From the IMG/VR virus record IMGVR_UViG_3300008111_000005, positions 32,001 through 96,000 of that record: 64,000 nucleotides of DNA, one strand, 5' to 3'. Origin of the DNA: a virus. Numbering within the stretch: position 1 is the first letter of the stretch; each line of letters starts with the position of its first letter. This document shows, one piece after another, positions 1 to 64,000 of the stretch. Below the pieces are notes generated by a model. The model was not told the DNA's origin. It did no database searches and worked only from the letters and a program-made list of their open reading frames with translations. The position numbers were made by a program, and so were the translations under genes.

Positions 1-445
1 AATCCATTACATTGATAGGATTCTCGTACCACAAATCATATCTTGCACGAATCACCAAATCATATTCAAATCCATTTAACAGTTCGTATCGCTTCTTCAA
101 CATATTCGCTGTATAGATTGAATAGAAGATACTAGCCATACGTTCTTGATTTGCTTCTGGTGGTGATGTGAACCTACGTGCGAATGGAAATTCCTTCTGT
201 GGTTCAAAGATATAATCTTTTGGATTAAGACTGAGTAACATCTCTTCCGTTTGTGGATGAACCAATCCTACTCTACCTTGTTGATGTGCTTGCGCACTAT
301 CGTATGGTTGACCAATAGTATTTGGGTCAAACCATGCGTGTAAGAAGATATCCATATCTTCTATACCAACGAGGTTTGCCTTTAACATTTTTAATGACAA
401 AGGCAATCCACGAGGTTGACCAGATAAACAAAGTGCTATTTTCAT
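1..445 (-). CDS. Partial ORF (runs off left edge), 'MKIALCLSGQPR' family, putative glycosyltransferase-like protein
   Basis: Own translation from ATG at 445: MKIALCLSGQPRG...FEYDLVIRARYDL, open to position 1. Motif is common in viral glycan clusters; lies downstream of the GT11 and methyltransferase genes. Confidence 0.65.
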   Translation of the reverse strand, partial: MKIALCLSGQPRGLPLSLKMLKANLVGIEDMDIFLHAWFDPNTIGQPYDSAQAHQQGRVGLVHPQTEEMLLSLNPKDYIFEPQKEFPFARRFTSPPEANQERMASIFYSIYTANMLKKRYELLNGFEYDLVIRARYDLWYENPINVMD

Positions 446-446
446 A

Positions 447-1046
447 TTAATTAAAGAACTGTATTATAATCATCACATCATCTGCGAGTCCGTTCGGACG
501 CATGTGTTGATCTAGTATGGTTACTGCATAGTTACGGTCGGGTATCATATATACACCACGAGTTAAATAATCAAATAGATTTGGTAAGTACATATCCTCA
601 CAGATATAATATCCACCTGGTTTTACAAGTGCGTGGTATTTTAATATTGCTTTGACTTGGTTATCAATATCATGTGCACCATCTTCAATAAACACATCTT
701 GCTTCGGTAAGTTCTGTACTAGATAGTTACCATTATCTTCATTGTATGCGTCACCAAATATCATATTAACATTAGGTAACGTTGAAAGATAATCCTTTCG
801 TACAGGTTCTACAATATCAAGTCCGGTAATTATACCCTTTGTAAAATATTGCGACCACATCAACAGACTTGCACCAGATGCAATACCCAATTCCATCAAT
901 TGAACAGGTTCGTCTTTCCATGCAGAGAATAATGCATCGTACGTATCAATATAAAAATGCTTATGTAACGGATGCCTATCTCCTTTGTCAGACAAACCAA
1001 TATCAGGAATATCTTCCATTTGGTAGTAAAATTCTTTTAGTCTCAT
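447..1046 (-). CDS. Class I SAM-dependent (sugar O-)methyltransferase
   Basis: MELGIASGASL (motif I), FIEDGAH, VKPGGYYICED. Start placed at ATG 1046, which overlaps the GT11 stop (ATGA). Confidence 0.8.
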   Translation of the reverse strand: MRLKEFYYQMEDIPDIGLSDKGDRHPLHKHFYIDTYDALFSAWKDEPVQLMELGIASGASLLMWSQYFTKGIITGLDIVEPVRKDYLSTLPNVNMIFGDAYNEDNGNYLVQNLPKQDVFIEDGAHDIDNQVKAILKYHALVKPGGYYICEDMYLPNLFDYLTRGVYMIPDRNYAVTILDQHMRPNGLADDVMIIIQFFN

Positions 1047-1879
1047 ATCCAAAACCATTCACTTGGTAGAAGGTCTATAATACTGTTATGACGAAGGTTT
1101 GGTCCGAACCACTGTGACGGTGCGGTTACAATCTTCTTGGGGTTTGGATTTAACCATGCTCCCCACCAACTAAACGAACTATTTGCAATGATGTGATGGT
1201 CACACATACTCATCATACACATTTCTACATATGAGTTATTGATATCTACAATATATCCACCTTCGAACATTTCCTTACACCATTCTGGATCATCGGAGAA
1301 TACTACAAACCGATAAGGTTCTTTCGAGAAGAACTTGTTGATAGCCTCCGCATAGTATTCCATTCCAGTGACCGTATGGTTTGCAGAGTTTGCCACATAA
1401 TCTCCACGACGAACGTGGATAGATACTCGTGGTGCATCATCCTTTACCTTTGCCAGTTCTAATTCAGCTTGCTGTCGAATTTCTGGACGAAAGGTAAATA
1501 CTTCACGGACTTTTTGTTCTGCATGTTTGAAATATTTTTCACTTTGAAAGAACCCAGCAATATCAATATTATCTGGGATATCTAATGCTGCACCATTAAA
1601 ATGAAAGAATTGTTCTTGATATCGTTGCTTGACAACATCTGAAATTTCTGCCATTGGTGCAAAGTAACTGTCGGGAATAAGAAATGGTCTACGAAGTTCC
1701 ATACCAGTTGGTTCTGCTTGCTGCTTTGCCAAATCATAAAATACGAAGTTATCACCAGTATTTTCTATTGGAATTTTTACATCATATCCGTTCTTTTCTG
1801 CGATACCAATGAGTGCAGCCATTTGAAACATTTGGTTACCAAATCTCCCAGAGTTTCCTATACCGACATGCGTAATCAT
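1043..1879 (-). CDS. Alpha-1,2-fucosyltransferase-like, GT11 family
   Basis: GRFGNQMFQ, HVRRGDY, VFSDD and IIANSSFSWWGAWL are hallmark GT11 motifs. Confidence 0.92.
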   Translation of the reverse strand: MITHVGIGNSGRFGNQMFQMAALIGIAEKNGYDVKIPIENTGDNFVFYDLAKQQAEPTGMELRRPFLIPDSYFAPMAEISDVVKQRYQEQFFHFNGAALDIPDNIDIAGFFQSEKYFKHAEQKVREVFTFRPEIRQQAELELAKVKDDAPRVSIHVRRGDYVANSANHTVTGMEYYAEAINKFFSKEPYRFVVFSDDPEWCKEMFEGGYIVDINNSYVEMCMMSMCDHHIIANSSFSWWGAWLNPNPKKIVTAPSQWFGPNLRHNSIIDLLPSEWFWI

Positions 1880-2895
1880 ATAGAGGTAACCTGTTCGTTA
1901 ATCCAGTGATATGTTTTGGTAATGCCGTCAACCAATGGAGAATTTGGCTCCCAATTGAGGTGTTGACGAATTAACCGATTGTCAGAGGAACGTCCACGAA
2001 CCCCTAACGGACCTGGAATATGATTAATAGTTAACTTCTTACCAGCGATTCCCATAATCATATAAGCAAAATCGTTAATTGAAATCATTTCTTCCGAACC
2101 GATATTAACAGGACCAGTAAAATCTGAATGGGTTAACCGTAAGATGCCTTCGACACATTCATCTACATAAAGGAATGAACGGGTTTGCTTTCCGTCACCA
2201 AACATATCAATTGAACCACCTTCTGGTGTCTGCGCAATCTTTCTGCACATCGCAGCGGGTGCCTTTTCACGCCCACCTTCCCATGTCCCTTCTACACCAT
2301 ATACATTATGGAAACGAGCAATGCGTGGTTCTATGCCGAAGTTACGCTTGTACGACATATACAATCGTTCACTGAATAATTTTTCCCACCCATATTCACT
2401 ATCTGGGTTTGCTGGATATGCTGAACTTTCTTCACAGTTTGGATTATCTGGGTCTAACTGGTTATGCTCTGGATAGATACACGCCGATGACGAATAGAAT
2501 ACTCGTTTTAATCCCAACGTCACCATTGCTTTCAATGTATTTAAATTGATTAACGCCGAGTTGGTCATTACATTTGCGTCATGCTCACCAGTAAAGATGT
2601 ATGATGCTCCACCCATATCAGCAGCTAATTGATATACTTCGACATCGGTACGGCCCAAACTTAATGCGTTCAAGCATGTTTGATAATCCGATAAATCTCC
2701 GTGTACAACATCGTCTGCAAATGTGTTTACATCACAATGTTCTGGAAGTTTAATATCTGCCACACGAACCCAGTAACCTTCTTTCTGTAATCGTCGTGCG
2801 AGGTGGTGGCCTATAAAACCACAACCACCGAGTACCACAGCGACTTTATCCGCTGTGCTCAGTGGTTTTTTACTAACGTTACCTTCTTCTGTCAT
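1876..2895 (-). CDS. NAD-dependent epimerase, GDP-mannose 3,5-epimerase-like (extended SDR)
   Basis: GGCGFIG, QLAADMGG, YSSSACIYP, YGWEK (YxxxK), GGREKAPAAMCRK match the GME-like subfamily. Confidence 0.88.
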   Translation of the reverse strand: MTEEGNVSKKPLSTADKVAVVLGGCGFIGHHLARRLQKEGYWVRVADIKLPEHCDVNTFADDVVHGDLSDYQTCLNALSLGRTDVEVYQLAADMGGASYIFTGEHDANVMTNSALINLNTLKAMVTLGLKRVFYSSSACIYPEHNQLDPDNPNCEESSAYPANPDSEYGWEKLFSERLYMSYKRNFGIEPRIARFHNVYGVEGTWEGGREKAPAAMCRKIAQTPEGGSIDMFGDGKQTRSFLYVDECVEGILRLTHSDFTGPVNIGSEEMISINDFAYMIMGIAGKKLTINHIPGPLGVRGRSSDNRLIRQHLNWEPNSPLVDGITKTYHWINEQVTSI

Positions 2896-2919
2896 GTAAC
2901 CCTTCCTATTGTATTAGTT

Positions 2920-3066
2920 TTATTCTTTTGCTACTGCTACGTGCTTACCAGTACAGATGTAGTACCAAACAGTCCACCATTCTTTTTCTGGTATATATCT
3001 TTTTAAGTTTATTCTATCTTGTTTTGATTCCGTTAATGGGTGTTCTGTTATAACATTATTCCCCAT
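2920..3066 (-). CDS. Small hypothetical protein (48 aa)
   Basis: Own translation MGNNVITEHPLTESKQDRINLKRYIPEKEWWTVWYYICTGKHVAVAKE; fills the gap on the coding strand. Confidence 0.4.
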   Translation of the reverse strand: MGNNVITEHPLTESKQDRINLKRYIPEKEWWTVWYYICTGKHVAVAKE

Positions 3067-3439
3067 ACATATTCTCCGTTACTTTTTCTTCTGTCTTTAA
3101 CACAGTTTTCTTAATGAATACTTCACGTAACGTAGATATCTTCGTTAATAAATAGGTTCGATAGGGTCTGTCACCAACGAAATTTGAGTTTTTGAAACGG
3201 TCGTAAATTACCTGAGTATCAGTTTCATCACCAATCAATTTAAATATTTGACCAAGTTTTTCTGGTGTTAGAGAACCCAGTGACAAAGCGTGCATTTTAC
3301 CTTCCCAATTGGGATTGAGTACGAGTGCATATTTCTGCTCATTATCGTAGGTAAACTGCACCACTTTGCCAGTAGTCAAATCTTTTTGAGAAACGAAAGT
3401 ACGAACACCTAATGTACCTTTATACCCTTCTATTGCCAT
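3056..3439 (-). CDS. Hypothetical protein
   Basis: 127-aa ORF, TAATG-coupled to the upstream glycosyltransferase. Confidence 0.7.
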   Translation of the reverse strand: MAIEGYKGTLGVRTFVSQKDLTTGKVVQFTYDNEQKYALVLNPNWEGKMHALSLGSLTPEKLGQIFKLIGDETDTQVIYDRFKNSNFVGDRPYRTYLLTKISTLREVFIKKTVLKTEEKVTENMYGE

Positions 3440-4746
3440 TAGTTAATCTTCTTTAATGTTGGAAGAACCAATTTAGTTTCAACGGAAAATTGTGGAACAT
3501 ATTTGTCTAACAACTCAACTGTTCTGTTAAAAATAGTTTGATACGAGAACTTCTTAACATTTTGTTTTGCTAACAACTGTGCCTTCTTTTTAAAATTACT
3601 GTAATTCTTAAATACGGCGTACATTGCGTTTGCTGATTGGTTCATATCAGGAGCGAACCACGTAGACTCCCGAATCAATACACCGTCCCACACAGAACTT
3701 TCGTGGATAGGTTTGAGTTCACCACCAATTAGTAATGAATTGTCTTTATCCAAGAAATCAAGTTGACCACTCCATCCAGATGCGATTACGGGTTTGCCAC
3801 TAATTGATGCTTCAAGTAATGGTCTACCAAACCCTTCACCCTTGGTTAAACTTACGTGTGCTTTTACCTTTGAGTGGTTATATAAAGAATTCATTTCTTT
3901 GTCTGTTAACTCACCATGCAATAAATAAATATTCGGCATGCTCTGTCCAACGTTCAAAGTAACAGATTTCTTGATTTGTTCTATTTTCTTTAATATATCT
4001 TCTCTGTCCAAGATAGAAAATCCAGCACTACTAGTTTTTAAAATAAGCGCAGGCTTTTCTTTTTCTGGAATTTGTCGGAATGTTTCAAGGAATATTTTCA
4101 CCAACAGTGCAACATTCTTACGGTCCTCTCCAAATTCACCACGGAGCCAGTGACCAACGAAAAGATAACAGAACTTCTCTGGGATGCTATCCAATGTTTC
4201 TCGTATTTTTGGCTCTAAATTAAAATCATATTCGATTTTTTTAAATATGTTATTGTCAATACAATTGTGTAATACTTCAATTGGTTTGGTGACTGCTAGT
4301 TCACCAATGATATTACCTTGTTGATTTTGCTGTGAGTACTTTGAGAAATGAAAAACATTCTTTGAGTGTTCGGAAATAGTCAGTACTAAATCCATTTTAT
4401 TACATGCTTGTATCCATTCAGCAGAAGCCACGGTGGTTTCAATGCCGGCGGTTATACCGATATTGTACTTTCCTAACGGTTCAAATTCTGTTGGGATGGT
4501 AATTGTAACATACAATGATGGTTGTGGTAATTGTCCACCACGAATGATTCTATCCAAAATCATTTTGTCCTTTGGATTAGTTTCATCCAGTGCATTCATA
4601 GGAGTATCACCCCACGGTACACTGTGCACCTTCACATCAAACTTATCCCATTCAATGATGTGACGGATAATGTCTCTACTCATATCACCATAACCAGAAC
4701 GAGTCTGGCATGGTGCTCTAACTATACATAACGGTTTGCCTGTCAT
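3439..4746 (-). CDS. GT-B (GT4-like) glycosyltransferase
   Basis: TRSGYG at N-terminus; RKNV; GEGFGRPLLEA (EGFG...E); SGWSGQLDFL. Confidence 0.85.
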   Translation of the reverse strand: MTGKPLCIVRAPCQTRSGYGDMSRDIIRHIIEWDKFDVKVHSVPWGDTPMNALDETNPKDKMILDRIIRGGQLPQPSLYVTITIPTEFEPLGKYNIGITAGIETTVASAEWIQACNKMDLVLTISEHSKNVFHFSKYSQQNQQGNIIGELAVTKPIEVLHNCIDNNIFKKIEYDFNLEPKIRETLDSIPEKFCYLFVGHWLRGEFGEDRKNVALLVKIFLETFRQIPEKEKPALILKTSSAGFSILDREDILKKIEQIKKSVTLNVGQSMPNIYLLHGELTDKEMNSLYNHSKVKAHVSLTKGEGFGRPLLEASISGKPVIASGWSGQLDFLDKDNSLLIGGELKPIHESSVWDGVLIRESTWFAPDMNQSANAMYAVFKNYSNFKKKAQLLAKQNVKKFSYQTIFNRTVELLDKYVPQFSVETKLVLPTLKKIN

Positions 4747-4747
4747 A

Positions 4748-6148
4748 TTATGCCTTCACCAAAGTAAAACGTTCCCGTGGGGTCCAATTATCCCACGCAT
4801 TTTCCATATGTTCGATAAATAATTCACACATACGTTCTGCCGTAAATTGTCCAGCTCCAAGTGCGTATTGACGACCCAACTCACCACGGCGTTTACGTTC
4901 CTCACGCGACATCTTATACACTTCCATTATCTTCTCCGCTGCTTCTTCCCACGAACAACGGTCATCAAAAATGTACGGGGTCAACGGAGAACCTTGTAAA
5001 GAACGACTTACTGGAAATAATGGGAATGCCCATTCACCGTGATTCTTGAAACGTCCATCGTGATTACTACCCCAATCATAATTGAAATCACGTTCAGGGT
5101 CAAGGTACTCACCTTCATCATTTGTGAATCCACACTGGTCTTGCAATCCACCCGTGACATTAACAATGATTGGTGTACCAGCAACTAGACTTTCACACGT
5201 ACCCAAACCAAAACCTTCATTACTAGACATATTAATGGTAACGTCTGCGATGTTATACAGAATGTTGATATGCTTCGATTCGATGCGTTCGTTTGAGAAA
5301 ATAACATACTTTTCTAATTCTGGCATTACGTCACGAATCACCACAGGTAAGTCAGTACCGTGTTCATCAACGGGTTGTGTATGTAATACAAGACGGCACT
5401 TTGAACGTTCTTCTTCTGGTAGCTTTTTCATAAACGTGTTAAATGCCAACAGAATATCCGATGTCATCTTTCTACGAATATTTCTACTATTGTAGAACAC
5501 TACATATTTAACGTCTTGACCGTTAAACAATCGTTCACGAACTTCCAAGAGTTCTTTGTCATCTTCTGGTAGTGGATGGAACTTCTTTGTATCAATTCCA
5601 TGTGGAATGTAGGATAGTGACCACGGAGCACGTGGTTCCTTTCTTGATACGTGCTTTACGATATTGTAGGTTTGTTTACTAATACATCCAATCCAATCAT
5701 CGGAACGATAATAATTTTCATTATAGAATGGATACGGAAGGTCATCCCAAATAGCGTAGAAGAACATAGGAATCTTTTGACGAATCTCATGCTCAATCTG
5801 ATATAACCAAATCCAATATCTTGGGTCTGTGAAATGGAGAATAGCATCTGGCTTTTCTAATTCTATTAACTGACGAATCAATCTACTGTCACCGTATCCA
5901 TTATAGGGAACAATCTTAACACTAGCGTCAGTCAATCCAACTTCATTATTAATTGCGTCGGACATATCAATCATTTTACCGGCCTCAGGATGAGAAACCG
6001 CTGCACCTACCTGTACCCAATTAAATCTATGCGAAGTTCCTTCAATTATTTCACGGGACATAACACCAACACCTGATGTTACTCGCATATCGTCTGAGAG
6101 GAATAAAATCTTCTTACGTTGTTCTTTTGGAATATAACCGTGTTTCAT
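4748..6148 (-). CDS. GT-B (GT4-like) glycosyltransferase
   Basis: SGVG, IPHGID, RNIRRK, SSNEGFGLGTCESL, TGGLQDQ. Confidence 0.85.
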   Translation of the reverse strand: MKHGYIPKEQRKKILFLSDDMRVTSGVGVMSREIIEGTSHRFNWVQVGAAVSHPEAGKMIDMSDAINNEVGLTDASVKIVPYNGYGDSRLIRQLIELEKPDAILHFTDPRYWIWLYQIEHEIRQKIPMFFYAIWDDLPYPFYNENYYRSDDWIGCISKQTYNIVKHVSRKEPRAPWSLSYIPHGIDTKKFHPLPEDDKELLEVRERLFNGQDVKYVVFYNSRNIRRKMTSDILLAFNTFMKKLPEEERSKCRLVLHTQPVDEHGTDLPVVIRDVMPELEKYVIFSNERIESKHINILYNIADVTINMSSNEGFGLGTCESLVAGTPIIVNVTGGLQDQCGFTNDEGEYLDPERDFNYDWGSNHDGRFKNHGEWAFPLFPVSRSLQGSPLTPYIFDDRCSWEEAAEKIMEVYKMSREERKRRGELGRQYALGAGQFTAERMCELFIEHMENAWDNWTPRERFTLVKA

Positions 6149-6172
6149 CTAAACTCCTATAATATTTTTATT

Positions 6173-7270
6173 TTAAAATGCTATAATTTCACTGCCACCA
6201 CCACCTCCACCGCCACCACCACTATCTCCGTGTTGTATGTAGGTATCTGTGTGTGGAATTATTTCCGTATCGGAATGAGGAATGTCTGAGTGTGGTACAT
6301 ATGTGTCATTATGAACTGGTGTATCCGTATGCTGTGTGTCGGTGTGTTGCACCTGTGTATCATTATGCACCGTATCGTTGTGTGATGTATCTGCGTGTGT
6401 TGTGTCGTTGTGTGTGGTATCCGCGTGTTGAACAACAACGGTATCTAAATGCCCAGCTGCTCCATCAGCACCAGGCGTCCCTGCTGCACCGGCAGGTCCT
6501 GGTGGACCTGGTGGACCTGGGGTCATAGCCCTATCCAACGCTGCTTGTGCTGATTGTGCCGCTGCAGCTGCGGAAGCCGCTGCAGCTTGAGCCGTTGCAA
6601 GGGCTTGTTGTGCTAATGCACGTACAGGAGCAACTTGTGATTCTACGTACGCTACAATTCTACGCCAATACGGACCATCAAGATATTCATAAATTGGTGT
6701 ACCGACATCTTCTGCAAATATTCTGTTACCTTTTTTTGCCGTAGAATCTTCACGGGTACGTTGTGCTTGTGGAACGAATTTCGCATTTAAATGCGTTTCA
6801 ATCATATCATTCAATTCGTTATTTGTTCTGAATAATTGACCCGTTGCCTGTGTTAACGTAGGTGTTTGTGGTGGTGTAACCGTTACCGGAGTAGTATCCG
6901 TTACGGGTTGTGGTATTTCTTGTGCAGGTGTAAACGATTGTGGTGGATAGAAATTGGCACCAATACCCTTGTCAGGCAACAATCGTAGGTATACACCACC
7001 TGGAGCGATTTCATCATAATCACCAGTGAACAATCCACTTCTGTATGCATTGAATAGTTCCTCTGCATCAACATAGTCTGGATTAATGAACACCCAACCA
7101 CCCGAAGTTGTTGCGGTACTTAATACGTTGGCTGGTAAATTATTTAATTTACGAGTTTCCTCTGCACGTTCTGGTGTAATTACTATACGGCTGTATTTGC
7201 CAGAATTAAATTCGGCTACATCCCCGGCTCCAGCCGCAAAATATATATCTTGTTTTGTTGGTATAGCCAT
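6173..7270 (-). CDS. Putative virion/fibre protein: Ala-rich coil, short collagen segment, 13 H-x-D repeats, poly-Gly tail
   Basis: AQAAAASAAAAA, GPPGPPGPAGAAGTPGADGAAG, then HLD/HAD/HND/HTD/HSD/HGD motifs and a Gly9 run before SEIIAF. Confidence 0.75.
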   Translation of the reverse strand: MAIPTKQDIYFAAGAGDVAEFNSGKYSRIVITPERAEETRKLNNLPANVLSTATTSGGWVFINPDYVDAEELFNAYRSGLFTGDYDEIAPGGVYLRLLPDKGIGANFYPPQSFTPAQEIPQPVTDTTPVTVTPPQTPTLTQATGQLFRTNNELNDMIETHLNAKFVPQAQRTREDSTAKKGNRIFAEDVGTPIYEYLDGPYWRRIVAYVESQVAPVRALAQQALATAQAAAASAAAAAQSAQAALDRAMTPGPPGPPGPAGAAGTPGADGAAGHLDTVVVQHADTTHNDTTHADTSHNDTVHNDTQVQHTDTQHTDTPVHNDTYVPHSDIPHSDTEIIPHTDTYIQHGDSGGGGGGGGGSEIIAF

Positions 7271-7279
7271 ATAATTCTC

Positions 7280-7444
7280 TTATAAAGTGATACTACCGGA
7301 CATACTAGAAGAAATAAAATTAGACCATAACTTTTCTGTAATGGTACTTGCAACAAACCCGTTAAGTTTACAAAACTCACGAATGTGTTGATTTATTTCT
7401 TTCGTAATTTGCACGGTAGTATATGAATATTTATCTTTTCTCAT
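7280..7444 (-). CDS. Small ribbon-helix-helix-like DNA-binding protein (54 aa)
   Basis: Own translation MRKDKYSYTTVQITKEINQHIREFCKLNGFVASTITEKLWSNFISSSMSGSITL; strand-helix-G-helix pattern. Confidence 0.5.
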   Translation of the reverse strand: MRKDKYSYTTVQITKEINQHIREFCKLNGFVASTITEKLWSNFISSSMSGSITL

Positions 7445-7467
7445 GTTTGACCTTTTCTATAACCTTC

Positions 7468-7475
7468 TATAAATA
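7468..7475 (-). promoter_or_regulatory. TATTTATA motif (candidate phage late-promoter element)
   Basis: Exact TATTTATA on the coding strand about 24 nt before ATG 7444; recurs at 54107, 54120 and 61475. Confidence 0.45.
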
Positions 7476-7479
7476 GTGG

Positions 7480-8157
7480 TCAAACTGCCAAAAGTTCGTT
7501 TATATCCAAAATTCTATATGTCATTCCCTTAACAACCCTATGCATATGTCCTGAATAAACCATAGGTGTTCCCAGTGCATGCCATAAAGTTTCAATCTGC
7601 TTCTGCGTCGGATCTTCCCAATCCAATCCCACATCAAATTGAAGTTTTGCGGAGTTATCAAAATGTTCTTCGATAACACTGTTGGGTGGGCAATGCGTAA
7701 TAAACATATCAATAGTCTTACCCTCTGCATTATTCAGCATACGAGTATATTGTTCATCACTGATAAGTTCGTTTTCATCCCAATGCATTCCGTCCGCCAA
7801 TCTCCACTTTTTGTCAATGGATGCTGCACCACCCATAAATGCGATGGTCCGACCATCCAACTCCATTACTGTTCCACGAGGAATATAATAGAATGGAATG
7901 TCTGGATATACTTGTGAGACTTCCGTGTAACTAATCCAACGGGTGCAATCATCGTGGTTACCATCAATAAAATACACGGGAACTGATGACCTATTCAATA
8001 CATTTTTAAATTGCTCTTCATTATCCATTCCATGTCCACGGAACAAACAAAAATCACCGACTTGAATAATGGCAGCGGCACCGACTTGTCCAGCTAAATC
8101 AATAGCTCTCTCCATTACTTTGTAATCACCGTGAATATCACCTAATAGTAAAATCAT
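7480..8157 (-). CDS. Calcineurin-like metallophosphoesterase
   Basis: GDIHG, VGDF, DGNHD, THCPP, GHMH. Confidence 0.9.
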   Translation of the reverse strand: MILLLGDIHGDYKVMERAIDLAGQVGAAAIIQVGDFCLFRGHGMDNEEQFKNVLNRSSVPVYFIDGNHDDCTRWISYTEVSQVYPDIPFYYIPRGTVMELDGRTIAFMGGAASIDKKWRLADGMHWDENELISDEQYTRMLNNAEGKTIDMFITHCPPNSVIEEHFDNSAKLQFDVGLDWEDPTQKQIETLWHALGTPMVYSGHMHRVVKGMTYRILDINELLAV

Positions 8158-8159
8158 AA

Positions 8160-8519
8160 TTACCGTCCGTATCTGTCTTTTATTCGTACCAAATCATCCA
8201 AATGATTTGTAGATGCTTCTAATACTTGCATATCTTCAAACGCTTCAACGGAATGAACTTGTGTTGGTGGGATATGAATTGAATCTCCTGGATTCATAAC
8301 ATATACTGCTGTCAACACGGGTACGTTTTCTTCCATTGTATAAAATTTAACAATACCTTTACCAGACAACACATACATAGTTTCGTCTTTGTGGTGATGA
8401 TATTGAATACTCAAAGATTCACCACCGCGAATATTTAAAATTTTTCCTACATAATGTTCCGTATGTGCCCAAATGGTTTCACTTCCCCAGGGTTTATTTA
8501 TAAACTTAACTTCATTCAT
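8160..8519 (-). CDS. Cupin, mannose-6-phosphate isomerase type II C-terminal-like
   Basis: KPWG, SLSIQYHHHKDET, IHIPPTQVH. Confidence 0.8.
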   Translation of the reverse strand: MNEVKFINKPWGSETIWAHTEHYVGKILNIRGGESLSIQYHHHKDETMYVLSGKGIVKFYTMEENVPVLTAVYVMNPGDSIHIPPTQVHSVEAFEDMQVLEASTNHLDDLVRIKDRYGR

Positions 8520-8721
8520 CTTTGTTTAACTCATTTTCATAAAAGTAATTTACTACTGCATCATTAAATGCATCTTCGTCAAATGTCAGTCCCACCATCA
8601 AGGTTTTAAATGCCTCGAACACTTCATTTGAAGTACTATCCATAGGAATTTCAATACTGATTTTTCGATTGTAACTTGATGCCGTCAAAGTCAGTTCATT
8701 GTATTTATATTTTTCATACAT
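8512..8721 (-). CDS. Hypothetical protein
   Basis: Overlapping operon chain; start moved to MYEKYK. Confidence 0.55.
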   Translation of the reverse strand: MYEKYKYNELTLTASSYNRKISIEIPMDSTSNEVFEAFKTLMVGLTFDEDAFNDAVVNYFYENELNKDE

Positions 8722-8950
8722 CGGATTTAATATCTCCATTTCGGACGAGTTCACTGAACAAATTCATCGTACTATTAAACTTCTGATTATATAGTGTACG
8801 CATCCCAAACAACATATTCAACAACTGGTCTTGATGTACTGGTGAAATATCACTGTCTGCAATATACTCAGAAATCGTATCCATATCATCCGTCACATTC
8901 CAACACTGCATAATTTTCTGTTCCAGTAGAAATCGGTCACGCTTTTCCAT
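8714..8950 (-). CDS. Hypothetical phage protein
   Basis: MEKRDRFLLEQKIMQCWNVTDD; GGAG upstream of ATG 8950. Confidence 0.65.
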   Translation of the reverse strand: MEKRDRFLLEQKIMQCWNVTDDMDTISEYIADSDISPVHQDQLLNMLFGMRTLYNQKFNSTMNLFSELVRNGDIKSDV

Positions 8951-9197
8951 TGTTTTTCTCCTTTGGTAGATACACGGTGCCACCACACTCTTCAATAAAA
9001 GTAATAAACTCTTCAAGACTTGCTCCTGCAAACAACGCTTTGTCAGGCCACTTCGTCAACCACATAATCTTATTCCACTGCCACATCTGCCGAATGAAAT
9101 TGAAACATCCATCGGTATCCTGCCACGGCCAGGTCTTAATCAGTTCCAATGCATGTTCCGTAGGATATCCTTCTTCGTCATCATATTGTATCCGCAA
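8937..9197 (-). CDS. Hypothetical protein
   Basis: 86-aa ORF (DEEGYPTE) in the operon chain. Confidence 0.6.
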   Translation of the reverse strand: MRIQYDDEEGYPTEHALELIKTWPWQDTDGCFNFIRQMWQWNKIMWLTKWPDKALFAGASLEEFITFIEECGGTVYLPKEKNNGKA

Positions 9198-9576
9198 TTA
9201 GTTTTTTAAATTTGGTTGTTGACCAACCGTGGTCACGGTTAATCCAATAGACAGGACAAAATCCCTTACCAGTATAATTCTTGTCTTTATAATCTTCACC
9301 AAGAAATCTAATAGAAGGATTGTATAAAATCAATAGCCTCCACAAATCGTGTTCTGTATTATAAGGTACTATTTCATCAATATATCTAATACCTTGTAAT
9401 ATCTCTGTGCGTTCCTCTACCGATAAAATAGGCTTAATCTTTTCTGGTCGTTCAATAGTAGGGTCTGTATGAAGGAATACCATAAACTTATCACAGTTTG
9501 CCTTACACTCCTTGAACATCTTCATATAACCAGGATGTATGATGTCAAAGTTTCCGGCGATTACTCCCAACCTCAT
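9181..9576 (-). CDS. Cytidylyltransferase (TagD/RfaE-like, HIGH superfamily)
   Basis: GNFDIIHPGY, ER.EIL..IRYIDE, GEDY, WSTT. Confidence 0.85.
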   Translation of the reverse strand: MRLGVIAGNFDIIHPGYMKMFKECKANCDKFMVFLHTDPTIERPEKIKPILSVEERTEILQGIRYIDEIVPYNTEHDLWRLLILYNPSIRFLGEDYKDKNYTGKGFCPVYWINRDHGWSTTKFKKLIADTI

Positions 9577-10184
9577 AGATACATCTCCTTGACATAATCC
9601 CATACGATAATATTCATTGCGGCACTGACGTTGAACGACCTGAGGACTCCGCGTTGCGGAATACTGACTTTATAAAAATGTTCGTTGTTCACCACTACTT
9701 CTGGAAGTCCGTGACTTTCACTTCCGAACACAAACAACGGACGGTCTACTTCCTCTTTGTAGAGTTGCTTAGTCCGATATGAACCAATCTCTCGACCACC
9801 GTGTTCACAGAGTATCACACTATTCCATTTCAGCAAATACTCCAATCGTTCGTTGATTTCGGTATCCGCGTGTATCGGGTCATCAAACGTATACTGGACG
9901 ATATTAATATATTTCTCAGCCCCTACTGTGGACCGCTTATCGAATTTCTTTCGTCCAAAGATATAGAAGTTCTCTGCACCCAATAGACACGCAGACCGAA
10001 TCATCATTCCGATATTGAGTTCACCCGTAATATTGATACATCCCACGGAGAACCTACGTTGTTCACTAAGCGTTATAGCAACATTCTGTTCATAGGTATT
10101 GGTCTTGTATTCATCTCGAACATTAAAGTGATTACTCGCGGTATCTGCGATAATTTTACTATAATTGACCATTGGATTATCCAT
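9573..10184 (-). CDS. SpoU/TrmH-family (SPOUT) RNA methyltransferase
   Basis: NIGMMIRSA, FVFGSESHG, IPQRGVLRSFNVSAA. Confidence 0.88.
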   Translation of the reverse strand: MDNPMVNYSKIIADTASNHFNVRDEYKTNTYEQNVAITLSEQRRFSVGCINITGELNIGMMIRSACLLGAENFYIFGRKKFDKRSTVGAEKYINIVQYTFDDPIHADTEINERLEYLLKWNSVILCEHGGREIGSYRTKQLYKEEVDRPLFVFGSESHGLPEVVVNNEHFYKVSIPQRGVLRSFNVSAAMNIIVWDYVKEMYL

Positions 10185-11085
10185 TCAACACCTTTGCTTT
10201 TTTGATTTTGTAAAATGATTCAGAACAATACGTTTCCTTATCGTTATACACACAATACTTACAACTATCTTTACTTGGTGTCGCGGTAATCAAATCCGTA
10301 CGATAGTTTCCTTCACCATCAAAACACTCATTCAAGAACTTTTCAATATGTCCCCATGCACGGTTAACCGAAGGTTTTCCGTTAGACGGTTCGAAGGTGC
10401 TCACACGAGGAATGGGATATGGACTGTTCTCACTAATAATACGCTTGAGAATAATAAACTCCGTCCCAATCATTTCGAGTGGAGTATTAAACTTTTCAGA
10501 GATGAACTTCTTGTACAACAAAATCTGATTCAGTTTAATATGGTCACTCTTCTGTGCCTGCGTCCATCCAGACCGTGAGGTTTTCAAATCAATAATTGTA
10601 ACCTTGCCCGTCTTTTCATTCTTGGTAATGATATCCACATACCCAATAAAGGTCACACCAGGACGAACTTCCGTTTCAATAGGATATTCAATACCCGCAA
10701 GTACGGTGTCTTTTGACGGGAAAATCTTATTACGATGTTGCTGTACATACGACAGAATCTCACACCCTTGATTGTAAAACTCCATTAGGGTTTTCTTATC
10801 ACACAAGAATACTTTATTCCCGTTTGCATCAACCGTAGTGTTTTCTTGGAACAATGTAATGAACTTTGTTTTGAGGGGTTCACTGAGGTCCACACTCTTT
10901 GCAAGATTGTCCTTACCCGCATATACCGTAGTCTCCAACCATTCTTGGATAACTTCGTGCATGGCAGTACCGAACACGGTGTTAATTGATGCGTCATCAA
11001 ATCGGACACCATCAACGTACTTCAACTTCCACGAGAGTGGACAGTTTGCCCACAACGAATACTGCGAGTAGCTAATCTTATTCAT
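10177..11085 (-). CDS. PD-(D/E)XK nuclease, Cas4/RecB-like, with probable Fe-S staple
   Basis: ISYSQ...CP, FGTAMH, GYVD, IIDLKT, Q..LY, C-terminal CKYC...C. Confidence 0.85.
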   Translation of the reverse strand: MNKISYSQYSLWANCPLSWKLKYVDGVRFDDASINTVFGTAMHEVIQEWLETTVYAGKDNLAKSVDLSEPLKTKFITLFQENTTVDANGNKVFLCDKKTLMEFYNQGCEILSYVQQHRNKIFPSKDTVLAGIEYPIETEVRPGVTFIGYVDIITKNEKTGKVTIIDLKTSRSGWTQAQKSDHIKLNQILLYKKFISEKFNTPLEMIGTEFIILKRIISENSPYPIPRVSTFEPSNGKPSVNRAWGHIEKFLNECFDGEGNYRTDLITATPSKDSCKYCVYNDKETYCSESFYKIKKAKVLNG

Positions 11086-11324
11086 TCGATACCATCCAAG
11101 AGTTTCTGCATAGTTTTCTGTTCACGTTTATCGTAAGAGTTTACGGGCGTTTTATTGTTTGTGTGGTCTAGTATAACTTGTACAGCATCCTTCACCACTT
11201 GTAAATCATTCACTCGAAATTCAAGTGGTCCATGTCCTTCTAACTCAATAAGGATACTCATTTTACCTGTGAACTTCAAGTTAAGTTCTTTTTCTGATTT
11301 AGTTTTCTTCTTCGGCATCGTCAT
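11082..11324 (-). CDS. Hypothetical protein
   Basis: Start moved to MTMPKKK to avoid a long overlap. Confidence 0.55.
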   Translation of the reverse strand: MTMPKKKTKSEKELNLKFTGKMSILIELEGHGPLEFRVNDLQVVKDAVQVILDHTNNKTPVNSYDKREQKTMQKLLDGIE

Positions 11325-11652
11325 TTCCGTGTGTAAGGTCACCAGGTTTTGCGTGTTCAACACACGATGTATAATACCAACCTTTACCTCGTACTTCACC
11401 AGGTTTGCCGCAGGTTTCACAAATTTTAACACTTTCATATCCCACTTCACGAATTACTTGATCAAGTTCATCATTACCATAATCTGTGTAGATACGAAGT
11501 CCTCCAAACTTTTCCTTGACCTGTACAATCTTTACCGTACCTTTAATAGATTCCAGTACATCGTATACACGATTAATTAGGCCAGCCCACCCAGCACCAA
11601 CACTTGCAAGTGCATCTTCTCTGGTATATCCTTTATATTTCACAAATGACAT
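11299..11652 (-). CDS. Conserved phage protein (QVKEKFGGLR motif, C-terminal CETC)
   Basis: GAGG before ATG 11652; promoter immediately upstream. Confidence 0.75.
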   Translation of the reverse strand: MSFVKYKGYTREDALASVGAGWAGLINRVYDVLESIKGTVKIVQVKEKFGGLRIYTDYGNDELDQVIREVGYESVKICETCGKPGEVRGKGWYYTSCVEHAKPGDLTHGNDDAEEEN

Positions 11653-11679
11653 AGTTTCCTCGTGGGTAGATACATTTAA

Positions 11680-11708
11680 AATATAACAAAAAACCCACTC
11701 AAAGTCAA
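11680..11708 (-). promoter_or_regulatory. Sigma70-type promoter
   Basis: TTGACT-17 nt-TATATT with TG before the -10. Confidence 0.7.
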
Positions 11709-11715
11709 GTGGGTT
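11687..11715 (-). terminator. Intrinsic terminator overlapping the promoter
   Basis: AACCCACT-tgactttg-AGTGGGTT followed by a T run, right after the stop at 11714. Confidence 0.6.
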
Positions 11716-11941
11716 ATGCAATAATATCTATTTTTGAACCTATTGGAAATCTATTATATAACTCCTGTTCCAGTAATAATATATTATTATCTAAAAATTC
11801 TATGCTTGGTGGATTTTCAAAACCTTCGTATATTACGAAATCACCTTTACCAACACTTATGTGAAACATATTATTTTCTTGAAGTATAGAATACCAACAT
11901 CCAGTGTTAGTCGTTCCCTTTTTCTTCCCGTAATGTGTCAT
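11714..11941 (-). CDS. Hypothetical protein
   Basis: 75-aa ORF; start uncertain. Confidence 0.45.
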   Translation of the reverse strand: MTHYGKKKGTTNTGCWYSILQENNMFHISVGKGDFVIYEGFENPPSIEFLDNNILLLEQELYNRFPIGSKIDIIA

Positions 11942-12215
11942 ATAATCCCGTTAATTGTGATTCTTTGCTAAGTATGGCCAGTTTCCATCTTGCTTGGTCT
12001 TGGTTCCAATCACCAGTTAACCCAGGAAATAATTCCCAGAATAATCCAGAGGCAAGTAGTTCTGTGTATTCTTTATCAACATCATCATAACTTGCTGTGT
12101 GTGGGAGTCCACTATACTCACAGATGGGTGTACCGAAGGCACGTTCCCAGTTATTTGCGAATGTTTTTTGATCTACACTTAATGGTCTTGGGGAGTCACC
12201 TTTTCCATTACTCAT
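11907..12215 (-). CDS. Conserved phage hypothetical protein
   Basis: GKGDSPRP...F..NW..AFG N-terminal motif seen in small phage proteins. Confidence 0.7.
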   Translation of the reverse strand: MSNGKGDSPRPLSVDQKTFANNWERAFGTPICEYSGLPHTASYDDVDKEYTELLASGLFWELFPGLTGDWNQDQARWKLAILSKESQLTGLYDTLREEKGND

Positions 12216-12690
12216 AATAAAGTACCTCTACACCTGCTTCACTGAACATAATCATACTTCGTTTAATACTTTCTTCCCATATTGGGCCCTTTGCTCCATC
12301 TTGACTAAAATGCTCAATATAAATTTTCTTAATGCCGGCGTTTATAATTCCACGTGCACAATCTGCACACGGCATTCCACACGTAAGATACATTGTACAA
12401 CCTGTTGTAGATACACCAATTCGTGCTGCGTTGTATATCGCATTTCGTTCTGCGTGTTCAAACCAAAAATACTTCTCAGGACGTTCTTGCCGTTCAAGAA
12501 CATCATCGTTAATACCACGAGGAAACGAATTGTATCCAGTAGAAACAATTTCATTATCTTTACCAACAATCACCGCACCGATTTGTGTATACTTGTCTTT
12601 TGACTTTTGTTTTACATGCCCAGCAATTCCACGAAAATATCTGGCCCAACTCAGGTTAACCATTTTTATAATTTCCTCTGTTGTTGTCAT
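12208..12690 (-). CDS. dCMP deaminase
   Basis: STGYNSFPRG, HAERNAI, PCADC. Confidence 0.92.
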   Translation of the reverse strand: MTTTEEIIKMVNLSWARYFRGIAGHVKQKSKDKYTQIGAVIVGKDNEIVSTGYNSFPRGINDDVLERQERPEKYFWFEHAERNAIYNAARIGVSTTGCTMYLTCGMPCADCARGIINAGIKKIYIEHFSQDGAKGPIWEESIKRSMIMFSEAGVEVLYYE

Positions 12691-13166
12691 AGTTTAGCCT
12701 TCTTGATTACTTTTTCTTCCGTTCCGTACATTTGACACAACTTTCGTAATTCTTCTTTGTTGTGCTTGTAGTAGATTTCGAGGTAGTCTGTAGCTTCTGC
12801 TGCGCTAATGTCATAATGTTTCCTAACCAAGTCAACCATCCACGACTCATATACCGACTCCTTTTTACTCTTAATGTACTTATTAAACTGTCGCCCTTTC
12901 GGAATAACTCGGCTGAAGAAGGCGTAGTGTATATCATTTGGTAATGTGTATTTCTGCATCTCGTTCACGAACGGAGATTGATGCGGATTCATACTCAGAA
13001 ATTTATTGACCATATACACACTGTATGATTTCTTATCAGCATCGGACAATGTATCAAAATAGTCTGGATTCTGCCCAACATAAATTTGCTCTATGTGGTC
13101 AAACAGTCCCTTCGTTTTCGATTGATTCGTTTCCTTCGTCTGTGCTTGTTTCTTCTTCGGTGGCAT
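12687..13166 (-). CDS. Clamp-loader small subunit (T4 gp62-like)
   Basis: YMVNKFLSM...VNEMQ...PKGRQFNKYIK...A..YL pattern; near gp44/gp45-like genes. Confidence 0.7.
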   Translation of the reverse strand: MPPKKKQAQTKETNQSKTKGLFDHIEQIYVGQNPDYFDTLSDADKKSYSVYMVNKFLSMNPHQSPFVNEMQKYTLPNDIHYAFFSRVIPKGRQFNKYIKSKKESVYESWMVDLVRKHYDISAAEATDYLEIYYKHNKEELRKLCQMYGTEEKVIKKAKL

Positions 13167-13845
13167 TGGTTAGCTCTCGTTTAATTTCTTCTATTACATC
13201 ACGAAGTTTGTGGGCTTCAATGAAGGGTGTATAATCAATATACGTTGGATTTGAAATTTTGTCAACATCTTCTTGTGTAAAATCAATCCCCAAACGTTCA
13301 TTTAACTCTGGTAGATATTCCGTAGATGGTTTCTGCATCATTTCGTGGTCAACCATACTAACGTGTAATCCAGACTTTAATAAATGTGGTTTAATTACAT
13401 CGTAATAATATAGAATAGTTTCCAAAATATACTTTAATAAACTTCTGTCAAGTGGAATATTTTCGGGTGTTTCCAATTGCTCAGTTAAAAACTCTACCAG
13501 TGCTGCGTGTTCACCATTACCATTTTCCTGTGCATACGACAATAGTAACCAACTTGCAGCTTGTTGCGTGATATCCAATCTTTCGGCCAAAACAATTCTA
13601 TCAAATGCATGCCACGGAAATGTCTGGTAATCTAATATATTTTTATAACTTGTCAATGTGGTACTGGTAATCTTAACAGAAAAATCATCCGTGTTCGTCA
13701 TCATGTCTAATTTTTCTTCCACGGATTTTACAATCGGACCTTCGGAAAACAATTCCGAATAATCTGTTAAATTAAACTTTGTAGAGAAAAGTGTTCCCAA
13801 CATACTTGAACACGTACGTGGGGTCGAAACAATAGCTACTCTCAT
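13099..13845 (-). CDS. Sulfotransferase-like protein
   Basis: N-terminal IVSTPRTCSS resembles the PAPS-binding loop; later R.DI..QAAS motif. Confidence 0.55.
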   Translation of the reverse strand: MRVAIVSTPRTCSSMLGTLFSTKFNLTDYSELFSEGPIVKSVEEKLDMMTNTDDFSVKITSTTLTSYKNILDYQTFPWHAFDRIVLAERLDITQQAASWLLLSYAQENGNGEHAALVEFLTEQLETPENIPLDRSLLKYILETILYYYDVIKPHLLKSGLHVSMVDHEMMQKPSTEYLPELNERLGIDFTQEDVDKISNPTYIDYTPFIEAHKLRDVIEEIKRELTNATEEETSTDEGNESIENEGTV

Positions 13846-14669
13846 ACATTCTCCTTCAATTCTACTTTCTGAGGTTTCCACCCATTATCTACACCTTGAA
13901 TAACTTCGATGTTTTCCACAACTCCATCGGTAACAGTGACCTTTTGAATCAACTGTACGTATTCTTTAATATCGTTATATGGTATGACTGGAATTTTTAA
14001 GTTTTTCATCATACGCTTCTTTTCCTTCTTGTCACAGAGAAAATAAATATACCGATGTTTGGCTGTTTCCTCTTTTCTCCAAAACGTACGACCAATTCGT
14101 TTTGCTAGATTCTCCACGGATTTATTACCAAACTTTGCCCCCACTGTTCGTGAGTGCATCCACAATCCTCCTTCCTCTAAGAGAAGTGAGAAATCAGGCA
14201 TCAACTTGGAATATCCACATCCCTGATATATCCAATTCGTTGCTCGGTAAATACCACCCGTGTGTGATTGTTCTGGGTCTGCGTAACTGACCAATACTTT
14301 TACTCGTGAATCATTATCTCTCATCCAGTGGAAGGATTGTGCAATAGAATAACTTTCAATATTCTTTCCATACCCATCAAGAATAACCAATCTGGTGAGT
14401 TCTAATACTTCGTCTAGTTCTAATCCGTCTACAATACTATCAACCGTTCTATTACTTACAGGATGCCCATAAGTCATACAACCAATCAACTGTTCGTTTT
14501 CACCGGCAAAGAACATATGTTCAGTTTCCTCACGATAAAAAATCCCTAGGGCATATCGTGTGGAACTGAACTTATGTGTGTAATGATGCTTTTCGATAAA
14601 ATCCCGTGCCACAGCTTTACTAATTTCTCTAACTGAGACACGGGACTTATCAACAAACGTTTGTTCCAT
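13842..14669 (-). CDS. Mom-like (GNAT-fold) DNA-modification protein
   Basis: FIEKHHY, ELTRL, VSYADPEQSHTGGIYRATNW, KHRY. Confidence 0.75.
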   Translation of the reverse strand: MEQTFVDKSRVSVREISKAVARDFIEKHHYTHKFSSTRYALGIFYREETEHMFFAGENEQLIGCMTYGHPVSNRTVDSIVDGLELDEVLELTRLVILDGYGKNIESYSIAQSFHWMRDNDSRVKVLVSYADPEQSHTGGIYRATNWIYQGCGYSKLMPDFSLLLEEGGLWMHSRTVGAKFGNKSVENLAKRIGRTFWRKEETAKHRYIYFLCDKKEKKRMMKNLKIPVIPYNDIKEYVQLIQKVTVTDGVVENIEVIQGVDNGWKPQKVELKENV

Positions 14670-14672
14670 ATA

Positions 14673-15260
14673 TTACTTGATGTCCTGTACCTTATCACAG
14701 ATTTTATATTTCAACGCTTCCTGCGGAGCTAACCACACATCCTGCGGTGGAAGAAGTCGTTCACGAACAACCTTTTCTGCCAATCCAGTACACTTCTTGT
14801 AATGATTAATCATACGAATCGTAGTCAACTCAAACTCACGCATCGTTGCGATGAGTTCGTGCTCCTTACCTACCTGTCCCCACGACCACTGATGTGAGAG
14901 AATACTCGTATTCGGCGTAATGATACGATGTCCCTTCTCACCAGAAATGAATGTTAACAACCCAGCCGATGCGATACATCCAAGACCAATCGTACGAACA
15001 GGGATTGCACTACCTCGCATTACGTCAATAATAGCGAATGCAGCTGACAAGTCACCACCATAACTGGTAATCATCAATGTAAGATGGTCATGCTTCTTAC
15101 TTTTCTGAATGTTTGAATCTAGTATCCACGTAACGACATCTTTTGCTACATTGGTATTAAACTCATCACACAAGTAATAAATTCCAGCATCTCGCATAGT
15201 TGTTACTGGTGCTGCTGGTGCCGATACAATTGGTGCTACTGCGTTAGTAGTTTTTGACAT
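14673..15260 (-). CDS. clpP: ClpP-family protease subunit
   Basis: SYGGD, GLGCIASAG (catalytic Ser), SHQ (His), DVWL..QEAL. Confidence 0.85.
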   Translation of the reverse strand: MSKTTNAVAPIVSAPAAPVTTMRDAGIYYLCDEFNTNVAKDVVTWILDSNIQKSKKHDHLTLMITSYGGDLSAAFAIIDVMRGSAIPVRTIGLGCIASAGLLTFISGEKGHRIITPNTSILSHQWSWGQVGKEHELIATMREFELTTIRMINHYKKCTGLAEKVVRERLLPPQDVWLAPQEALKYKICDKVQDIK

Positions 15261-15261
15261 A

Positions 15262-15579
15262 TTACTTCTCTAAAATGAGTGAGGGCTTGCTCGGAGCCTT
15301 TTCCACTTCGGTTGCTGCTTCCTCTTCCATTCCCTTGGGAATTACAGGAAGAAATGACTTATTAATATGACCACATGCATTACACGAAAAGGTAGGAATG
15401 GGTACAATTGCTTCCTTACCAGTTGGTGAAATAAGTGCAGACATCCGCTTCATCAACATCACTTGTTCAAAGGTGTAATTACCACAACGTTCACAGGAAA
15501 CATCGTCTGCCTTTGACAAATCCACATTCAACTGCGGCTGTTGCGGTGGTGGTCCACCAAATCGGTTATTCTTTGACAT
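15262..15579 (-). CDS. Zn-ribbon hypothetical protein
   Basis: CERC ... CNAC. Confidence 0.7.
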   Translation of the reverse strand: MSKNNRFGGPPPQQPQLNVDLSKADDVSCERCGNYTFEQVMLMKRMSALISPTGKEAIVPIPTFSCNACGHINKSFLPVIPKGMEEEAATEVEKAPSKPSLILEK

Positions 15580-15585
15580 AATTCC

Positions 15586-16500
15586 TCAACCATTTAAAAT
15601 GTTATACAACGCTGCTACAAAATTAATTTCCTTATCTACTACAAAACTATCACGATACTGTCCCTCTGCGATTTCTCGGATAGTATGTGGTACTTTTGCC
15701 GGTGCGTAATCAGTTACCTTATCAAAGAGTAATCTATACAGTTCAGCAAAATCCTTTACATTACTATCTGCCACAATCTGTCTTATTTCATTAACCTTAT
15801 CTTTCAATGGAAGATTACTCATCAAGACATCTAACACCTTCAACTTGTAATCCCCAGCGATTACTTCCTCAACGTTGAGTTCCAGTCTACCGCCACTTGT
15901 TTGATTTTGCGAAGTATTAATAATCCGGCGAATGTCTGGGTAATATGCGTTAACCAGGGTTGCGATAACAGACTTATCAAATCCAACATGTTCCTTCTCC
16001 AAAATTTTCATTAAGTGAACTGCCACCTCTTTTTTAGATGGTGGGGTCAACTTGAATACTTGTGCTCTACTAATCAGAGGATCAATAATACGTTCCACAT
16101 AATTACAGGTCAAGATGAAACGAGTATTCTTACTGAACACTTCCATCAAGTTACGAAGTGCTGCCTGTGCCTGTGGGGTAATGTAATCCGCCTCGTCGAG
16201 TACGATAATCTTCAAGGGTTTAAAACTCATTGTTGCTGCGAAGTTCTTAATCTTAGTACGAATCGTATCTACGGAGTTTTCATCCGATGCATTGATAAAC
16301 AAGTAATCACAATCAATATTCTTGACCAGAATCTTTGCTGCGGTAGTCTTACCAGTACCAGCTGTACCGCAGAAGAGTAGATGCGGTACATCTTGCTCTG
16401 CGATAAATTGAGTTAATTTGTTCTTTACGTGTTCGTTACCAATGTAATTCTCCAACGTATCAGGCCGGTAGCGTTCTGCCCAGATTGTATTATCAATCAT
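15586..16500 (-). CDS. Clamp-loader AAA+ subunit (T4 gp44/RFC-small-like)
   Basis: WAERYRP, GTAGTGKTT, NASD, LDEAD, AQAALR, SR, DIRR. Confidence 0.93.
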   Translation of the reverse strand: MIDNTIWAERYRPDTLENYIGNEHVKNKLTQFIAEQDVPHLLFCGTAGTGKTTAAKILVKNIDCDYLFINASDENSVDTIRTKIKNFAATMSFKPLKIIVLDEADYITPQAQAALRNLMEVFSKNTRFILTCNYVERIIDPLISRAQVFKLTPPSKKEVAVHLMKILEKEHVGFDKSVIATLVNAYYPDIRRIINTSQNQTSGGRLELNVEEVIAGDYKLKVLDVLMSNLPLKDKVNEIRQIVADSNVKDFAELYRLLFDKVTDYAPAKVPHTIREIAEGQYRDSFVVDKEINFVAALYNILNG

Positions 16501-17936
16501 TATCTTCCAACCTCATTCAAGTAAGTGTTCTTGGTTTCATCCCAAGTCATCTGAACCATTTTACGATAATATAATGTTTCACCATTTAAACGGTTATTAT
16601 CAAATAGATTCAAATATCTTTTGATTGCTTTATCTCTCCACCATAACATAACACTCTCAACATCATTTGTCAACTTCTGTGATAATATTAGTTTATCTTC
16701 GTTGATTTCTCCACGAAGAAATTCACGAGTATTTTCATAGACAGGTGCGAAGTATACACCACGTTGAAAACCATGCTCATAATCACTTGCTTTAATACCT
16801 AATATCTTAAACAACAATAACATCGTCTGTTGCTTTGGTCCCGTTGGTGGGAATTTGTGTCGTGATTTTTTATCGTATACTTCACCAGATGTATGAACAG
16901 AATAATTGTCTGCTTCTAATTTAGCAATCAATTCTTCTTTGGTGGTTGCAGTGATACGGATAAACTCGTCCGCACATACCCATTCTTCACCTTCTTGTGT
17001 AATATCTGCGACATACGGAATTGTTGCTTTATCAAATCCTTCCGAATGATTAACTTTTAGATAGTTTGCCCACTCTTGGAAAATATCATCGTCTGGTTTC
17101 AATGCAATCTTACCGGCGGTAACTCCTAATTCTTTCCAGAATGGAATTCGTTGGTACATACTGTGTGAACCATACAACGATGTGGTGGTTAATCCCACAA
17201 GGATGTTTCCAAATTTAGAATTCCAGTAATCACGGACAGACTTCGTTGCCAACAACGATGCAACCAATTTACCACCAAGGAAATTATACCCAAACGGTTG
17301 TGTTGGTACGATGGTGGTTCCGATTGATGTTGAGTTGAGTAATCCATCTTCAAATTTATTCTCCTTAGTCCATCCAATCCATTTATCACGAACACCAACA
17401 GAGGCAACATCAGAACCCAATGCACAAACGCCAAGGTACTTACCAGAGTTCTTGTCACGAATAAGAATACGAACAAGACGACCTGGATTTGCCGTAAACT
17501 CAAACGTAGAACACATAACACGAAGATATTTCCAATCACTAAATAACGAAGTATTATCGGGTTCAACAATAACAACTTCTGGATCTAATTTATTGATTTC
17601 TTCAACAGTTAAATCTTTGTTGAGAATATCTGTTGGCCGCCATATTTTGGCTTCAACAATTTGTGCAAGCTGAATATCTTTTGTATTATTAAAATCCGTT
17701 GTTAGTTCTTTCCACTTCTTATACAACGTATTTTCTTGCACCGATTGATTTTTCAACATACCCATATGTTGAACAAACTTATTTTTTTCTACATCAAAAT
17801 CAAACGATGTACCTTCACCACTGAAAAAATCAGTGGCACTGGTGTTCAAGACAACACCACCCTTCGGCGGTTTCTTCGCAGAAGGGGGTGTATACTGTGC
17901 TTGCTTTGGAGTATCGTTGAACTCAAAGAATGACAT
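16500..17936 (-). CDS. DUF4338/DruA-like protein
   Basis: PGR, VRD.WIGW, PTQPFGYNFLGGKL, TTTSLYG..S.Y.R. Confidence 0.65.
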   Translation of the reverse strand: MSFFEFNDTPKQAQYTPPSAKKPPKGGVVLNTSATDFFSGEGTSFDFDVEKNKFVQHMGMLKNQSVQENTLYKKWKELTTDFNNTKDIQLAQIVEAKIWRPTDILNKDLTVEEINKLDPEVVIVEPDNTSLFSDWKYLRVMCSTFEFTANPGRLVRILIRDKNSGKYLGVCALGSDVASVGVRDKWIGWTKENKFEDGLLNSTSIGTTIVPTQPFGYNFLGGKLVASLLATKSVRDYWNSKFGNILVGLTTTSLYGSHSMYQRIPFWKELGVTAGKIALKPDDDIFQEWANYLKVNHSEGFDKATIPYVADITQEGEEWVCADEFIRITATTKEELIAKLEADNYSVHTSGEVYDKKSRHKFPPTGPKQQTMLLLFKILGIKASDYEHGFQRGVYFAPVYENTREFLRGEINEDKLILSQKLTNDVESVMLWWRDKAIKRYLNLFDNNRLNGETLYYRKMVQMTWDETKNTYLNEVGR

Positions 17937-18655
17937 TAGGAAGCTGTCTGAATCTGAACGAGGTAGTAGTCGGTGTTGTAATCAGTGACACCAAACTTGA
18001 CATATGCCAATCCCTTACTACTAACCTTCAAGACACCACTAGCTGCTTCCTTATTGGCAGCGATGATTTCCTTGAAGTATCGTGCAGAGAAATTGATGGG
18101 AGTAATCTTTGCATTCTTTGTAGTTTCTACATCAAGAGTGATACGATTGGTATTCATATCAGAATATCCAAGAACAATCTGTGCAGAATCACCATCACTA
18201 AGGACGGTAAAAGTTTCTACATCGGACAATGCACCACGAGCCTTCAAGAAGGTATTCATCACCTTCTGGTCCAGCTTGATTTCAATATCAAATGCGGGGA
18301 GTTGCTTCAAATCAGGCGCAGCGGGGATAACTGCGGAATCCGCCAATACGTAATCAACCTTTGCGTTACTATCGGTGAGGTGGATAGCAGAAACTCTATC
18401 ACCGACCTTCTTAGTGGTAATCGTAACAGCTTCACCAAGAACTGATAGCATTGATGACAACTGCTTAGTATCAAAGATACCATAGTCACCTTCGTCCAGC
18501 TTGGCGTCCTTAACCGTGACGATACCAAGTACATTCTTGTCGTCGGAAATACACTTTACGGTGATATCATTACCGTCCGACTTCCACAACACACTTTCAC
18601 AAGAACCACCAAGAGAATACTTACTAATGAACTTTTCTAACTTTGTCTTTTCCAT
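17936..18655 (-). CDS. Sliding clamp (T4 gp45-like)
   Basis: About 239 aa; GIFD..QL..L; C-terminal LKVSSKGL....F...YYL; adjacent to clamp loader. Confidence 0.75.
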   Translation of the reverse strand: MEKTKLEKFISKYSLGGSCESVLWKSDGNDITVKCISDDKNVLGIVTVKDAKLDEGDYGIFDTKQLSSMLSVLGEAVTITTKKVGDRVSAIHLTDSNAKVDYVLADSAVIPAAPDLKQLPAFDIEIKLDQKVMNTFLKARGALSDVETFTVLSDGDSAQIVLGYSDMNTNRITLDVETTKNAKITPINFSARYFKEIIAANKEAASGVLKVSSKGLAYVKFGVTDYNTDYYLVQIQTAS

Positions 18656-18674
18656 AACCGTTAACCTCTGTTGT

Positions 18675-19343
18675 TTAATTAAAACCAAACCAATCACCGT
18701 AATGTGATGGGCGTACCGTACCAAAATCTGCACTTATACTTGCTGACAATCGTTTACTTCTTGGAATACACTTATGATACCTTCTGTATGGAATATACAA
18801 CACATCCCCAGGATGTAAAGTGTACACCAAATCTTTTTTTAATAAATCATCATTTAAACAAATAACTTCATTTGGATTTCCGTTCCAAGTTTCTGCGTAT
18901 ACTGTCCAATCGGAAATTCCATCTAATTGTAATATTAACACATATTGGGAATCTGCGTGTGCGTGGAATGACTTGGAAGTATTTTTCAATCCACCGTAAA
19001 TATTTGTACTGACATATCTATTTTGTATCTGTGAAAATATATTTGATGCGTAGAATAGTCCTTTGGTATACCGTTCCATTGCATTTAATATAAATGATTT
19101 ACCATCATAAATTTCAGAAGCTATAGTTTTAGTAGGTGTACTACTTGTTTCTGTACTTCTGTATGTTTCTATTTTTGATTTATTATCACCAATAATAACA
19201 ATATCGGAATTGTGGTAATTATCATTTATATAACTTTCTACATTACTCCACGTAAATATAGATTTGGGTGTACAAGAATTGGTAAGAACAAATGTACGTT
19301 CTTTATCTTCAATAATTTTTTCAAAAACTACATCGTTTACCAT
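18675..19343 (-). CDS. JmjC/cupin 2OG-Fe(II) oxygenase
   Basis: SFHAHAD (HxD), LQLDG..W, LHPGDVLYIP...H. Confidence 0.8.
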   Translation of the reverse strand: MVNDVVFEKIIEDKERTFVLTNSCTPKSIFTWSNVESYINDNYHNSDIVIIGDNKSKIETYRSTETSSTPTKTIASEIYDGKSFILNAMERYTKGLFYASNIFSQIQNRYVSTNIYGGLKNTSKSFHAHADSQYVLILQLDGISDWTVYAETWNGNPNEVICLNDDLLKKDLVYTLHPGDVLYIPYRRYHKCIPRSKRLSASISADFGTVRPSHYGDWFGFN

Positions 19344-19699
19344 CTATCCCACTCCCGCATCCACAATCTGTCAAGTTTACCATAACTAAATCGTGCGAAG
19401 TAATCGTATTTTTTCCCGTCTATCGGAATACCATTGTAAAATCTAATATCACCGTGCAAATCTGTCAAGTAGTCCCTGCGATAAGTACCTTCTACTTTTT
19501 TTAAATATCCTTTTACAATAGGTCGTGTTTCATCGTCTACCCATTCATAATCCCACTTCTCACAATATATCTGACCCTTTGCAGTAATAACATATTGTTC
19601 CATAACATTATCAAATGATTTTGTTTGGAATTCTTCGTTAGTAATAAAGGAATATCCCGGTAATTGTATTTCACATTTTATATAATCAAACATTCCCAT
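19337..19699 (-). CDS. Conserved phage hypothetical protein
   Basis: MGMFDYI...FQTK motif. Confidence 0.7.
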   Translation of the reverse strand: MGMFDYIKCEIQLPGYSFITNEEFQTKSFDNVMEQYVITAKGQIYCEKWDYEWVDDETRPIVKGYLKKVEGTYRRDYLTDLHGDIRFYNGIPIDGKKYDYFARFSYGKLDRLWMREWDRW

Positions 19700-19702
19700 A
19701 CT

Positions 19703-20308
19703 TTACTCCTTTACAAAAGCAGTTTCTTCTGGATTAATTCCTATACTTTCTACATAATATATTTTGTGATTCACTTTTAATTTTATTGGTAATTTCCAAT
19801 TAGTGAAGCTATCTTCCCACCATCGTACCCGATTGTTTGGCATGGCTGCGAGATACCCCTCTTCCGACACCAACATATTAAAACTTTTATCTTGTTGTGG
19901 TGCGTTGGAATAACCATCATCATAAAATTCGATTGCCCATCCCAATCCACGGCCGGAAAATTTGTTACCGTGCGAATCCACCCACTCAGCACTTAATCCT
20001 TTGGAAAACTTCATATCTATAATACCAAATTCTGCACCGAAGCATCCCCACACTTGATGAGTATGTAAATTTTTTGCAGGAGGTATTTGTTTGGTGGTAT
20101 CTTGTCCAATAACAAGTCCGTGAATGGGTACACCACGATATTGTGCACCATTTTCCAATAACACAGAAAATGTCAACGCTTGGGTGGGTCTAACTGAGAC
20201 TGCATGAATAATACAATTATCTAGTCCAGTGTCCGTTCCATTGGTAATAAATTCACGACGAACTTTACCATATAAGTGATACGGAAGAGATGCGGTCAAC
20301 GAATACAT
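19703..20308 (-). CDS. Conserved phage hypothetical protein
   Basis: 201-aa ORF; GA.YR.VP.H and A.PNNR motifs. Confidence 0.65.
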   Translation of the reverse strand: MYSLTASLPYHLYGKVRREFITNGTDTGLDNCIIHAVSVRPTQALTFSVLLENGAQYRGVPIHGLVIGQDTTKQIPPAKNLHTHQVWGCFGAEFGIIDMKFSKGLSAEWVDSHGNKFSGRGLGWAIEFYDDGYSNAPQQDKSFNMLVSEEGYLAAMPNNRVRWWEDSFTNWKLPIKLKVNHKIYYVESIGINPEETAFVKE

Positions 20309-21162
20309 TACATTAATTTGGATAATGTTTTAAGTGTGTCTTTATATTCTTCTTGATAATCACGAGTCCATCGGTACAATCCAAGAAGTAATTGTGCTCC
20401 CTTTTCCGTGGTATGTGCCTTTAACATCAAAGCCTCCAAGGATTCGTTCAATCTGTCTCCCCACTTCTTCGCGTAACCCAACCAATGGTAATGTGCTTTA
20501 AAATCGTGTTGTACGAAACGTAGAGATACTTCAGCTTCACCTAAGAATGAGGCATATGCATGAAGTGACGCACTAATGGGACGGCCTGATGCTTTGTGTC
20601 CAACAGCAGCTTGTGCTGTGTCATCATAACTATTCACAATAGAGTGATGTAGTTCTTCAACTGGATTTAAGACAAATTCATTATTGTGATGTAACATATC
20701 GAATACTTCTGGTGTACATCCCTTTCCAAATCCTAGTGCTGTAAATTTCCAATGAATCATTTCGTGATACATGTTTCGAACCGTAACCACTGCATCACCA
20801 GGAAGAGGAGCCATAACAATCCAAGAATTTGGATATTCAACTGCCGCCAACTGACATGAGAATTCGTTCCTATCGGCTGCAAGTTCGATTGGAGTGAATA
20901 CATCCACTAAATTTGTTATGGTATTCCATATAGTAGGTACTGCTCGTGGAGCAATTTGTGCCAATGTATTTAAGTGAGAATCGTTATTGGCAAATGAGGT
21001 GGGTAATGTAGATGGATTAAAAGAATGAACATACATACCAGAAACTTTCTTATATGGAAATTCTTTTTTAACAAATCCCTTTTGCAACTTAATTTGTTTA
21101 AACACCTCTACATCATAACCATCGGGTTGTGCTTGGATAACCCTACTATAATCTATTGTCAT
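20308..21162 (-). CDS. aKG-HExxH-type peptide-modifying (beta-hydroxylase-like) protein
   Basis: YHEMIHWKF followed by GRPISASLHAYASF, the HExxH...RP...LHA..F pattern of this family. Confidence 0.65.
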   Translation of the reverse strand: MTIDYSRVIQAQPDGYDVEVFKQIKLQKGFVKKEFPYKKVSGMYVHSFNPSTLPTSFANNDSHLNTLAQIAPRAVPTIWNTITNLVDVFTPIELAADRNEFSCQLAAVEYPNSWIVMAPLPGDAVVTVRNMYHEMIHWKFTALGFGKGCTPEVFDMLHHNNEFVLNPVEELHHSIVNSYDDTAQAAVGHKASGRPISASLHAYASFLGEAEVSLRFVQHDFKAHYHWLGYAKKWGDRLNESLEALMLKAHTTEKGAQLLLGLYRWTRDYQEEYKDTLKTLSKLM

Positions 21163-21533
21163 AAAACCTCTTCCCATGCATACTGGGCGTTTAATTTAAA
21201 GGTACCGACATATCCACCCCAGAACGCTTGAGCAGGATTTACCAGTGATATAAAAGCAGATCCATTTTGCTTCTTATATAGATAGTAAGTATCCCCAATA
21301 TTCGGCTTAAAACTTATTGAACTTTCATACAACATTTTATTGATAGAATATTCTCGTACCAACTTTTCATAATCCCGTACAACAACATCATACCGTTCTT
21401 TAAAATAATGTTTAAACGTGGGAGACACTTCTGCTTTCCAAGTATCAACATCAACTGGATGAATTGTTGCTGGTGCGTTAGGTGTGATTCCATACGTTAA
21501 TGCGTTTGGATTTTTATTTTCATCATCGTTCAT
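21159..21533 (-). CDS. DUF2452-like protein
   Basis: LTYG...AP, F.P.IG..YYLY, FISL..P..W. Confidence 0.65.
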   Translation of the reverse strand: MNDDENKNPNALTYGITPNAPATIHPVDVDTWKAEVSPTFKHYFKERYDVVVRDYEKLVREYSINKMLYESSISFKPNIGDTYYLYKKQNGSAFISLVNPAQAFWGGYVGTFKLNAQYAWEEVL

Positions 21534-22114
21534 AATGCGTAGGTATAGATGTGTTTTGGTTTGGTTTTTATTACCTGTACGCCTGGGTCACCACGTTTGT
21601 ATCTGTTATTGATTTCCACCCCGTATGGTCTATCCACCATAGTAAGTGTGCGAACGTGGAACGATTTTCCGTCTACCATCAATGTAGTTCCTGGCGCAGT
21701 CATACCTTCGTATTTAAAGTTTGCTGCTTTATAAATAATACCTTTGTGTCCTTGCTGTTCGTCTGCATAGCTGACTACGAATTTCCACTCACTATTTTTT
21801 CGTAACCATTTTAATGTCCTACCTACAAAAAAACTTTCAGCGTTCTTTGGCGTGTCATCAATTAAACATAATCTACGAAGTTCTAAACATTTGTCAGGAT
21901 TGGTGGGATAATATTTCTGTGCCGCAGAAGCACCTGCTGGACGGGTATAAACGCAAACACCCACCAATTCTGGCAGGAATGTTCCTTCGCGAAATAATCC
22001 AAATGTTTCTTTTTCTTGTATATTCACATAATCCGAATAATGCCAACGACGAAGAAAATTTCTAACTGTTTCCGAAAAACTGATATGCTCTACAAAATAG
22101 TTTTCTAATGCCAT
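21530..22114 (-). CDS. Second Mom-like (GNAT-fold) DNA-modification protein
   Basis: WHYS, ELRRL, PKNAESFF, VSYADEQQGHKGIIYKAANF, KHIY. Confidence 0.75.
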   Translation of the reverse strand: MALENYFVEHISFSETVRNFLRRWHYSDYVNIQEKETFGLFREGTFLPELVGVCVYTRPAGASAAQKYYPTNPDKCLELRRLCLIDDTPKNAESFFVGRTLKWLRKNSEWKFVVSYADEQQGHKGIIYKAANFKYEGMTAPGTTLMVDGKSFHVRTLTMVDRPYGVEINNRYKRGDPGVQVIKTKPKHIYTYAL

Positions 22115-22127
22115 AATCACCTCATAG

Positions 22128-22244
22128 TGGCGGTGGGGGATTCGAACCCCACATAGGTTTCCCTAAGTCCTTGGCTAGCGTAGTAAAAGATATAACGAGT
22201 AGCGAGCCCAATTTACTACCGTCGTCCCGACCGACTGCACCGCC
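22128..22244 (-). ncRNA. tRNA-like RNA (117 nt) with non-canonical, enlarged anticodon region
   Basis: GGCGGTG/CACCGCC-A acceptor, GTCG/CGAC D-like stem, TAGG-GAAA-CCTA variable arm, GGGG-TTCGAAT-CCCC T arm; no standard 7-nt anticodon loop. Confidence 0.65.
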
Positions 22245-22250
22245 TGTATT

Positions 22251-23351
22251 TTAAAAGTCTCCCAATTCTCTAATACCGACTCCCACTGGGAAGATGGGTA
22301 TACCATCTCTGGATAATTCTTGATACCTCACAGTCACATATAAACCAATCAGTTTAGAGCGGTTCTTGTAAAGTTCTCTACGATTTTCTTGTGATCCTTC
22401 CGGACGGCAATTAAAATGCTGTCCATCATCGGTTTCGAGAATAAATATGGCGAGATTCTTATCGCTTCCATCACCGTCAATAATATCAACAATACGATAT
22501 TCAGCATCAATAAAATCCTTTAATTTAAGTAGTGAATATGACCGTTTTCCAATTTCATACTGCATATCTGGATTTCGAATCATCGTTCCTTCAAACCCAT
22601 CACGAGTGAATGACTTATGCCAGACCAACACATCCGCCTCATTGAAAGCTTCCCACGTAGGAACACGAACAACGTTGGGGGGAGCATCGTGGAGAATATC
22701 ATGAATAATCTGCTGACGTTTCGCATAAGGAAGTTCACTATCCACAATATCATATACGTGATATAAAAGATTTGGTGACAATTCTGGACGATATTTCTTG
22801 ATTGCCGTCATACTCTCCTGCAACAGTACGTTGTTCGGCAACATCAGCTCACCATCAAGAATAAACCCGCCTGCATCAAACTTCAAGTGCTGAATCACTT
22901 CGGGAATGACTTCCTTGTTTCCCCGACTCCAACCGTTCTCACCATCGAACAGCATTCGCATCCCGTTCAACTTGGGCTGAACGTAAACAGGAAACTCCAC
23001 CTTTCCCTTGTGGTCGGAGAACTTATGGGCGAGCATCGGCATTGGACGAACATCTTTCCGTTCACCCTTTGCACGGAATCCCTTGTCACGTTGCTTCTTG
23101 ATAACGGCATCATACTCAAAGTCTGCCTGCTCTTGGGAATTTCGTTCATTTGCACGACCAACGTTCGTGGGAGCAGCAAAGTATGGTTCGGAGGTCTGAC
23201 GTTTCGTTTCACGACCAGTCTTACTAATCTGGTACCATTCAGTCTGCGTGTAATAGTCTGCACCGTCCTTGACGATGTGTAAACGCCAGAACTTTTCACC
23301 ACCATTCTTGTTTTCGGAAATTAACCATTCACTTGACTTGACGATTTTCAT
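22251..23351 (-). CDS. lig: ATP-dependent DNA ligase
   Basis: PMLA, QPKLNGMR (motif I), LDGEL, FEGTMIR, LLKLK, OB-fold ending in IPIFP. Confidence 0.9.
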   Translation of the reverse strand: MKIVKSSEWLISENKNGGEKFWRLHIVKDGADYYTQTEWYQISKTGRETKRQTSEPYFAAPTNVGRANERNSQEQADFEYDAVIKKQRDKGFRAKGERKDVRPMPMLAHKFSDHKGKVEFPVYVQPKLNGMRMLFDGENGWSRGNKEVIPEVIQHLKFDAGGFILDGELMLPNNVLLQESMTAIKKYRPELSPNLLYHVYDIVDSELPYAKRQQIIHDILHDAPPNVVRVPTWEAFNEADVLVWHKSFTRDGFEGTMIRNPDMQYEIGKRSYSLLKLKDFIDAEYRIVDIIDGDGSDKNLAIFILETDDGQHFNCRPEGSQENRRELYKNRSKLIGLYVTVRYQELSRDGIPIFPVGVGIRELGDF

Positions 23352-23431
23352 TTGATAACCCTGTCGAGGATGAACATAATGATTAAAGAAATCAGAAACA
23401 ACTTTGCACCGAATAACCAGTCCCATGTCAT
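23348..23431 (-). CDS. Tiny hydrophobic peptide (27 aa)
   Basis: MTWDWLFGAKLFLISLIIMFILDRVIK; ATGA overlaps at both ends. Confidence 0.5.
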   Translation of the reverse strand: MTWDWLFGAKLFLISLIIMFILDRVIK

Positions 23432-23550
23432 GAAATATCCCTCTCCGAATCCATCTTCATAATAGCATAACTGATATGGGCATATATTGCACTAATCAAC
23501 ACGAAGATTGCGAACAATCCCACAATGATAACACTGGTTTTGAATAGCAT
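23428..23550 (-). CDS. Small membrane peptide (40 aa)
   Basis: MLFKTSVIIVGLFAIFVLISAIYAHISYAIMKMDSERDIS; GGAG RBS; directly after a promoter. Confidence 0.55.
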   Translation of the reverse strand: MLFKTSVIIVGLFAIFVLISAIYAHISYAIMKMDSERDIS

Positions 23551-23580
23551 GTTAATCTCCAAGGAATAGGGGATGTATGA

Positions 23581-23609
23581 AATATATCACACATCCCACA
23601 AAATGTCAA
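23581..23609 (-). promoter_or_regulatory. Sigma70-type promoter
   Basis: TTGACA-17 nt-TATATT. Confidence 0.75.
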
Positions 23610-23624
23610 GTCCTTTATTAAATA

Positions 23625-24887
23625 CTATTTAAGAACTTCTAACTTAGGTTTAGTATTTTCTAATTTATAAGTACCCAAAATTTCTTCACCCAAACTAATA
23701 TCTTTTAATGCTTTTCCTGTGTTGGAATCCACGTTACCATTTTCTTCTGCGGTGTTCATATACACATAGGGATTAGCTAAGTTAAAACAACCGTCTTTAT
23801 GTAACTTGAACCAATAGAAATTTTCTTTGGTATTTTCATACGATTTCAGAATAATATTCTGCACGTATGTTGGCAATGCATTAAATTCTTTTGGGGTTAC
23901 ACCATATGTACCACTTTCACCCGTCCATTTTGGAAATACTTCTTCACCTTTTTTAATATCACAGAGAGCAAACGTCCCGATACCATGAATTGGACTTGGC
24001 GCTGTATCGGTTTTGATACAGTCTCGTACATACTCGTATGCTGTCTTTTTCACTTCATTTACATTGACAAACGTATCGGTGTGATTGTGATTATATTGGG
24101 TGTTAGTTACGATAACAGTGTTGGACACCAATTTTTGATCTTTGGGATCAACCAAGTTTAATTTGATAGCGTGTCTGTCCTCACCGATTTCCGTATTATT
24201 TCCTACTTCCATTCCATTAAAATAATGCCGCTGCCAATCCTTGTTATGCTTTCCAGCTTTTTTATCTGCACTGAATTGCATACGTGAATTATTATACGTA
24301 TGAAATTTTTCATACAACTCAGGATTTTCATCCAAATGTTTGATTTCAAAATCAAACGTTTCCGCATAATTGTGTGGAATTGGTTGAATGAAACAGATGG
24401 GGTCACCCTTTTTAAACTTTACAATTTTATTTATTTCTGTAACACGCCAGTTCATTGTAAATGTGTAGTTTAACCAATCTGTTTCAACTACACCCTCCAA
24501 AGGATGTGCCCCATCAATAAAGAAATTCGGTGCACCACGAACCAACATATTAACTTTTTCGTTTGTTTTAACTAAGAAATCAAATTCAAACGTGATAACT
24601 CCGCCAACAAAATGACACTTCACCCACTGATTTGATACGTTATATTCTGGGTCCAACCAAAAGTGCATAGAACGTTTGTCTTGTCCACCAAACCAAACAG
24701 CACTGATGTCACACGGACATTCAATAACCCATCCGTTTTGATTTGCGATAGTCATTGGAAGGCATCGGTACATATGCTTATACTCGTCCATCCACGTTCT
24801 TTTTGGTGATGCAGAACGAACGTTCCACCCAGGGATTAACTTATTTCTTTGATTTCTATAAAACGTAATCTTGTTTGGTCGTTCCAT
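23625..24887 (-). CDS. DUF6065-like domain fused to a SET-like domain
   Basis: YRCLPMTIANQNGW, GVVETDW, F.KGDP at N-terminus; SPIHGIGTFALCDIKKGE...ALKDI..GEEI...Y at C-terminus. Confidence 0.7.
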   Translation of the reverse strand: MERPNKITFYRNQRNKLIPGWNVRSASPKRTWMDEYKHMYRCLPMTIANQNGWVIECPCDISAVWFGGQDKRSMHFWLDPEYNVSNQWVKCHFVGGVITFEFDFLVKTNEKVNMLVRGAPNFFIDGAHPLEGVVETDWLNYTFTMNWRVTEINKIVKFKKGDPICFIQPIPHNYAETFDFEIKHLDENPELYEKFHTYNNSRMQFSADKKAGKHNKDWQRHYFNGMEVGNNTEIGEDRHAIKLNLVDPKDQKLVSNTVIVTNTQYNHNHTDTFVNVNEVKKTAYEYVRDCIKTDTAPSPIHGIGTFALCDIKKGEEVFPKWTGESGTYGVTPKEFNALPTYVQNIILKSYENTKENFYWFKLHKDGCFNLANPYVYMNTAEENGNVDSNTGKALKDISLGEEILGTYKLENTKPKLEVLK

Positions 24888-24896
24888 AATAACCTC

Positions 24897-27419
24897 TTAG
24901 AATGAAAAGAATTCATCTGCTTTTTGATTGACATCAGTAGGAAGAAGTCCCCATCCTAATGCACTGTAAAAATCTTCTAGTTTTGTTTTTAATTCGTTCA
25001 CAAACAATGCCTCGTAATCAATATACTGCGAAGCGATATCCGTAATTTCCTTCGGGTCATTGTATCCCTTTACGGCAATGGTTTCTAGATTCCACGGATT
25101 TGTTTTGAGATACACATACTTAATCTTTTCACCGTCTGAAATTTTTTCATACTTGTTTTGTATGTTAAAATGACGCAACATTCGGTTGTATGTAATACAC
25201 GCCTTTACGTGTGCGGGAGTTCCCTTCTTAAACTCACCCAATTGTTTACCAGCACCCTTTTCATATTCTGAGATGTTTTTAACCGATGTGTTTCTAGCAA
25301 CGTTGATATAGTTCTCATTATCCAACGCGACACGAAAATCTAATACTTTTTTATCCATATCACCCTTGGTGATGCCACCTAGTACGTCCTTCAATACCCC
25401 ATTCATAAACGTACGGAATGCCGGCGGAAATGTTGACCGTACTACATCCAATCCCTTAATCTTGATTTTATTATCAACATCTAGGTTAGATTCCAAATCA
25501 TACACCGCGTTCATAGCGTATCGCTTCTTAGCAATCCACACACCCTTACTGGCGACAGACTCACCCTTAATATAGAACCTGTGCTTATCACAGAAAAACA
25601 ATTCCTTCGACATTACGTTATAGTAGTCGTTCAACTTGTTTTCCACCGCACGAGCCAATTTAATAGTAAAGTCCTTTGGTTCTGCGTTTTCTGGTAGTAG
25701 TGCTTTGGATGAAAAGTATAACGAGTCGGTATCAATATAGATACAATAATCCTTATCGTCTTTCAGTCTGTCGTTATACAAATTATTTGCAAACTCTGCA
25801 CTATTCTTAATAACATCTTGTCCCGTTGCTGTAACGGCCAATGCGTTGTCAATGTCAAAGAAACGGAAGATAGGAAGTCCAAGAACACCATACAAGGAAT
25901 TCAAGAAAATCTTCTGAATGTGTTGACGACGATCGTAATAGTCTGCCAACTCTGCGTTACCTTCGTTCTTATACTTCTTCATCAAATTCTTATATTCTAC
26001 TCGTTCTGCGAACCAACGGTCAAGTACTTCTGGAATAATACCCGTCTTGTTAGCATCATACAATACACCATTAGAACTGATGTACATATTTGCCGTGTTC
26101 ATAAACTTAATAAAGTTTTCACGAGGCAAACGAGTAATCGCGTCCGTGTCCTTATCACGTACCAGATAGATATCAATTTCACCCTTACGGTGCTTCTCAA
26201 CGTCCCAATTCGTCACAAACCCGCGTTTAGTCTCTGGACTAATATTGAGACTCATAATGATACTTGGGTATAGTGATTGCAAGTCGAGTGAATAAATCCA
26301 ATCGTACAAACCTGGTACAGGAGGTTTCACGTATGCACCAGAGAATCCTTCATCATTATTCTCTACACGGTCATTCATCAACTGCCGACCATCGGCAGGC
26401 TTGTTGCTTACCACCAATCCCTTGCGGTGTAGATAGGTAATGATTGTTCCTTCGAGGAACTTGGAGCTGTAACAATAATCTTCGTATTGTACATGACCAA
26501 CGTGACAAATACCACGAACCAACTCAATCAACTTCATTTTCTTGTCAATTTCCACGATGATACGTACGTCTTGCACGTTATAATCAATAAACTTATCAAG
26601 GTCATTTTCAAACAGGTCATCAAGTGACCCTTCGTATTCTACCTTACCCATACCAACTTCAATACGACCAATCGTATCCAGACGGTAGTTTTGCTGTTGT
26701 CCGTAGGTGAACTTCTTATAAAGGTCAAGATAATCCAGTGATGTCACACCGGCAATCATCCACTTCTTTCGAAACTTGGAATACTTCAACTTTCCAATAG
26801 GGGACAGTCGGTTTGCAATACCGTTTCCACACTGTTGCTTTAACCGATTGTAAAGATAAGGTACGTCAAAATAATCACTATTCCATCCCGTAATAATAGT
26901 GGGACCGATAGCTTCATATACATCAATGAACTTGTAAAGTAAGTCTAGTTCGTTATCAAAGAAGTACGTGTCAATATCACCCTTCTTATAGTTTTGTCTA
27001 GACCCTGTTTTGTCTAGTACCAATACCGTATATTCCTTCGTGACATTATCATAAAGGGTAACGGCGGTAACTTCATTGTTCGGGTTTTCAATATTCGGAA
27101 TACCATTTTCCATTGACACCTCAATGTCAAAGAAAATAACTTTGTGACCCTTTGATGGTTCGTCACTATCCAAATATAAATCTGTGATTACACGAGTTTC
27201 ACGGGGAATATCACTTTCAAATAAGGTTGGGTCATCCCACTTATACATCTTGGTTTTACTAACACGAACACCTGTCATACTCAACTTAGACCCATTACGG
27301 TCAGCCTTATATGCATAATCAAACTGTGAAAACGGCAACGTGGTATAGCCTTCCTGGTCATCCCAGAGATGTACTATACCACGACCTTCACCATCTTCAA
27401 TAAAAATATTCTGATACAT
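24897..27419 (-). CDS. Family B DNA polymerase (T4 gp43-like)
   Basis: Exo FDIE and GWNSDYFD; DLQSLYPSII, KIFLNSLYG, YIDTDS, KKRY. Confidence 0.96.
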   Translation of the reverse strand: MYQNIFIEDGEGRGIVHLWDDQEGYTTLPFSQFDYAYKADRNGSKLSMTGVRVSKTKMYKWDDPTLFESDIPRETRVITDLYLDSDEPSKGHKVIFFDIEVSMENGIPNIENPNNEVTAVTLYDNVTKEYTVLVLDKTGSRQNYKKGDIDTYFFDNELDLLYKFIDVYEAIGPTIITGWNSDYFDVPYLYNRLKQQCGNGIANRLSPIGKLKYSKFRKKWMIAGVTSLDYLDLYKKFTYGQQQNYRLDTIGRIEVGMGKVEYEGSLDDLFENDLDKFIDYNVQDVRIIVEIDKKMKLIELVRGICHVGHVQYEDYCYSSKFLEGTIITYLHRKGLVVSNKPADGRQLMNDRVENNDEGFSGAYVKPPVPGLYDWIYSLDLQSLYPSIIMSLNISPETKRGFVTNWDVEKHRKGEIDIYLVRDKDTDAITRLPRENFIKFMNTANMYISSNGVLYDANKTGIIPEVLDRWFAERVEYKNLMKKYKNEGNAELADYYDRRQHIQKIFLNSLYGVLGLPIFRFFDIDNALAVTATGQDVIKNSAEFANNLYNDRLKDDKDYCIYIDTDSLYFSSKALLPENAEPKDFTIKLARAVENKLNDYYNVMSKELFFCDKHRFYIKGESVASKGVWIAKKRYAMNAVYDLESNLDVDNKIKIKGLDVVRSTFPPAFRTFMNGVLKDVLGGITKGDMDKKVLDFRVALDNENYINVARNTSVKNISEYEKGAGKQLGEFKKGTPAHVKACITYNRMLRHFNIQNKYEKISDGEKIKYVYLKTNPWNLETIAVKGYNDPKEITDIASQYIDYEALFVNELKTKLEDFYSALGWGLLPTDVNQKADEFFSF

Positions 27420-27456
27420 TAACGAGTTCTCCTTGATAGTCTCTCTTAATATATCC

Positions 27457-27675
27457 TTAGTCGGCGTCTTTGTCAACTCCGAATTTTATCCATCTATACC
27501 AAACTCTCTCGTGAATATAATATTGTATTGGTTTCCACAATAATTCTGCTATACCAAACGCAGCACCAACTTTTATAGATCCACTAACAACCCATATAGT
27601 AAAAAATCCAATAGTAGTACTAAGAATTCTATAACTTATTGTTTTTGCTATATGTCGTTTTGGGTGAATCATCAT
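27457..27675 (-). CDS. DUF2061-like small membrane protein
   Basis: KTISYR ... YYIHERVW. Confidence 0.75.
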   Translation of the reverse strand: MMIHPKRHIAKTISYRILSTTIGFFTIWVVSGSIKVGAAFGIAELLWKPIQYYIHERVWYRWIKFGVDKDAD

Positions 27676-28400
27676 ATCACATCCTTGTATATAGAACAAT
27701 ATTTGTTCCAGTTTTTATTAAATTCATCTATATTTGTTATTTTAGCTACTAAATTATTATCTATCGTTTTTTGAACTACTTTGGAATAATTATCTAATTC
27801 TGGTAAATCTAAATATTTTAACAATTTTTCTGGATCGTTTACATAATCTTCAATATAAAACACATAATCCGTTAATTGTTTTATTCTGTGTAATCTGCAC
27901 AACCACTCAAACCACATAGTAAACATATCTTCGGAAACATATATGCCCGACATCATCTGTCTTTTTTGGTGTATGATATGTGGATCTCCGTGAAATGTTT
28001 TTGTGTACATAGACAAAATAAAACTTAAAAATTGTTGTCGCAAATCTCGTCTTAGTAGGGTTATAGTCTTGTATCTTTGGTTTTTTATAAATTTATTTAT
28101 TATGTTATACGACTTACCAACTTTTAAATTAATTATTGGGAGTGGTGTAGTGTCAATTATCTGCTCATACAGTACATACGGACTGATTTGTTCATATACC
28201 GAATTTTCTCTATGTAATATATTTTCTACACCAGCTTTATATTCAAATATTTCTATACTTTTTTGAAAAATTTCAGGAGTAGTATTTAATAAATTATCAG
28301 CATATTGTTTGTATTCCGGATACTTTATACTCAAACTTTCTAATATCCACGAATGTATTGCAACACTGCTTGCCCTTGGTAAGCTTATAATGCAGAACAT
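27672..28400 (-). CDS. Sulfotransferase-like protein
   Basis: IISLPRASS loop, RRDLRQQFLS, YIED; very AT-rich. Confidence 0.55.
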   Translation of the reverse strand: MFCIISLPRASSVAIHSWILESLSIKYPEYKQYADNLLNTTPEIFQKSIEIFEYKAGVENILHRENSVYEQISPYVLYEQIIDTTPLPIINLKVGKSYNIINKFIKNQRYKTITLLRRDLRQQFLSFILSMYTKTFHGDPHIIHQKRQMMSGIYVSEDMFTMWFEWLCRLHRIKQLTDYVFYIEDYVNDPEKLLKYLDLPELDNYSKVVQKTIDNNLVAKITNIDEFNKNWNKYCSIYKDVI

Positions 28401-28509
28401 TATAATTGCAGTTGTTTAGGAATATTTATTGCGGAAATAATTTCAATTTTATCATCTAATTTAACATGTACCATTATAAAATATCCTTATGTCGCTTTGG
28501 ATGAACCAT
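28400..28509 (-). pseudogene. Relics of the DUF2061 5' end and the nucleotidyltransferase 3' end
   Basis: MVHPKRH(KDIL*) vs MIHPKRH; MVHVKLDDKIEIISAINIPKQLQL* vs VEQIKLDDEIESISATQIRKELGI* (12/24 identical, no gaps). Confidence 0.7.
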
Positions 28510-28511
28510 AA

Positions 28512-29174
28512 TTAATCAGTTAAATAATTTAATGGGTAATTAAATGTAATAAAATCTTCGTGGAACAAATGCTCCGCCAACTCAATAAATTCAGGGTCAG
28601 TAAAGTCTAGGTTATTCAAAGGATCGGTTTCTATCAAGTCCAATGCTTCAAGTTTACTGATGTCATATGTAAAATTATTTGTTATCCAGTTATTAAATTC
28701 AGATATGTTTTCATATTTAAACACAGTGATTTCCGAACTGCTTGCCCAGAACTTTTGTGTTTTAAAGAATGCACCAATAAACCATTCAGATTGCGTATTA
28801 AATATTTCACTTAATGTGTTTCCTTTTGGTTGACAATTTCTATTGAAATTTTCATAGAAAAAAGTAACCATATTGTGAATAGTATCATGTGGAAGCACAA
28901 AAGAAATTCGCGGGTCTGTTGCTTTACGTTCAAACATATAACGTAAAGAAGAAATAAATCTATCAACAGGATTTCTAACTACTGTGAAGTACTTAACAGA
29001 ACTATCATTGACTGTTGATAATATACTGTATGATGAATGACCCAGTGGATAAAATTTATTAGCTTTCAATTCACTTGCAAATGATTCATCAAATAAACTG
29101 TTATATGCTTTCGTACCAGTTCGTGGTATTTTTACATAGCACCACTGGTTACCGTTCGTATCATTTATAATCAT
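28512..29174 (-). CDS. Sulfotransferase family 2 protein
   Basis: VKIPRTGT, VRNPVDRFIS, KYEN, EDF..F.Y. Confidence 0.8.
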   Translation of the reverse strand: MIINDTNGNQWCYVKIPRTGTKAYNSLFDESFASELKANKFYPLGHSSYSILSTVNDSSVKYFTVVRNPVDRFISSLRYMFERKATDPRISFVLPHDTIHNMVTFFYENFNRNCQPKGNTLSEIFNTQSEWFIGAFFKTQKFWASSSEITVFKYENISEFNNWITNNFTYDISKLEALDLIETDPLNNLDFTDPEFIELAEHLFHEDFITFNYPLNYLTD

Positions 29175-29527
29175 ATTCCGAGTTCCTTACGAATTTGGGT
29201 TGCACTAATTGATTCAATTTCATCATCCAACTTAATTTGTTCGACTTTATAACCAACATCACGACCATAGTATACACCAGAAATATTTGGCAATTGCCAA
29301 ATGGTATACTTACCTGCGTAATCTTGTTCTAAATCTTCGTGGATTCTAGAAATAACATCTTCGATTGGCAATGGGTCTTTTTCGGTTGTTCCGTGAGTAT
29401 CACGAACGCCGATACATACTTGTCCGGCAATAGACAAAATCTTTTCAAATAGAGCACGATGACCTCTGTGCCAGGGTTGATATCTTCCCACCATAAGTCC
29501 AGTGGGTGCTTTGGGGTTAAACTGCAT
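29171..29527 (-). CDS. HIGH-superfamily nucleotidyltransferase domain
   Basis: GRYQPWHRGH, YGRDVGY, ISATQIR. Confidence 0.8.
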   Translation of the reverse strand: MQFNPKAPTGLMVGRYQPWHRGHRALFEKILSIAGQVCIGVRDTHGTTEKDPLPIEDVISRIHEDLEQDYAGKYTIWQLPNISGVYYGRDVGYKVEQIKLDDEIESISATQIRKELGI

Positions 29528-30179
29528 GTTCACCTCTGTGTTTTTTCTTTAAGGTTTCACTAATTTTTCTTTTCGTTTCTTCCGATACATGTTTTGTTTT
29601 TCGTTGCCCACTTTTCCATGCATCTTTTTGTTTTTTTCGCATCATTTCTTTATTTTTTGGATTGCTCCAAAATTCTTTAATTTTTTCTGATCGTTTTTGT
29701 ATGGTTTCATCACTCTGTTTTTTTCCAGTTAAACTATCAGATATTTTATTTTTCCAATCTTCGGTTCTTCGTAAATTTGCTTCTTTTATTTTTTCACGAG
29801 TTTCCAGTGAATGTTTGTAATTTTTACTCAATCTACTTTTAGTCACTTTTTCAATATGCTCTTTTGTTTTGTATTTCATAGCATATGTTAGATTACCAGT
29901 TCCAAAACACCCTTCATTCAGCCAATTTGTGTTATGTATTAAATTACATTTCTTTATTAATTTTTGTTCCCACGCAAATGCTTCTTCTGGGGTATCAAAT
30001 AGTTTTCTAACCTCTGCTATAAAACTATCCTTACCATATGATTTTATTAAATCTTTTACTATTTTAGAACTTGAAAAATAAGTAATCCATAAATTTTCTG
30101 GATGTGAGTTTTTACCGTATTTTACACCATAGTATCGTTTTCCAGTGGGTATGTGAGTTAATAAATAAGTATAAGCCAT
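29517..30179 (-). mobile_element. Free-standing GIY-YIG-like homing endonuclease with NUMOD3-type repeats
   Basis: YTYL......KRYYG, A..WE, WLN; repeats HSLETREKI, QSDETIQKRS, VSEETKRKIS. Confidence 0.8.
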
Positions 30180-30254
30180 GTGTATCTCCAAAAATACCAT
30201 ATACTTATACTTATCATTAAGCCTCTCAAAAACACCGATTTTTACAAAAAATCA

Positions 30255-30692
30255 TTAACACTGTTGATGCTTTAGAATTAAATTGCATATTCTCTGTGCC
30301 TCTTCCTCTACGGGATTAAATTGTGTAATACGATCGTTATATTCGTTATCAGTAGGTACTTGCCACACTTTGTTAGTATCTTCAAACCGACCCTCTGTAA
30401 TAGTGTCCATCCATACTGCAAAGTGTGGTTCGTAGATAGCACGGAGTTCTGCGGTTGGGGCCACGAAATCAGATACTACATATTGCACCCGACCCTCTTC
30501 CAAAATATTGTCGGACATGGTTCTCATACGAAGTGCTTGTCGTGCTCGTCCGGCAGGACTAAAATCCCAATCTTCAAATGCTTTACGGATGGCGTCTGCG
30601 TTCAGATGACCTGCGTTTGGAAGTAACTTAACCAACTCTTGTGCTAATGTAGTTTTTCCAGAACCAGGTAAACCAAATAGTAAAATTCTCAT
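30255..30692 (-). CDS. cysC: Adenylylsulfate (APS) kinase-like protein
   Basis: GLPGSGKTT, LNADAIR, DFS..GR.RQA.RM, DFVAP. Confidence 0.75.
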   Translation of the reverse strand: MRILLFGLPGSGKTTLAQELVKLLPNAGHLNADAIRKAFEDWDFSPAGRARQALRMRTMSDNILEEGRVQYVVSDFVAPTAELRAIYEPHFAVWMDTITEGRFEDTNKVWQVPTDNEYNDRITQFNPVEEEAQRICNLILKHQQC

Positions 30693-31075
30693 GACCCCTC
30701 ATCTAATTTAATATGTTTCTTTATTTTTGATTGAACAATTTTCGGATTATTTCTAATGTCATTTTCCCATAAACATAAAAATTTAAATCCCATCTGCTCA
30801 AATTTTTTCTTTCGTTCATTATCACGTTGCCAAATTTCTTCGGCTGTCTTTTTCTTACCTTTATTAAAATAGGAAGAAGTATATTGCTGCGGGTTACAGT
30901 GCCAAAAGTCACCATAACATTCCACGATATATTTTTTATTTACCAAAAAATCAACGGTGTATCTATCCACCGAAACTTGTTCTTCAAAAGGAAGATTAAG
31001 TCTTGTTAATATTGTAGAAACCGTTTGTTCAATTTTATTACTTGTACACTTAGTTTCTTTTTTCTTACGACTCAT
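30689..31075 (-). CDS. Vsr/DUF559-like endonuclease
   Basis: VDF, VECYGDFWH, D..R, LWE.D. Confidence 0.75.
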   Translation of the reverse strand: MSRKKKETKCTSNKIEQTVSTILTRLNLPFEEQVSVDRYTVDFLVNKKYIVECYGDFWHCNPQQYTSSYFNKGKKKTAEEIWQRDNERKKKFEQMGFKFLCLWENDIRNNPKIVQSKIKKHIKLDEGS

Positions 31076-31644
31076 AAGTTATATTGTGTATTGAAACTCA
31101 ACGTAATTCTCATATTGGTTTTATTTGGTGGAACGTAATGTTGAACCCAACTTGGAAATAATACTAACTGTCCTGTTTTCGACTCCACGTTTTCTATATT
31201 AGATGTATACATACCAGGTGCATCTTTTCTTGTATGCTGTACGTCCAACATTCTAAATCCTTCCGTTGCACTTACAAATGTAATTGGTGCGCTTCCTTCG
31301 TCCACATAAGGATAATATGCTCCACTAATTACACTATCATAATGTCTATGAACACCAACAGAACCATTCATACTTAGAATATTCATCCAGCTTTCATAAA
31401 TATAACTGGTGTGAATTCCAATTCTATTTGAGTACTCGTCAATACACTCTTGGAATTTATTGTATAATGGTTTTAGTGCGGGTATCTTACTTGGGTCTGC
31501 GTCACCACGAATTCCATCTACTAAACTATTCGTTGTGTATCCAATATTTTGTAATGCGTGGTTTACATCATCGGTGACGAAATCCGATAAATTAAAAATT
31601 GCTACTGGTGTGGAAAATAACCATAGAGTATTTATTTCTGTCAT
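31072..31644 (-). CDS. 2OG-Fe(II) oxygenase (TIGR02466-like)
   Basis: WMN, HRH, ISGAYY, LFPSW..H.V, RITLSFN. Confidence 0.8.
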   Translation of the reverse strand: MTEINTLWLFSTPVAIFNLSDFVTDDVNHALQNIGYTTNSLVDGIRGDADPSKIPALKPLYNKFQECIDEYSNRIGIHTSYIYESWMNILSMNGSVGVHRHYDSVISGAYYPYVDEGSAPITFVSATEGFRMLDVQHTRKDAPGMYTSNIENVESKTGQLVLFPSWVQHYVPPNKTNMRITLSFNTQYNL

Positions 31645-31653
31645 ATAGATTTC

Positions 31654-32004
31654 TTATGCGGAAAAACTACTTCCACATCCACATTTAGCAGTAGCGTTTG
31701 GATTTTTAAAGGTAAACCCAGATCCCATCATGTCTATGACATAATGAACCAATGTACCATTTAAGTAAGAGCTGGAAAAGGGGTCTATGACAATCTTCAA
31801 TCCATTTTCCTGCTCTACAACAACATCATCCTCTTCTGGATTATCAATGATATTGAAGTTATACTTAAATCCCGAACAACCACCAGGTAATACCGAAATA
31901 CGGAAATATTCACTATTTTCCGCTTCGGAAAACTTTTTCATTTCACCCAATGCCGCGTTGGTGAAGGTAATACTAAAATCAGCCGCCTGTTGAACCGAAT
32001 CCAT
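31654..32004 (-). CDS. iscA: A-type Fe-S carrier (IscA/SufA/ErpA, HesB family)
   Basis: GGCSGFKY, F.NPNA..KCGCGSSF. Confidence 0.9.
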   Translation of the reverse strand: MDSVQQAADFSITFTNAALGEMKKFSEAENSEYFRISVLPGGCSGFKYNFNIIDNPEEDDVVVEQENGLKIVIDPFSSSYLNGTLVHYVIDMMGSGFTFKNPNATAKCGCGSSFSA

Positions 32005-32398
32005 TGCTCCCCCTTCCATCTTCCGATGTGAGTTCAGTAACCTCTTCTACTGCAAAATCCACTGTTGGTATTAAGATTAGTTGTGCAATCTTGTCACCAA
32101 TGTAAACTGTCTTAATATCTGGTCCACCGTTGTGTAATGCTACCTGAATTTCACCTGTATATCCGTTATCAATTATACCCGCTACTACAAATAATTTTTT
32201 CTTCGTAGCGATGGAAGAACGATCACGAATAATACCACCATACCCAGCGGGAAATCCTATAGCGATACCGGTCTTTACCAATAATGTTTCATCTGGATAT
32301 ATTGAGACTTGTGCATTGGCGTATAAATCATACCCCAAATCTCCAGCGTGTGCTTTTGATGGGAGTATAGCCGTGTCATATAATCTTTGTACTTTCAA
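31979..32398 (-). CDS. dut: Trimeric dUTPase
   Basis: GYDL, RSS, GIIDNGYTGE, IAQL, RGSNGFGSTG. Confidence 0.95.
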   Translation of the reverse strand: MKVQRLYDTAILPSKAHAGDLGYDLYANAQVSIYPDETLLVKTGIAIGFPAGYGGIIRDRSSIATKKKLFVVAGIIDNGYTGEIQVALHNGGPDIKTVYIGDKIAQLILIPTVDFAVEEVTELTSEDGRGSNGFGSTGG

Positions 32399-32427
32399 GT
32401 TAGTGCTCCTGATATAATTAGTTTTAA

Positions 32428-32706
32428 TTATTTGTCAAATTTACCATTTATAACATCATTAATTAATTCGGTATATCCAGCTTTTGAATTTGCACCTGTT
32501 AACGATACAACATCAATATCATTTTTAAAGATAATAATTGTTGGAACTGATCGAACTTTATACTGCGTTGCCAAATCAGGACTTGCATCAACATCAACTG
32601 TTTCAAATGTAACTGCTGGCATTTCTTCCTGCAATTGCTTAAAAATAGGAGCAATCATTTTACACGGCGCACACCACGGTGCGGTAAATCTCATTACTTT
32701 AATCAT
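32428..32706 (-). CDS. trxA: Thioredoxin
   Basis: WCAPC, VPT. Confidence 0.92.
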   Translation of the reverse strand: MIKVMRFTAPWCAPCKMIAPIFKQLQEEMPAVTFETVDVDASPDLATQYKVRSVPTIIIFKNDIDVVSLTGANSKAGYTELINDVINGKFDK

Positions 32707-32715
32707 ATTAACCTC

Positions 32716-35700
32716 TTAAAAATTAATTCGGATACCTGCTTGCATTTGCCAACGTGATAACAAATCATCGTACTGATATGTTTTTACGGTTGGGTCGAAA
32801 CTATACGTAGGTGTTCCACCCACTGCGCGTCCAGAACGGTATTGTAACGGATATACGTTTTGGTTATTGAGATTAGGAACGAAATACGACCTGCCCCACG
32901 AATCATTCAGTAAATTACCAATATTCGCTATATCAAATGTATACTGCATTCTACCATGCGTTTCTGTTACACGAACATCTACTCTATGGTTCCACGGTGT
33001 TCTTCCACCATTACGTTCCGTGTACTGTCCTCGACGACTGTTTAAATATACATCATTTGATATAAACTTGTCAAGGTCTGCCCAGATTTGTGCTTCCGTT
33101 CGTGTATCGGTTTGTCCAGTAGGTCGTGCTGAAGGGACCAATTTAATTTCCGAGGCGTTTCGTGGTACATATAATAAGTCATTATGACTGGACCCATCTC
33201 CATTCAAATCACCCGAATACACATATGAGAACGGTGAACCAGATGCTCCTGTATACACTGCGGAAATTACGGTATTCTTTTTTACATTCCACGAGGCGTT
33301 AGACACGATTCTATGACGAACATCATAGTTGGACCATGTTAATTCATATTCATTAGCTTTCACTAATTGATTATATTCTACGTGCGATTGAAATGAGTTA
33401 CGTTGACCATTGGCCAAATCCTTTGCTTGACCATAGCTATACGCTGTCATCATATCCCACCGATTCCACTTTTTACTAAGATTTGCTGTTAAATTATACC
33501 GATATCCTAGATTGGTATTTTGTAATGCAAACACCGATGTGTAGGGATTTGTTGCCGTTGTGGACAATCGCGTTGAGGTGTATACAGGACGAGTATCAGC
33601 TCCTCCCAAATTACCCGCAGCTCCAGGTAATCCCACATTGGTGAATAAAATATCATTCAATGTTTTTGTATAGGTTCCATCTAACACCAACAATGCATCA
33701 CCAGGAAGTTTAATATCCAATGCCAAATTTCCACGTACCATTTGTGGTTGTACATATTTGTCCGTGATGATGTTCATTTCATAGTTGGTTGTACTACTCA
33801 CGGAACGTTGACGTAGTGGGTCAACAATTAAAGGAACTGTGGTTGTTGGTCGGGCATCCACATTTCCTACCACCAAACCATTATGAATGAAGGGGTAAGC
33901 AAACCATGCGAATGGCATACGTCCTTGGAACAATCCTGCACCACCACGAACAGTAACTTTATTTGTTTCCCAAATGAATCCCGCACGAGGCGCAATCATT
34001 AATGACGTACCATAATTGTTAGTAAACTTGGTATATGGTTGTGTCCCGTCCGTTAATGTTAGATTGGTAAACTCTGTCGCCTGTGTTGGTGTATCAATGA
34101 TGTTCCAATCCGCACGAATGCCCAGACTTACTTTCAATCTGTCGGTTAGTGTAATTTCATCTTGCAGATACACGCTTGGTACTGCGATATTGAAATTCGC
34201 TCCAGGATTATTCAATACATAATCTAAACTGTTATCCGTTAAATCAAAAGTGGAACGAATACGATTAGGTCTGTTAGCAAAGAATGATGCAATGTTTGAA
34301 TATTGCCAACGTCCCGCATATCCATTCACGAATGTGTACTGGACATTATAGAATTCATTGTGTGTACCCAAAGTAACTGTATGATTGTTCTTGGACCAGA
34401 TTAAATTATCTGTGAGTTCAAACGTGCTAGTTCGGGTACGATACACCACGCCTTCACGATCTGCGCCAGCATTAATTTGTCCAAATTGAATATCTTGGAT
34501 TTCAATCTGTGGTGCGTATTCTGAACCGTAAGGGTCACGATGGTCATTTACCAACGAATATCCTGCTAGTAAACTATTGGACACACCCACACCTAATTGT
34601 GATTTCAACTCTGCTACTGTGCTCAATGTTCTACTGATGTGATTGAAATCTTGTGAGGCAAGTTTATTTAATGCTTGACCACGTTCTAAATTACCTGCCG
34701 ATGCATTAACAAAATTACTTCGAACTGTGAGAATGGAATTACCAACGTTCCAATCTAACCGCCCGAAGTATTTTTCACTATTTGCCTGAATGTTGTATGC
34801 TCCAATCGTACCAGGATCAAAGTTTGATATACCTGATTTTGCTGCAAATGAAATTAAACTATCTTGAATTTGTTGTGCAATTTCTTTACTTAACAATGCA
34901 CCTTGACTTCCTGGTGCGAATAGCACAGGGTCCGTTCTACGAGAAATTTCCGTATTGAAGAAATAGAACAATTTATCTTTGATTACAGGACCACCAATAC
35001 GACCGCCGAATTGATATTCATTGAATGATGATGGAATATCACCCGACAATCCATTTCCCACCAATTGCGGTGCTCTTCCAAAACTATAAATTGATCCTTC
35101 TTGTTTGTTTGTTCCCGAACGAGTCACCGCATTAACACTACCGCCTGTGAAGTTACCAATCTTTACATCATATGGAGCAATAGCAACAGACACTTGTTCG
35201 ATAGCATCTAATGAAATAGGTTGGGTACGTGATAGTGAACCTGGGGTTCCAGTAGGTACAGATGCAGTAGATTGACCAGATGACTGACTAAATCCGAATG
35301 CATCATTAGATGCTGCACCATCAATAGTTAAGTTGTTATACCGATAATTGGAACCTGCAAATGACACACCATTACCTTGTGGTGTCATTCTGGTCATATC
35401 CTGCAAACTACGACCCAACGTTGGTAATACTTCCAACTTATCTCTATTTAACTGTGCAGTCACCCCATCTTTTCTTGCCTGCGCCGCTACATCGGAAACA
35501 ACTTGTACACCCTCTAACTGTACAACAATCTTATCTAAAATAATTTCTTTATTAGTTGTTCTACCCAACTCAACGGAAATATCGCCCAAAGACTTTGGAC
35601 GATATCCCAATGAAGTTATAGAAATAACATAAGGACTTCCTGGTTTCAGGTTAGTAATACTAAACTTACCGTATTCATTTGTACGTGTCATCACCTTTTG

Positions 35701-35856
35701 TGATGTTGGAACAAATGTGACTGTAACCGTTGCATTACTAATAACATTACCAGTATTATCTTTTGTTATACCGCTTAAAGTTCCACTCGTAACCTGTGCG
35801 AAGGATGCGTTGGCGCACAATACTGTCAGCGCAAGAATGCTCTTCAAAAATCTCAT
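32716..35856 (-). CDS. TonB-dependent outer-membrane receptor (Oar-like, N-terminal carboxypeptidase-regulatory-like domain)
   Basis: Signal peptide MRFLKSILALTVLCANASFA; plug NNLTIDG...QPISLDAI...GNFTGGSVNAVTRSG; beta-barrel ending QAGIRINF. Confidence 0.88.
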   Translation of the reverse strand: MRFLKSILALTVLCANASFAQVTSGTLSGITKDNTGNVISNATVTVTFVPTSQKVMTRTNEYGKFSITNLKPGSPYVISITSLGYRPKSLGDISVELGRTTNKEIILDKIVVQLEGVQVVSDVAAQARKDGVTAQLNRDKLEVLPTLGRSLQDMTRMTPQGNGVSFAGSNYRYNNLTIDGAASNDAFGFSQSSGQSTASVPTGTPGSLSRTQPISLDAIEQVSVAIAPYDVKIGNFTGGSVNAVTRSGTNKQEGSIYSFGRAPQLVGNGLSGDIPSSFNEYQFGGRIGGPVIKDKLFYFFNTEISRRTDPVLFAPGSQGALLSKEIAQQIQDSLISFAAKSGISNFDPGTIGAYNIQANSEKYFGRLDWNVGNSILTVRSNFVNASAGNLERGQALNKLASQDFNHISRTLSTVAELKSQLGVGVSNSLLAGYSLVNDHRDPYGSEYAPQIEIQDIQFGQINAGADREGVVYRTRTSTFELTDNLIWSKNNHTVTLGTHNEFYNVQYTFVNGYAGRWQYSNIASFFANRPNRIRSTFDLTDNSLDYVLNNPGANFNIAVPSVYLQDEITLTDRLKVSLGIRADWNIIDTPTQATEFTNLTLTDGTQPYTKFTNNYGTSLMIAPRAGFIWETNKVTVRGGAGLFQGRMPFAWFAYPFIHNGLVVGNVDARPTTTVPLIVDPLRQRSVSSTTNYEMNIITDKYVQPQMVRGNLALDIKLPGDALLVLDGTYTKTLNDILFTNVGLPGAAGNLGGADTRPVYTSTRLSTTATNPYTSVFALQNTNLGYRYNLTANLSKKWNRWDMMTAYSYGQAKDLANGQRNSFQSHVEYNQLVKANEYELTWSNYDVRHRIVSNASWNVKKNTVISAVYTGASGSPFSYVYSGDLNGDGSSHNDLLYVPRNASEIKLVPSARPTGQTDTRTEAQIWADLDKFISNDVYLNSRRGQYTERNGGRTPWNHRVDVRVTETHGRMQYTFDIANIGNLLNDSWGRSYFVPNLNNQNVYPLQYRSGRAVGGTPTYSFDPTVKTYQYDDLLSRWQMQAGIRINF

Positions 35857-35896
35857 AAATCTCCGATGTATGGGTAATATAACCCGTTATTGTTTA

Positions 35897-37747
35897 TCAA
35901 ACAACTTCACAGGCACCACCACCACATGCTACCTCGCCAGACAGATTAGTACCATCTACGAATTCTACTACATCGTCTAGGTTGATATCGTGTAAATGCC
36001 CAATAAGTTCATTATAGGTTTCTTCGTTTACATCTTCGAATGGTGCTTGAATATATGAGTGGTCGGAATACGGGAGTACTGACAATGCTGTGAAGTTCTC
36101 ACGGTTTTCCCACATCCACTCACCCACTTCTTGCCATTCACCATCCTTAATAGACACGGTAACGGATACATTATTCTTATTTGCACCCTTACGATGACCT
36201 GGCTTCACCCATTCCTTCCATACCTTAGATACACGCTTCAACAAATCCAATGCGGATTCCTGACGAGTGACCGCGCCTTCGGGTGCCTTTTGTGGCACTT
36301 CAATGACAGCTTGAAGATTTGGTTTAAAATACTCGTCTGTAATTAATTCTGGGTGATTAATTTTTAGATAGCTATAGATACTTTCATTCTTTCCAACACG
36401 GATACGACGAATGTAGTGCTTGTTATGCCAAGCGTGGATACCACTACTCGTACCCAAAACGAGGGACGATGTGCCTTCCGGCTTCACGGTTGTGCAACGG
36501 GCCGCTGGCATCGTACCAATTATGGACGATACACGTGCATTCTCTTCCTTTACCATATTTGCAGCTTCCTTCATGTCGAGTTTCAACACTCCACCCGATG
36601 CGATTCCAGTCATACTCACGCCGATTAACGCTTCCTTCTCCGTGGTTCTCTTCCATATATCTCTCAAATAGTGAAAATCTGTGTACGATGCTTGTAAAGT
36701 GCCAATAAATGCTGCTGCCTTTGCACGCGCATTCAAATCATCTTGATCAACAACATCACCAGCATGAATAGTGGTAAGATTACAGAATTGGAAAGGACGA
36801 AGTGAAATTTCTGCACACGGGTTCATGCCCCAATCCTTGTCATTTGTAAAGAAGAATCCAGGTTCACCAGAACCAGAGAGTTCAATCTTCTTCCACAATT
36901 CAAAGAATGTTTCTTCTTCAACCTTTGAACGAACAATAACTGCGGAATTATTTGCACGACCACGTTGTGGATTATTTTCCCACCAGTTGCCGAACTTACA
37001 AGTCAACATATCATCATCGTCAATGTCGAACAACGAAATCATAGCGGAACGACGAATTCCACCAGCAAGTACAGCGTCAGCAATATAGCATAGAATATCG
37101 TGGACTTCAATTGTGGTGAGCTTTTCACCATTTTGCTTACGGTCAAGAACTTTTTGAACATTATGTAAACAATCCTTTAATGGTTCTGGTCCTGGTGCCT
37201 TGCCACCGGAAGTGATAAGTTGTGCACCCTTTGGACGAATATCGGAAAAATCATATACTGGTAATGCCTTGCCCTTCATATACGCAGTAATCATTACCTT
37301 CACTGCATCTGCCCAACCTTCAATACTATCACCGACGAGATAACGACGGGACTTGGTGGGCTTATTAATTTCTGGGAGTTGCTCAATGTGATGACGTTGG
37401 ACAGAATATCCTACACCTGTTCCAGACAACAACAGGAACATTACTTCACTGAATGCGTCTACATTATCAATTGGTAAAAAGCAGCAATTGTATAAACGTG
37501 CATTGTTAATAGCAATTGGCTTACCAGCGAATTGTAAACTACGCATGGATGGAAGAATCTTTTTATCGTAAACAAATTTATAGGCGCTTTCTATTTCATC
37601 CTTTAAGTTTGGATACTTCTCCAAATGCATTTCTTTATTTCTATCAACTAATTCTTTCCAGTTTTCTCTACGTTGTAGTTCTGGATTATATTTTGCATAC
37701 TTCATAAACACTGTAATATCACTTAAAATCTTTGCTTCAATCTGCAT
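35897..37747 (-). CDS. nrdJ: Class II (adenosylcobalamin) ribonucleotide reductase
   Basis: PSMR, NCC, GTGVG, RRSA, NPCAEI, TTVKPEGT, C-terminal CGGGAC; no NrdB gene in the window. Confidence 0.9.
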   Translation of the reverse strand: MQIEAKILSDITVFMKYAKYNPELQRRENWKELVDRNKEMHLEKYPNLKDEIESAYKFVYDKKILPSMRSLQFAGKPIAINNARLYNCCFLPIDNVDAFSEVMFLLLSGTGVGYSVQRHHIEQLPEINKPTKSRRYLVGDSIEGWADAVKVMITAYMKGKALPVYDFSDIRPKGAQLITSGGKAPGPEPLKDCLHNVQKVLDRKQNGEKLTTIEVHDILCYIADAVLAGGIRRSAMISLFDIDDDDMLTCKFGNWWENNPQRGRANNSAVIVRSKVEEETFFELWKKIELSGSGEPGFFFTNDKDWGMNPCAEISLRPFQFCNLTTIHAGDVVDQDDLNARAKAAAFIGTLQASYTDFHYLRDIWKRTTEKEALIGVSMTGIASGGVLKLDMKEAANMVKEENARVSSIIGTMPAARCTTVKPEGTSSLVLGTSSGIHAWHNKHYIRRIRVGKNESIYSYLKINHPELITDEYFKPNLQAVIEVPQKAPEGAVTRQESALDLLKRVSKVWKEWVKPGHRKGANKNNVSVTVSIKDGEWQEVGEWMWENRENFTALSVLPYSDHSYIQAPFEDVNEETYNELIGHLHDINLDDVVEFVDGTNLSGEVACGGGACEVV

Positions 37748-37829
37748 TTGCTTACTCCAAACTTACTCTATGTTAAATGGTTATGGTAAAATAAATAGGT
37801 TGCTTCTGTCTGAAAAAATTATATGTTAC

Positions 37830-39236
37830 TTAATCATCCAAACTTTCTAGTCCACTCATTTCTGCTAGCTTTTTTCTCAAATTACTTCGTTCATCATTTG
37901 CTTGATTATCCATTTGTTTTTTCAAAAGGATACCCTTTGTGGACTTCTCATCATAAATATTGATTTGACCGATACTTGTATCCATTACGACAGGGAAAGT
38001 TTGTCCGTCTGCGCCAAATCTATTTTTAATGATATGGGCACGTCCTGTCTTATTGACTTTATCCTCTAACTTTCTGCTCAGAGAAATAACCAAGTCTGCC
38101 GTCATAATCTTATTATAACTTTCGGAAATCTTATCTGCTTGAATTACATCGTCTTGAATAGAACTTCTCTGCGTCTGCGAAGCAGTCCAACACGGAATAT
38201 TCAATTCTCCAGCGATACCACGAAGTTCTTCGTAAATTGCACCAAGTTCTTGATACCGTGCATCTACTCGTTCTGCTGACCTCAATAGGTCTGCGTAGTC
38301 AACCAACATAATATCTGGTTTATATCCCAATGCAGTTAACTGTTGCACGTGTGCCATTAGTGTATTACACGTTGCACTTCGAGCAGGATAATACTTAATA
38401 ATTAATTGTCCGTTAATCTGTGACACCACATCTTTGACTGTATCAACGTTATCTGGAATCTTACCAGGTTCAATACCAGTGAAAATAGTATCATAACGAA
38501 TACCGACATAATTTTCATTTAGTTCAAGTGTGTAATGAACAACACGTTTTCCTTTCTTCAATGCGTTTGCACCGATGGTAGACAATGCCCAACTCTTACC
38601 AATACCCGATGGAGCAGCGATAACACCAAGTTCACCACCACCCAATCCACCACCAGTAATTGCATCAATTACGTCCCAACCAGTTGCCACAGTATCACGA
38701 GAAATGCGAGCCAAACGACCCTCAATATCTTCTGACCAGTTTAGACCGATTTCCTTTGGTTGACCACTACGAAGGGCATTATCAACTACGGTTTTAATTG
38801 CATTATAGTCGCCACTTTGCAATAAATCTACCGATTTAATAATTGCTGATTTAAGTGATTGGTTACGAGCGAAATCAAGAAACTTATCACGAACATATTG
38901 TGCATCGCTGTCTGTAACCTTGGTGACAACCTTTCTGAGCAGTTCGATAGTTCCCGCACGAAGAGAATCATCACTCTCGTGCGATAGTTCGATCTTAAAA
39001 TATTCTAATGTTGGTAAAGTGCGGTATTCGTTGTAATATGTTAATGTTTTCTTCGCAAGCCATTTACCGGAATCACTGTCAAAGAAGTATGGATTGATGA
39101 CATCAAACGATTGCTCTAAAAAGTCAGGAGCTGAAATAATAGATGCTAATACTTTTGTTTGGAATTCAATTCCATACTTTGAAAGATTGTCTACATTACT
39201 ATCATAGTTTTGTGGTGCTGCTACTATTGGAACCAT
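37830..39236 (-). CDS. Replicative helicase (T4 gp41/DnaB-like)
   Basis: APSGIGKS, TLEL, VDYADL, TASQ, KNRFG. Confidence 0.92.
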   Translation of the reverse strand: MVPIVAAPQNYDSNVDNLSKYGIEFQTKVLASIISAPDFLEQSFDVINPYFFDSDSGKWLAKKTLTYYNEYRTLPTLEYFKIELSHESDDSLRAGTIELLRKVVTKVTDSDAQYVRDKFLDFARNQSLKSAIIKSVDLLQSGDYNAIKTVVDNALRSGQPKEIGLNWSEDIEGRLARISRDTVATGWDVIDAITGGGLGGGELGVIAAPSGIGKSWALSTIGANALKKGKRVVHYTLELNENYVGIRYDTIFTGIEPGKIPDNVDTVKDVVSQINGQLIIKYYPARSATCNTLMAHVQQLTALGYKPDIMLVDYADLLRSAERVDARYQELGAIYEELRGIAGELNIPCWTASQTQRSSIQDDVIQADKISESYNKIMTADLVISLSRKLEDKVNKTGRAHIIKNRFGADGQTFPVVMDTSIGQINIYDEKSTKGILLKKQMDNQANDERSNLRKKLAEMSGLESLDD

Positions 39237-40278
39237 TAGAGAACCTCGTTAGTGGAACAAATGTGGATGTTAACCACATATCGTAATTCGGGAAGTTAGA
39301 TATAACTTTACTGCGTATGAGCAACTTTGTCAAGTCCATCTTGCGTAAATCTGTCTTAGTTGTATCCAACTTATGAATAATTTTCATCTTTGCATCAGTA
39401 GAAATATTCACATCACGTAATTGCATTAATTGCATATTACGTTCTATAACATCTTTATTATCTAAAATATTTTCAATTAATTTTGGTTTCTTTTTTACAT
39501 CAGTATATTTTTGTTCTATAAAATTGTAGTCTACCATGTCGGAATTATCTAACAATTCTGGTAATAGTTTAAGAACTGTTTTTTCTCCCGCCCCACGGAT
39601 ACCATCAATATTATCACTCTTGTCACCAAGTAACGCTCGATAATGTACGAAATTATCGGGATGAACGCCGTATGCTTCTATTACGGTATTTACATCAAAC
39701 GTCTTTTTCTTAACAGGATTATATACTCTGGTAGTTTCTGTAACCATCTGCAAGAAATCTTTATCTGTTGAGTAGATAATAGATTGTCCACCTTGTGCGG
39801 TAACCATTTCCGATGCATATGCAATCACATCATCCGCTTCGATGTTGTCCATAGTAAATACCGTTACTGGTAAACACTCCAACATTTCTACCAACGTTAC
39901 CAGTTGATATTTCATATTTTCCGTTTCTTGCTGTTCGGTTGTCATATCATATTGACGATTCAACCGAGTTGGTGGTTTACGATTTGCCTTGTAGTCAGGA
40001 TAAATTTTTCTTCGTCGTTGACTACCACCCTTACCATCAAACACAATAACAACACGAGTGGGTTTAAAATCACGTATAACCGAACCAATACTTTTTAGAA
40101 ATCCAGACATTCCACCAATATGATTTCCATTGTCATCCAATGTTGGAATTGCTGCATAACTTCTAAGGAAGGTGTTCAAAGCGTCAATCAGGAGGACACG
40201 ACTGTTGTAGGTCATTCCCTCCTGATTGTTATTTTCGAAATTCATTGATGCAAAAACCTTTTGTAGATCACTCATCAT
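39202..40278 (-). CDS. 5'-3' exonuclease/RNase H (T4 rnh-like)
   Basis: LIDALN, VFDG, YKANR, EADD, DKDFLQ, GDKSDNIDG. Confidence 0.92.
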   Translation of the reverse strand: MMSDLQKVFASMNFENNNQEGMTYNSRVLLIDALNTFLRSYAAIPTLDDNGNHIGGMSGFLKSIGSVIRDFKPTRVVIVFDGKGGSQRRRKIYPDYKANRKPPTRLNRQYDMTTEQQETENMKYQLVTLVEMLECLPVTVFTMDNIEADDVIAYASEMVTAQGGQSIIYSTDKDFLQMVTETTRVYNPVKKKTFDVNTVIEAYGVHPDNFVHYRALLGDKSDNIDGIRGAGEKTVLKLLPELLDNSDMVDYNFIEQKYTDVKKKPKLIENILDNKDVIERNMQLMQLRDVNISTDAKMKIIHKLDTTKTDLRKMDLTKLLIRSKVISNFPNYDMWLTSTFVPLTRFSNGSNSSSTTKL

Positions 40279-40573
40279 TACTCTCTGCCGTCGAGTTCAT
40301 AAACCCCAATTTTTGTGCAAGTGCAATAATTTCAGTATCATTCATTGCGTTAATATCCAATCCTTCAAGTTCTTGAAGAATGGGGTCATTTGCAGTAACC
40401 GATAAGTTTGCTTCAAACGGAACTGGTACCACAGGTTGCGAAATTGCAACCTGTGGCGTCATTACATTATTGTATGACATTAGTTTCCGTCGAAGTTGTA
40501 ATTCAAACTTATCTACATCACCCGATGCGTTGGTAAATGCTTCAAGTGCAATAGATATGAATTCTTCTAACAT
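40268..40573 (-). CDS. Hypothetical protein
   Basis: 101-aa ORF in the operon chain. Confidence 0.65.
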   Translation of the reverse strand: MLEEFISIALEAFTNASGDVDKFELQLRRKLMSYNNVMTPQVAISQPVVPVPFEANLSVTANDPILQELEGLDINAMNDTEIIALAQKLGFMNSTAESNDE

Positions 40574-40576
40574 ATA

Positions 40577-41740
40577 TTAATCCAGTAAGAGTTCTTTCTT
40601 ATCTTCTTCACCAGTATCTAACGACATCGCATCTGGATCGTATTCCGTCTTGTATTTCATAATCAGTGCGTCACAAATCTTCTGGTAGATAGATTCCTTT
40701 CTATCCATATCTTCATCCAAAATCTTTGGGAAATCCTTAGACTGGAATTTCAATTCTTCACCAGTAGTGTCATCAACCAGAGTATACCATGCACCCGATT
40801 GCTTGACCAAACCATTGTCCTTCAAGACATCCAACCAGCTACCATAGTCATCAATACCACGGTCGAAGTAGATATCAAATTCCGCGACACGATGCGGTGG
40901 ACCAAGACGATTCTTTACCACTACCGCCTTTACCTTAACACCAACCACATTTTTACTTGAATCGTTGATTTTACCAATCAATGACAAACGAATACGAGTA
41001 GATGCGTGGAATGCGATAGCCTTACCACCCGAAGTAGTCCACGGGTCACTGAACGCAGGAGCGTTCATCTTCTGACGAAGTTGATTGGTAAAGACTAGTG
41101 CGATTCGCTCTCGTCCAAGAAGTCCTGTAATCTTACGCATCGCTTTGGAGATAATGATTGCTTTATCTGTTGCATATCCGTCTTTTCCAAAATCGGCTTC
41201 CATTTCTTTCTTGGTAGACGCAGCGGCAACGGAGTCAACGATAATCGTGACAAGCTTATCCTTTTCCTTACCAGTTCTAACTTTTTCAATAATGTTTGTA
41301 ATCGCATCGAAGATATCTTCTACGGTAGAAAGATGAACATATACTAGTTTATTCATATTGATACCCACCGCCTTGAAGAAGTCAGGATTGACTGCGGTTT
41401 CGGTATCAATAAGTACTGCCACACCACCACGTTTCTGCGTGTTAGCGATAAGCTGTGCACCAACCAATGACTTACCAGAACCTTCAAGACCAGTAAGTTC
41501 AGTAATACGACCGACTGCGATACCTCCATACGGACGATTGCTCACCGCAATGTCCAACATAGTTGCACCAGTAGAAATAAAATCGGTAAAGTCGGTTGGT
41601 GTTTCTTCTTGCCCATCAAGGAAATAAGCAACCTGATCGGAATCCTTATTTAACTTGTTGAGTGAGTCTGCGATGACTTGTGCCAATTCGTCACGATTTG
41701 CTGACGGCATTGGTTTCTTAGTTTTCTTTTCGGTACTCAT
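40577..41740 (-). CDS. recA: RecA/UvsX recombinase
   Basis: GRITELTGLEGSGKS, IDTE, VDSVAA, NQLR, GGKAIAFHAS, VKNR. Confidence 0.93.
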   Translation of the reverse strand: MSTEKKTKKPMPSANRDELAQVIADSLNKLNKDSDQVAYFLDGQEETPTDFTDFISTGATMLDIAVSNRPYGGIAVGRITELTGLEGSGKSLVGAQLIANTQKRGGVAVLIDTETAVNPDFFKAVGINMNKLVYVHLSTVEDIFDAITNIIEKVRTGKEKDKLVTIIVDSVAAASTKKEMEADFGKDGYATDKAIIISKAMRKITGLLGRERIALVFTNQLRQKMNAPAFSDPWTTSGGKAIAFHASTRIRLSLIGKINDSSKNVVGVKVKAVVVKNRLGPPHRVAEFDIYFDRGIDDYGSWLDVLKDNGLVKQSGAWYTLVDDTTGEELKFQSKDFPKILDEDMDRKESIYQKICDALIMKYKTEYDPDAMSLDTGEEDKKELLLD

Positions 41741-41752
41741 AATGATTACCGA

Positions 41753-42571
41753 TTAATTGTCGAATAGCTTATCAAATTCATCAAGCGCGTTCTTGACCTG
41801 TGCCGATTCAGAAATCTCTGTCTTAACGTCGAGAATTTCCGCCGTCACACTCTTAACCTCAGGACTACCCTTTGCAGGTGCGGGGGTTGGTGTTGTGCTA
41901 TCAGGATCGAGATACTTTTCCAGAACCACACGAAGTTCCTCGTACGAAGGTTCCTTGTACAGGGAGAAAATATCGGGCTGCTCAGAAAGAAGCTTCTTTG
42001 CAAGGTCCACATCAGCAACAACAGGAGTCTGATTCGGCTTCACCTTAACTGAGGTCTTAGCGAAGTTCGTGTCCGACTTTTCCTGCGGAATGTACTCTAC
42101 TACAATGTCACGACCAGCCTTCGGGTCGGTGATATCACCGTAGTCAGGGTCAGCGATGTACGAAAGAAGGTCCTGATAGACTGTCTTACCGAATGAGAAG
42201 AAACGAACACCCTTGCTCTCTTCACCACGAACGATGATAGGAACATACGTACGGAGCTTCGGACGGAAAGCACGTGACTGCGAATACGCAGCCTTCTCGG
42301 CGTCACGACCCTCACGGCGTGCATCTTCAACTAGCTTGTCTGCGAATTCCGCGATAGGGTCACGGCGCCCAAACGAAAGAGGTGAGATGTAGGTCTTATT
42401 ACCAAGATAATGGAAATAGAGCTCAATAAAGGGATTCTCACGATTCTGCACCCACGGGACGATACGGATAGTCGTCTTACCTTCGGTGGGCTTCCAAATG
42501 GATTCACTGCGGTCAGTCTGCTTAGTGAATGTGTTCAGCTTTGCCTTTAGGGCATTAAAATCCAGTGCCAT
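41753..42571 (-). CDS. Single-stranded DNA-binding protein (T4 gp32-like)
   Basis: WKPTEG...IRIVP, FGKTVY, DITDP..GRD, acidic tail DEFDKLFDN; AAGGAG RBS before ATG 42571. Confidence 0.88.
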   Translation of the reverse strand: MALDFNALKAKLNTFTKQTDRSESIWKPTEGKTTIRIVPWVQNRENPFIELYFHYLGNKTYISPLSFGRRDPIAEFADKLVEDARREGRDAEKAAYSQSRAFRPKLRTYVPIIVRGEESKGVRFFSFGKTVYQDLLSYIADPDYGDITDPKAGRDIVVEYIPQEKSDTNFAKTSVKVKPNQTPVVADVDLAKKLLSEQPDIFSLYKEPSYEELRVVLEKYLDPDSTTPTPAPAKGSPEVKSVTAEILDVKTEISESAQVKNALDEFDKLFDN

Positions 42572-42625
42572 ACTTTTACTCCTTTTAGTGTTTAGTGTTG
42601 AGAGTTTAAAACTCCTCGTCATAGT

Positions 42626-42654
42626 ATTATAACGAGGTACTGCTTATTTGTCAA
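42626..42654 (-). promoter_or_regulatory. Perfect-consensus sigma70 promoter
   Basis: TTGACA-17 nt-TATAAT. Confidence 0.85.
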
Positions 42655-42664
42655 GTAGTGATTT

Positions 42665-43066
42665 TTATAAATTAATTATATTAGAAATTTTAGTATTTAC
42701 TTTTTTCAAACGACCATATGCAGTCACCAATACAGTGTTCTGCAATTCAGACCAATCAATCTTATATGATTTATCTAATACACCACCATTCTTTTCTTCA
42801 ATTAACTTGTTAATTGCATTAATTGTGTAAATGGTATTTGTTTGTTTCTTTCTATGAACTGAAATTGTAGATTCCGGTGCTGCACCACGAACAGGTTTCG
42901 ACATATCAATGTTGTAGGTTAATATGACTTGATTTTCATCATTCACATTGTCCAACACATATACTGAATTAAATGCAAGAGTATAAACTTTCTTAATCTG
43001 TTCGATTGTTACTTCTATGTCTTTCTTTGCACAAAAAGTACAGAGTAATTGCGTTTCTGCTTTCAT
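42665..43066 (-). CDS. Conserved phage hypothetical protein
   Basis: QLLCTF...HRKKQTNTIYTINA.N motif. Confidence 0.75.
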   Translation of the reverse strand: MKAETQLLCTFCAKKDIEVTIEQIKKVYTLAFNSVYVLDNVNDENQVILTYNIDMSKPVRGAAPESTISVHRKKQTNTIYTINAINKLIEEKNGGVLDKSYKIDWSELQNTVLVTAYGRLKKVNTKISNIINL

Positions 43067-43137
43067 AATATAAACTCATTAGGGTAAAGCTTTCCAGCGT
43101 TAATCTCCTAATAAATATTATTATGTACGGTGAAACC

Positions 43138-44448
43138 TTATATTTTTATCATCTCCAACTCATCATAATTTCTACCTTTATACATTCTTGTTGGATATCC
43201 ACCTTCTTCCAACAAACTCTTGATACGGGGAAGCATAGCGGTTTCTGACCTATGTAAATCCAATAGTAATGCATCGTATGTATATAGAATTGGTTTGGTC
43301 AATTTACCTTCCAATAATTGACACACCATAGATACTTTGGACAATGCTTCTTCTGTTTCCAACCATTGTACGGAATAATTAAATACTTTGTTGGGTGAGG
43401 GTTCATCTACTATTATACGTTTTCCACTGTTTGTTTTAATAAACCCCATAACCTTATAAAAATCCCATAACTGTTCAGAGTATTTTCGTACATTATGGAA
43501 AAACTCTACTCCACCAAAATCCTCGTTCATACCATACATTAGTGCGAATGTACGCGCCTTTGACTGCTCGTACTCGTCTGGCGTCACTTCCTGCTTGCCG
43601 TAGTATTGTTGGGCGAGATAGGTGTGTACAGAACTCGTGGGCAGGTTATAATTGATTTGTGCCCCAACCAATCGAAGATGAAACGCCTCATAGTCAAATT
43701 GGATAAGTAAACCATCATCACCATATCTACTGGTAAATGCTCGTCGAGTACCATCGTTTTTATTGATTGCCGCGAAGTTAATTCCACCATACTTGTTACT
43801 TGGACGACCTGTTGATGTATAGGGATTGTACTCAGAATATATAGTATTATTGTTTATATACTTTTTCACATCACCATAATGTTCCATCAACACAGCAGAA
43901 TCAACATAAATACCAGATTTCTCAATAGTAGTTAATGTTGGTATAACTTTATTATTAACAAAATCATACCCATCTGGAATTTTATTATAAAAAGATTCTT
44001 TTAGAAACTGAGTTAGTTTGTATCCATATTCGACCCACATCATAAGTGGAACACTCAGATGTAAATTCTTAAACTGGAATTGTTGCAACATTCTGGTGAT
44101 AATCGGGGTATAGTATTCTCGTATTTCGGGAATGACTTTACTGGATAGATGTAGTATTGTTGCAACATCATGCACACGTTCCTGCGGGATGTTGAACGTG
44201 TGAAGAATTTCTCTTTTATAAAGTGTGATTACTTTAAATGCACGTTCCAATGAAATGGACATTGGTATTGCGTCGGGATGATTAAATGGAACGCAGTAGT
44301 AATCTTTATCAATAAGAATGTGAAGTGACGAGATGGTATTTATTGCGGGATGTGAGTGTTGATCGACAAAAATAGGCACCACGACTGATGCCTCAGTTTC
44401 AATTCTGTTTTGTAGTTTTTGTAACTCCGTAACCGATTGAACGACCAT
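43138..44448 (-). CDS. Divergent, short family A DNA polymerase-like protein
   Basis: TSTGRPS, DYEAFHLR (motif A), K..TF..MYG (motif B), YTYDALL (motif C). Confidence 0.75.
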   Translation of the reverse strand: MVVQSVTELQKLQNRIETEASVVVPIFVDQHSHPAINTISSLHILIDKDYYCVPFNHPDAIPMSISLERAFKVITLYKREILHTFNIPQERVHDVATILHLSSKVIPEIREYYTPIITRMLQQFQFKNLHLSVPLMMWVEYGYKLTQFLKESFYNKIPDGYDFVNNKVIPTLTTIEKSGIYVDSAVLMEHYGDVKKYINNNTIYSEYNPYTSTGRPSNKYGGINFAAINKNDGTRRAFTSRYGDDGLLIQFDYEAFHLRLVGAQINYNLPTSSVHTYLAQQYYGKQEVTPDEYEQSKARTFALMYGMNEDFGGVEFFHNVRKYSEQLWDFYKVMGFIKTNSGKRIIVDEPSPNKVFNYSVQWLETEEALSKVSMVCQLLEGKLTKPILYTYDALLLDLHRSETAMLPRIKSLLEEGGYPTRMYKGRNYDELEMIKI

Positions 44449-44862
44449 TTACTCCCCCGACCAAAACTCCATATAGTTTCGTAAGTGATTCGTGATACCA
44501 GGTAACTTTTCCTCTGCAAGCGATAAAAGTTCTTTGTTTTGGCTAATCACTCCCTTGATTAATATATTGTCCCCACTTGGCAAAGTCAAGATGGTATCTT
44601 CCAATTTACCACGTATTATCCAATCAATGGTAGTTTTTCTAAATAAGTTATTATCTTCAATAGCTGCGTACTGCCCACCATCCAATTCATATATCAAACC
44701 ATTACGTTGCGCAGTATACTTGGCAAAATATCGTGGTTTGACACGTTTATCAATATCTTCTTGTGTAAGTGTAGGAATAACATTTTGTATACTGGCAAGC
44801 AAGGTTTTCTTTACATCCGTGTTTCCTAGTATGTCAAATAATCCAGTAGGTATACTATCCAT
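44449..44862 (-). CDS. Hypothetical protein, probably baseplate-associated
   Basis: Last gene of the tail module. Confidence 0.6.
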   Translation of the reverse strand: MDSIPTGLFDILGNTDVKKTLLASIQNVIPTLTQEDIDKRVKPRYFAKYTAQRNGLIYELDGGQYAAIEDNNLFRKTTIDWIIRGKLEDTILTLPSGDNILIKGVISQNKELLSLAEEKLPGITNHLRNYMEFWSGE

Positions 44863-44875
44863 AAATTATTTACGG

Positions 44876-46171
44876 TTAAGTTTGATTTCTAAAATACGGT
44901 GCCATAATATTAAATGGTATGATATTCAATCTAGCATAAATATTAGTTGTCCATCCTCTATCCATTGTAATAGTTTCTGTAAGACCGAATACTTGGAAAG
45001 CGCCTATCTTTTTGTATTGCTCAGAAATTCTATCCACCCAAAATATCTGTCCAATACTAAATCCTGCTACACCAGGTATGGTTAATTCTACCGTTGTTGC
45101 TAGTTTACCAGGTGCTCTCCATGCATGAGGATTTGCGGGAGTTATAGTATTAATACCCAGCTTACCACTCGGCATTTCCGTTTCCGATGCCATTTCTTCT
45201 CGCATTCTATCTGGAAAGAATTCAAATAAATTTTGTGCCACGAGGAAATATTGTTCCGATGGAATGAAATTACCAATGTTGGTTATAATATTTTGCGTCT
45301 GTTGTCTATATTCCGTAAGTGCCTGATCTGTGTTATCCAGTAATGCCAGTTCACCAGCCAGTTGTTGTTCATTAATAATGACTTGATTTAACGCAATACG
45401 ATTTTTTAAGTCTTGTAAAAATGTAATGGTACTAGGTGTAGTTGCACCACCTGCATTTGTATATGCTGACCGTGGAGCGGATGGAACTGTTAATAGTTTT
45501 AATATTTCATCATCATTTATTGGTGTGACGTATGTTGTTCGTTCATAATCACTAACACTTAAAAAAGTTCCCGATGTAACAGTGTATGATGGTATACTTA
45601 ATCCAACAGTCGTATAATAATTTTGAAGTAACGGTAATGCAGCGTCATTGTTATCTTTCAACCTGCCATCGTTCCATTTCGAACGTTCTGTATTTACTGT
45701 ATCTACGATAGTTGTAACTTTATCTTGTGGTGGACGTAAAATAACAAATGGTATTGCTCGTTTATCTTGTAATGACGTTGAGGTAATTCCACCATTTACC
45801 AATGTTAAATTATTATTGAATCCAACCGTGTCCGATAAATTTCCACCAATAATTCTTGCACTCGTAGGACTTACAGATACAACGATATCACCGTGCGAAA
45901 CACCAGTCCAAGAAGTTGTCTGTGTATATGTTTGGGTGTTCCATACGTTATTTTCACTTCTGTTTGCTACTACTATATCGCCAACTTGTAGTTTGGAGTT
46001 GAGAGGATTTAATACTTGAAATCCTCTACTATTTCGTCGTAAGTCTTGTGCGTACGCCGTATGAGAAGTTCTCGCAGGAAAATCAACACCGGCAGTTTTC
46101 ATAACATAACTTATGAACGCTGCACTCCACGCTGTATTATTGATAAATGTTTGTTGTGATGTTGTTGGCAT
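44876..46171 (-). CDS. Tail/baseplate protein with DUF2272 (CHAP-like) cell-wall hydrolase domain
   Basis: AWSAAFISYVM, GDIVV, SHGDIVV, IGGNLSDTV; C-terminal hub-like LTIPGVAG...F.V...GWTT. Confidence 0.7.
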   Translation of the reverse strand: MPTTSQQTFINNTAWSAAFISYVMKTAGVDFPARTSHTAYAQDLRRNSRGFQVLNPLNSKLQVGDIVVANRSENNVWNTQTYTQTTSWTGVSHGDIVVSVSPTSARIIGGNLSDTVGFNNNLTLVNGGITSTSLQDKRAIPFVILRPPQDKVTTIVDTVNTERSKWNDGRLKDNNDAALPLLQNYYTTVGLSIPSYTVTSGTFLSVSDYERTTYVTPINDDEILKLLTVPSAPRSAYTNAGGATTPSTITFLQDLKNRIALNQVIINEQQLAGELALLDNTDQALTEYRQQTQNIITNIGNFIPSEQYFLVAQNLFEFFPDRMREEMASETEMPSGKLGINTITPANPHAWRAPGKLATTVELTIPGVAGFSIGQIFWVDRISEQYKKIGAFQVFGLTETITMDRGWTTNIYARLNIIPFNIMAPYFRNQT

Positions 46172-48657
46172 TATCGTATCTTACTATTTACAATGTTTAC
46201 TAAATTAGCTTGCGACTGCGTTATTTTGTCTACCACTTTTTTCTTTCTCTCATCGGTAAATAATGCCTTGTTAATTCCCGTCGTACTGGTGGCATCTGCA
46301 GCAAATCCAGGTCTTGCTCTACTTTGCGTACTTCCTCCCGATGCTTGTGTATCATACGCGGATACGAATTTATCAAGTTCATCTTTCTTGAAGTTATTAA
46401 TCAATGATACCGTGCGTGCAGCAAATATTTTTTTCAATGCGGTTAATTGTTGCGGTGTTAGTTTTGGATTGAGAGTATTTAATTCTTGATTAATTGCAGC
46501 AGCTTCGGCGGTAGTTAACAAATTTTTGTTTGCAAACAATCGTTTTAAAATACTTTCAATTGGTGCTGGTATGTTAGTTGCTCCAAATCCAGCTTCGTTC
46601 AAACTATTTTGTACAACACTACTTAATCCAGAAAATTGTGTTTGTTTTAAATTTGCGTCAATAAATGCACTGACCGTGGCTCCCGTTGCTGCGGCTGATG
46701 CCTGTGCCTGTGGTTGTGTCTGTCTGGTTTGTTGTACATCCACTGTTGGTGAAAATATGTCATCAACTACTCGTGCCCGAACAAAGTCTGTTTCTCGTCG
46801 TTCTGGTGAACTTACGTTATTATTTAATGCCGATATAGCTAATTGTGAAAACACCGCTTTCGGATAATCGGTTTTAACTTCAACATTAAGAACATCTGGT
46901 CCGATTGTATCCTCATCCAAACTACTTAATTTTTTATTGAATGTATATATTGGTTGCGTTCTATTTCCAGCTTGTGGTCTACGTACATTATCATCCAATA
47001 TACGGAACCCTGCAACATCGTCGTCAAAGAAAAGTTTTAAATCCCAGTAGTTTTCAGTTGCGGAATTCATATTTCGTAATAGTGTTTCGAATCCATCCAT
47101 CCACGTTCTTGCATTTAAAAACGCATTCTGTACTGCTTTACTGTTTACGAATACACCACTGGATAATGGGATAGCATCACTAACTCTTCCAACTGATTGA
47201 AATTGCGAAACATTTAATTTACTAAATACTTGATTTACCCCACCCACTTGGGTACCTGCGGCAGCATTAACATCATTAAATCTATTGGATGCTGATCCAG
47301 ATTCAATCTTACCCAATACAGAGGTTTTAAGTGTATAATCACGACTATTGGAATTACTTTTATTAATCTTGTCTAGATTATAGATAATCATTGTAGCCGG
47401 TTGTGTAGATCGTAAATCTTTATGGAATCCAATATATGTATCTGCCGCTTTATTGATTAAAAACGGTAGTTTATCTGTTGGTTTAATTCCGCTATTTACA
47501 ATTTTGAGTAAACCGTCATTTACATCGTTTATGAAATAATCAATGAAAAAATCAAATCGAATGAAAAATGTATCTTCGAATCCAAGGTCATTAGTTACGT
47601 TGAGTGTCTGTGATGTAGGCAATGCATCCTTGATAGCTTTGACATCATCTGGATCGTTAAATTGTAACACCGCCAATGCCTTTACATCACTTGGAGGTAA
47701 TGCTGCGATTTCGTGTAGTAATTTAGAAAACTTTCCATTCAATTTAAAATATTGATTTATGGAAGTATTATCTTGATTACCTGTTTGTCCAGAAGTTAGT
47801 GGATTATTTGTTGCGTATGCCGACACATACATAATATTATCCGCTTGACCGAACGCAGTAATTGTTACTTTGTATACATTATTTTCTAATGTTGTTTTTA
47901 CATTGGCGATTCGTGCTACGGAAAAATCATAGTTGAAATTATTTGGCTTACACCATTCTTCTATTATCTTTGTTCTTGATGTTTTATTAAAATCACGAAT
48001 GACTTGTAAATCTCTATTGTTCTTAAAATCTAAAATCTTCGTTAGTGATTTTGTACCAGTTGGTGTTGTAGATACTGATCCCCATTCAAGTATAGCTGTC
48101 ATTCCAGGTACAAATGATAATATCTCCAACAATTCCAATTGTTGTTGGGTATAACAACTTACTTCAAGTGTAAATTTTAATACATTACCATTTCGTGTAC
48201 GTTCTATTCTTGCACTTGTAATACCAGGTGGTGGAAAATTCTTATTGGATTCTCTTCCCCCCTCTGTTACTAATGTAGGTAAGGTTCCTCTACCCCCTGT
48301 GTTTGCTAACGTATACGAGCTATCTTGTTGTACATGTGTGTACACTAATTTCTGTTCACCGGTATTATATGTTGTTCCGATAACCAATCCATTATTTGCA
48401 GCTGTACCGTACAGGTCGGACGTAGAATAATTTAAATTATCCCACCCATGCAATCCCAACGTAAATAAACGATATCCTTTGTAAATTGAGTATCTTGTGC
48501 CCAATCTAGCTTCCAGATCAGACATATCGGCACCAGTAGTAAATCGTAAAAACGGAGCACGTGTACGTACTAGTTCTTTTGAACGAGAACGTTTATTTAA
48601 TTCCGTTTGTAAATCTTCTCGAAAAACATTTAGTGTTTCTACTGGGTTTATTGACAT
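46171..48657 (-). CDS. Baseplate hub/tail structural protein
   Basis: 828 aa; PPPGITS, PG.T.ILEWG; between the LysM-like and hydrolase genes. Confidence 0.6.
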   Translation of the reverse strand: MSINPVETLNVFREDLQTELNKRSRSKELVRTRAPFLRFTTGADMSDLEARLGTRYSIYKGYRLFTLGLHGWDNLNYSTSDLYGTAANNGLVIGTTYNTGEQKLVYTHVQQDSSYTLANTGGRGTLPTLVTEGGRESNKNFPPPGITSARIERTRNGNVLKFTLEVSCYTQQQLELLEILSFVPGMTAILEWGSVSTTPTGTKSLTKILDFKNNRDLQVIRDFNKTSRTKIIEEWCKPNNFNYDFSVARIANVKTTLENNVYKVTITAFGQADNIMYVSAYATNNPLTSGQTGNQDNTSINQYFKLNGKFSKLLHEIAALPPSDVKALAVLQFNDPDDVKAIKDALPTSQTLNVTNDLGFEDTFFIRFDFFIDYFINDVNDGLLKIVNSGIKPTDKLPFLINKAADTYIGFHKDLRSTQPATMIIYNLDKINKSNSNSRDYTLKTSVLGKIESGSASNRFNDVNAAAGTQVGGVNQVFSKLNVSQFQSVGRVSDAIPLSSGVFVNSKAVQNAFLNARTWMDGFETLLRNMNSATENYWDLKLFFDDDVAGFRILDDNVRRPQAGNRTQPIYTFNKKLSSLDEDTIGPDVLNVEVKTDYPKAVFSQLAISALNNNVSSPERRETDFVRARVVDDIFSPTVDVQQTRQTQPQAQASAAATGATVSAFIDANLKQTQFSGLSSVVQNSLNEAGFGATNIPAPIESILKRLFANKNLLTTAEAAAINQELNTLNPKLTPQQLTALKKIFAARTVSLINNFKKDELDKFVSAYDTQASGGSTQSRARPGFAADATSTTGINKALFTDERKKKVVDKITQSQANLVNIVNSKIR

Positions 48658-48660
48658 AAA

Positions 48661-48933
48661 TTATAGTAACCCTGCTGATGGAATAATAAGTTCAATACCG
48701 CCAGGAATGAAAACAGTTCCATTGACATATCCGTTGGCTTTGGCAATAATCCACCACTTAGATGCGTCTTTATAATATCGTGTTGCCAACGAATCAAAAC
48801 GATCACCATCTTGCGTTACAACTTTAAATTGAAACGCATCGGGAGTAATTGGGGACGGTAGTATAGTGGTATAATACTGTACCCCCTTATCAGTTTTTTC
48901 AATTTCTAAGTTAGTAGTATATCGTGATAACAT
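48661..48933 (-). CDS. LysM/gpX-like baseplate wedge protein
   Basis: GDRFDSLA.RYY.D...WWIIAKAN...G..L.IP. Confidence 0.8.
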   Translation of the reverse strand: MLSRYTTNLEIEKTDKGVQYYTTILPSPITPDAFQFKVVTQDGDRFDSLATRYYKDASKWWIIAKANGYVNGTVFIPGGIELIIPSAGLL

Positions 48934-48939
48934 ATTATA

Positions 48940-51093
48940 TTATGGGTTAATTATTGGATTTCCACTTTCATCAAGAGGAACAGTGCCTTCATTATTTAAA
49001 ACTGCTGTTGTTCTACCAATCAAATCAGCATATGATGCTGGTGTGGGATTGTCTGCACGTTCTAAACGAGGTAGTGATATAGTATTCTTTGATACGGTGT
49101 TTACACCCGATGGTCGTGGTGCAAGTTGTCGTGCTAATGCGTTTAGTCCTGGAATTTGTGATTGTACGTATGCTTTTTGTTTGTTCAAGAATTCTTGTGC
49201 AGCAATTCTACTGTCTGATATTCCTGTGTTTGCGATTACATCATCACCGAACAATTGTGTAGTGAGTATTGGACTTGTATCCAATTGTTTTATGTATTCC
49301 TTTTCAATAATATTGTATGTCATATTCAACTTAATTGCTTGTGGGAGTTCTTTATCTATATCCCATGGAATTTCTTGAAAACGCATGTCAATATTTTCTA
49401 CATACCCAGGTTGATTAACTATTACATTTCCTATTGTAATCCTTGCAAGTGGTGGAACCATAAAACCACCCGCATTATCTATTGGGTAAACTAATTTGTT
49501 TAACATATTTGCACGAGTCCAAATAGTTTCCAATTCTGCTTCACTAAATGCAATAAGGTACATACTGAACGTTAAGGTTCTGTTCATACCTTTGTATGTG
49601 ATGAATCGTTCTGGTCGTCCAACGTATCGAACTTCGTCGTATTGACCCTTTGCATTGTGATTGATATCTTCAATAAATGCACGAAAATTAATACCATTAT
49701 CAAATACGCCAGGAACAGCTATTTTGAATTTAATATAGTCTGCGTTTTCGTTTTGTCCATCCAAAAATGTTGCATCTACTACCGCTCTATTATTTTGTAA
49801 ATTAAAGTTATCTTTAATATAGGTTGCGGTAGTTATACCATTAAATGTTTTTGGTGTTGTTGCACTACGAACAGAATCGGTATAATCTGCTGAACTACGA
49901 TAATCATTTCGTGGATCTACACCATATGCAACTGTTGCTTTATTTGTATTGTTTAAATCCTTTACCTTAGCAATTGCCAACGTTGCACGTTCTAAATAGG
50001 CAGATTTCTCACCTTGATGGCTACGTATAACACCATCATTTTCTTTCATTATTGGCCACAAATCAGCTGCGTATAATGAATCGTATGCAGTTTGGTCTTT
50101 GGTCAATGTTGAATTTGACGCATTCAATCCTCGTAGTATTGCATTACCCGTTGCAGCAACGGTTTGTATACCTCTACCTATTTGACCCAAGTTGACTGTA
50201 TTACCGATTGAAAAATTCGTTCCCAATCTACTATTCAACCAACTGGTTCCTCTGCGAATAATTCCAGGTACAGGAATATTTGTTCTATTTGCAATACCAC
50301 GTAACGCGTTATTAACTACACCACCTGCTGCGTTAATCAATCGTGATTGTAATGTACGTTGTGCACCACCAACGAACTTTAAACGTAATCTGTCTTGGGT
50401 ACTGATTACCGTTTCCTTTTGTATTCTTCCCCACAAATCTGAGTTAATTGTGGCGTCATTTGGTACAATACGTGATACACGTGCCAATGGATTATTTAAA
50501 TTTGCATTTGCATAGTTACTAACTGCAAGGGGAACAGATAATGGATTGTATGCACGAGTTTGACCAAACGTATTACCCGCCTGTAATCGTTGTTGTAGTG
50601 CGAGAAAGCTAATTCCTTCACCACTCAACAAGTATTTTCTCATACGTGTAATATCACGAGGGCCTGATACTATTGGTAATGCTTGTGAATTTTGGCGAAT
50701 AAAACTACTTTCCGCAACATCACTACTGTATGGTTTTATTTCAATTAACGTATTGTTTGTTGGAGTATTTTTATTTGTGATTAATCCATTACTTAACGGA
50801 AAATCATCATACAACAAAGTTGGTCGTTTTCTTGTATAGGTGGAAGGGGTACGTAAAGGATTTCCAGAAAACGTAATACTTTGTCTTGGTGGTACAGTAT
50901 TGTACGTATCATATATTGGACTAATACGACGAATATCTATTAAATTTTGTGGTGCATCTGGTACGCCAATCGTTTCCGAAACGCGGTCACGTATAGCAAC
51001 AAATGCAGTGTTATCATTATTTACAGTAGAATCGGCATATATGTTTCCTATACCTTTATTGTTATTTGCAATATTTTGGAAAAGTTTAGCCAT
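48940..51093 (-). CDS. Baseplate/tail-tube-initiator-like protein
   Basis: C-terminal FRAFI..I...Y.GRPE.F..Y.G..R.L.FS...P..R.TIG tube-like domain; follows the tape measure gene. Confidence 0.6.
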   Translation of the reverse strand: MAKLFQNIANNNKGIGNIYADSTVNNDNTAFVAIRDRVSETIGVPDAPQNLIDIRRISPIYDTYNTVPPRQSITFSGNPLRTPSTYTRKRPTLLYDDFPLSNGLITNKNTPTNNTLIEIKPYSSDVAESSFIRQNSQALPIVSGPRDITRMRKYLLSGEGISFLALQQRLQAGNTFGQTRAYNPLSVPLAVSNYANANLNNPLARVSRIVPNDATINSDLWGRIQKETVISTQDRLRLKFVGGAQRTLQSRLINAAGGVVNNALRGIANRTNIPVPGIIRRGTSWLNSRLGTNFSIGNTVNLGQIGRGIQTVAATGNAILRGLNASNSTLTKDQTAYDSLYAADLWPIMKENDGVIRSHQGEKSAYLERATLAIAKVKDLNNTNKATVAYGVDPRNDYRSSADYTDSVRSATTPKTFNGITTATYIKDNFNLQNNRAVVDATFLDGQNENADYIKFKIAVPGVFDNGINFRAFIEDINHNAKGQYDEVRYVGRPERFITYKGMNRTLTFSMYLIAFSEAELETIWTRANMLNKLVYPIDNAGGFMVPPLARITIGNVIVNQPGYVENIDMRFQEIPWDIDKELPQAIKLNMTYNIIEKEYIKQLDTSPILTTQLFGDDVIANTGISDSRIAAQEFLNKQKAYVQSQIPGLNALARQLAPRPSGVNTVSKNTISLPRLERADNPTPASYADLIGRTTAVLNNEGTVPLDESGNPIINP

Positions 51094-51096
51094 AGA

Positions 51097-53160
51097 TTAT
51101 CCCACCACAGATAGACGGTCCATTGGTGACCGTGCGTTTAATGAAACCCGTCCTACTGTGTTACCGTCCATTTCAATCTTAATACCTGCAAATGCTGATG
51201 CCAATCTATCTAATTTAGCTTCTAATTTAGACATATCTACATTGACAGTATTTGTTACTGCCGGTGCTTGTTGTTGTGCTGTCATTGGTGACGTAAGTGT
51301 ACCAGCGGATAATAACTTTGTACCGGCCATTACAGTATCTTTGTTATTTAATGAGATAGTTTCATTTGGTGTTACCAGTACACGACTACCATACCCAGGA
51401 GAAGAAATGACATCATCTCCTTCTTCTGACTTCATACCCATCGCAGCGTATCCACCACCCGCTAACGCACCTGCCCCCAATAGTGCTAAGGATGCTCCAC
51501 CACTGGGTATTGCTCCTAGTATAGCAGCAGCTGTGAGTAATGTACCTATTCCTCCACCTATTGCACCAAGTCCAATACCTGTTTTTGTATTACCTTGTTC
51601 AACAAGTTCTCTACCAGCCATAGCACTACCAACCCCAACAGTAAGACCTGCTGCACCAAGACCGACTCTACCAGCTGTGCCTCCTAATAATTTTCCAAAC
51701 ATTCCAGAACTTCCCATCATAGCAGTATTTGCTACTAACGCAGCAGTATTTGCTATTAATGCCAAAGTTTGTGGATTTACAACAGATACCAATCCACCAA
51801 TTCCAGTTAAGAGTGGTCCTAGTCCTTTAATAATACCTTGATTAATACCATCTTGTATTTTTTCTTCTTGGGTCTTTTCTGCTGGTAGTGCTTCTTCACC
51901 TTTTGCCAATCGTGTTATTTCCCCAATGTCCAATCCTAAATCTCGTTCTAACGAGACTTTGAGGAAACGATTACGTTGTAATTCATTTAGTAATTGTTGA
52001 TTACCACCGAATTGTGCCGAAAGTTCTTTTTGAACTTCTTCGGGAGTACCAGTCCCAGCAACCTGTGCAAGTTTATTAAAGTCAATATTGAAGCCCATTG
52101 CATTAAGTTCTGCAAAGTTCTCCAAAGCCCCTTCAAAGTTACCAACCAAATTGTCAGCAAACTGTTCTGTTTTATTTAAGCTTACTCCAATTCGTTGAGC
52201 ATTGGCTGCTGCTCTTGCTAAGGAATCTGCGTATTTAACACCGGCTATTGCAACAAGATTTGCATTATTTGCTGCAAATGTTAAAGCTTGGTTTGCTGTT
52301 AATCCTGCATTTCTAAATTGTGTGATGAACTGTGATTGTAATTTTGCTTGATTAGCTAATCCACCAGCACCCAAAAATGCACGTTGTGCGCGTACAAATA
52401 TTTCTACACTAGTACCAAAACTTTTTGAACTTTGTGCAATATCTTGTGCTGCTCCACGCGTCAATATTGTACCAAATTCTTTTTGGTACGCATTTATGGC
52501 GGATATTGTATCTTCGACTTTAAGTTGTGGTCCTTTACTAAAATATGATGTAATTACGTTGGTATAGGCACCTGCCAATGCACTAATAGACGTATCAAAT
52601 GTTACTCCCAGCTTTTCTTGGGTACGGTAGATAGTATCACGTAATTTCATCAACGCTTCACCAGCTCGCATTAAAATTTCACCAAATATTAACATTTTAA
52701 CGCCAGGAATATTTGCAGCAAATAATTTGGATTTTTCTTCTACTGTTTTTAGAACAGAAGTTAATCTATTAAATCCCATAGCCGAATTTATTTGTTGTTT
52801 TGCTAATTCGAATTGGGCGTCCATGAGATAAGCTTCTTCTTCAAGATTTACTCTATCTTGTATAACTTTTATTAAATCTGTTAGTTCATTAATATAAAGT
52901 TGTTCTAAGTCTGCTACACGACTTTGCAACCCATTTAACGTACCTGCAACAATCTTTTTTCGTTTACCTTCGTTGTTAATATAACTTGCTAATCCAGCAG
53001 CTTCTGCTTTCATCACACGTAATAAGTTTTCCTGTGCGGAACGTAAATCAGACGCAGATGATTGTAATATATTTTGTTGCTGTATAATATCTTGATATTT
53101 CCCAGATAACTGTGATAATATCGAACTATATTCTTTTTCTGCTTCGTCAACTGTTGCCAT
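51097..53160 (-). CDS. Tape-measure-like protein
   Basis: Ala-rich helical sequence with Gly/Ala hydrophobic segments; downstream of the chaperone pair. Confidence 0.7.
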   Translation of the reverse strand: MATVDEAEKEYSSILSQLSGKYQDIIQQQNILQSSASDLRSAQENLLRVMKAEAAGLASYINNEGKRKKIVAGTLNGLQSRVADLEQLYINELTDLIKVIQDRVNLEEEAYLMDAQFELAKQQINSAMGFNRLTSVLKTVEEKSKLFAANIPGVKMLIFGEILMRAGEALMKLRDTIYRTQEKLGVTFDTSISALAGAYTNVITSYFSKGPQLKVEDTISAINAYQKEFGTILTRGAAQDIAQSSKSFGTSVEIFVRAQRAFLGAGGLANQAKLQSQFITQFRNAGLTANQALTFAANNANLVAIAGVKYADSLARAAANAQRIGVSLNKTEQFADNLVGNFEGALENFAELNAMGFNIDFNKLAQVAGTGTPEEVQKELSAQFGGNQQLLNELQRNRFLKVSLERDLGLDIGEITRLAKGEEALPAEKTQEEKIQDGINQGIIKGLGPLLTGIGGLVSVVNPQTLALIANTAALVANTAMMGSSGMFGKLLGGTAGRVGLGAAGLTVGVGSAMAGRELVEQGNTKTGIGLGAIGGGIGTLLTAAAILGAIPSGGASLALLGAGALAGGGYAAMGMKSEEGDDVISSPGYGSRVLVTPNETISLNNKDTVMAGTKLLSAGTLTSPMTAQQQAPAVTNTVNVDMSKLEAKLDRLASAFAGIKIEMDGNTVGRVSLNARSPMDRLSVVG

Positions 53161-53168
53161 CTAGTATC

Positions 53169-53339
53169 TCATTTACGAGGTTTTTTTGTAACCTTTTCTA
53201 TTTCTGCGTTTGCTTTTTCTACTGTGTCGTTCATTTCCTTCAAATAGAAGCCGCGCAAGAACACGGGCATATTATATAAATCTTGAAATGTAAAACCACC
53301 TTTTCCGTGATACACCATAGAAAAGATGACTTTATGCAT
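53169..53339 (-). CDS. Small tail-assembly ORF (56 aa), probable frameshift extension of the upstream chaperone
   Basis: Own translation MHKVIFSMVYHGKGGFTFQDLYNMPVFLRGFYLKEMNDTVEKANAEIEKVTKKPRK; frame open back to the T7 run at 53367-53373. Confidence 0.7.
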   Translation of the reverse strand: MHKVIFSMVYHGKGGFTFQDLYNMPVFLRGFYLKEMNDTVEKANAEIEKVTKKPRK

Positions 53340-53346
53340 TTGTAAC

Positions 53347-54090
53347 CTATATTCTTGCGTCAGGCCAAAAAAAGTTCAAGCCTATGGAAATAGGTAGTGT
53401 TGTTGCATTATCACACTTTTCACACGTATACGGTGCTTCGAACTTCACATCTGGTGTAACTGTTTTATAAAATTCACGAAGTGCTCGTGTGTCTGCAACC
53501 AACATATTATCTACTGTTTCACGGATAAGTTTTGGTTCAGACGACCCATCCACTTCTGCGATAAGATAACGTAATCTCGTAGATGCTTCTGGTTCTACCT
53601 GCATCCCCACCTTCTTCAATGCATCTAGTTCCTTTTGAATATCCTTTTCAATTTTACGAGTTAACACCCGTACTTTAATAGTTTTCTTACTAATTGGTAG
53701 TGTAACCGTTACATTTTCTTCCGTAACATCTTTGGATTCTAATTGTGACAAATCCACAACGTGTTCTGCCGAAGTACCACATTTTGGACAGGTAACATTC
53801 ACAGGATAATCTTTACCATACCCAAGAATACGTGATGCGACCATTACTGCGTTTAAGTCACCCAACAATAAATCTTCGTGGGTCACTCCCTTTGTAACAA
53901 TTAAACTATCAATTAATTTATCAAGAACGATACCCTTTTGAATAAGGTTCTGTGAGGTCAGAATATCTTCTTCCTTGGCGGTCATATACTTCAACTCAAT
54001 TTGACCTGATGCCAATGGATGTCCTACTGGGTAAAACTTGCCCTTACTTGGTAAATCAATTACTTCCGTAGGGAATGTAACATTTGACAT
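53347..54090 (-). CDS. T4 gp26-like baseplate/tail assembly chaperone
   Basis: LPSKG, MTAKEEDIL, CPKC, CEKC, ends NFFWP. Confidence 0.75.
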   Translation of the reverse strand: MSNVTFPTEVIDLPSKGKFYPVGHPLASGQIELKYMTAKEEDILTSQNLIQKGIVLDKLIDSLIVTKGVTHEDLLLGDLNAVMVASRILGYGKDYPVNVTCPKCGTSAEHVVDLSQLESKDVTEENVTVTLPISKKTIKVRVLTRKIEKDIQKELDALKKVGMQVEPEASTRLRYLIAEVDGSSEPKLIRETVDNMLVADTRALREFYKTVTPDVKFEAPYTCEKCDNATTLPISIGLNFFWPDARI

Positions 54091-54106
54091 AAGTAACTCC
54101 TTGTGT

Positions 54107-54127
54107 TATAAATACTTGATATAAATA
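54107..54127 (-). promoter_or_regulatory. Two tandem TATTTATA motifs before the tail module
   Basis: Exact copies at 54107-54114 and 54120-54127, upstream of AAGGAG and ATG 54090. Confidence 0.5.
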
Positions 54128-54130
54128 TCG

Positions 54131-56020
54131 TTAATCTACATTTTCATCGGTAAAATGTGTATTATAGTGGGTATTAATTCGTCGAACAAATTCTCTAAAA
54201 AATGATTTATTACTATCCGGCGTGACCAATGCTCCGTCTACAATGAGGTCCGCAATTTGCTGTTTATCCTTCAAGATATCCCGCATGTACTCGTCTATAC
54301 TTTCTTCACAAATCATATAGTATGCTTGGACTTGGTTCGTTTGACCGATACGATGGGTTCTGTCCTCTGCCTGTTCGTGATTCGCAGGTACCCAATCCAT
54401 ATCCAAAAAGACAACTGTATCTATGATTTTCTGTAATCCGTCAATACCCATACCTGCGGCACGAATACTAAATAATCCTACTTTTGCTTCTCCGTTGGTT
54501 AATTTATCAATCGTTTCTTGACGTTGATTACGATTCATTTCTCCCGTCAATATTGCTGCTTTATTACCATAATGTTCCAACAAAAATTTTAATGGTTGAA
54601 TATAGCAACTGAATATTAATATTGATCTATCATTATCCAAGAACTCATCAATCATTTCTATAAGACGAGGCATTTTCTTTTGTATAAGAAATGCTTGGAG
54701 TTTTGGCATGTGGGTAACTGATGGTTTTCCATCCATTTTCCACTTCCCAAAAACTTCTTTTAATAGTGCTTGGTATTCTTTCTTTTCATCTTTGGTGAGT
54801 TCTACATACAAATCATTACGTTGCTTCTTTGGTAACTCTTTCAATACTTCATCTTTTTTACGACGAATGACCAAATCTTTTGTGCGGTCATGTAGGTCTT
54901 GCAGGTTACGAGGTGCGTCCCCCTTCCATCCACCATAACGTTCTACAAAGTGATAGAAGTTATTAAATCTATCCTTATCCAAAAAGTTTAATAGTGAGAA
55001 CGCCTCAATAGGACGAGACATAACAGGAGTACCCGTTAAAAATATCGAATATTTTGTTTTAATTCCAGGATATTTTCTTCGTTCTTTCCACGACCCCAAT
55101 ACTGATTTTGCTCGAATAGTTTGACGATTTTTAAGAAACGTTGCTTCGTCACATACCAAGAGATCAAATTTTTGGTCACGAAGTGCTTTATTAATCTTTG
55201 GTACTGCATCATAATGTACGATATGAAACTGATTATCCAGTTCCCCATCGTAATGTTTACTATCCCAGATAGTAGATTTCTTACCAGTAAACTTTTTAAT
55301 CTCACGTTGCCAGTTAATTGTTACGGACAACGGACACACAATTAATGTTTTAAGATTGTGAAGTTGTGCATATCCAATTGCCTGTACGGTTTTACCCAAC
55401 CCAGGCGCATCTGCGATAAGACATCGACCCCCAGCTCTATCTACGAATTTCACACCAACTTTTTGATACGGATATAAAGTAAGCTTCATTCCTTTGATAT
55501 CAAACTCTGTATCTTCCAAAGAACGAATTTCGTCAAGGTCGTGTCTACGAGATTTAAGTTCTTCAACTTTATCCAATACTTTCTTATCGCATTTGATATT
55601 ACTGAAAATAGTAAATACTTTTGGAAGATGTACTAATGGGAACTCCCAATGTTTATCATCGTTGTTCCACTTTCGACCATCTATCTCGTACTTGAACTTT
55701 GCCAACATCGCTTTGTCATATGGCATGACAATGGCAGCGGTCTTATTATCTACTAATAATACCTCTACTTTATCACTTGATGTTTTTGGTAAATCTTTAT
55801 ATGAGATAGTTGGATTGTTTGTTCGTGGTAAATCTAATTCACTAACATCCTCTCCCATTAGAGTTTTTGCCGCGGCAATTCTCCATACTTCTGGCAATCC
55901 CTCTTGCCCAGACATCCATTCTAAATACGAAGGAACACTCCTCGCAACGTGTGCTAAGGAGTGTCCTTTGAATCTACCCCACGTAAAGATTACGTGTTCA
56001 ACCGACTTGTGGAGTTCCAT
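54131..56020 (-). CDS. SNF2-family (HARP/SMARCAL1-like) helicase
   Basis: DAPGLGKT, CDEA, LTGTP, RRKK, GMGIDG, QAEDRTHRIGQ. Confidence 0.9.
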   Translation of the reverse strand: MELHKSVEHVIFTWGRFKGHSLAHVARSVPSYLEWMSGQEGLPEVWRIAAAKTLMGEDVSELDLPRTNNPTISYKDLPKTSSDKVEVLLVDNKTAAIVMPYDKAMLAKFKYEIDGRKWNNDDKHWEFPLVHLPKVFTIFSNIKCDKKVLDKVEELKSRRHDLDEIRSLEDTEFDIKGMKLTLYPYQKVGVKFVDRAGGRCLIADAPGLGKTVQAIGYAQLHNLKTLIVCPLSVTINWQREIKKFTGKKSTIWDSKHYDGELDNQFHIVHYDAVPKINKALRDQKFDLLVCDEATFLKNRQTIRAKSVLGSWKERRKYPGIKTKYSIFLTGTPVMSRPIEAFSLLNFLDKDRFNNFYHFVERYGGWKGDAPRNLQDLHDRTKDLVIRRKKDEVLKELPKKQRNDLYVELTKDEKKEYQALLKEVFGKWKMDGKPSVTHMPKLQAFLIQKKMPRLIEMIDEFLDNDRSILIFSCYIQPLKFLLEHYGNKAAILTGEMNRNQRQETIDKLTNGEAKVGLFSIRAAGMGIDGLQKIIDTVVFLDMDWVPANHEQAEDRTHRIGQTNQVQAYYMICEESIDEYMRDILKDKQQIADLIVDGALVTPDSNKSFFREFVRRINTHYNTHFTDENVD

Positions 56021-56246
56021 CTGTTGTTTGGGTTGGAATCTTTACATACTTCATAGATTCCATATCTAAACGCCATCCTTCTTGTGGAAGTAATCCCATC
56101 ATTACCATCAATTCCACATTAGCATCTTGAAGTTCTCGTAATGAGGTTTGTTGGTATTCACGAATACGACTATTGTGGAGTTCAACCAGTTGTCGGATTG
56201 CTAGTGGTACAGGAACTTCTGTTACTTCACGTTTCTCTTCCGTCAT
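55998..56246 (-). CDS. Hypothetical protein (last gene of the rSAM unit)
   Basis: 82-aa ORF starting 1 nt after the methyltransferase-fusion stop. Confidence 0.65.
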   Translation of the reverse strand: MTEEKREVTEVPVPLAIRQLVELHNSRIREYQQTSLRELQDANVELMVMMGLLPQEGWRLDMESMKYVKIPTQTTDGTPQVG

Positions 56247-56247
56247 A

Positions 56248-57720
56248 TTATACCTTACGTTTAAAGAGTTGCGCCATATCGTCTTGACGATGGATTAATT
56301 TACCTTCCGGTTCCCATTCTTGGTCAAGACCAGTGACCTTCATAATATTATCAATCGAACCATACTGCTGTGTCCAATCACAGGTCAGATTAATTAACAA
56401 TAGGTCTGTCTTTTCATAAAGTTGCTTACGAACTTGTTCTGCTACTATCTTTGTTGTTTCCAACAATCGACCTGGCATTAGGAGAACCAGACTGTATGCT
56501 TTTTCATTCCACGTATGTAAGTCAAATATACTACCCATTGTAAAGATTCCCCAATGGATTGTTGTTGCTGCCGACATACAACGTTGCTTATCCATTTCCA
56601 CACCATGCGGAATTAAATCTTGTCTATCTCCCACCACACGACCTAACAAGACACCATTACCACACCCAAGGTCAAGCACATTTCCACTTGGAATATACTT
56701 CATATCTCCAACTGCATCAAGAATAACTTGATGGAAATGATCCATTGCACCCTTGTTACTAAATCCGTTCTCTTCCCAAACAGAAGTATCTTCCAACGAC
56801 TTAGCAAAGGATAGAGTCTTAGTAATAGGTTTAATTTTAGTTTTCTTTTGGTTATACGGATATGTAATACCCGACATACCATCTTCTGGATATGAATGAC
56901 TGAGCTTTTGTACCGTGTATTTCCACGGTGTCATATCTGTACGTGATGATATCTTATTGATTGGGGTACGAATTTCCGCGATGCCGTGCAACGCTGACCA
57001 TTCCACGGGCCACGAAAGAATTTCATAAATCCAATCAATTTCCTTATTATATCCAAGTGTACGACCAAGTTCTGCCATTTTCATACCAAGTTCTTCTGTT
57101 GCTTTACAATCAAATGAACATGGAAGATGTGAGACTAGTCGAATACCCTGCCACCGCCAAAGAATATTGGATTCTGGTGGAGTGTCTGCATTAATATGAA
57201 TAGTGTGATCGTTGTCGGTTAACGTCAGCTTATCAGCTGCCATTGTCCACGTAGAATCTACATATCCTTGGTTTACCCAATATTTGTTGAAATGTTCAAT
57301 ACAACATGTAGGGTATCCAAGTAATCTTCCCGCTTCACGGTCACGAATAGATGATGGGGAATTCCATATACTGAACCATTCTTCAGCCAATCGTTCTGAC
57401 TTTGTAAAAACAACTCGTATATTATAATCTCCACCAGCATATGGAATTGTAGTAGAGGAATATTGCCCAGTAATTCCTTCCTTTGCCAAGGCAACAATTT
57501 TTACACCATACTTACCATACTCTTCTTGCAACGACATCAATTCCGATGGACGGATGATATCTAGTGCAGATGGTCGAATGTCATGAACCACAGACATACG
57601 TTCTATATGTCTCCATGCACTGGAAATTGCCGAAATAATCGGTTCGTATTTATTTTTGTTTTCCATACTCGTCCACTGCACACGAGTCCAATCTGGTAAA
57701 ACGTGTTTAATTCTTTGCAT
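56248..57720 (-). CDS. DUF483-like Cys-motif domain fused to a class I SAM methyltransferase
   Basis: GRLLGYPTCCIEHF and HLPCSFDC; C-terminal VLDLGCGNG and GVEMD. Confidence 0.7.
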   Translation of the reverse strand: MQRIKHVLPDWTRVQWTSMENKNKYEPIISAISSAWRHIERMSVVHDIRPSALDIIRPSELMSLQEEYGKYGVKIVALAKEGITGQYSSTTIPYAGGDYNIRVVFTKSERLAEEWFSIWNSPSSIRDREAGRLLGYPTCCIEHFNKYWVNQGYVDSTWTMAADKLTLTDNDHTIHINADTPPESNILWRWQGIRLVSHLPCSFDCKATEELGMKMAELGRTLGYNKEIDWIYEILSWPVEWSALHGIAEIRTPINKISSRTDMTPWKYTVQKLSHSYPEDGMSGITYPYNQKKTKIKPITKTLSFAKSLEDTSVWEENGFSNKGAMDHFHQVILDAVGDMKYIPSGNVLDLGCGNGVLLGRVVGDRQDLIPHGVEMDKQRCMSAATTIHWGIFTMGSIFDLHTWNEKAYSLVLLMPGRLLETTKIVAEQVRKQLYEKTDLLLINLTCDWTQQYGSIDNIMKVTGLDQEWEPEGKLIHRQDDMAQLFKRKV

Positions 57721-57738
57721 AACCCCTTCGTGTTTAAA

Positions 57739-58095
57739 TTAAATCTTCAGCTTACTTTTTTCTTCTGCAATAATCTGTTGCAAAAATGCCTTCCACGAAT
57801 TTCCAGCAGTAGCCTGTGCTGTGTCGGTATCCGTACTTACTACTCCAAACTTGGCTTCATACGCTTCACGATACCGACCAGTTTCATCAACGTGGTCTGC
57901 ATGTCCGTTTGTCATATCAAACTCTTCACCAACAATTGTTTGTGATGTAGTTACTACTGGTACGGATTCGGTATCTCGAAATTCTTCTGGAATTTCCTTT
58001 AATATTCCCTTTTCCAAAAGTTCTTTTACTACTTCGAACTTTTGAGCGTAAGCTCCCGATGAGTCTACATGGTCAGCATGTAATCCTTGAATCAT
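57739..58095 (-). CDS. Small acidic protein with two HADHVD motifs (rSAM partner or substrate candidate)
   Basis: LHADHVDSSGAYAQKF and GHADHVDETGRYREAYEAKFG; GAGG RBS. Confidence 0.75.
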   Translation of the reverse strand: MIQGLHADHVDSSGAYAQKFEVVKELLEKGILKEIPEEFRDTESVPVVTTSQTIVGEEFDMTNGHADHVDETGRYREAYEAKFGVVSTDTDTAQATAGNSWKAFLQQIIAEEKSKLKI

Positions 58096-58115
58096 TTGTT
58101 TATCCTCTACTATTA

Positions 58116-59429
58116 TTAAGGTAAAAATCCATATTGTTCGTTAAACTCTTTTGAATATCGTCCTGTTTCGTCTGTATGATCGGCGTGTGGTATTTTACCA
58201 CCGTTTTTCATTACGATTTTTTGTTGTTTGATAAACTTATCAATATCAAACTGTCCTTCCAAATATCGTTTAATCTGCGCCAATCGTAACTCAACACCTT
58301 GACTGTATCCGTACATCAATGCATCTTCGTATTTTTGTCTATCTGGATGTAGTGACAATGGTGTTTCTCCTTTATGCACCATTAACTTTTCAAATATACC
58401 GAATGCCACTTTCCAATTCAAGCAGGTGTCTGTACGATTTCTCCAATCCATATCAATACCTGTACCAGGACAATGTGCCTTACAAGTTAAGAAGAAACGA
58501 CATCCTTGACATCCACCGTGTTCCTGCGGTGTGTGGTATAACGCCATTTGACGTTCAAATCCATCATATTGGGCTTTAATCCAATTAATACCTTCTTTAT
58601 TTCCACGACCACAATTTGCTTGGTTTCCTTGTGAATCAATACCTTGCACTGCGTGGGTAGTATATGGGTCACACGATAAGAAGGTACATGTTGCATTATT
58701 ATCTTGTGCCTTTAACATATCTTCTACGTCACGGAAAATATCGAATCGAAATGACCGTTTACCAGGACCATTTAATTCATTAATTTCAAACTCCCACATA
58801 TCCAGTAAGAATTCAATATTTTGTTCTGGTGTTAACGCAAGTGATTCCCCAATTGAACTGTGGTCAATTTCTAACGGATGGAGGCGAGCGCCATCAACAC
58901 CCCACGATTGAAGTTCTTTTACCCATGCCTTAAATCGGTCACGGTATTTTGGAAGTCCATTCTTTTTGTGAACAGTGATAATTAAACCAAGAGAAATTTT
59001 ATTAGCTAATAGTTTCTTAATTGCTTCAAATGATTTACGAGTAGCTTCTCTGGTTTTTTCCAATGACCCCGCCCAACGAGTATCATTCATTTCATCGGGT
59101 CCGTCGAGGGACACACCAACGTGAACGTTATACTTCTTGAACATTTCAATGTGGCGGTCGGTGATTAAAACACCATTTGTTTGGATACCATTTGCTTTAT
59201 AGCGTTCGTATCCCCACTTAAAAATAGTTTCTAAATCGTCAATATCAGTTAATAATGGTTCACCACCAAATAGAGTAAAGTTACCACCCTCTTTGGCCAA
59301 ACCTTCTAACATTTTTTCAACAGAATATGTTTTTTGACGGAAGTTACCCGCGTCACGCATAGGATGTTCGTAACAATACGGACAACTTAAATTACATACT
59401 ACTCCAACTGGTTCCAATTCAATCGTCAT
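58116..59429 (-). CDS. Radical SAM enzyme with SPASM domain (anSME/peptide-maturase type)
   Basis: CNLSCPYC, FGGEPLL, IQTNG, VSLDG; SPASM cysteines CTFLSC...C...CQGC.....C...C...C. Confidence 0.92.
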   Translation of the reverse strand: MTIELEPVGVVCNLSCPYCYEHPMRDAGNFRQKTYSVEKMLEGLAKEGGNFTLFGGEPLLTDIDDLETIFKWGYERYKANGIQTNGVLITDRHIEMFKKYNVHVGVSLDGPDEMNDTRWAGSLEKTREATRKSFEAIKKLLANKISLGLIITVHKKNGLPKYRDRFKAWVKELQSWGVDGARLHPLEIDHSSIGESLALTPEQNIEFLLDMWEFEINELNGPGKRSFRFDIFRDVEDMLKAQDNNATCTFLSCDPYTTHAVQGIDSQGNQANCGRGNKEGINWIKAQYDGFERQMALYHTPQEHGGCQGCRFFLTCKAHCPGTGIDMDWRNRTDTCLNWKVAFGIFEKLMVHKGETPLSLHPDRQKYEDALMYGYSQGVELRLAQIKRYLEGQFDIDKFIKQQKIVMKNGGKIPHADHTDETGRYSKEFNEQYGFLP

Positions 59430-59458
59430 ATAACCTCGTGATTAATAAATCATTTTAT

Positions 59459-59487
59459 AAGTTACTACATTCCACCCACATTGTCAA
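59459..59487 (-). promoter_or_regulatory. Sigma70-type promoter for the rSAM unit
   Basis: TTGACA-17 nt-TAACTT in the 64-nt gap. Confidence 0.55.
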
Positions 59488-59493
59488 GCCCCA

Positions 59494-60264
59494 TTATGGA
59501 CCAACAAATACTGGTTGGTCACTATGTGGTGTGGTATTATCTGTATGAGCAGCGGGAGTAGTGTTATCGGTGTGTGCAGCCGGTGTGGTATTATCCGTAT
59601 GAGCAGCGGGAGTAGTGTTATCGGTGTGCGCAGCCGGTGTGGTATTATCCGTATGTGCTGCTGGAGTCGTATTGTCCGTATGTGCTGCATTGATAGTAGT
59701 ATTTGTGTGTGCCGCGGCAATGTCTGTGTGGCTGGTAGCAATGTCTGTGTGACTCGCTGGTGTGGTATTGTCCGTATGTGCTGCGTTGGTAGTATTATCC
59801 GTGTGTGATGCGTTAATAGTGGTATCAGTATGTGCTGCTGGCGTGGTGTTGTCGGTGTGTGCAATGTTAGTGTGGGATGTAGCAATATCAGTATGAGATG
59901 TTGCTATATTCGTGTGGGATGTTGCGATGTCGGTATGCGCAGCATTCGTAGTGTTGTCTGTATGTGATGCGTTAATAGTGGTGTTAGCAAACGCAATATT
60001 CGTGTGTGAATTTCCAGTGTAATTGTCTGTGTGCGCAGCTGCGATATTAGTATGCGATGCAGCAACATTGGAATGTGGTGTAGTGCTGTTACTAAACGCA
60101 ATATTACTGTGTGCAATATCGGAATGTGAAGATATTGTCGCAATATTACTATGCGCAATATCTGTATGTGCTGACGACGCAGCGGCATTACCGTGTGCGA
60201 TATTTGTATGTGATCCAGCCACATTGCTATGACCGCCGGGAGAATAACTATCGGAATGTGCCAT
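59494..60264 (-). CDS. [H/F]-x-[D/N] repeat protein B (256 aa, 33 motifs)
   Basis: Almost entirely HTDNTTPAA, HTDIATS and HTNIA units; AGGA RBS. Confidence 0.88.
   Translation of the reverse strand: MAHSDSYSPGGHSNVAGSHTNIAHGNAAASSAHTDIAHSNIATISSHSDIAHSNIAFSNSTTPHSNVAASHTNIAAAHTDNYTGNSHTNIAFANTTINASHTDNTTNAAHTDIATSHTNIATSHTDIATSHTNIAHTDNTTPAAHTDTTINASHTDNTTNAAHTDNTTPASHTDIATSHTDIAAAHTNTTINAAHTDNTTPAAHTDNTTPAAHTDNTTPAAHTDNTTPAAHTDNTTPAAHTDNTTPHSDQPVFVGP
59521..59690 (-). repeat. 27-nt coding tandem repeat (HTDNTTPAA, about 6 copies)
   Basis: Units differ at synonymous positions. Confidence 0.85.
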
Positions 60265-60281
60265 AAAATATTATTCCTGAA

Positions 60282-61442
60282 TTATGAGCAGAGTTCGTTG
60301 GTACCACCACATACTTGATAATTAGAACACGCTAGGTAATAAAAACAACCCGAACATGTAACCAAATTGATACCATCACATACACTAGTACCATCGGTGC
60401 AACAATAATTATTTGTATGAGAGGCATTTGCCGTACTGTCTTGGTGGGATATTGAAGTATTAGTGAATGCAATATTATTATGCGCAATATCAGAATGTGA
60501 AGATATCGCCGCAATATTACTATGTGCTATATCCGTATGTGCGGAAGAAGCTGCAATGTTACTATGCGCAATATTAGTATGTGCCGCAGCGATATTTGAA
60601 AAGTTTGTAGTACTATCCGTATGACCTATTGATGTATTCGTATGTGCTGCGTTGGTAGTACTATCCGTGTGTGCGATATTTGTATGTGAATTTGGTATAT
60701 AACTGTTTGTATGTGCAGCAGGTATTGTACTATCGGTATGCGGAATTGTGGTATTCGTGTGTGGTATTGTGGTGTTGGTATGTGGAACTGTGGTATTGAC
60801 GAACGCAATATTTGTGTGAGCTGCTGGTGTGGTATTGTCCGTATGTGCTGCATTGATAGTAGTATTTGTATGTGCTGCGTTGATAGTAGTATCTGTATGT
60901 GCTGCTGGTATCGTAGTATTTGTGTGAGGAATAGTGGTATTTGTGTGTGGAGTTGTATTATCTGTATGTGATGATGGTGTGGTGTTATCTGTATGTGCAG
61001 CAATCGTGGTATTGTCTGTGTGTGCAGCAATTGTTGTATTATCGGTGTGTGCAGCAATCGTGGTATTATCGGTGTGTGCTGCGTTGATAGTAATATCAGT
61101 ATGTGCTGCTGGAGTGGTGTTATCGGTGTGTGCCGCAGTTACGTCGGTGTGACCACGAATTTCACTACCTGTACCAGAAATCCAATGCCAAAAAGTACTT
61201 TCAACCCACACAGAACCAGCCTTTGCACCTGCCGCAGCACCTAAGTTTGTATATGCAATTGTACGGTCAACCCCTGTAGCGGAGATATAATGGAAATCAT
61301 TTCCATCTACCCACACCGATCCAGGTTTAGCTCCCGCTGGTGATGTACCGGCGGTACCAGTATAATAATATTCATTTCCCGAGCCGTCTATGAAACGAAA
61401 CGTTTCACCATCAACCCAGATACTACCAGGTGCCTTTGGCAT
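60282..61442 (-). CDS. [H/F]-x-[D/N] repeat protein A (386 aa, 33 motifs) with a 3x GSxWV N-domain and an 8-Cys C-terminal tip
   Basis: PGSIWVDG/PGSVWVDG/AGSVWVES repeats, HTD array, YCCTDGTSVC...ELCS. Confidence 0.88.
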   Translation of the reverse strand: MPKAPGSIWVDGETFRFIDGSGNEYYYTGTAGTSPAGAKPGSVWVDGNDFHYISATGVDRTIAYTNLGAAAGAKAGSVWVESTFWHWISGTGSEIRGHTDVTAAHTDNTTPAAHTDITINAAHTDNTTIAAHTDNTTIAAHTDNTTIAAHTDNTTPSSHTDNTTPHTNTTIPHTNTTIPAAHTDTTINAAHTNTTINAAHTDNTTPAAHTNIAFVNTTVPHTNTTIPHTNTTIPHTDSTIPAAHTNSYIPNSHTNIAHTDSTTNAAHTNTSIGHTDSTTNFSNIAAAHTNIAHSNIAASSAHTDIAHSNIAAISSHSDIAHNNIAFTNTSISHQDSTANASHTNNYCCTDGTSVCDGINLVTCSGCFYYLACSNYQVCGGTNELCS

Positions 61443-61474
61443 ATATTAAAATCTCCACATAACGATAACTTTCA

Positions 61475-61482
61475 TATAAATA
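61475..61482 (-). promoter_or_regulatory. TATTTATA motif before repeat protein A
   Basis: Exact copy about 33 nt upstream of ATG 61442, followed by GGAG. Confidence 0.45.
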
Positions 61483-61485
61483 GAG

Positions 61486-62349
61486 TTATACACAAGTAAA
61501 TGTTCCTAAACAACCAACTGGCCGTGCTGCACATACTACTGCGTAGACACTACTATTGGGATTTGTATAAAAATTTGACCCAGATGATGGACTACCATCG
61601 GCACAAGTTACATATCCTGCGGGACACGATGCATCCACACCACGAGTTCCTTGTGGACCTGTTGGTCCTTGTACACCAGTAATTCCCTGTACTCCAGCCG
61701 ACCCCGTGGATGCCGCTGGTGCAGAAATACCTGTAACTCCTACAACACCCGTTGCTCCTTGTGGTCCCGATGGTCCTGTTGCACCCGCTGTGGGTAATCC
61801 TACAACACCACCTACACCCGTAGCACCCACCACGTTTGTTAATCCCGATGGTCCTGTTTGTCCAATAATTCCTGTTATACCAAGAATTCCTTGAATACCT
61901 GTTGCACCTGTTGGTCCTGTTGCACCCGTTGCGCCTGTTGACCCAGACACTAGTGAACCGATACCTGTAGCACCCGTTGGTCCTGTAATACCAATAGACC
62001 CCGATGCTCCTGTTGGCCCTGTTGGTCCCGTAGACCCAGTAACACCAGTTGGTCCAATAACTCCTGTTGGCCCTGTTGGTCCTAGTGGTCCTGTTGGTCC
62101 AGTTGGACCTGAGGTAGTTAATCCCGTTACCCCAGATACTCCTGTTGGTCCAGTAGACCCAGACCCAGCTATACCTACCAAACCAATTGGACCTGTTGGA
62201 CCTCTATCACCTATAACTCCTGTTGCACCAGGTCCATATGATGCGGTTAATACATTTACTCCCGCAGCGTATGTTGCAGTAAATGCTAAATTACTATATA
62301 ATGCAACGCTTGCAGTAGTTGGTGTACCAAGTGGAAAAAATGTGGTCAT
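61486..62349 (-). CDS. Collagen-like fibre protein with Cys-rich C-terminus
   Basis: G-x-T triplets (GPT/GAT/GIT) with interruptions; 5 Cys in the last about 46 aa. Confidence 0.88.
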
Positions 62350-63908
62350 AGGAATGCGTTACTGTGAGCGGCAGCGACATTTGAATGTGCTGCGGTGATA
62401 TTGGAGAAATTGGTGGTATTGTCTGTATGTGCGGCGGTAATATCCGTGTGTGCTGCGGTTATATCCGTGTGTGCTGCTGCAATGTTACTATGTGCAATAT
62501 TTGTGTGTGCTGCTGCAACATTTGAAAATGCGATGTTACTGTGTGCGATATCAGTATGTGATGCGTTGGTAGTATTATCAGAATGTGATCCTGGTGTAGT
62601 ACTATCAGTAAATGGAATATCGGTATGTGACGACGGTGTAGTACTATTTACGAATGCCGCATCGGTATGCACACCTATTATATCACTGTGATCATTAAAT
62701 GGACTACATGGTGTACCAGATGGACAAGAAGAATATCCGAAATAAAATAAACATCCAGGCCCCGCATCACCATCTAAACAATAAACACCAGTCGCTGCAT
62801 CATCACCATGCCCGATTGTACTGTCCGAATGTGGTTGATCAGTATGTGAGGCCGGCGTGGTACTAGATATTGCCGCAATATTAGTATGTTCTGTGTTAAT
62901 AGTAGTATTTGTGTGTGCTGCGTTAATAGTACTGGAACTTCCCGCAATATTTCCGTGTGAAATATTTGAATGTGGTGTGGTACTAGTAATTCCAGCAATA
63001 TTGGTATGTGCTGTATAATTGTTTGTGTGTGGTATTGTGATATTTGTAAAGTTTGTAGTACTGTCGGTGTGTGCTGCAGTAATATTAGAATGTGGTGTAG
63101 TACTATCACTATGTGGGACCGTAATATCGGAATGTGTTTGATTACATGATCCCGTGACGAAAAATGCAGCTCTTCCCGCAGCACCTTGTGGTCCTGTTGG
63201 ACCGACTGGCCCAGAAGGACCGGTAATACCTGTAACACCAGCGGAACCGAAGGTATTAGGACCACTAATACCCTGTGAACCTGCTGCACCCGTTGCTCCT
63301 GTTGGTCCTACTGGTCCTGTTGCTCCAGCACTACCAGATGGACCGATTGGCCCCGTAGAACCAACTGGCCCCACACCTGTTGGTCCTGTACTACCTTGTG
63401 GTCCTGTTGGACCTGTTGAACCTGTTGGTCCAGTTGCTCCAGCAACACCCGCTACACCACCAAATATACCAACACTACCTGTTGGACCTGTTGCACCAAT
63501 TGCCCCTGTTGGACCTGTTATACCTCGACTACCTGTTGGTCCCGTAACACCGATTACACCAGTGCTACCAGTTGGACCTGTTGGACCCGTGGGGCCTGTA
63601 GATCCTGTGATGCCACTTGGTCCAGTTGGACCTGTTGACCCAGATGTTTGTGGTCCAGTTGATCCTGTGGGTCCAGTTATACCGATAGAGCCGGACACGC
63701 CAGTTGGACCTGTTGGACCTGTTGGCCCCGTTGCTCCTGTTGGTCCTAGTGGTCCTGATGGTCCTGTAAATCCACCTATAGCGAACGATGCAGTAGCATA
63801 TCCAGACCCACTATTTACCGCAACTGACGCTGTAAACGTCAGTACACTTGCAGATAATGCGAATGAACTAGTAGTTGGTGTTCCGTATGGGAAAAACTTA
63901 AACGTCAT
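62346..63908 (-). CDS. Collagen-like fibre protein with C-terminal H-x-[D/N] hairpin and Cys loop
   Basis: About 200 aa of G-x-T, then 13 His motifs, a 4-Cys loop and 13 His motifs. Confidence 0.88.
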
Positions 63909-63923
63909 AACACTTACTCTCTA

Positions 63924-64000
63924 TTACGGTGTATTTGCACCTGTTGGTCCTGTTGCTCCTACTGCACCTGTTGGTCCTGTTGCTCCCGTAGCACCCGTAG
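63924..64000 (-). CDS. 3' end of another collagen-like gene (partial)
   Basis: ...[24 protein letters not shown]. Confidence 0.75.
   Translation of the reverse strand, partial: TGATGATGPTGAVGATGPTGANTP

Follow-up and report, generated by a model that had tools for sequence, protein, structure and literature searches.

Several described systems resemble the locus reported here. Among triceptides, XncB and OscB join Phe-C4 to the Asn β-carbon of F-x-N motifs (PMC11002830), and Phe-Asn, Trp-Asn/Asp, Tyr-Asp and His-X cyclophanes have been published, with HtkB accepting His-to-Phe swaps (PMC11002830, PMC11499958). Among phage fibres, T4 gp37 holds seven iron ions via HxH motifs (PMC11705849). 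A radical SAM (rSAM) module has been reported from the Thermus phages Cumys and phiMa in a paper that proposes a role in DNA modification and does not describe a triplet array (PMC11437467). We analyzed a 64,000-nucleotide stretch of viral DNA (the window) in which three proteins carry arrays of the triplet aromatic-x-[D/N], encoded as follows:

59494..60264, minus strand: protein A, 256 aa, all array with 33 triplets (array 59518-60258), C-terminal end HSDQPVFVGP
60282..61442, minus strand: protein B, 386 aa, N-terminal domain with three beta repeats at 61152-61442
60411-61151, minus strand: array of protein B, 33 triplets
60282-60410, minus strand: Cys-rich C-terminal end of protein B
62346..63908, minus strand: protein C, 520 aa, collagen-like Gly-X-Y region at ~63165-63773
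62802-63134 and 62358-62699, minus strand: outgoing and returning half-arrays of protein C, with a Cys-containing turn (62700-62801) between them

The collagen-like region of protein C matched Collagen (PF01391, E 1e-22), and the N-terminal domain of protein B has a confident predicted fold (pLDDT >92). For the arrays, AlphaFold2 gave no fold (pLDDT ∼45) and no NCBIfam match was found. The array alphabet is very small, and overlapping open reading frames are present in other frames.

Together, A, B and C contain 98 triplets. Their array His residues (31, 30 and 26, respectively) all occur as H-x-[D/N]. The initial annotation had proposed that Phe replaces His in register on a lattice of 5-, 7- and 9-residue spacings, and this was borne out for 10 of the 11 array Phe: FSN (residue 57) and FAN (92) in protein A; FVN (214), FSN (281) and FTN (326) in protein B; FTN (287), FVN (419), FTD (433), FSN (461) and FSN (501) in protein C. 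All 10 are flanked on both sides by spacings of 5, 7 or 9; the sole exception is Phe404 of protein C (FND), which lies beside the turn. Where protein C seems to have spacings of 12 and 14, degenerate triplets hold the register (G306-I-T, G323-S-S, A346-I-S). The annotated interval ended at position 63134, exactly where the codon for His259 of protein C begins. Because His is encoded by CAT/CAC and Phe by TTT/TTC, each swap takes two base changes. The accompanying claim that D/N at +2 is kept is right with one refinement: every one of the 11 array Phe is followed by D/N at +2 (D/N background in the arrays 19.3%, binomial p = 1.4e-8), but in 10 of 11 the residue is specifically Asn. In a strain 98% identical, AIS replaces the FSN triplet of Phe57 in protein A.

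We surveyed 160 non-redundant arrays for this motif grammar. D/N stood at +2 of 98% of His, 72% of Phe, 43% of Trp and 42% of Tyr, compared with ≤14% for other residues, and no comparable D/N coupling was seen at offsets 1, 3 or 4. Phe preferred Asn over Asp at +2 (314:103), while His and Tyr preferred Asp. Among homologues, the lattice position can be filled by His, Phe, Tyr or Trp: in one orthologue nearly all the rings are Phe (2 His, 43 F-x-[D/N]), and Tyr-rich and Trp-rich homologues also occur. In aligned His columns of orthologues we counted H 276, F 36, Y 4 and other 14, with 24 further Asn that are register slips, so that His switches mainly to Phe or Tyr; Leu, Ile and Met were never found at the ring position in these columns or in the 160 arrays. 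The suggested requirement for an aromatic ring plus D/N at +2 thus applies family-wide, and because one orthologue is nearly all Phe, metal ligation by the ring cannot be a general requirement. The initial annotation had also read the odd spacings as a beta-strand rule. That rule fails in relatives, where spacings of 3, 4, 6 and 8 abound, with 4 ranking second in frequency; what is conserved instead is mirror symmetry between paired strands (see below).

The very small alphabet and the overlapping frames could also be taken to mean that the Phe are accidents of a biased low-complexity repeat, or that the open reading frames are not genes. We consider this explanation virtually negligible and reject it: homologues are conserved and include the confidently folded N-terminal domain and the collagen fusion, the same columns align, the pattern recurs in dozens of loci, and the binomial test given above argues against chance for 11/11 F-x-[D/N].

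The spacings of the arrays are mirrored. In protein C, half 1 agrees with reversed half 2 at 16 of 16 spacings, and B agrees with reversed A at 28 of 32, as opposed to 10 of 32 in the forward direction (permutation p < 1e-5); such agreement implies antiparallel ladders. Orthologue pairs showed mirrored spacings at 47/47, 44/44 and 44/44, and palindromic hairpins are found in distant members too, gene 13 of Thermus phage Cumys among them. In this register, each triplet faces another across a rung, and the Phe of the window are placed as follows:

60094..60096, minus strand: codon of A Phe57 (FSN), opposite B His288 (HTN)
59989..59991, minus strand: codon of A Phe92 (FAN), opposite B His253 (HTN)
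60801..60803, minus strand: codon of B Phe214 (FVN), opposite A His131 (HTN)
60600..60602, minus strand: codon of B Phe281 (FSN), opposite A His64 (HSN)
60465..60467, minus strand: codon of B Phe326 (FTN), opposite A His19 (HTN)
63048..63050, minus strand: codon of C Phe287 (FTN), opposite C His487 (HTD)
62406..62699, minus strand: Phe of the returning half of protein C, with Phe404 (FND) at the turn and Phe419, 433, 461 and 501 opposite His355, 341, 313 and 273

In 13 B/A ladders of Phe-rich relatives, we observed 0-2 Phe-Phe rungs where 3.8-7.8 were expected (p 0.00015-0.005 in four ladders, p ≤ 0.0025 in the other nine; the ladders come from related phages and the p-values not from independent lineages). 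The residue at +2 of His also depends on the facing ring: the Asp:Asn ratio was 138:54 opposite His and 22:114 opposite Phe (Fisher p = 2e-24), and the effect persisted within 7-residue units (p = 3e-7). In this phage lineage, Phe takes one strand of a rung only and both Asp of the rung become Asn. The dominant rungs are H-x-D/H-x-D and F-x-N/H-x-N, and mixed H-x-D/H-x-N rungs are also common. Tyr-Tyr rungs are present in distant members, and the all-Phe orthologue breaks the rule of one His per rung. This swap pattern is the one expected if a charged or metal site of four residues were lost. Because Phe enters on one strand and both Asp turn into Asn, His/Asp rungs probably play a part, through charge or metal, that Phe/Asn rungs do not.

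This rung code could be taken to mean that the rungs are covalent, with an rSAM/SPASM enzyme joining the ring to the β-carbon of the facing Asp/Asn and thereby zipping the hairpin, or A to B. Sactipeptide hairpins such as thurincin H have nested cross-strand bridges, which this topology would resemble, and in the exact mirror register i+j is constant, as it is for such bridges; ring identity and the +2 residue covary between facing strands, and a SPASM enzyme gene is adjacent. To our knowledge, however, no radical SAM enzyme links a ring to a β-carbon across strands or between polypeptides. Cys donors of the sactipeptide type are absent from the A and B arrays, the Cys of protein C lie only in the turn, and the within-strand i/i+2 coupling (98% for His) exceeds any cross-strand coupling. 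We therefore regard cross-strand bonds as very unlikely.

The genes that follow protein A are:

58116..59429, minus strand: radical SAM/SPASM enzyme of 437 aa, whose start lies 64 nt past the stop of protein A, C-terminal tail HADHTD
57739..58095, minus strand: small protein of 118 aa, in which a HADHVD..G.Y piece shared with the enzyme tail occurs twice
56248..57720, minus strand: fusion of a DUF483-like Cys-motif domain with a class I methyltransferase

The Cys of the enzyme motifs CxxxCxxC (C12/C16/C19) and C307xxC310x5C316x3C320 (SPASM) are invariant. Among the best 25 of 58 matching NCBIfam families, the top ones were anSME and the cyclophane synthases DynA, YhhB, AmcB and GrrM/OscB; the enzyme lies far below the cut-offs of the named cyclophane synthases XyeB, GrrM/OscB, FxsB, YhhB, AmcB and DynA (39-74 versus 310-450 bits), with matches to residues 11-160 only. 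The enzyme has 1535 homologues at E ≤ 1e-10; of 112 homologues, 76 carry their own H-x-D tail at the end. In phages, bacteria and one archaeon, arrays adjoin rSAM orthologues that are 31-100% identical, while 0 of 50 loci with unrelated rSAMs hold an array. When loci were found independently, by a search seeded with the N-terminal domain, the rSAM gene came next in 25 of the 28 with at least 2.5 kb downstream, often abutting the array stop, so that enzyme and arrays are tightly linked. Even where the enzymes are down to 31-48% identical, in phages, in several bacterial phyla and in the archaeon, the linkage is kept, with the array up- or downstream. One array lineage (L163-165) had no rSAM within 4-9 kb downstream. 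A DUF483 homologue adjoins the rSAM in all but five tabulated rSAM-orthologue loci; no leader, protease or exporter was found near the arrays, whose neighbours are the DUF483-methyltransferase, the small HADH protein and a helicase. The conserved radical SAM enzyme beside ∼100 aromatic-x-Asp/Asn triplets probably modifies those triplets.

Could the arrays instead be plain structural repeats, metal-free and unmodified, with a buried aromatic core, Asp/Asn as turn or ladder formers, and the enzyme nearby by inherited synteny? His, Phe, Tyr and Trp swap freely, as at a core aromatic position, Asn ladders are frequent in beta-solenoids, and many of the compared loci belong to related phages. Yet the linkage outlasts deep enzyme divergence, several phyla and changed gene order, the enzymes themselves carry motif tails, Leu, Ile and Met never stand at the ring position, and a hydrophobic core would predict the opposite of Phe-Phe avoidance. 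This makes a plain repeat quite unlikely.

Alternatively, the arrays may form only a metal-binding needle, a trimeric out-and-back shaft like the T4 gp37 tip in which axial metal is bound by His, and Asp serves as co-ligand or in the second shell; Phe/Asn rungs would be metal-free fillers and the radical SAM/DUF483 pair would have another target, e.g. DNA, as proposed for the Thermus phage module. The one-sided Phe and the paired Asp-to-Asn changes fit the loss of a composite charged site, the collagen fusion implies a trimer and the mirror register out-and-back strands, gp37 provides the iron-holding precedent, and six bacterial rSAM-DUF483 loci had no array within 10 kb. Against a needle of this kind, all-Phe, Tyr-, Trp- and Phe-dominated arrays cannot ligate metal and yet keep both the grammar and the rSAM, the enzyme gene is directly downstream in nearly all independently found loci, most family enzymes bear their own H-x-D tail, and the HxH motif of gp37, not mirror-paired there, is missing from the arrays. 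We consider a needle without modification unlikely. The initial view that ring chemistry or stacking is favoured over a purely metal-binding role has to be revised, as the one-sided Phe and the paired Asp-to-Asn changes make His/Asp rungs probably different in role from Phe/Asn rungs.

From the motif grammar, mirror register, rung rules and gene linkage, which are established here, we infer a fold, a cross-link and a metal site that together would make a fibre ladder. A, B and C would be phage fibre proteins whose array unit is an aromatic ring, any residue and Asp/Asn. Rows of units would pair antiparallel and in register into a ladder with two triplets per rung; B would run out and A return, while C would double back on itself, and C is probably a trimer because of its collagen-like domain. 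The triplets are most likely substrates of the downstream radical SAM/SPASM enzyme, with the DUF483 protein as its partner, and the closest precedent would be the triceptide cross-link from ring to β-carbon at +2, which accepts His, Phe, Tyr and Trp. Phe would be a selected alternative to His, used on one strand of a rung only in this lineage. His/Asp rungs probably also bind metal or form a charged network of His and Asp, and Phe/Asn rungs would be their neutral version. An intrachain cross-link alone does not explain Phe facing His, nor the change of both Asp to Asn. We regard this reading as a whole (array pairing, rSAM-modified triplets, and His/Asp rungs with charge or metal) as evenly balanced between right and wrong. 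More tentatively, and with the chances somewhat against it, the virion fibre may be a mirror-coded two-strand ladder in which each of ∼100 triplets is cyclised by the phage rSAM and His/Asp and Phe/Asn rungs are interchangeable; if so, RiPP-type cross-linking would operate at protein scale, as a structural material. The Phe/His rung rule would let the zipping of two chains, or of two halves of one chain, be read from sequence, and the two rung types are built-in natural mutants for a side-by-side comparison of chemistry and metal.

How does this locus compare with known systems? With the T4 gp37 tip (PMC11705849) it would share a phage fibre context and an out-and-back antiparallel trimer, and its periodic His could line the axis. 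In gp37, HxH comes from one strand per level and gives His6 sites, in seven motifs of which none is mirror-paired; here His goes with Asp/Asn, no array has HxH, Phe, Tyr and Trp are tolerated and an rSAM travels along. No Pfam match to gp37 domains was found, and an ESM Atlas match to gp37_trimer (0.83) is at chance level. Over its full length, the closest solved sequence to the enzyme is not a cyclophane synthase but anSME (PDB 4K36-4K39, E 6e-11, residues 3-320), a SPASM enzyme whose substrate is a protein and not a short peptide. anSME acts by hydrogen abstraction at the β-carbon. At 76 bits, the phage enzyme falls short of the TIGR03942 cut-off of 349, and the anSME substrate motif Cys/Ser-x-Pro/Ala-x-Arg is absent from the arrays. 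In the His-Xaa-Ser system (HxsA-D), an HxS repeat protein goes with the radical SAM enzymes HxsB/HxsC; this family was not among the best 25 of the 58 NCBIfam families matched.

The rSAM module of Cumys and phiMa (PMC11437467) is the same gene triad. Cumys_13, annotated as hypothetical, has the N-terminal domain, ∼75 H-x-D triplets and the end HADQPVRG; it is followed by the rSAM Cumys_12 (46% identical) and the DUF483 protein Cumys_11, directly after baseplate and tail-collar fibre genes. Because Cumys is almost all His/Asp, neither Phe substitution nor the rung rules can be seen in it. Members of the system are found widely, in phages and prophages as well as in certain bacteria and archaea, and Cumys is a cultured representative. 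Like the arrays, triceptides (XncB/XyeB, OscB/GrrM, MscB, YxdB, HaaB, YhhB, HtkB, ChlB) have aromatic-X-X motifs, often repeated, use all four aromatic residues and adjoin a SPASM rSAM gene, whose enzyme has ∼360-390 aa and no N-terminal RRE. F-x-N, flagged initially as a triceptide cyclophane motif, is indeed a characterised one (PMC11002830). Unlike triceptides, whose short precursors have a leader and are released by a protease or exporter, the putative array substrates would be virion fibre proteins of 256-520 aa with 33-100 motifs and a collagen or beta N-terminal domain, H-x-D and H-x-N are not characterised motifs, a DUF483 protein is the obligate partner, and the enzyme is under the curated family cut-offs among the best 25 of 58 families; the two-strand mirror code with rung rules belongs to the arrays only and has no known counterpart in RiPPs. 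Cross-linked triplets would make this the first case in which triceptide-type rSAM chemistry acts on a structural protein of the virion, ∼100 times over, instead of on a small secreted peptide.

The window comes from a virus record of 104,871 bases; in the array region every gene lies on the minus strand. In transcription order the genes are:

62346-63908, minus strand: protein C, a collagen-like region and then an array (first in transcription order)
61486-62349, minus strand: collagen-only paralogue, between C and B
60282-61442, minus strand: protein B, with a beta domain at the N-terminus, then an array and a Cys-rich end
59494-60264, minus strand: protein A, array only
58116-59429, minus strand: radical SAM/SPASM enzyme (rSAM), after A
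57739-58095, minus strand: small protein, after rSAM
56248-57720, minus strand: DUF483-methyltransferase fusion, after the small protein
Minus strand, last in this order, after the DUF483-methyltransferase fusion: SNF2-type helicase

PHROG tail-fibre families match the collagen part of C, the match extending into the array. Of the collagen-like paralogues at 61486-62349 and 63898-64000, one is array-less with a Cys-rich end and one runs off the window edge. The N-terminal domain of B (N-domain, residues 1-97, 61152-61442) consists of three GS(I/V)W(V/I)xGxx(F/L)H(Y/F)(I/V)DxxGxE hairpin units and also occurs on the array-less proteins P0027, P0092 and P0131. AlphaFold2 (B with 42 homologues) predicted it confidently as three beta repeats (pLDDT > 92), and a fold search of it against the PDB gave at best a beta-prism lectin (LlpA; Z 4.2, below significance). 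For the arrays pLDDT was about 45 (B, 42 homologues) and 44 (C, single sequence), values with no bearing on the array fold. The top ESM Atlas match, the gp37_trimer cluster, scored at chance level (0.83), and tblastn of C against cultured phages gave no match, probably because of low-complexity filtering.

The arrays of A, B and C contain 31, 30 and 26 His, respectively, all in H-x-[D/N] triplets. The initial annotation had held that Phe takes His positions in register while Asp/Asn at +2 is kept. This substitution is real and highly non-random: all 11 array Phe have D/N at +2, where the background D/N frequency is 19% (p = 1.4e-8), 10 of them have flanking spacings of 5, 7 or 9 on either side, and the +2 residue is Asn in 10 of the 11. 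His (CAY) and Phe (TTY) codons differ at two bases, so that each swap has to pass through two steps. Tyr (TAY), the intermediate, is found at lattice positions of orthologues, Leu never. The 12 and 14 spacings in C conceal the degenerate triplets GIT, GSS and AIS with the register intact, and in degenerate triplets loss of the ring is accompanied by loss of the +2 Asp/Asn. Moreover, in a 98%-identical strain (L002:9166-9933 versus window 59494-60264) AIS replaces FSN at A57-59, which accounts for three of just four residue differences between A and its counterpart. This resembles replacement of the entire triplet, perhaps through conversion among the repeat units. As ring and +2 residue are lost together, and in this strain en bloc, the triplet behaves as one unit. 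The arrays of A and B (59518-60258 and 60411-61151) lack Cys, Leu and Glu, have no Lys/Arg in A and one in B, and use essentially only H, F, T, S, D, N, A, I, P, G and V.

With protein B as query, a full HMMER scan returned 297 relatives, whose arrays freely mix His, Phe, Tyr and Trp (P0126 is all Phe, P0019 and P0144 are mostly Tyr, P0137 and P0088 have Trp and His). Single-protein scans of viral contigs for P0019, P0137 and P0126 gave no match. Among 160 non-redundant arrays (22,444 residues), D/N occupies +2 in 98% of cases for His, 72% for Phe, 43% for Trp and 42% for Tyr; no other residue exceeds 14%, and offsets 1, 3 and 4 show no D/N coupling. Nor is His freely replaced by non-aromatic residues, as the His columns of orthologue alignments hold H 276 times, F 36, Y 4 and others 14, with a further 24 Asn being two-residue register slips. 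Thus the proposed requirement for an aromatic ring plus Asp/Asn at +2 stands and is the grammar of the family. The odd-only spacing, which had been taken to suggest a geometric rule of beta-strands, fails as a general rule: spacings 3 to 9 are all present in relatives, and 4 is the second commonest.

A nearly all-Phe orthologue lies at L083 (8196-9983; the contig is shared with L128) and has 2 His, 43 F-x-[D/N] and many F-x-[Q/S/T]. There FVNTG, FGNTP, FAQTP and FAST units stand for nearly every His, the +2 position is relaxed to N/Q/S/T, and a Cys-containing loop interrupts the array. The N-domain and the C-terminal HVDQPVYVGP are kept, and the gene lies directly upstream of an rSAM of 48% identity.

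The order of spacings is mirrored between arrays. C 259-367 and the reversed 407-515 have identical spacings (16/16, three degenerate triplets counted), and B 98-342 matches the reversed A 3-247 at 28 of 32 spacings, both spans being 244; forward comparisons gave 4/16 and 10/32, respectively (permutation p < 1e-5 for the mirror match). Orthologous B/A pairs mirror 47/47, 44/44, 38/40 and 44/44 spacings, and nine more metagenome loci do so about equally well, eight of them completely. Single-chain palindromes also exist (L008 51/51, L009 20/20); among more distant members, a Chengkuizengella prophage and gene 13 of Thermus phage Cumys are examples with palindromes above the level of shuffled-spacing nulls. 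The L083 array failed the mirror test when motifs were defined by D/N only. A and B lie on the same strand, which excludes a DNA inversion as the source of their mirror, and the mirror register must presumably reflect selection for in-register antiparallel pairing.

In such a ladder two triplets face each other as a rung, B pairing with A and C with itself. All 10 lattice Phe of the window sit opposite a His, as do the degenerate triplets in C, A and B, but with so few Phe this falls short of significance on its own. In four relatives with about a third Phe rings, Phe-Phe rungs numbered 1, 0, 0 and 0 where 3.8-5.1 were expected (p from 0.005 down to 0.00015), and in nine further loci 0-2 where 4.4-7.8 were expected (each p <= 0.0025). 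Rung types were counted over seven ladders.

Rung types pooled over seven ladders (number of rungs)
FxN facing HxN: 114
HxD facing HxD: 50
HxD facing HxN: 38
FxN facing HxD: 22
HxN facing HxN: 10
FxN facing FxN: 2
FxD facing HxN: 1

The residue after His depends on the partner: Asp:Asn is 138:54 facing His and 22:114 facing Phe (Fisher p = 2e-24, the phages compared in these rung statistics being mutually related). The effect persists within 7-residue units (p = 3e-7), indicating that it is not only an artefact of unit type. Independent His-Asp pairs would predict F-x-D facing H-x-N, yet F-x-N is nearly universal in the clade, and we rejected this model. The Phe swap is thus part of a concerted change in about three residues over two strands, (H,D | H,D) to (F,N | H,N). 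Losing a composite charged or metal site would leave this pattern, which an intrachain cross-link by itself does not predict. Tyr-Tyr rungs are present in distant members, and the all-Phe orthologue at L083 violates the rule of one His per rung. The earlier preference for ring chemistry or stacking over metal was too strong, as Phe is one-sided in rungs and both Asp are lost. Taken alone, we consider the ladder and its rung rules very probably correct.

Arrays lie within a few kb of rSAM orthologues of 31-100% identity on viral contigs. The same holds for such orthologues in Acidobacteriota, Gemmatimonadota, Granulicella, a Firmicute and a haloarchaeon, whereas fifty loci of unrelated rSAMs (3398 ORFs) contained no array. 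A search based on the N-domain gave 69 metagenome loci with arrays; 28 of them extend 2.5 kb or more downstream, and in 25 of these rSAM is the next gene, often abutting the array stop codon. The three others form one lineage, L163-L165 (about 2700-7700), the sole assessable exception, with N-domain arrays (45 His), a second array and no rSAM/DUF483 within 4-9 kb downstream. The DUF483 protein accompanies rSAM in all but five tabulated loci. Six bacterial loci with rSAM-DUF483 but without any array inside 10 kb count against an obligate enzyme-array link; an HMM search for N-domain/array proteins elsewhere in five array-less bacterial genomes, run with no positive control, gave no match. One array-less locus, in a Leptospirales MAG (L028:3658-5658; none within 10 kb), has rSAM and DUF483 fused as a single 667-aa protein. 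H-x-D arrays lacking the phage N-domain lie downstream of rSAM-DUF483 in Gemmatimonadota (L025:12730-13485) and Acidobacteriota (L023:12777-13367); the former carries a twin-arginine-like signal (RRGLIRAG...), hinting that the system is also used in secreted form, outside phages.

The enzymes themselves often end in an H-x-D mini-array of two or more triplets (76 of 112 homologues, P0151-P0270, e.g. HGDSHGDHTDHGDSPHGD). In the window the enzyme's C-terminal tail (58116-58200) ends in PHADHTDETGRY and carries HADHTD. Possible functions of such tails are docking onto an array strand that lacks its partner, metal binding, or serving as the enzyme's own substrate. At L091:9989-11668 an rSAM orthologue (38% identical) is fused to six tandem HGDHTDxALVEGIVDRP repeats and directly follows a 378-aa protein whose array is built of alternating HSDVA and FVNS units. 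A combined model, in which the ladder carries enzyme-made intrachain ring links and the His/Asp rungs have a charge or metal role, has in our estimate an even chance of being right.

Finally, we compared the system with known ones. The rSAM has CxxxCxxC and SPASM CxxCx5Cx3C motifs and no N-terminal RRE. Its best NCBIfam matches (anSME, DynA, YhhB, AmcB, GrrM/OscB) are all far under curated cut-offs. By sequence, the nearest solved structures are anSME (E 6e-11 over the full length) and ChlB, a triceptide synthase (E 8e-8 for the N-terminal part). The rSAM thus falls outside every named family. F-x-N had correctly been called a known cyclophane motif, the Phe-C4/Asn-C-beta cross-link being made by XncB and OscB (PMC11002830). 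Other triceptide links join Trp to Asn or Asp (OscB), Tyr-C3 to Asp (YxdB), Phe to Ser (MscB) and His-C2 to Ala, Arg or Lys (HaaB, YhhB, HtkB), and HtkB takes a His-to-Phe substrate (PMC11002830, PMC11499958). The array grammar agrees with that of the substrates of radical SAM enzymes that form cyclophanes, and the rSAM tightly linked to the arrays is a distant relative of these enzymes, but H-x-D and H-x-N are absent among characterised triceptide motifs. T4 gp37 has seven HxH motifs that, unlike the arrays, are not mirror-paired, so that the likeness is architectural only. Thermus phage Cumys, which has been cultured, carries the array-rSAM-DUF483 triad immediately behind its baseplate and tail-collar fibre genes. 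Its gene 13 product, a hypothetical protein by annotation, consists of an N-domain and about 75 H-x-D triplets. DNA modification was proposed for the Cumys 'rSAM module' (PMC11437467); our linkage data point to the array protein, rather than DNA, as the target of rSAM.

Follow-up and report, generated by a model that had tools for sequence, protein, structure and literature searches.

In the gp37 protein of phage T4, the chain runs to the tip and back, giving a six-stranded antiparallel needle in the trimer. This needle domain, which forms the tip of the long tail fiber, was reportedly described by Bartual et al. in 2010 (PDB 2XGF). The iron-binding His residues of gp37 are essential for the fiber (PMC6957217). 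Its H-x-H motifs at 915/980 and 929/966 are mirror-related, and it has 9- and 14-residue units. A second relevant system is the triceptides, which are defined by an aromatic-x-x motif and carry three-residue cyclophanes made by radical SAM (rSAM) enzymes; the known enzymes accept His motifs (HTK, HAA, HNR) as well as a His-to-Phe swap (PMC11499958). A fiber-shaft family with mirrored repeats was found described nowhere in the literature.

The window (the whole 64,000-nucleotide stretch of viral DNA that was analysed) encodes a 520-aa collagen-like protein whose parts are listed in Table 1. It matches PHROG tail fiber families (e.g. phrog_5073, E=1e-43) and also matches phrog_6320 and phrog_819, all three being tail fiber or tail families. 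The collagen part named in an earlier sequence-only reading was recognized by Pfam (PF01391 Collagen, E=1e-22, three stretches) as G-x-y triple-helix repeats, here within a phage structural protein, while collagen-like adhesin models (NCBIfam) score under their cut-offs. Collagen was the only Pfam match, with no fiber-repeat match and no gp37 similarity, and a PDB sequence search at E up to 10 returned nothing relevant to this protein. Its head is common to a neighboring collagen paralog (Table 1), and all of its homologs have the same N-terminus. At the end of the collagen region, C-[NT]-Q-T followed by H-S/T/A-D-I-T-V is kept in 5/5 single-chain homologs.

As in gp37, short His-headed triplets recur along the shaft, 9- and 14-residue units occur in both proteins, and the chain would run out to a tip and back, which for the 520-aa fiber we infer by sequence only, from the mirror code and compensation. 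The motif itself differs from that of gp37, as had been noted: all 26 His motifs are H-x-D or H-x-N, joined by F-x-N/D variants, making the triplet H/F-x-D/N rather than H-x-H. Whereas gp37 has 7 motifs and a head domain at its tip, the 520-aa fiber would have 17 rungs, nearly all of them with an anchor on each arm, and a 33-residue four-Cys loop at the tip. Also unlike gp37, it has a collagen-like rod, a linked rSAM module and relatives with the arms in separate genes. The likeness to gp37 lies in the probable topology and not in kinship, as the two proteins share no sequence similarity.

Table 1. Positions of the fiber genes, their parts and the adjacent radical SAM module in the window.
Feature	Position	Strand	Basis
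Whole gene, collagen-like fiber with putative fold-back [HF]x[DN] shaft, 520 aa	62346..63908	-	ORF list, translation
N-terminal head, residues 1-44 ([11 protein letters not shown]...)	63777..63908	-	Translations
Collagen-like G-x-y region, residues ~45-245, presumed trimerization rod	63174..63776	-	Pfam PF01391
Junction G-S-C-N-Q-T, residues 253-258, one conserved Cys right before first anchor	63135..63152	-	Alignment
Outgoing arm, residues 259-373, 14 explicit and 3 degenerate anchors, units of 5/7/9 residues	62790..63134	-	Anchor spacings
Apex loop, residues 374-406, four invariant Cys (377, 386, 395, 401)	62691..62789	-	Alignments
Return arm, residues 407-520, 17 anchors	62349..62690	-	Anchor spacings, homolog comparison
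Collagen paralog	61486..62349		
Second fiber, same repeat family, two genes	59494..61442	-	Mirror match of anchors
386-aa product, outgoing arm with Cys tip	60282..61442		
256-aa product, return arm	59494..60264		
Module following the fiber genes: radical SAM/SPASM enzyme, small protein, 490-aa ORF	56248..59429	-	Pfam, NCBIfam, synteny
Radical SAM/SPASM enzyme	58116..59429	-	Pfam Radical_SAM, E=4e-16
Small protein	57739..58095	-	Synteny
490-aa ORF	56248..57720	-	Weak methyltransferase matches (NCBIfam); homologous to phiMa gp27

We defined an anchor as a [HF]x[DN] triplet and a unit as the residues from one anchor to the next. In the outgoing arm (259–367) the anchor spacings are 7,7,7,7,7,7,12,5,14,9,14,5,7, and in the return arm (407–515), taken in reverse, they are 7,7,7,7,7,7,5,7,5,5,9,9,5,9,5,7; both sum to 108, and the return-arm count takes in F-V-N at 419. 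The sequence-only reading had listed these spacings and equal sums, which we reproduced from the anchors, together with 13 H-x-[DN] motifs per arm, for which a recount gave the same number; the 33-residue loop that it quoted lies between the two arms. It had also matched the arms exactly by taking 12 as 5+7 and 14 as 5+9. Degenerate anchors are present inside the outgoing 12- and 14-residue gaps (G-I-T at 306, G-S-S at 323 and A-I-S at 346), and because each of them faces a His anchor of the return arm, this is a real parse. Measured from the last return anchor, 14/14 outgoing anchors coincide with return anchors. Shuffling the return units gave a mean of 5.8–5.9 coincidences (14 was reached in 0/20000, 0/5000 and 1/10000 runs), and the parallel, unreversed control gave 8. 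The non-trivial part of the code, beyond the six basal 7-residue units, mirrors too. As 62346–63134 (residues 259–520 plus the stop codon) contains no DNA inverted repeats, the mirror exists at the protein level only, and a DNA-level origin was ruled out.

The same phage carries a second fiber of this repeat family (Table 1), in which 31/33 anchors coincide in mirror. It shares the triplet grammar, the unit set and the mirror rule with the 520-aa fiber, but its arms are separate polypeptides, its head is not collagen-like, its Cys tip is another one, and its code is different, with no cross-match: cognate arms reach 14/14 (520-aa) and 31/33 (two-gene fiber), whereas non-cognate arms reach at most 8 at any offset. 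A contig search with the head of the 386-aa protein gave no match, and nothing matching this protein was found in Microcystis phage Mel-JY01, which has the nearest cultured DNA polymerase (43%).

Relatives of the 520-aa fiber are rare in databases, at about five among 1.8 billion representatives. There are four further single-chain homologs, each with a different code and each mirrored, with coinciding anchors of 19/19 (L002), 29/29 (L013), 14/20 (L012) and 12/16 (L014). The remaining anchors of L014 are accounted for by degenerate anchors within 14-residue units, and L012 has a 2-residue slip in register. The register is imperfect in places, with local 5/9 swaps in L014 and in the second fiber. 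A fragment (P0005) has 9,7,9,7,9 on each side of the loop. Arm lengths covary between the outgoing and return arms, at 119/114, 127/122, 148/141, 207/202 and 119/114 across the five single-chain forms. Orthologs that are cut at the apex into separate genes retain the mirror. One (L005–L007) consists of two genes, the first encoding collagen, outgoing arm and Cys tip and the second a return arm of 258 aa; across the 37 unit lengths of this ortholog the mirror is exact save for one 9/11 swap and one 9 versus 7. Another (L003 and L004) consists of three genes, with a return arm that reaches across the two outgoing pieces (10/14 and 27/29 anchors coincide, with a 38-residue overlap). Among distant short-unit relatives, the mirror was significant in only 4/8 proteins.

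Residue preferences across the rungs, which took no part in defining the register, were examined at ~260–314 rungs; since the homologs are related to one another, these counts are non-independent events. Phe faced Phe only 2 times against 22.9 expected (Fisher p=7e-12), and such pairs climbed to 10–11 at a one-unit shift and to expectation at two units. Asp followed His in 71% of cases when the triplet faced His and in 24% when it faced Phe, and F-x-D was seen in 1/188. Among the 7-residue units, xxxSTTP had xxxIAAA opposite in 93 cases and its own type in 12. Pairing of like with like (H:H and F:F), considered as a test for six-His sites, was ruled out: Phe is a frequent partner of His, and F:F is the one pair excluded. 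Every rung retains at least one His, a rule that fits a reading of the triplets as cation sites; this and the tracking of His by Asp are the indirect hints at such putative sites.

Conservation is highest in the apex loop (66–82% identity, versus 33–53% for the arms), which has the core Y-C-L-D-G-D-x-G-x-G-C in alignments. In 5/5 single-chain homologs it starts 7 residues past the final anchor of the outgoing arm, and the return arm has its first anchor 1 residue past the end of the loop. The suggested likeness to a receptor-binding tip fared less well, as conservation this strong would be expected of a structural cap more than of a tip that varies with host specificity.

Considering these data, we propose that the last 262 residues of the 520-aa fiber form a long fold-back. 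The chain would leave the collagen junction through 17 short units (5, 7 or 9 residues long, every one beginning with an [HF]-x-[DN] triplet), turn in the conserved 33-residue four-Cys loop, and return through 17 units with exactly reversed lengths, each antiparallel to and in register with one outgoing unit. The C-terminus would finish beside the collagen junction, with the conserved end of the return arm (H-S-N-x-A-A-A-H-S-N-A-F/Y-L) facing the first outgoing units. The irregular order of unit lengths would serve as register lock and partner code, admitting only the cognate arm at only one offset. We regard this in-register antiparallel fold-back as probable; the out-and-back zipper already put forward from the sequence is backed by the homolog codes, the covariation of arm lengths, the split orthologs and the rung rules.

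The collagen rod implies a trimer, whose shaft would bundle six strands (three out, three back) in the topology of the gp37 needle. Our favored reading, drawn by analogy from the H-x-H iron sites of gp37, takes the triplets as putative axial cation sites of three His and three Asp/Asn; the adjacent radical SAM enzyme may modify them as well. A six-stranded trimer with metal sites is a tentative proposal, and the trimer, the β-needle geometry and the role of the triplets are all inferred. Spacing gives the relative register and leaves a constant offset between the two ladders unfixed, and the odd-length units, like the 3–4-residue units of Thermus phage phiMa, are a poor fit to a simple flat β ladder. 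AlphaFold2 (AF2) monomer prediction gave no secondary structure for residues 251–520 (4-sequence alignment, pLDDT 30) and a pLDDT of 39 for the tip region (residues 341–441, 7 sequences). Neither a homologous-protein search with residues 250–520 nor tblastn of the C-terminal 270 aa against cultured phages, where the low-complexity filter could mask relatives, gave a match, and an ESM Atlas search with the fiber gave no usable one.

A different role for the triplets is possible if doubtful: they could be rSAM/SPASM substrates, with the ring of residue 1 joined to the β-carbon of residue 3 as cyclophanes instead of forming metal sites. That would make the fiber a structural protein with massive cross-linking, with the mirrored fold-back kept, so that this reading is compatible with the main explanation. 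The triplets, with His or Phe at position 1 and Asp or Asn at position 3, fit the triceptide aromatic-x-x motif (PMC11499958), and as with triceptide substrates the triplet is repeated, position 1 takes either His or Phe and an rSAM/SPASM enzyme is co-encoded. The triceptide substrates known so far are small peptides that bear a leader and few motifs, whereas these are virion fibers of 250–550 aa with 26–60 motifs. The nearest NCBIfam models of the enzyme are anSME, DynA and the cyclophane formers YhhB, AmcB, GrrM/OscB, FxsB and XyeB. However, all of these matches are far under the curated cut-offs and cover the N-terminal core only (39–68 bits against cut-offs of 310–450 for YhhB, AmcB, GrrM, FxsB and XyeB; anSME higher), and the anaerobic sulfatase maturase model is the best of them. 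The published proposal for the rSAM module is possible DNA modification (PMC11437467), in a paper that leaves the gp29 protein undescribed, and cross-linking alone leaves both the Phe:Phe exclusion and the need of Asp for His in both arms unexplained.

Cross-linking is also favored by the linkage of fiber and enzyme. The order of fiber genes, rSAM, small protein and 490-aa ORF is kept in L001–L006, and the very distant phiMa has a homologous rSAM (gp28, 46% identical) and a homolog of the 490-aa ORF after an H-x-D fiber; phiMa gp27, the latter homolog, is presumed to be the DUF483 gene of the published module. The fiber, gp29, lies in tail-fiber position after baseplate J/I-like genes and is a cultured single-chain example of a mirrored H-x-D array (18 pairs versus 10 when shuffled, reached in 0/3000 shuffles). 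It contains 53 H-x-D but lacks Cys, which leaves H-x-D as the feature in common, and H-x-D motifs are also found at the ends of both enzymes. Unlike the 520-aa fiber, gp29 has units of 3–6 residues and is without Phe, Asn, Cys or collagen. Its head is homologous to the 386-aa protein of the window and not to the 520-aa protein, and it has the C-terminal end H-A-D-Q-P-V in common with the 256-aa return-arm protein; the cultured phage Cumys has a homolog of gp29, likewise with the rSAM module (PMC11437467). A fuller version, giant-RiPP-like maturation in which the rSAM makes cyclophanes of ~30 triplets per chain and the mirrored code then zips the outgoing and return strands (from a single chain in this fiber, from two or three in relatives) into a covalently stiffened and possibly metal-loaded needle, appears unlikely.

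It is very improbable that the mirrored arms pair between fibers (two trimers zipped antiparallel, or domain-swapped) and not within the chain. Spacing demands only antiparallel in-register pairing, and the split forms show that the two arms are able to pair when they are separate chains. Yet an intrachain turn requires just such fixed loop distances (7 and 1 residues) and equal spans, the first outgoing units always have the C-terminal end motif as their partner, and pairing in trans would leave the tip loop buried mid-fiber. That there is no pairing at all, the shaft being a parallel solenoid or disordered low-complexity array with the mirror a by-product of repeat expansion, is scarcely credible: the six basal units are trivially symmetric, AF2 predicts no structure and the region contains direct DNA repeats, but tandem duplication yields direct and not reversed order, inverted repeats are absent, the non-trivial part mirrors at a value that shuffles nearly never attain, and five different codes are all mirrored, with rung rules that peak at zero shift.

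The mirror code supplies residue-level contact predictions for a fiber family that has neither a structure nor a Pfam shaft model. If the fold-back is true, it would be a second, unrelated route to a gp37-like needle, and unit lengths alone would reveal which residues face each other, which arm fits and in what register. The fused, two-gene and three-gene forms show that a nick in one fiber strand can be splinted by the partner strand, which is unusual for proteins and could be usable in design. The mirrored fiber also bears on claims of trace-metal binding by phage fibers. The tight rSAM linkage extends across a 52-kb Thermus phage and a T4-like phage that may measure ~190 kb (the 105-kb record is put at 55% complete) and was found with metagenomic relatives; it suggests that virion fibers are matured enzymatically. 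If the giant-RiPP reading were true, this would be the first enzyme-cross-linked virion fiber and a programmable protein zipper, with partner and register set by unit lengths.

We counted anchors, defined as [HF]-x-[DN] triplets, along both arms of the 520-aa fibre. The outgoing arm (residues 259–367) has spacings of 7,7,7,7,7,7,12,5,14,9,14,5,7 and the return arm (residues 407–515), read backwards, has 7,7,7,7,7,7,5,7,5,5,9,9,5,9,5,7; each sums to 108 and carries 13 H-x-[DN] motifs, as the sequence-only reading had reported. Its equation of 12 with 5+7 and 14 with 5+9 proved to be a real parse, because degenerate anchors (G-I-T, G-S-S and A-I-S) fill the three long gaps of the outgoing arm, each exactly opposite a return-arm His anchor. 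Measured from the last return anchor, 14/14 outgoing anchors coincide with return anchors, compared with ~5.9 when the order of return units was shuffled (14 was reached in 0/20000, 0/5000 and 1/10000 trials) and 8 when the arms were compared in parallel, unreversed. The observed mirror of the arm spacings is therefore confirmed. No inverted DNA repeats were found in the mirrored region, where direct repeats are present, and a mirrored protein order could not arise from an inverted DNA repeat anyway.

The virus record comprises 104,871 bases and was judged ~55% complete. A family B DNA polymerase, a ribonucleotide reductase and helicases are encoded in the window; among cultured phages, Microcystis phage Mel-JY01 has the closest DNA polymerase (43% identity) and T4-like cyanophages the next closest (33%).

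Features of the fibre, its neighbours and the compared loci (positions in the window unless a locus is named)
Feature	Location	Strand	Description
Fibre ORF	62346-63908	minus	520 aa
Head	residues 1-44		starts MTFKFFPYG
Collagen-like G-x-y	residues ~45-245		Pfam Collagen E=1e-22; tail fibre PHROGs
Junction			G-S-C-N-Q-T, between collagen part and residue 259
Predicted fold-back region	residues 259-520
Apex loop	residues 374-406
Collagen paralogue	61486-62349	minus	287 aa; same FFP head, without His repeats, 57-residue Cys-rich C-terminal domain
Head of 386-aa protein	60282-61442, residues 1-97	minus	three copies of ~30-residue G-S-x-W-V-[DE]-G…H/F-Y-I motif
Small protein	57739-58095	minus	two copies of radical SAM enzyme C-terminal piece H-A-D-H-x-D-E-T-G-R-Y
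490-aa ORF	56248-57720	minus	homologue of phiMa gp27 with weak methyltransferase matches; completes the module
T4 gene 37	L017:4543-7623		seven H-x-H: 883, 915, 929, then past the tip 966, 980, 989, 998
phiMa gp28	L025:7038-8288		similarity to window radical SAM enzyme begins at 7038, upstream of annotated start 7152
Three-gene form	L003:5251-7125; L004:5251-7047		first piece's tail, ending G-G-N-P-P-F, and second piece's head overlap by ~38 residues of shaft height
Second fibre, outgoing arm	L005:5728-6921		has the 40 residues (six units: 7,7,5,9,7,5)
Second fibre, shorter outgoing arm	L006:8643-9716; L007:8643-9749		without these 40 residues

The family is rare, with ~5 true relatives among 1.84 billion representative proteins scanned. 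Loci L001-L016 came from pattern scans of viral and metagenome contigs and include four more complete single-chain forms, each with a different code. Those of L002 (18 units, 19/19 anchors) and L013 (28 units, 29/29 anchors) are mirror-identical. For L012, 14 of 20 outgoing anchors coincide, the first 12 units from the base matching before a 2-residue slip; for L014, 12 of 16 do, the other four being three degenerate anchors in 14-residue units and, last, a local 5/9 swap. In fragment P0005, 9,7,9,7,9 is read on either side of its loop. Across the five single-chain proteins, arm lengths run from 119/114 up to 207/202 residues with a constant difference of 5 residues in 4/5 (7 in L012), and in 5/5 the loop starts 7 residues past the last outgoing anchor and the first return anchor lies 1 residue past the loop end. 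Single-chain homologues are 66–82% identical to the window protein in the loop and 33–53% in the arms.

With register taken from spacing alone (His and Phe treated as equal), ~260–314 rungs, or facing anchor pairs, were pooled from fused and split pairs, numbers that overstate independent events because the sequences are related, although the rules nevertheless hold within each protein separately. Phe:Phe rungs occurred twice against 22.9 expected (Fisher p=7e-12), with 10–11 at a one-unit shift and the expected number at a two-unit shift. At least one His is present at 17/17 rungs of the window protein. After a His anchor that faces another His, Asp is used in 71% of cases, compared with 24% for a His that faces Phe, and F-x-D accounts for 1/188 Phe motifs. 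The 7-residue units are of two kinds, ending like S-T-T-P or like I-A-A-A; the two kinds lie opposite each other 93 times, and like lies opposite like 12 times. Neither of two AF2 monomer runs produced a confident structure. The covariation-type evidence strongly supports the fold-back first read from the sequence, with the two arms predicted to pair in register.

The same fibre was recognised across loci by its head, collagen rod, shaft start ([10 protein letters not shown]) and end (...H-S-N-A-F-L), and it also occurs in pieces. In the two-gene form (L005-L007), the product of gene 1 combines collagen and the outgoing arm with an unrelated 9-Cys tip, and that of gene 2 is a return arm of 258 aa; the 37 unit lengths of the two are mirror-identical save one 9/11 swap and one 9 vs 7. 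In the three-gene form (L003, L004), the first outgoing piece matches the return arm from the base (10/14 anchors) and the second at offset 66 (27/29 in L003, 26/28 in L004), the two overlapping by ~38 residues. Since the return arm matches both pieces, the return strand appears to act like a splint where the outgoing strand is nicked. Without in-register pairing, such an arrangement would be difficult to account for. G-G-N-P-P/G-G-P-S endings also terminate the second fibre's outgoing arm where it has no Cys tip, and may be a dedicated strand-end cap. In L006/L007, the second fibre's return arm is unchanged despite the shorter outgoing arm (spans of 249 vs 289). The shortfall reflects a bulge that is tolerated, a fibre that is defective or an artefact of assembly. 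Between the two fibres that carry His repeats, the Cys-rich tip of the collagen paralogue is conserved (58–100% identity) in every locus.

The head of the window's 386-aa protein, which no Pfam family covers, gives matches to hypothetical proteins from the Thermus phages phiMa and Cumys; this head type also occurs in Thermus phage fibres and in metagenome proteins with an added N-terminal M-A-W-T-x-P-x-T-W segment. In phiMa gp29 (342 aa), units are 3–6 residues long and H-x-D motifs number 53; the protein lacks Cys and Phe, and its last residues are H-A-D-Q-P-V, as in the window's return-arm protein. It lies after baseplate J/I-like genes and is followed by a radical SAM enzyme sharing 46% identity with that of the window, and by a homologue of the 490-aa ORF. 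Its spacing is mirrored, with 18 pairs where offset-optimised shuffles give 10 (0/3000 reached 18). Of eight single-chain proteins of this type, four (phiMa gp29, P0017, P0019 and P0018) show a clear mirror and the other four no significant one, the test being weaker here because of short units and one-residue slips. The start codon of phiMa gp28 looks mis-called, because the CxxxCxxC motif is missing from the protein as annotated and similarity extends upstream; several H-x-D motifs lie at its C-terminus and at that of the window enzyme (…H-A-D-H-T-D…).

The proposed likeness to T4 gp37 holds in topology and logic and fails as family membership. In gp37, H-x-H pairs 915/980 and 929/966 are mirror-related as in the 520-aa fibre, having equal residue-number sums (1895), with units of 9 and 14 residues. 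Two readings of the triplets, which are not exclusive, may be considered. gp37 binds seven irons, each held by H-x-H from three chains, and those His are essential (PMC6957217; PMC11705849); by analogy, three His and three Asp/Asn per arm could form a putative octahedral site, and such a metal site would agree with both the presence of at least one His at every rung and the Asp-His coupling. Alternatively, radical SAM/SPASM enzymes that make triceptides link an aromatic ring to the beta-carbon of residue 3, accepting His or Phe (PMC11499958), and the [HF]-x-[DN] triplet also fits their aromatic-x-x motif, making cross-linking a putative role. Wherever a locus is long enough to show it, the radical SAM enzyme, small protein and 490-aa ORF lie downstream of the fibre genes, and the closest family models of the window enzyme include cyclophane formers, all far under cut-off. 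Both the small protein and the 490-aa ORF are kept in L001-L006. The sole paper on this module proposes DNA modification, without mention of a fibre (PMC11437467).

No description of this fibre family was found in the literature searches made; the single-chain form is accompanied by a fused-to-split series, rung rules and a cultured example (phiMa gp29). Within the window, zero offset gives 14/14 and 31/33 for the cognate arms, compared with 8 and 18 in the best slipped registers, and no non-cognate pairing of arms from the two fibres exceeds 8, whatever the offset. From these counts we infer that the irregular order of unit lengths locks the register and serves as a partner code, stopping mispairing of co-expressed paralogous fibres.
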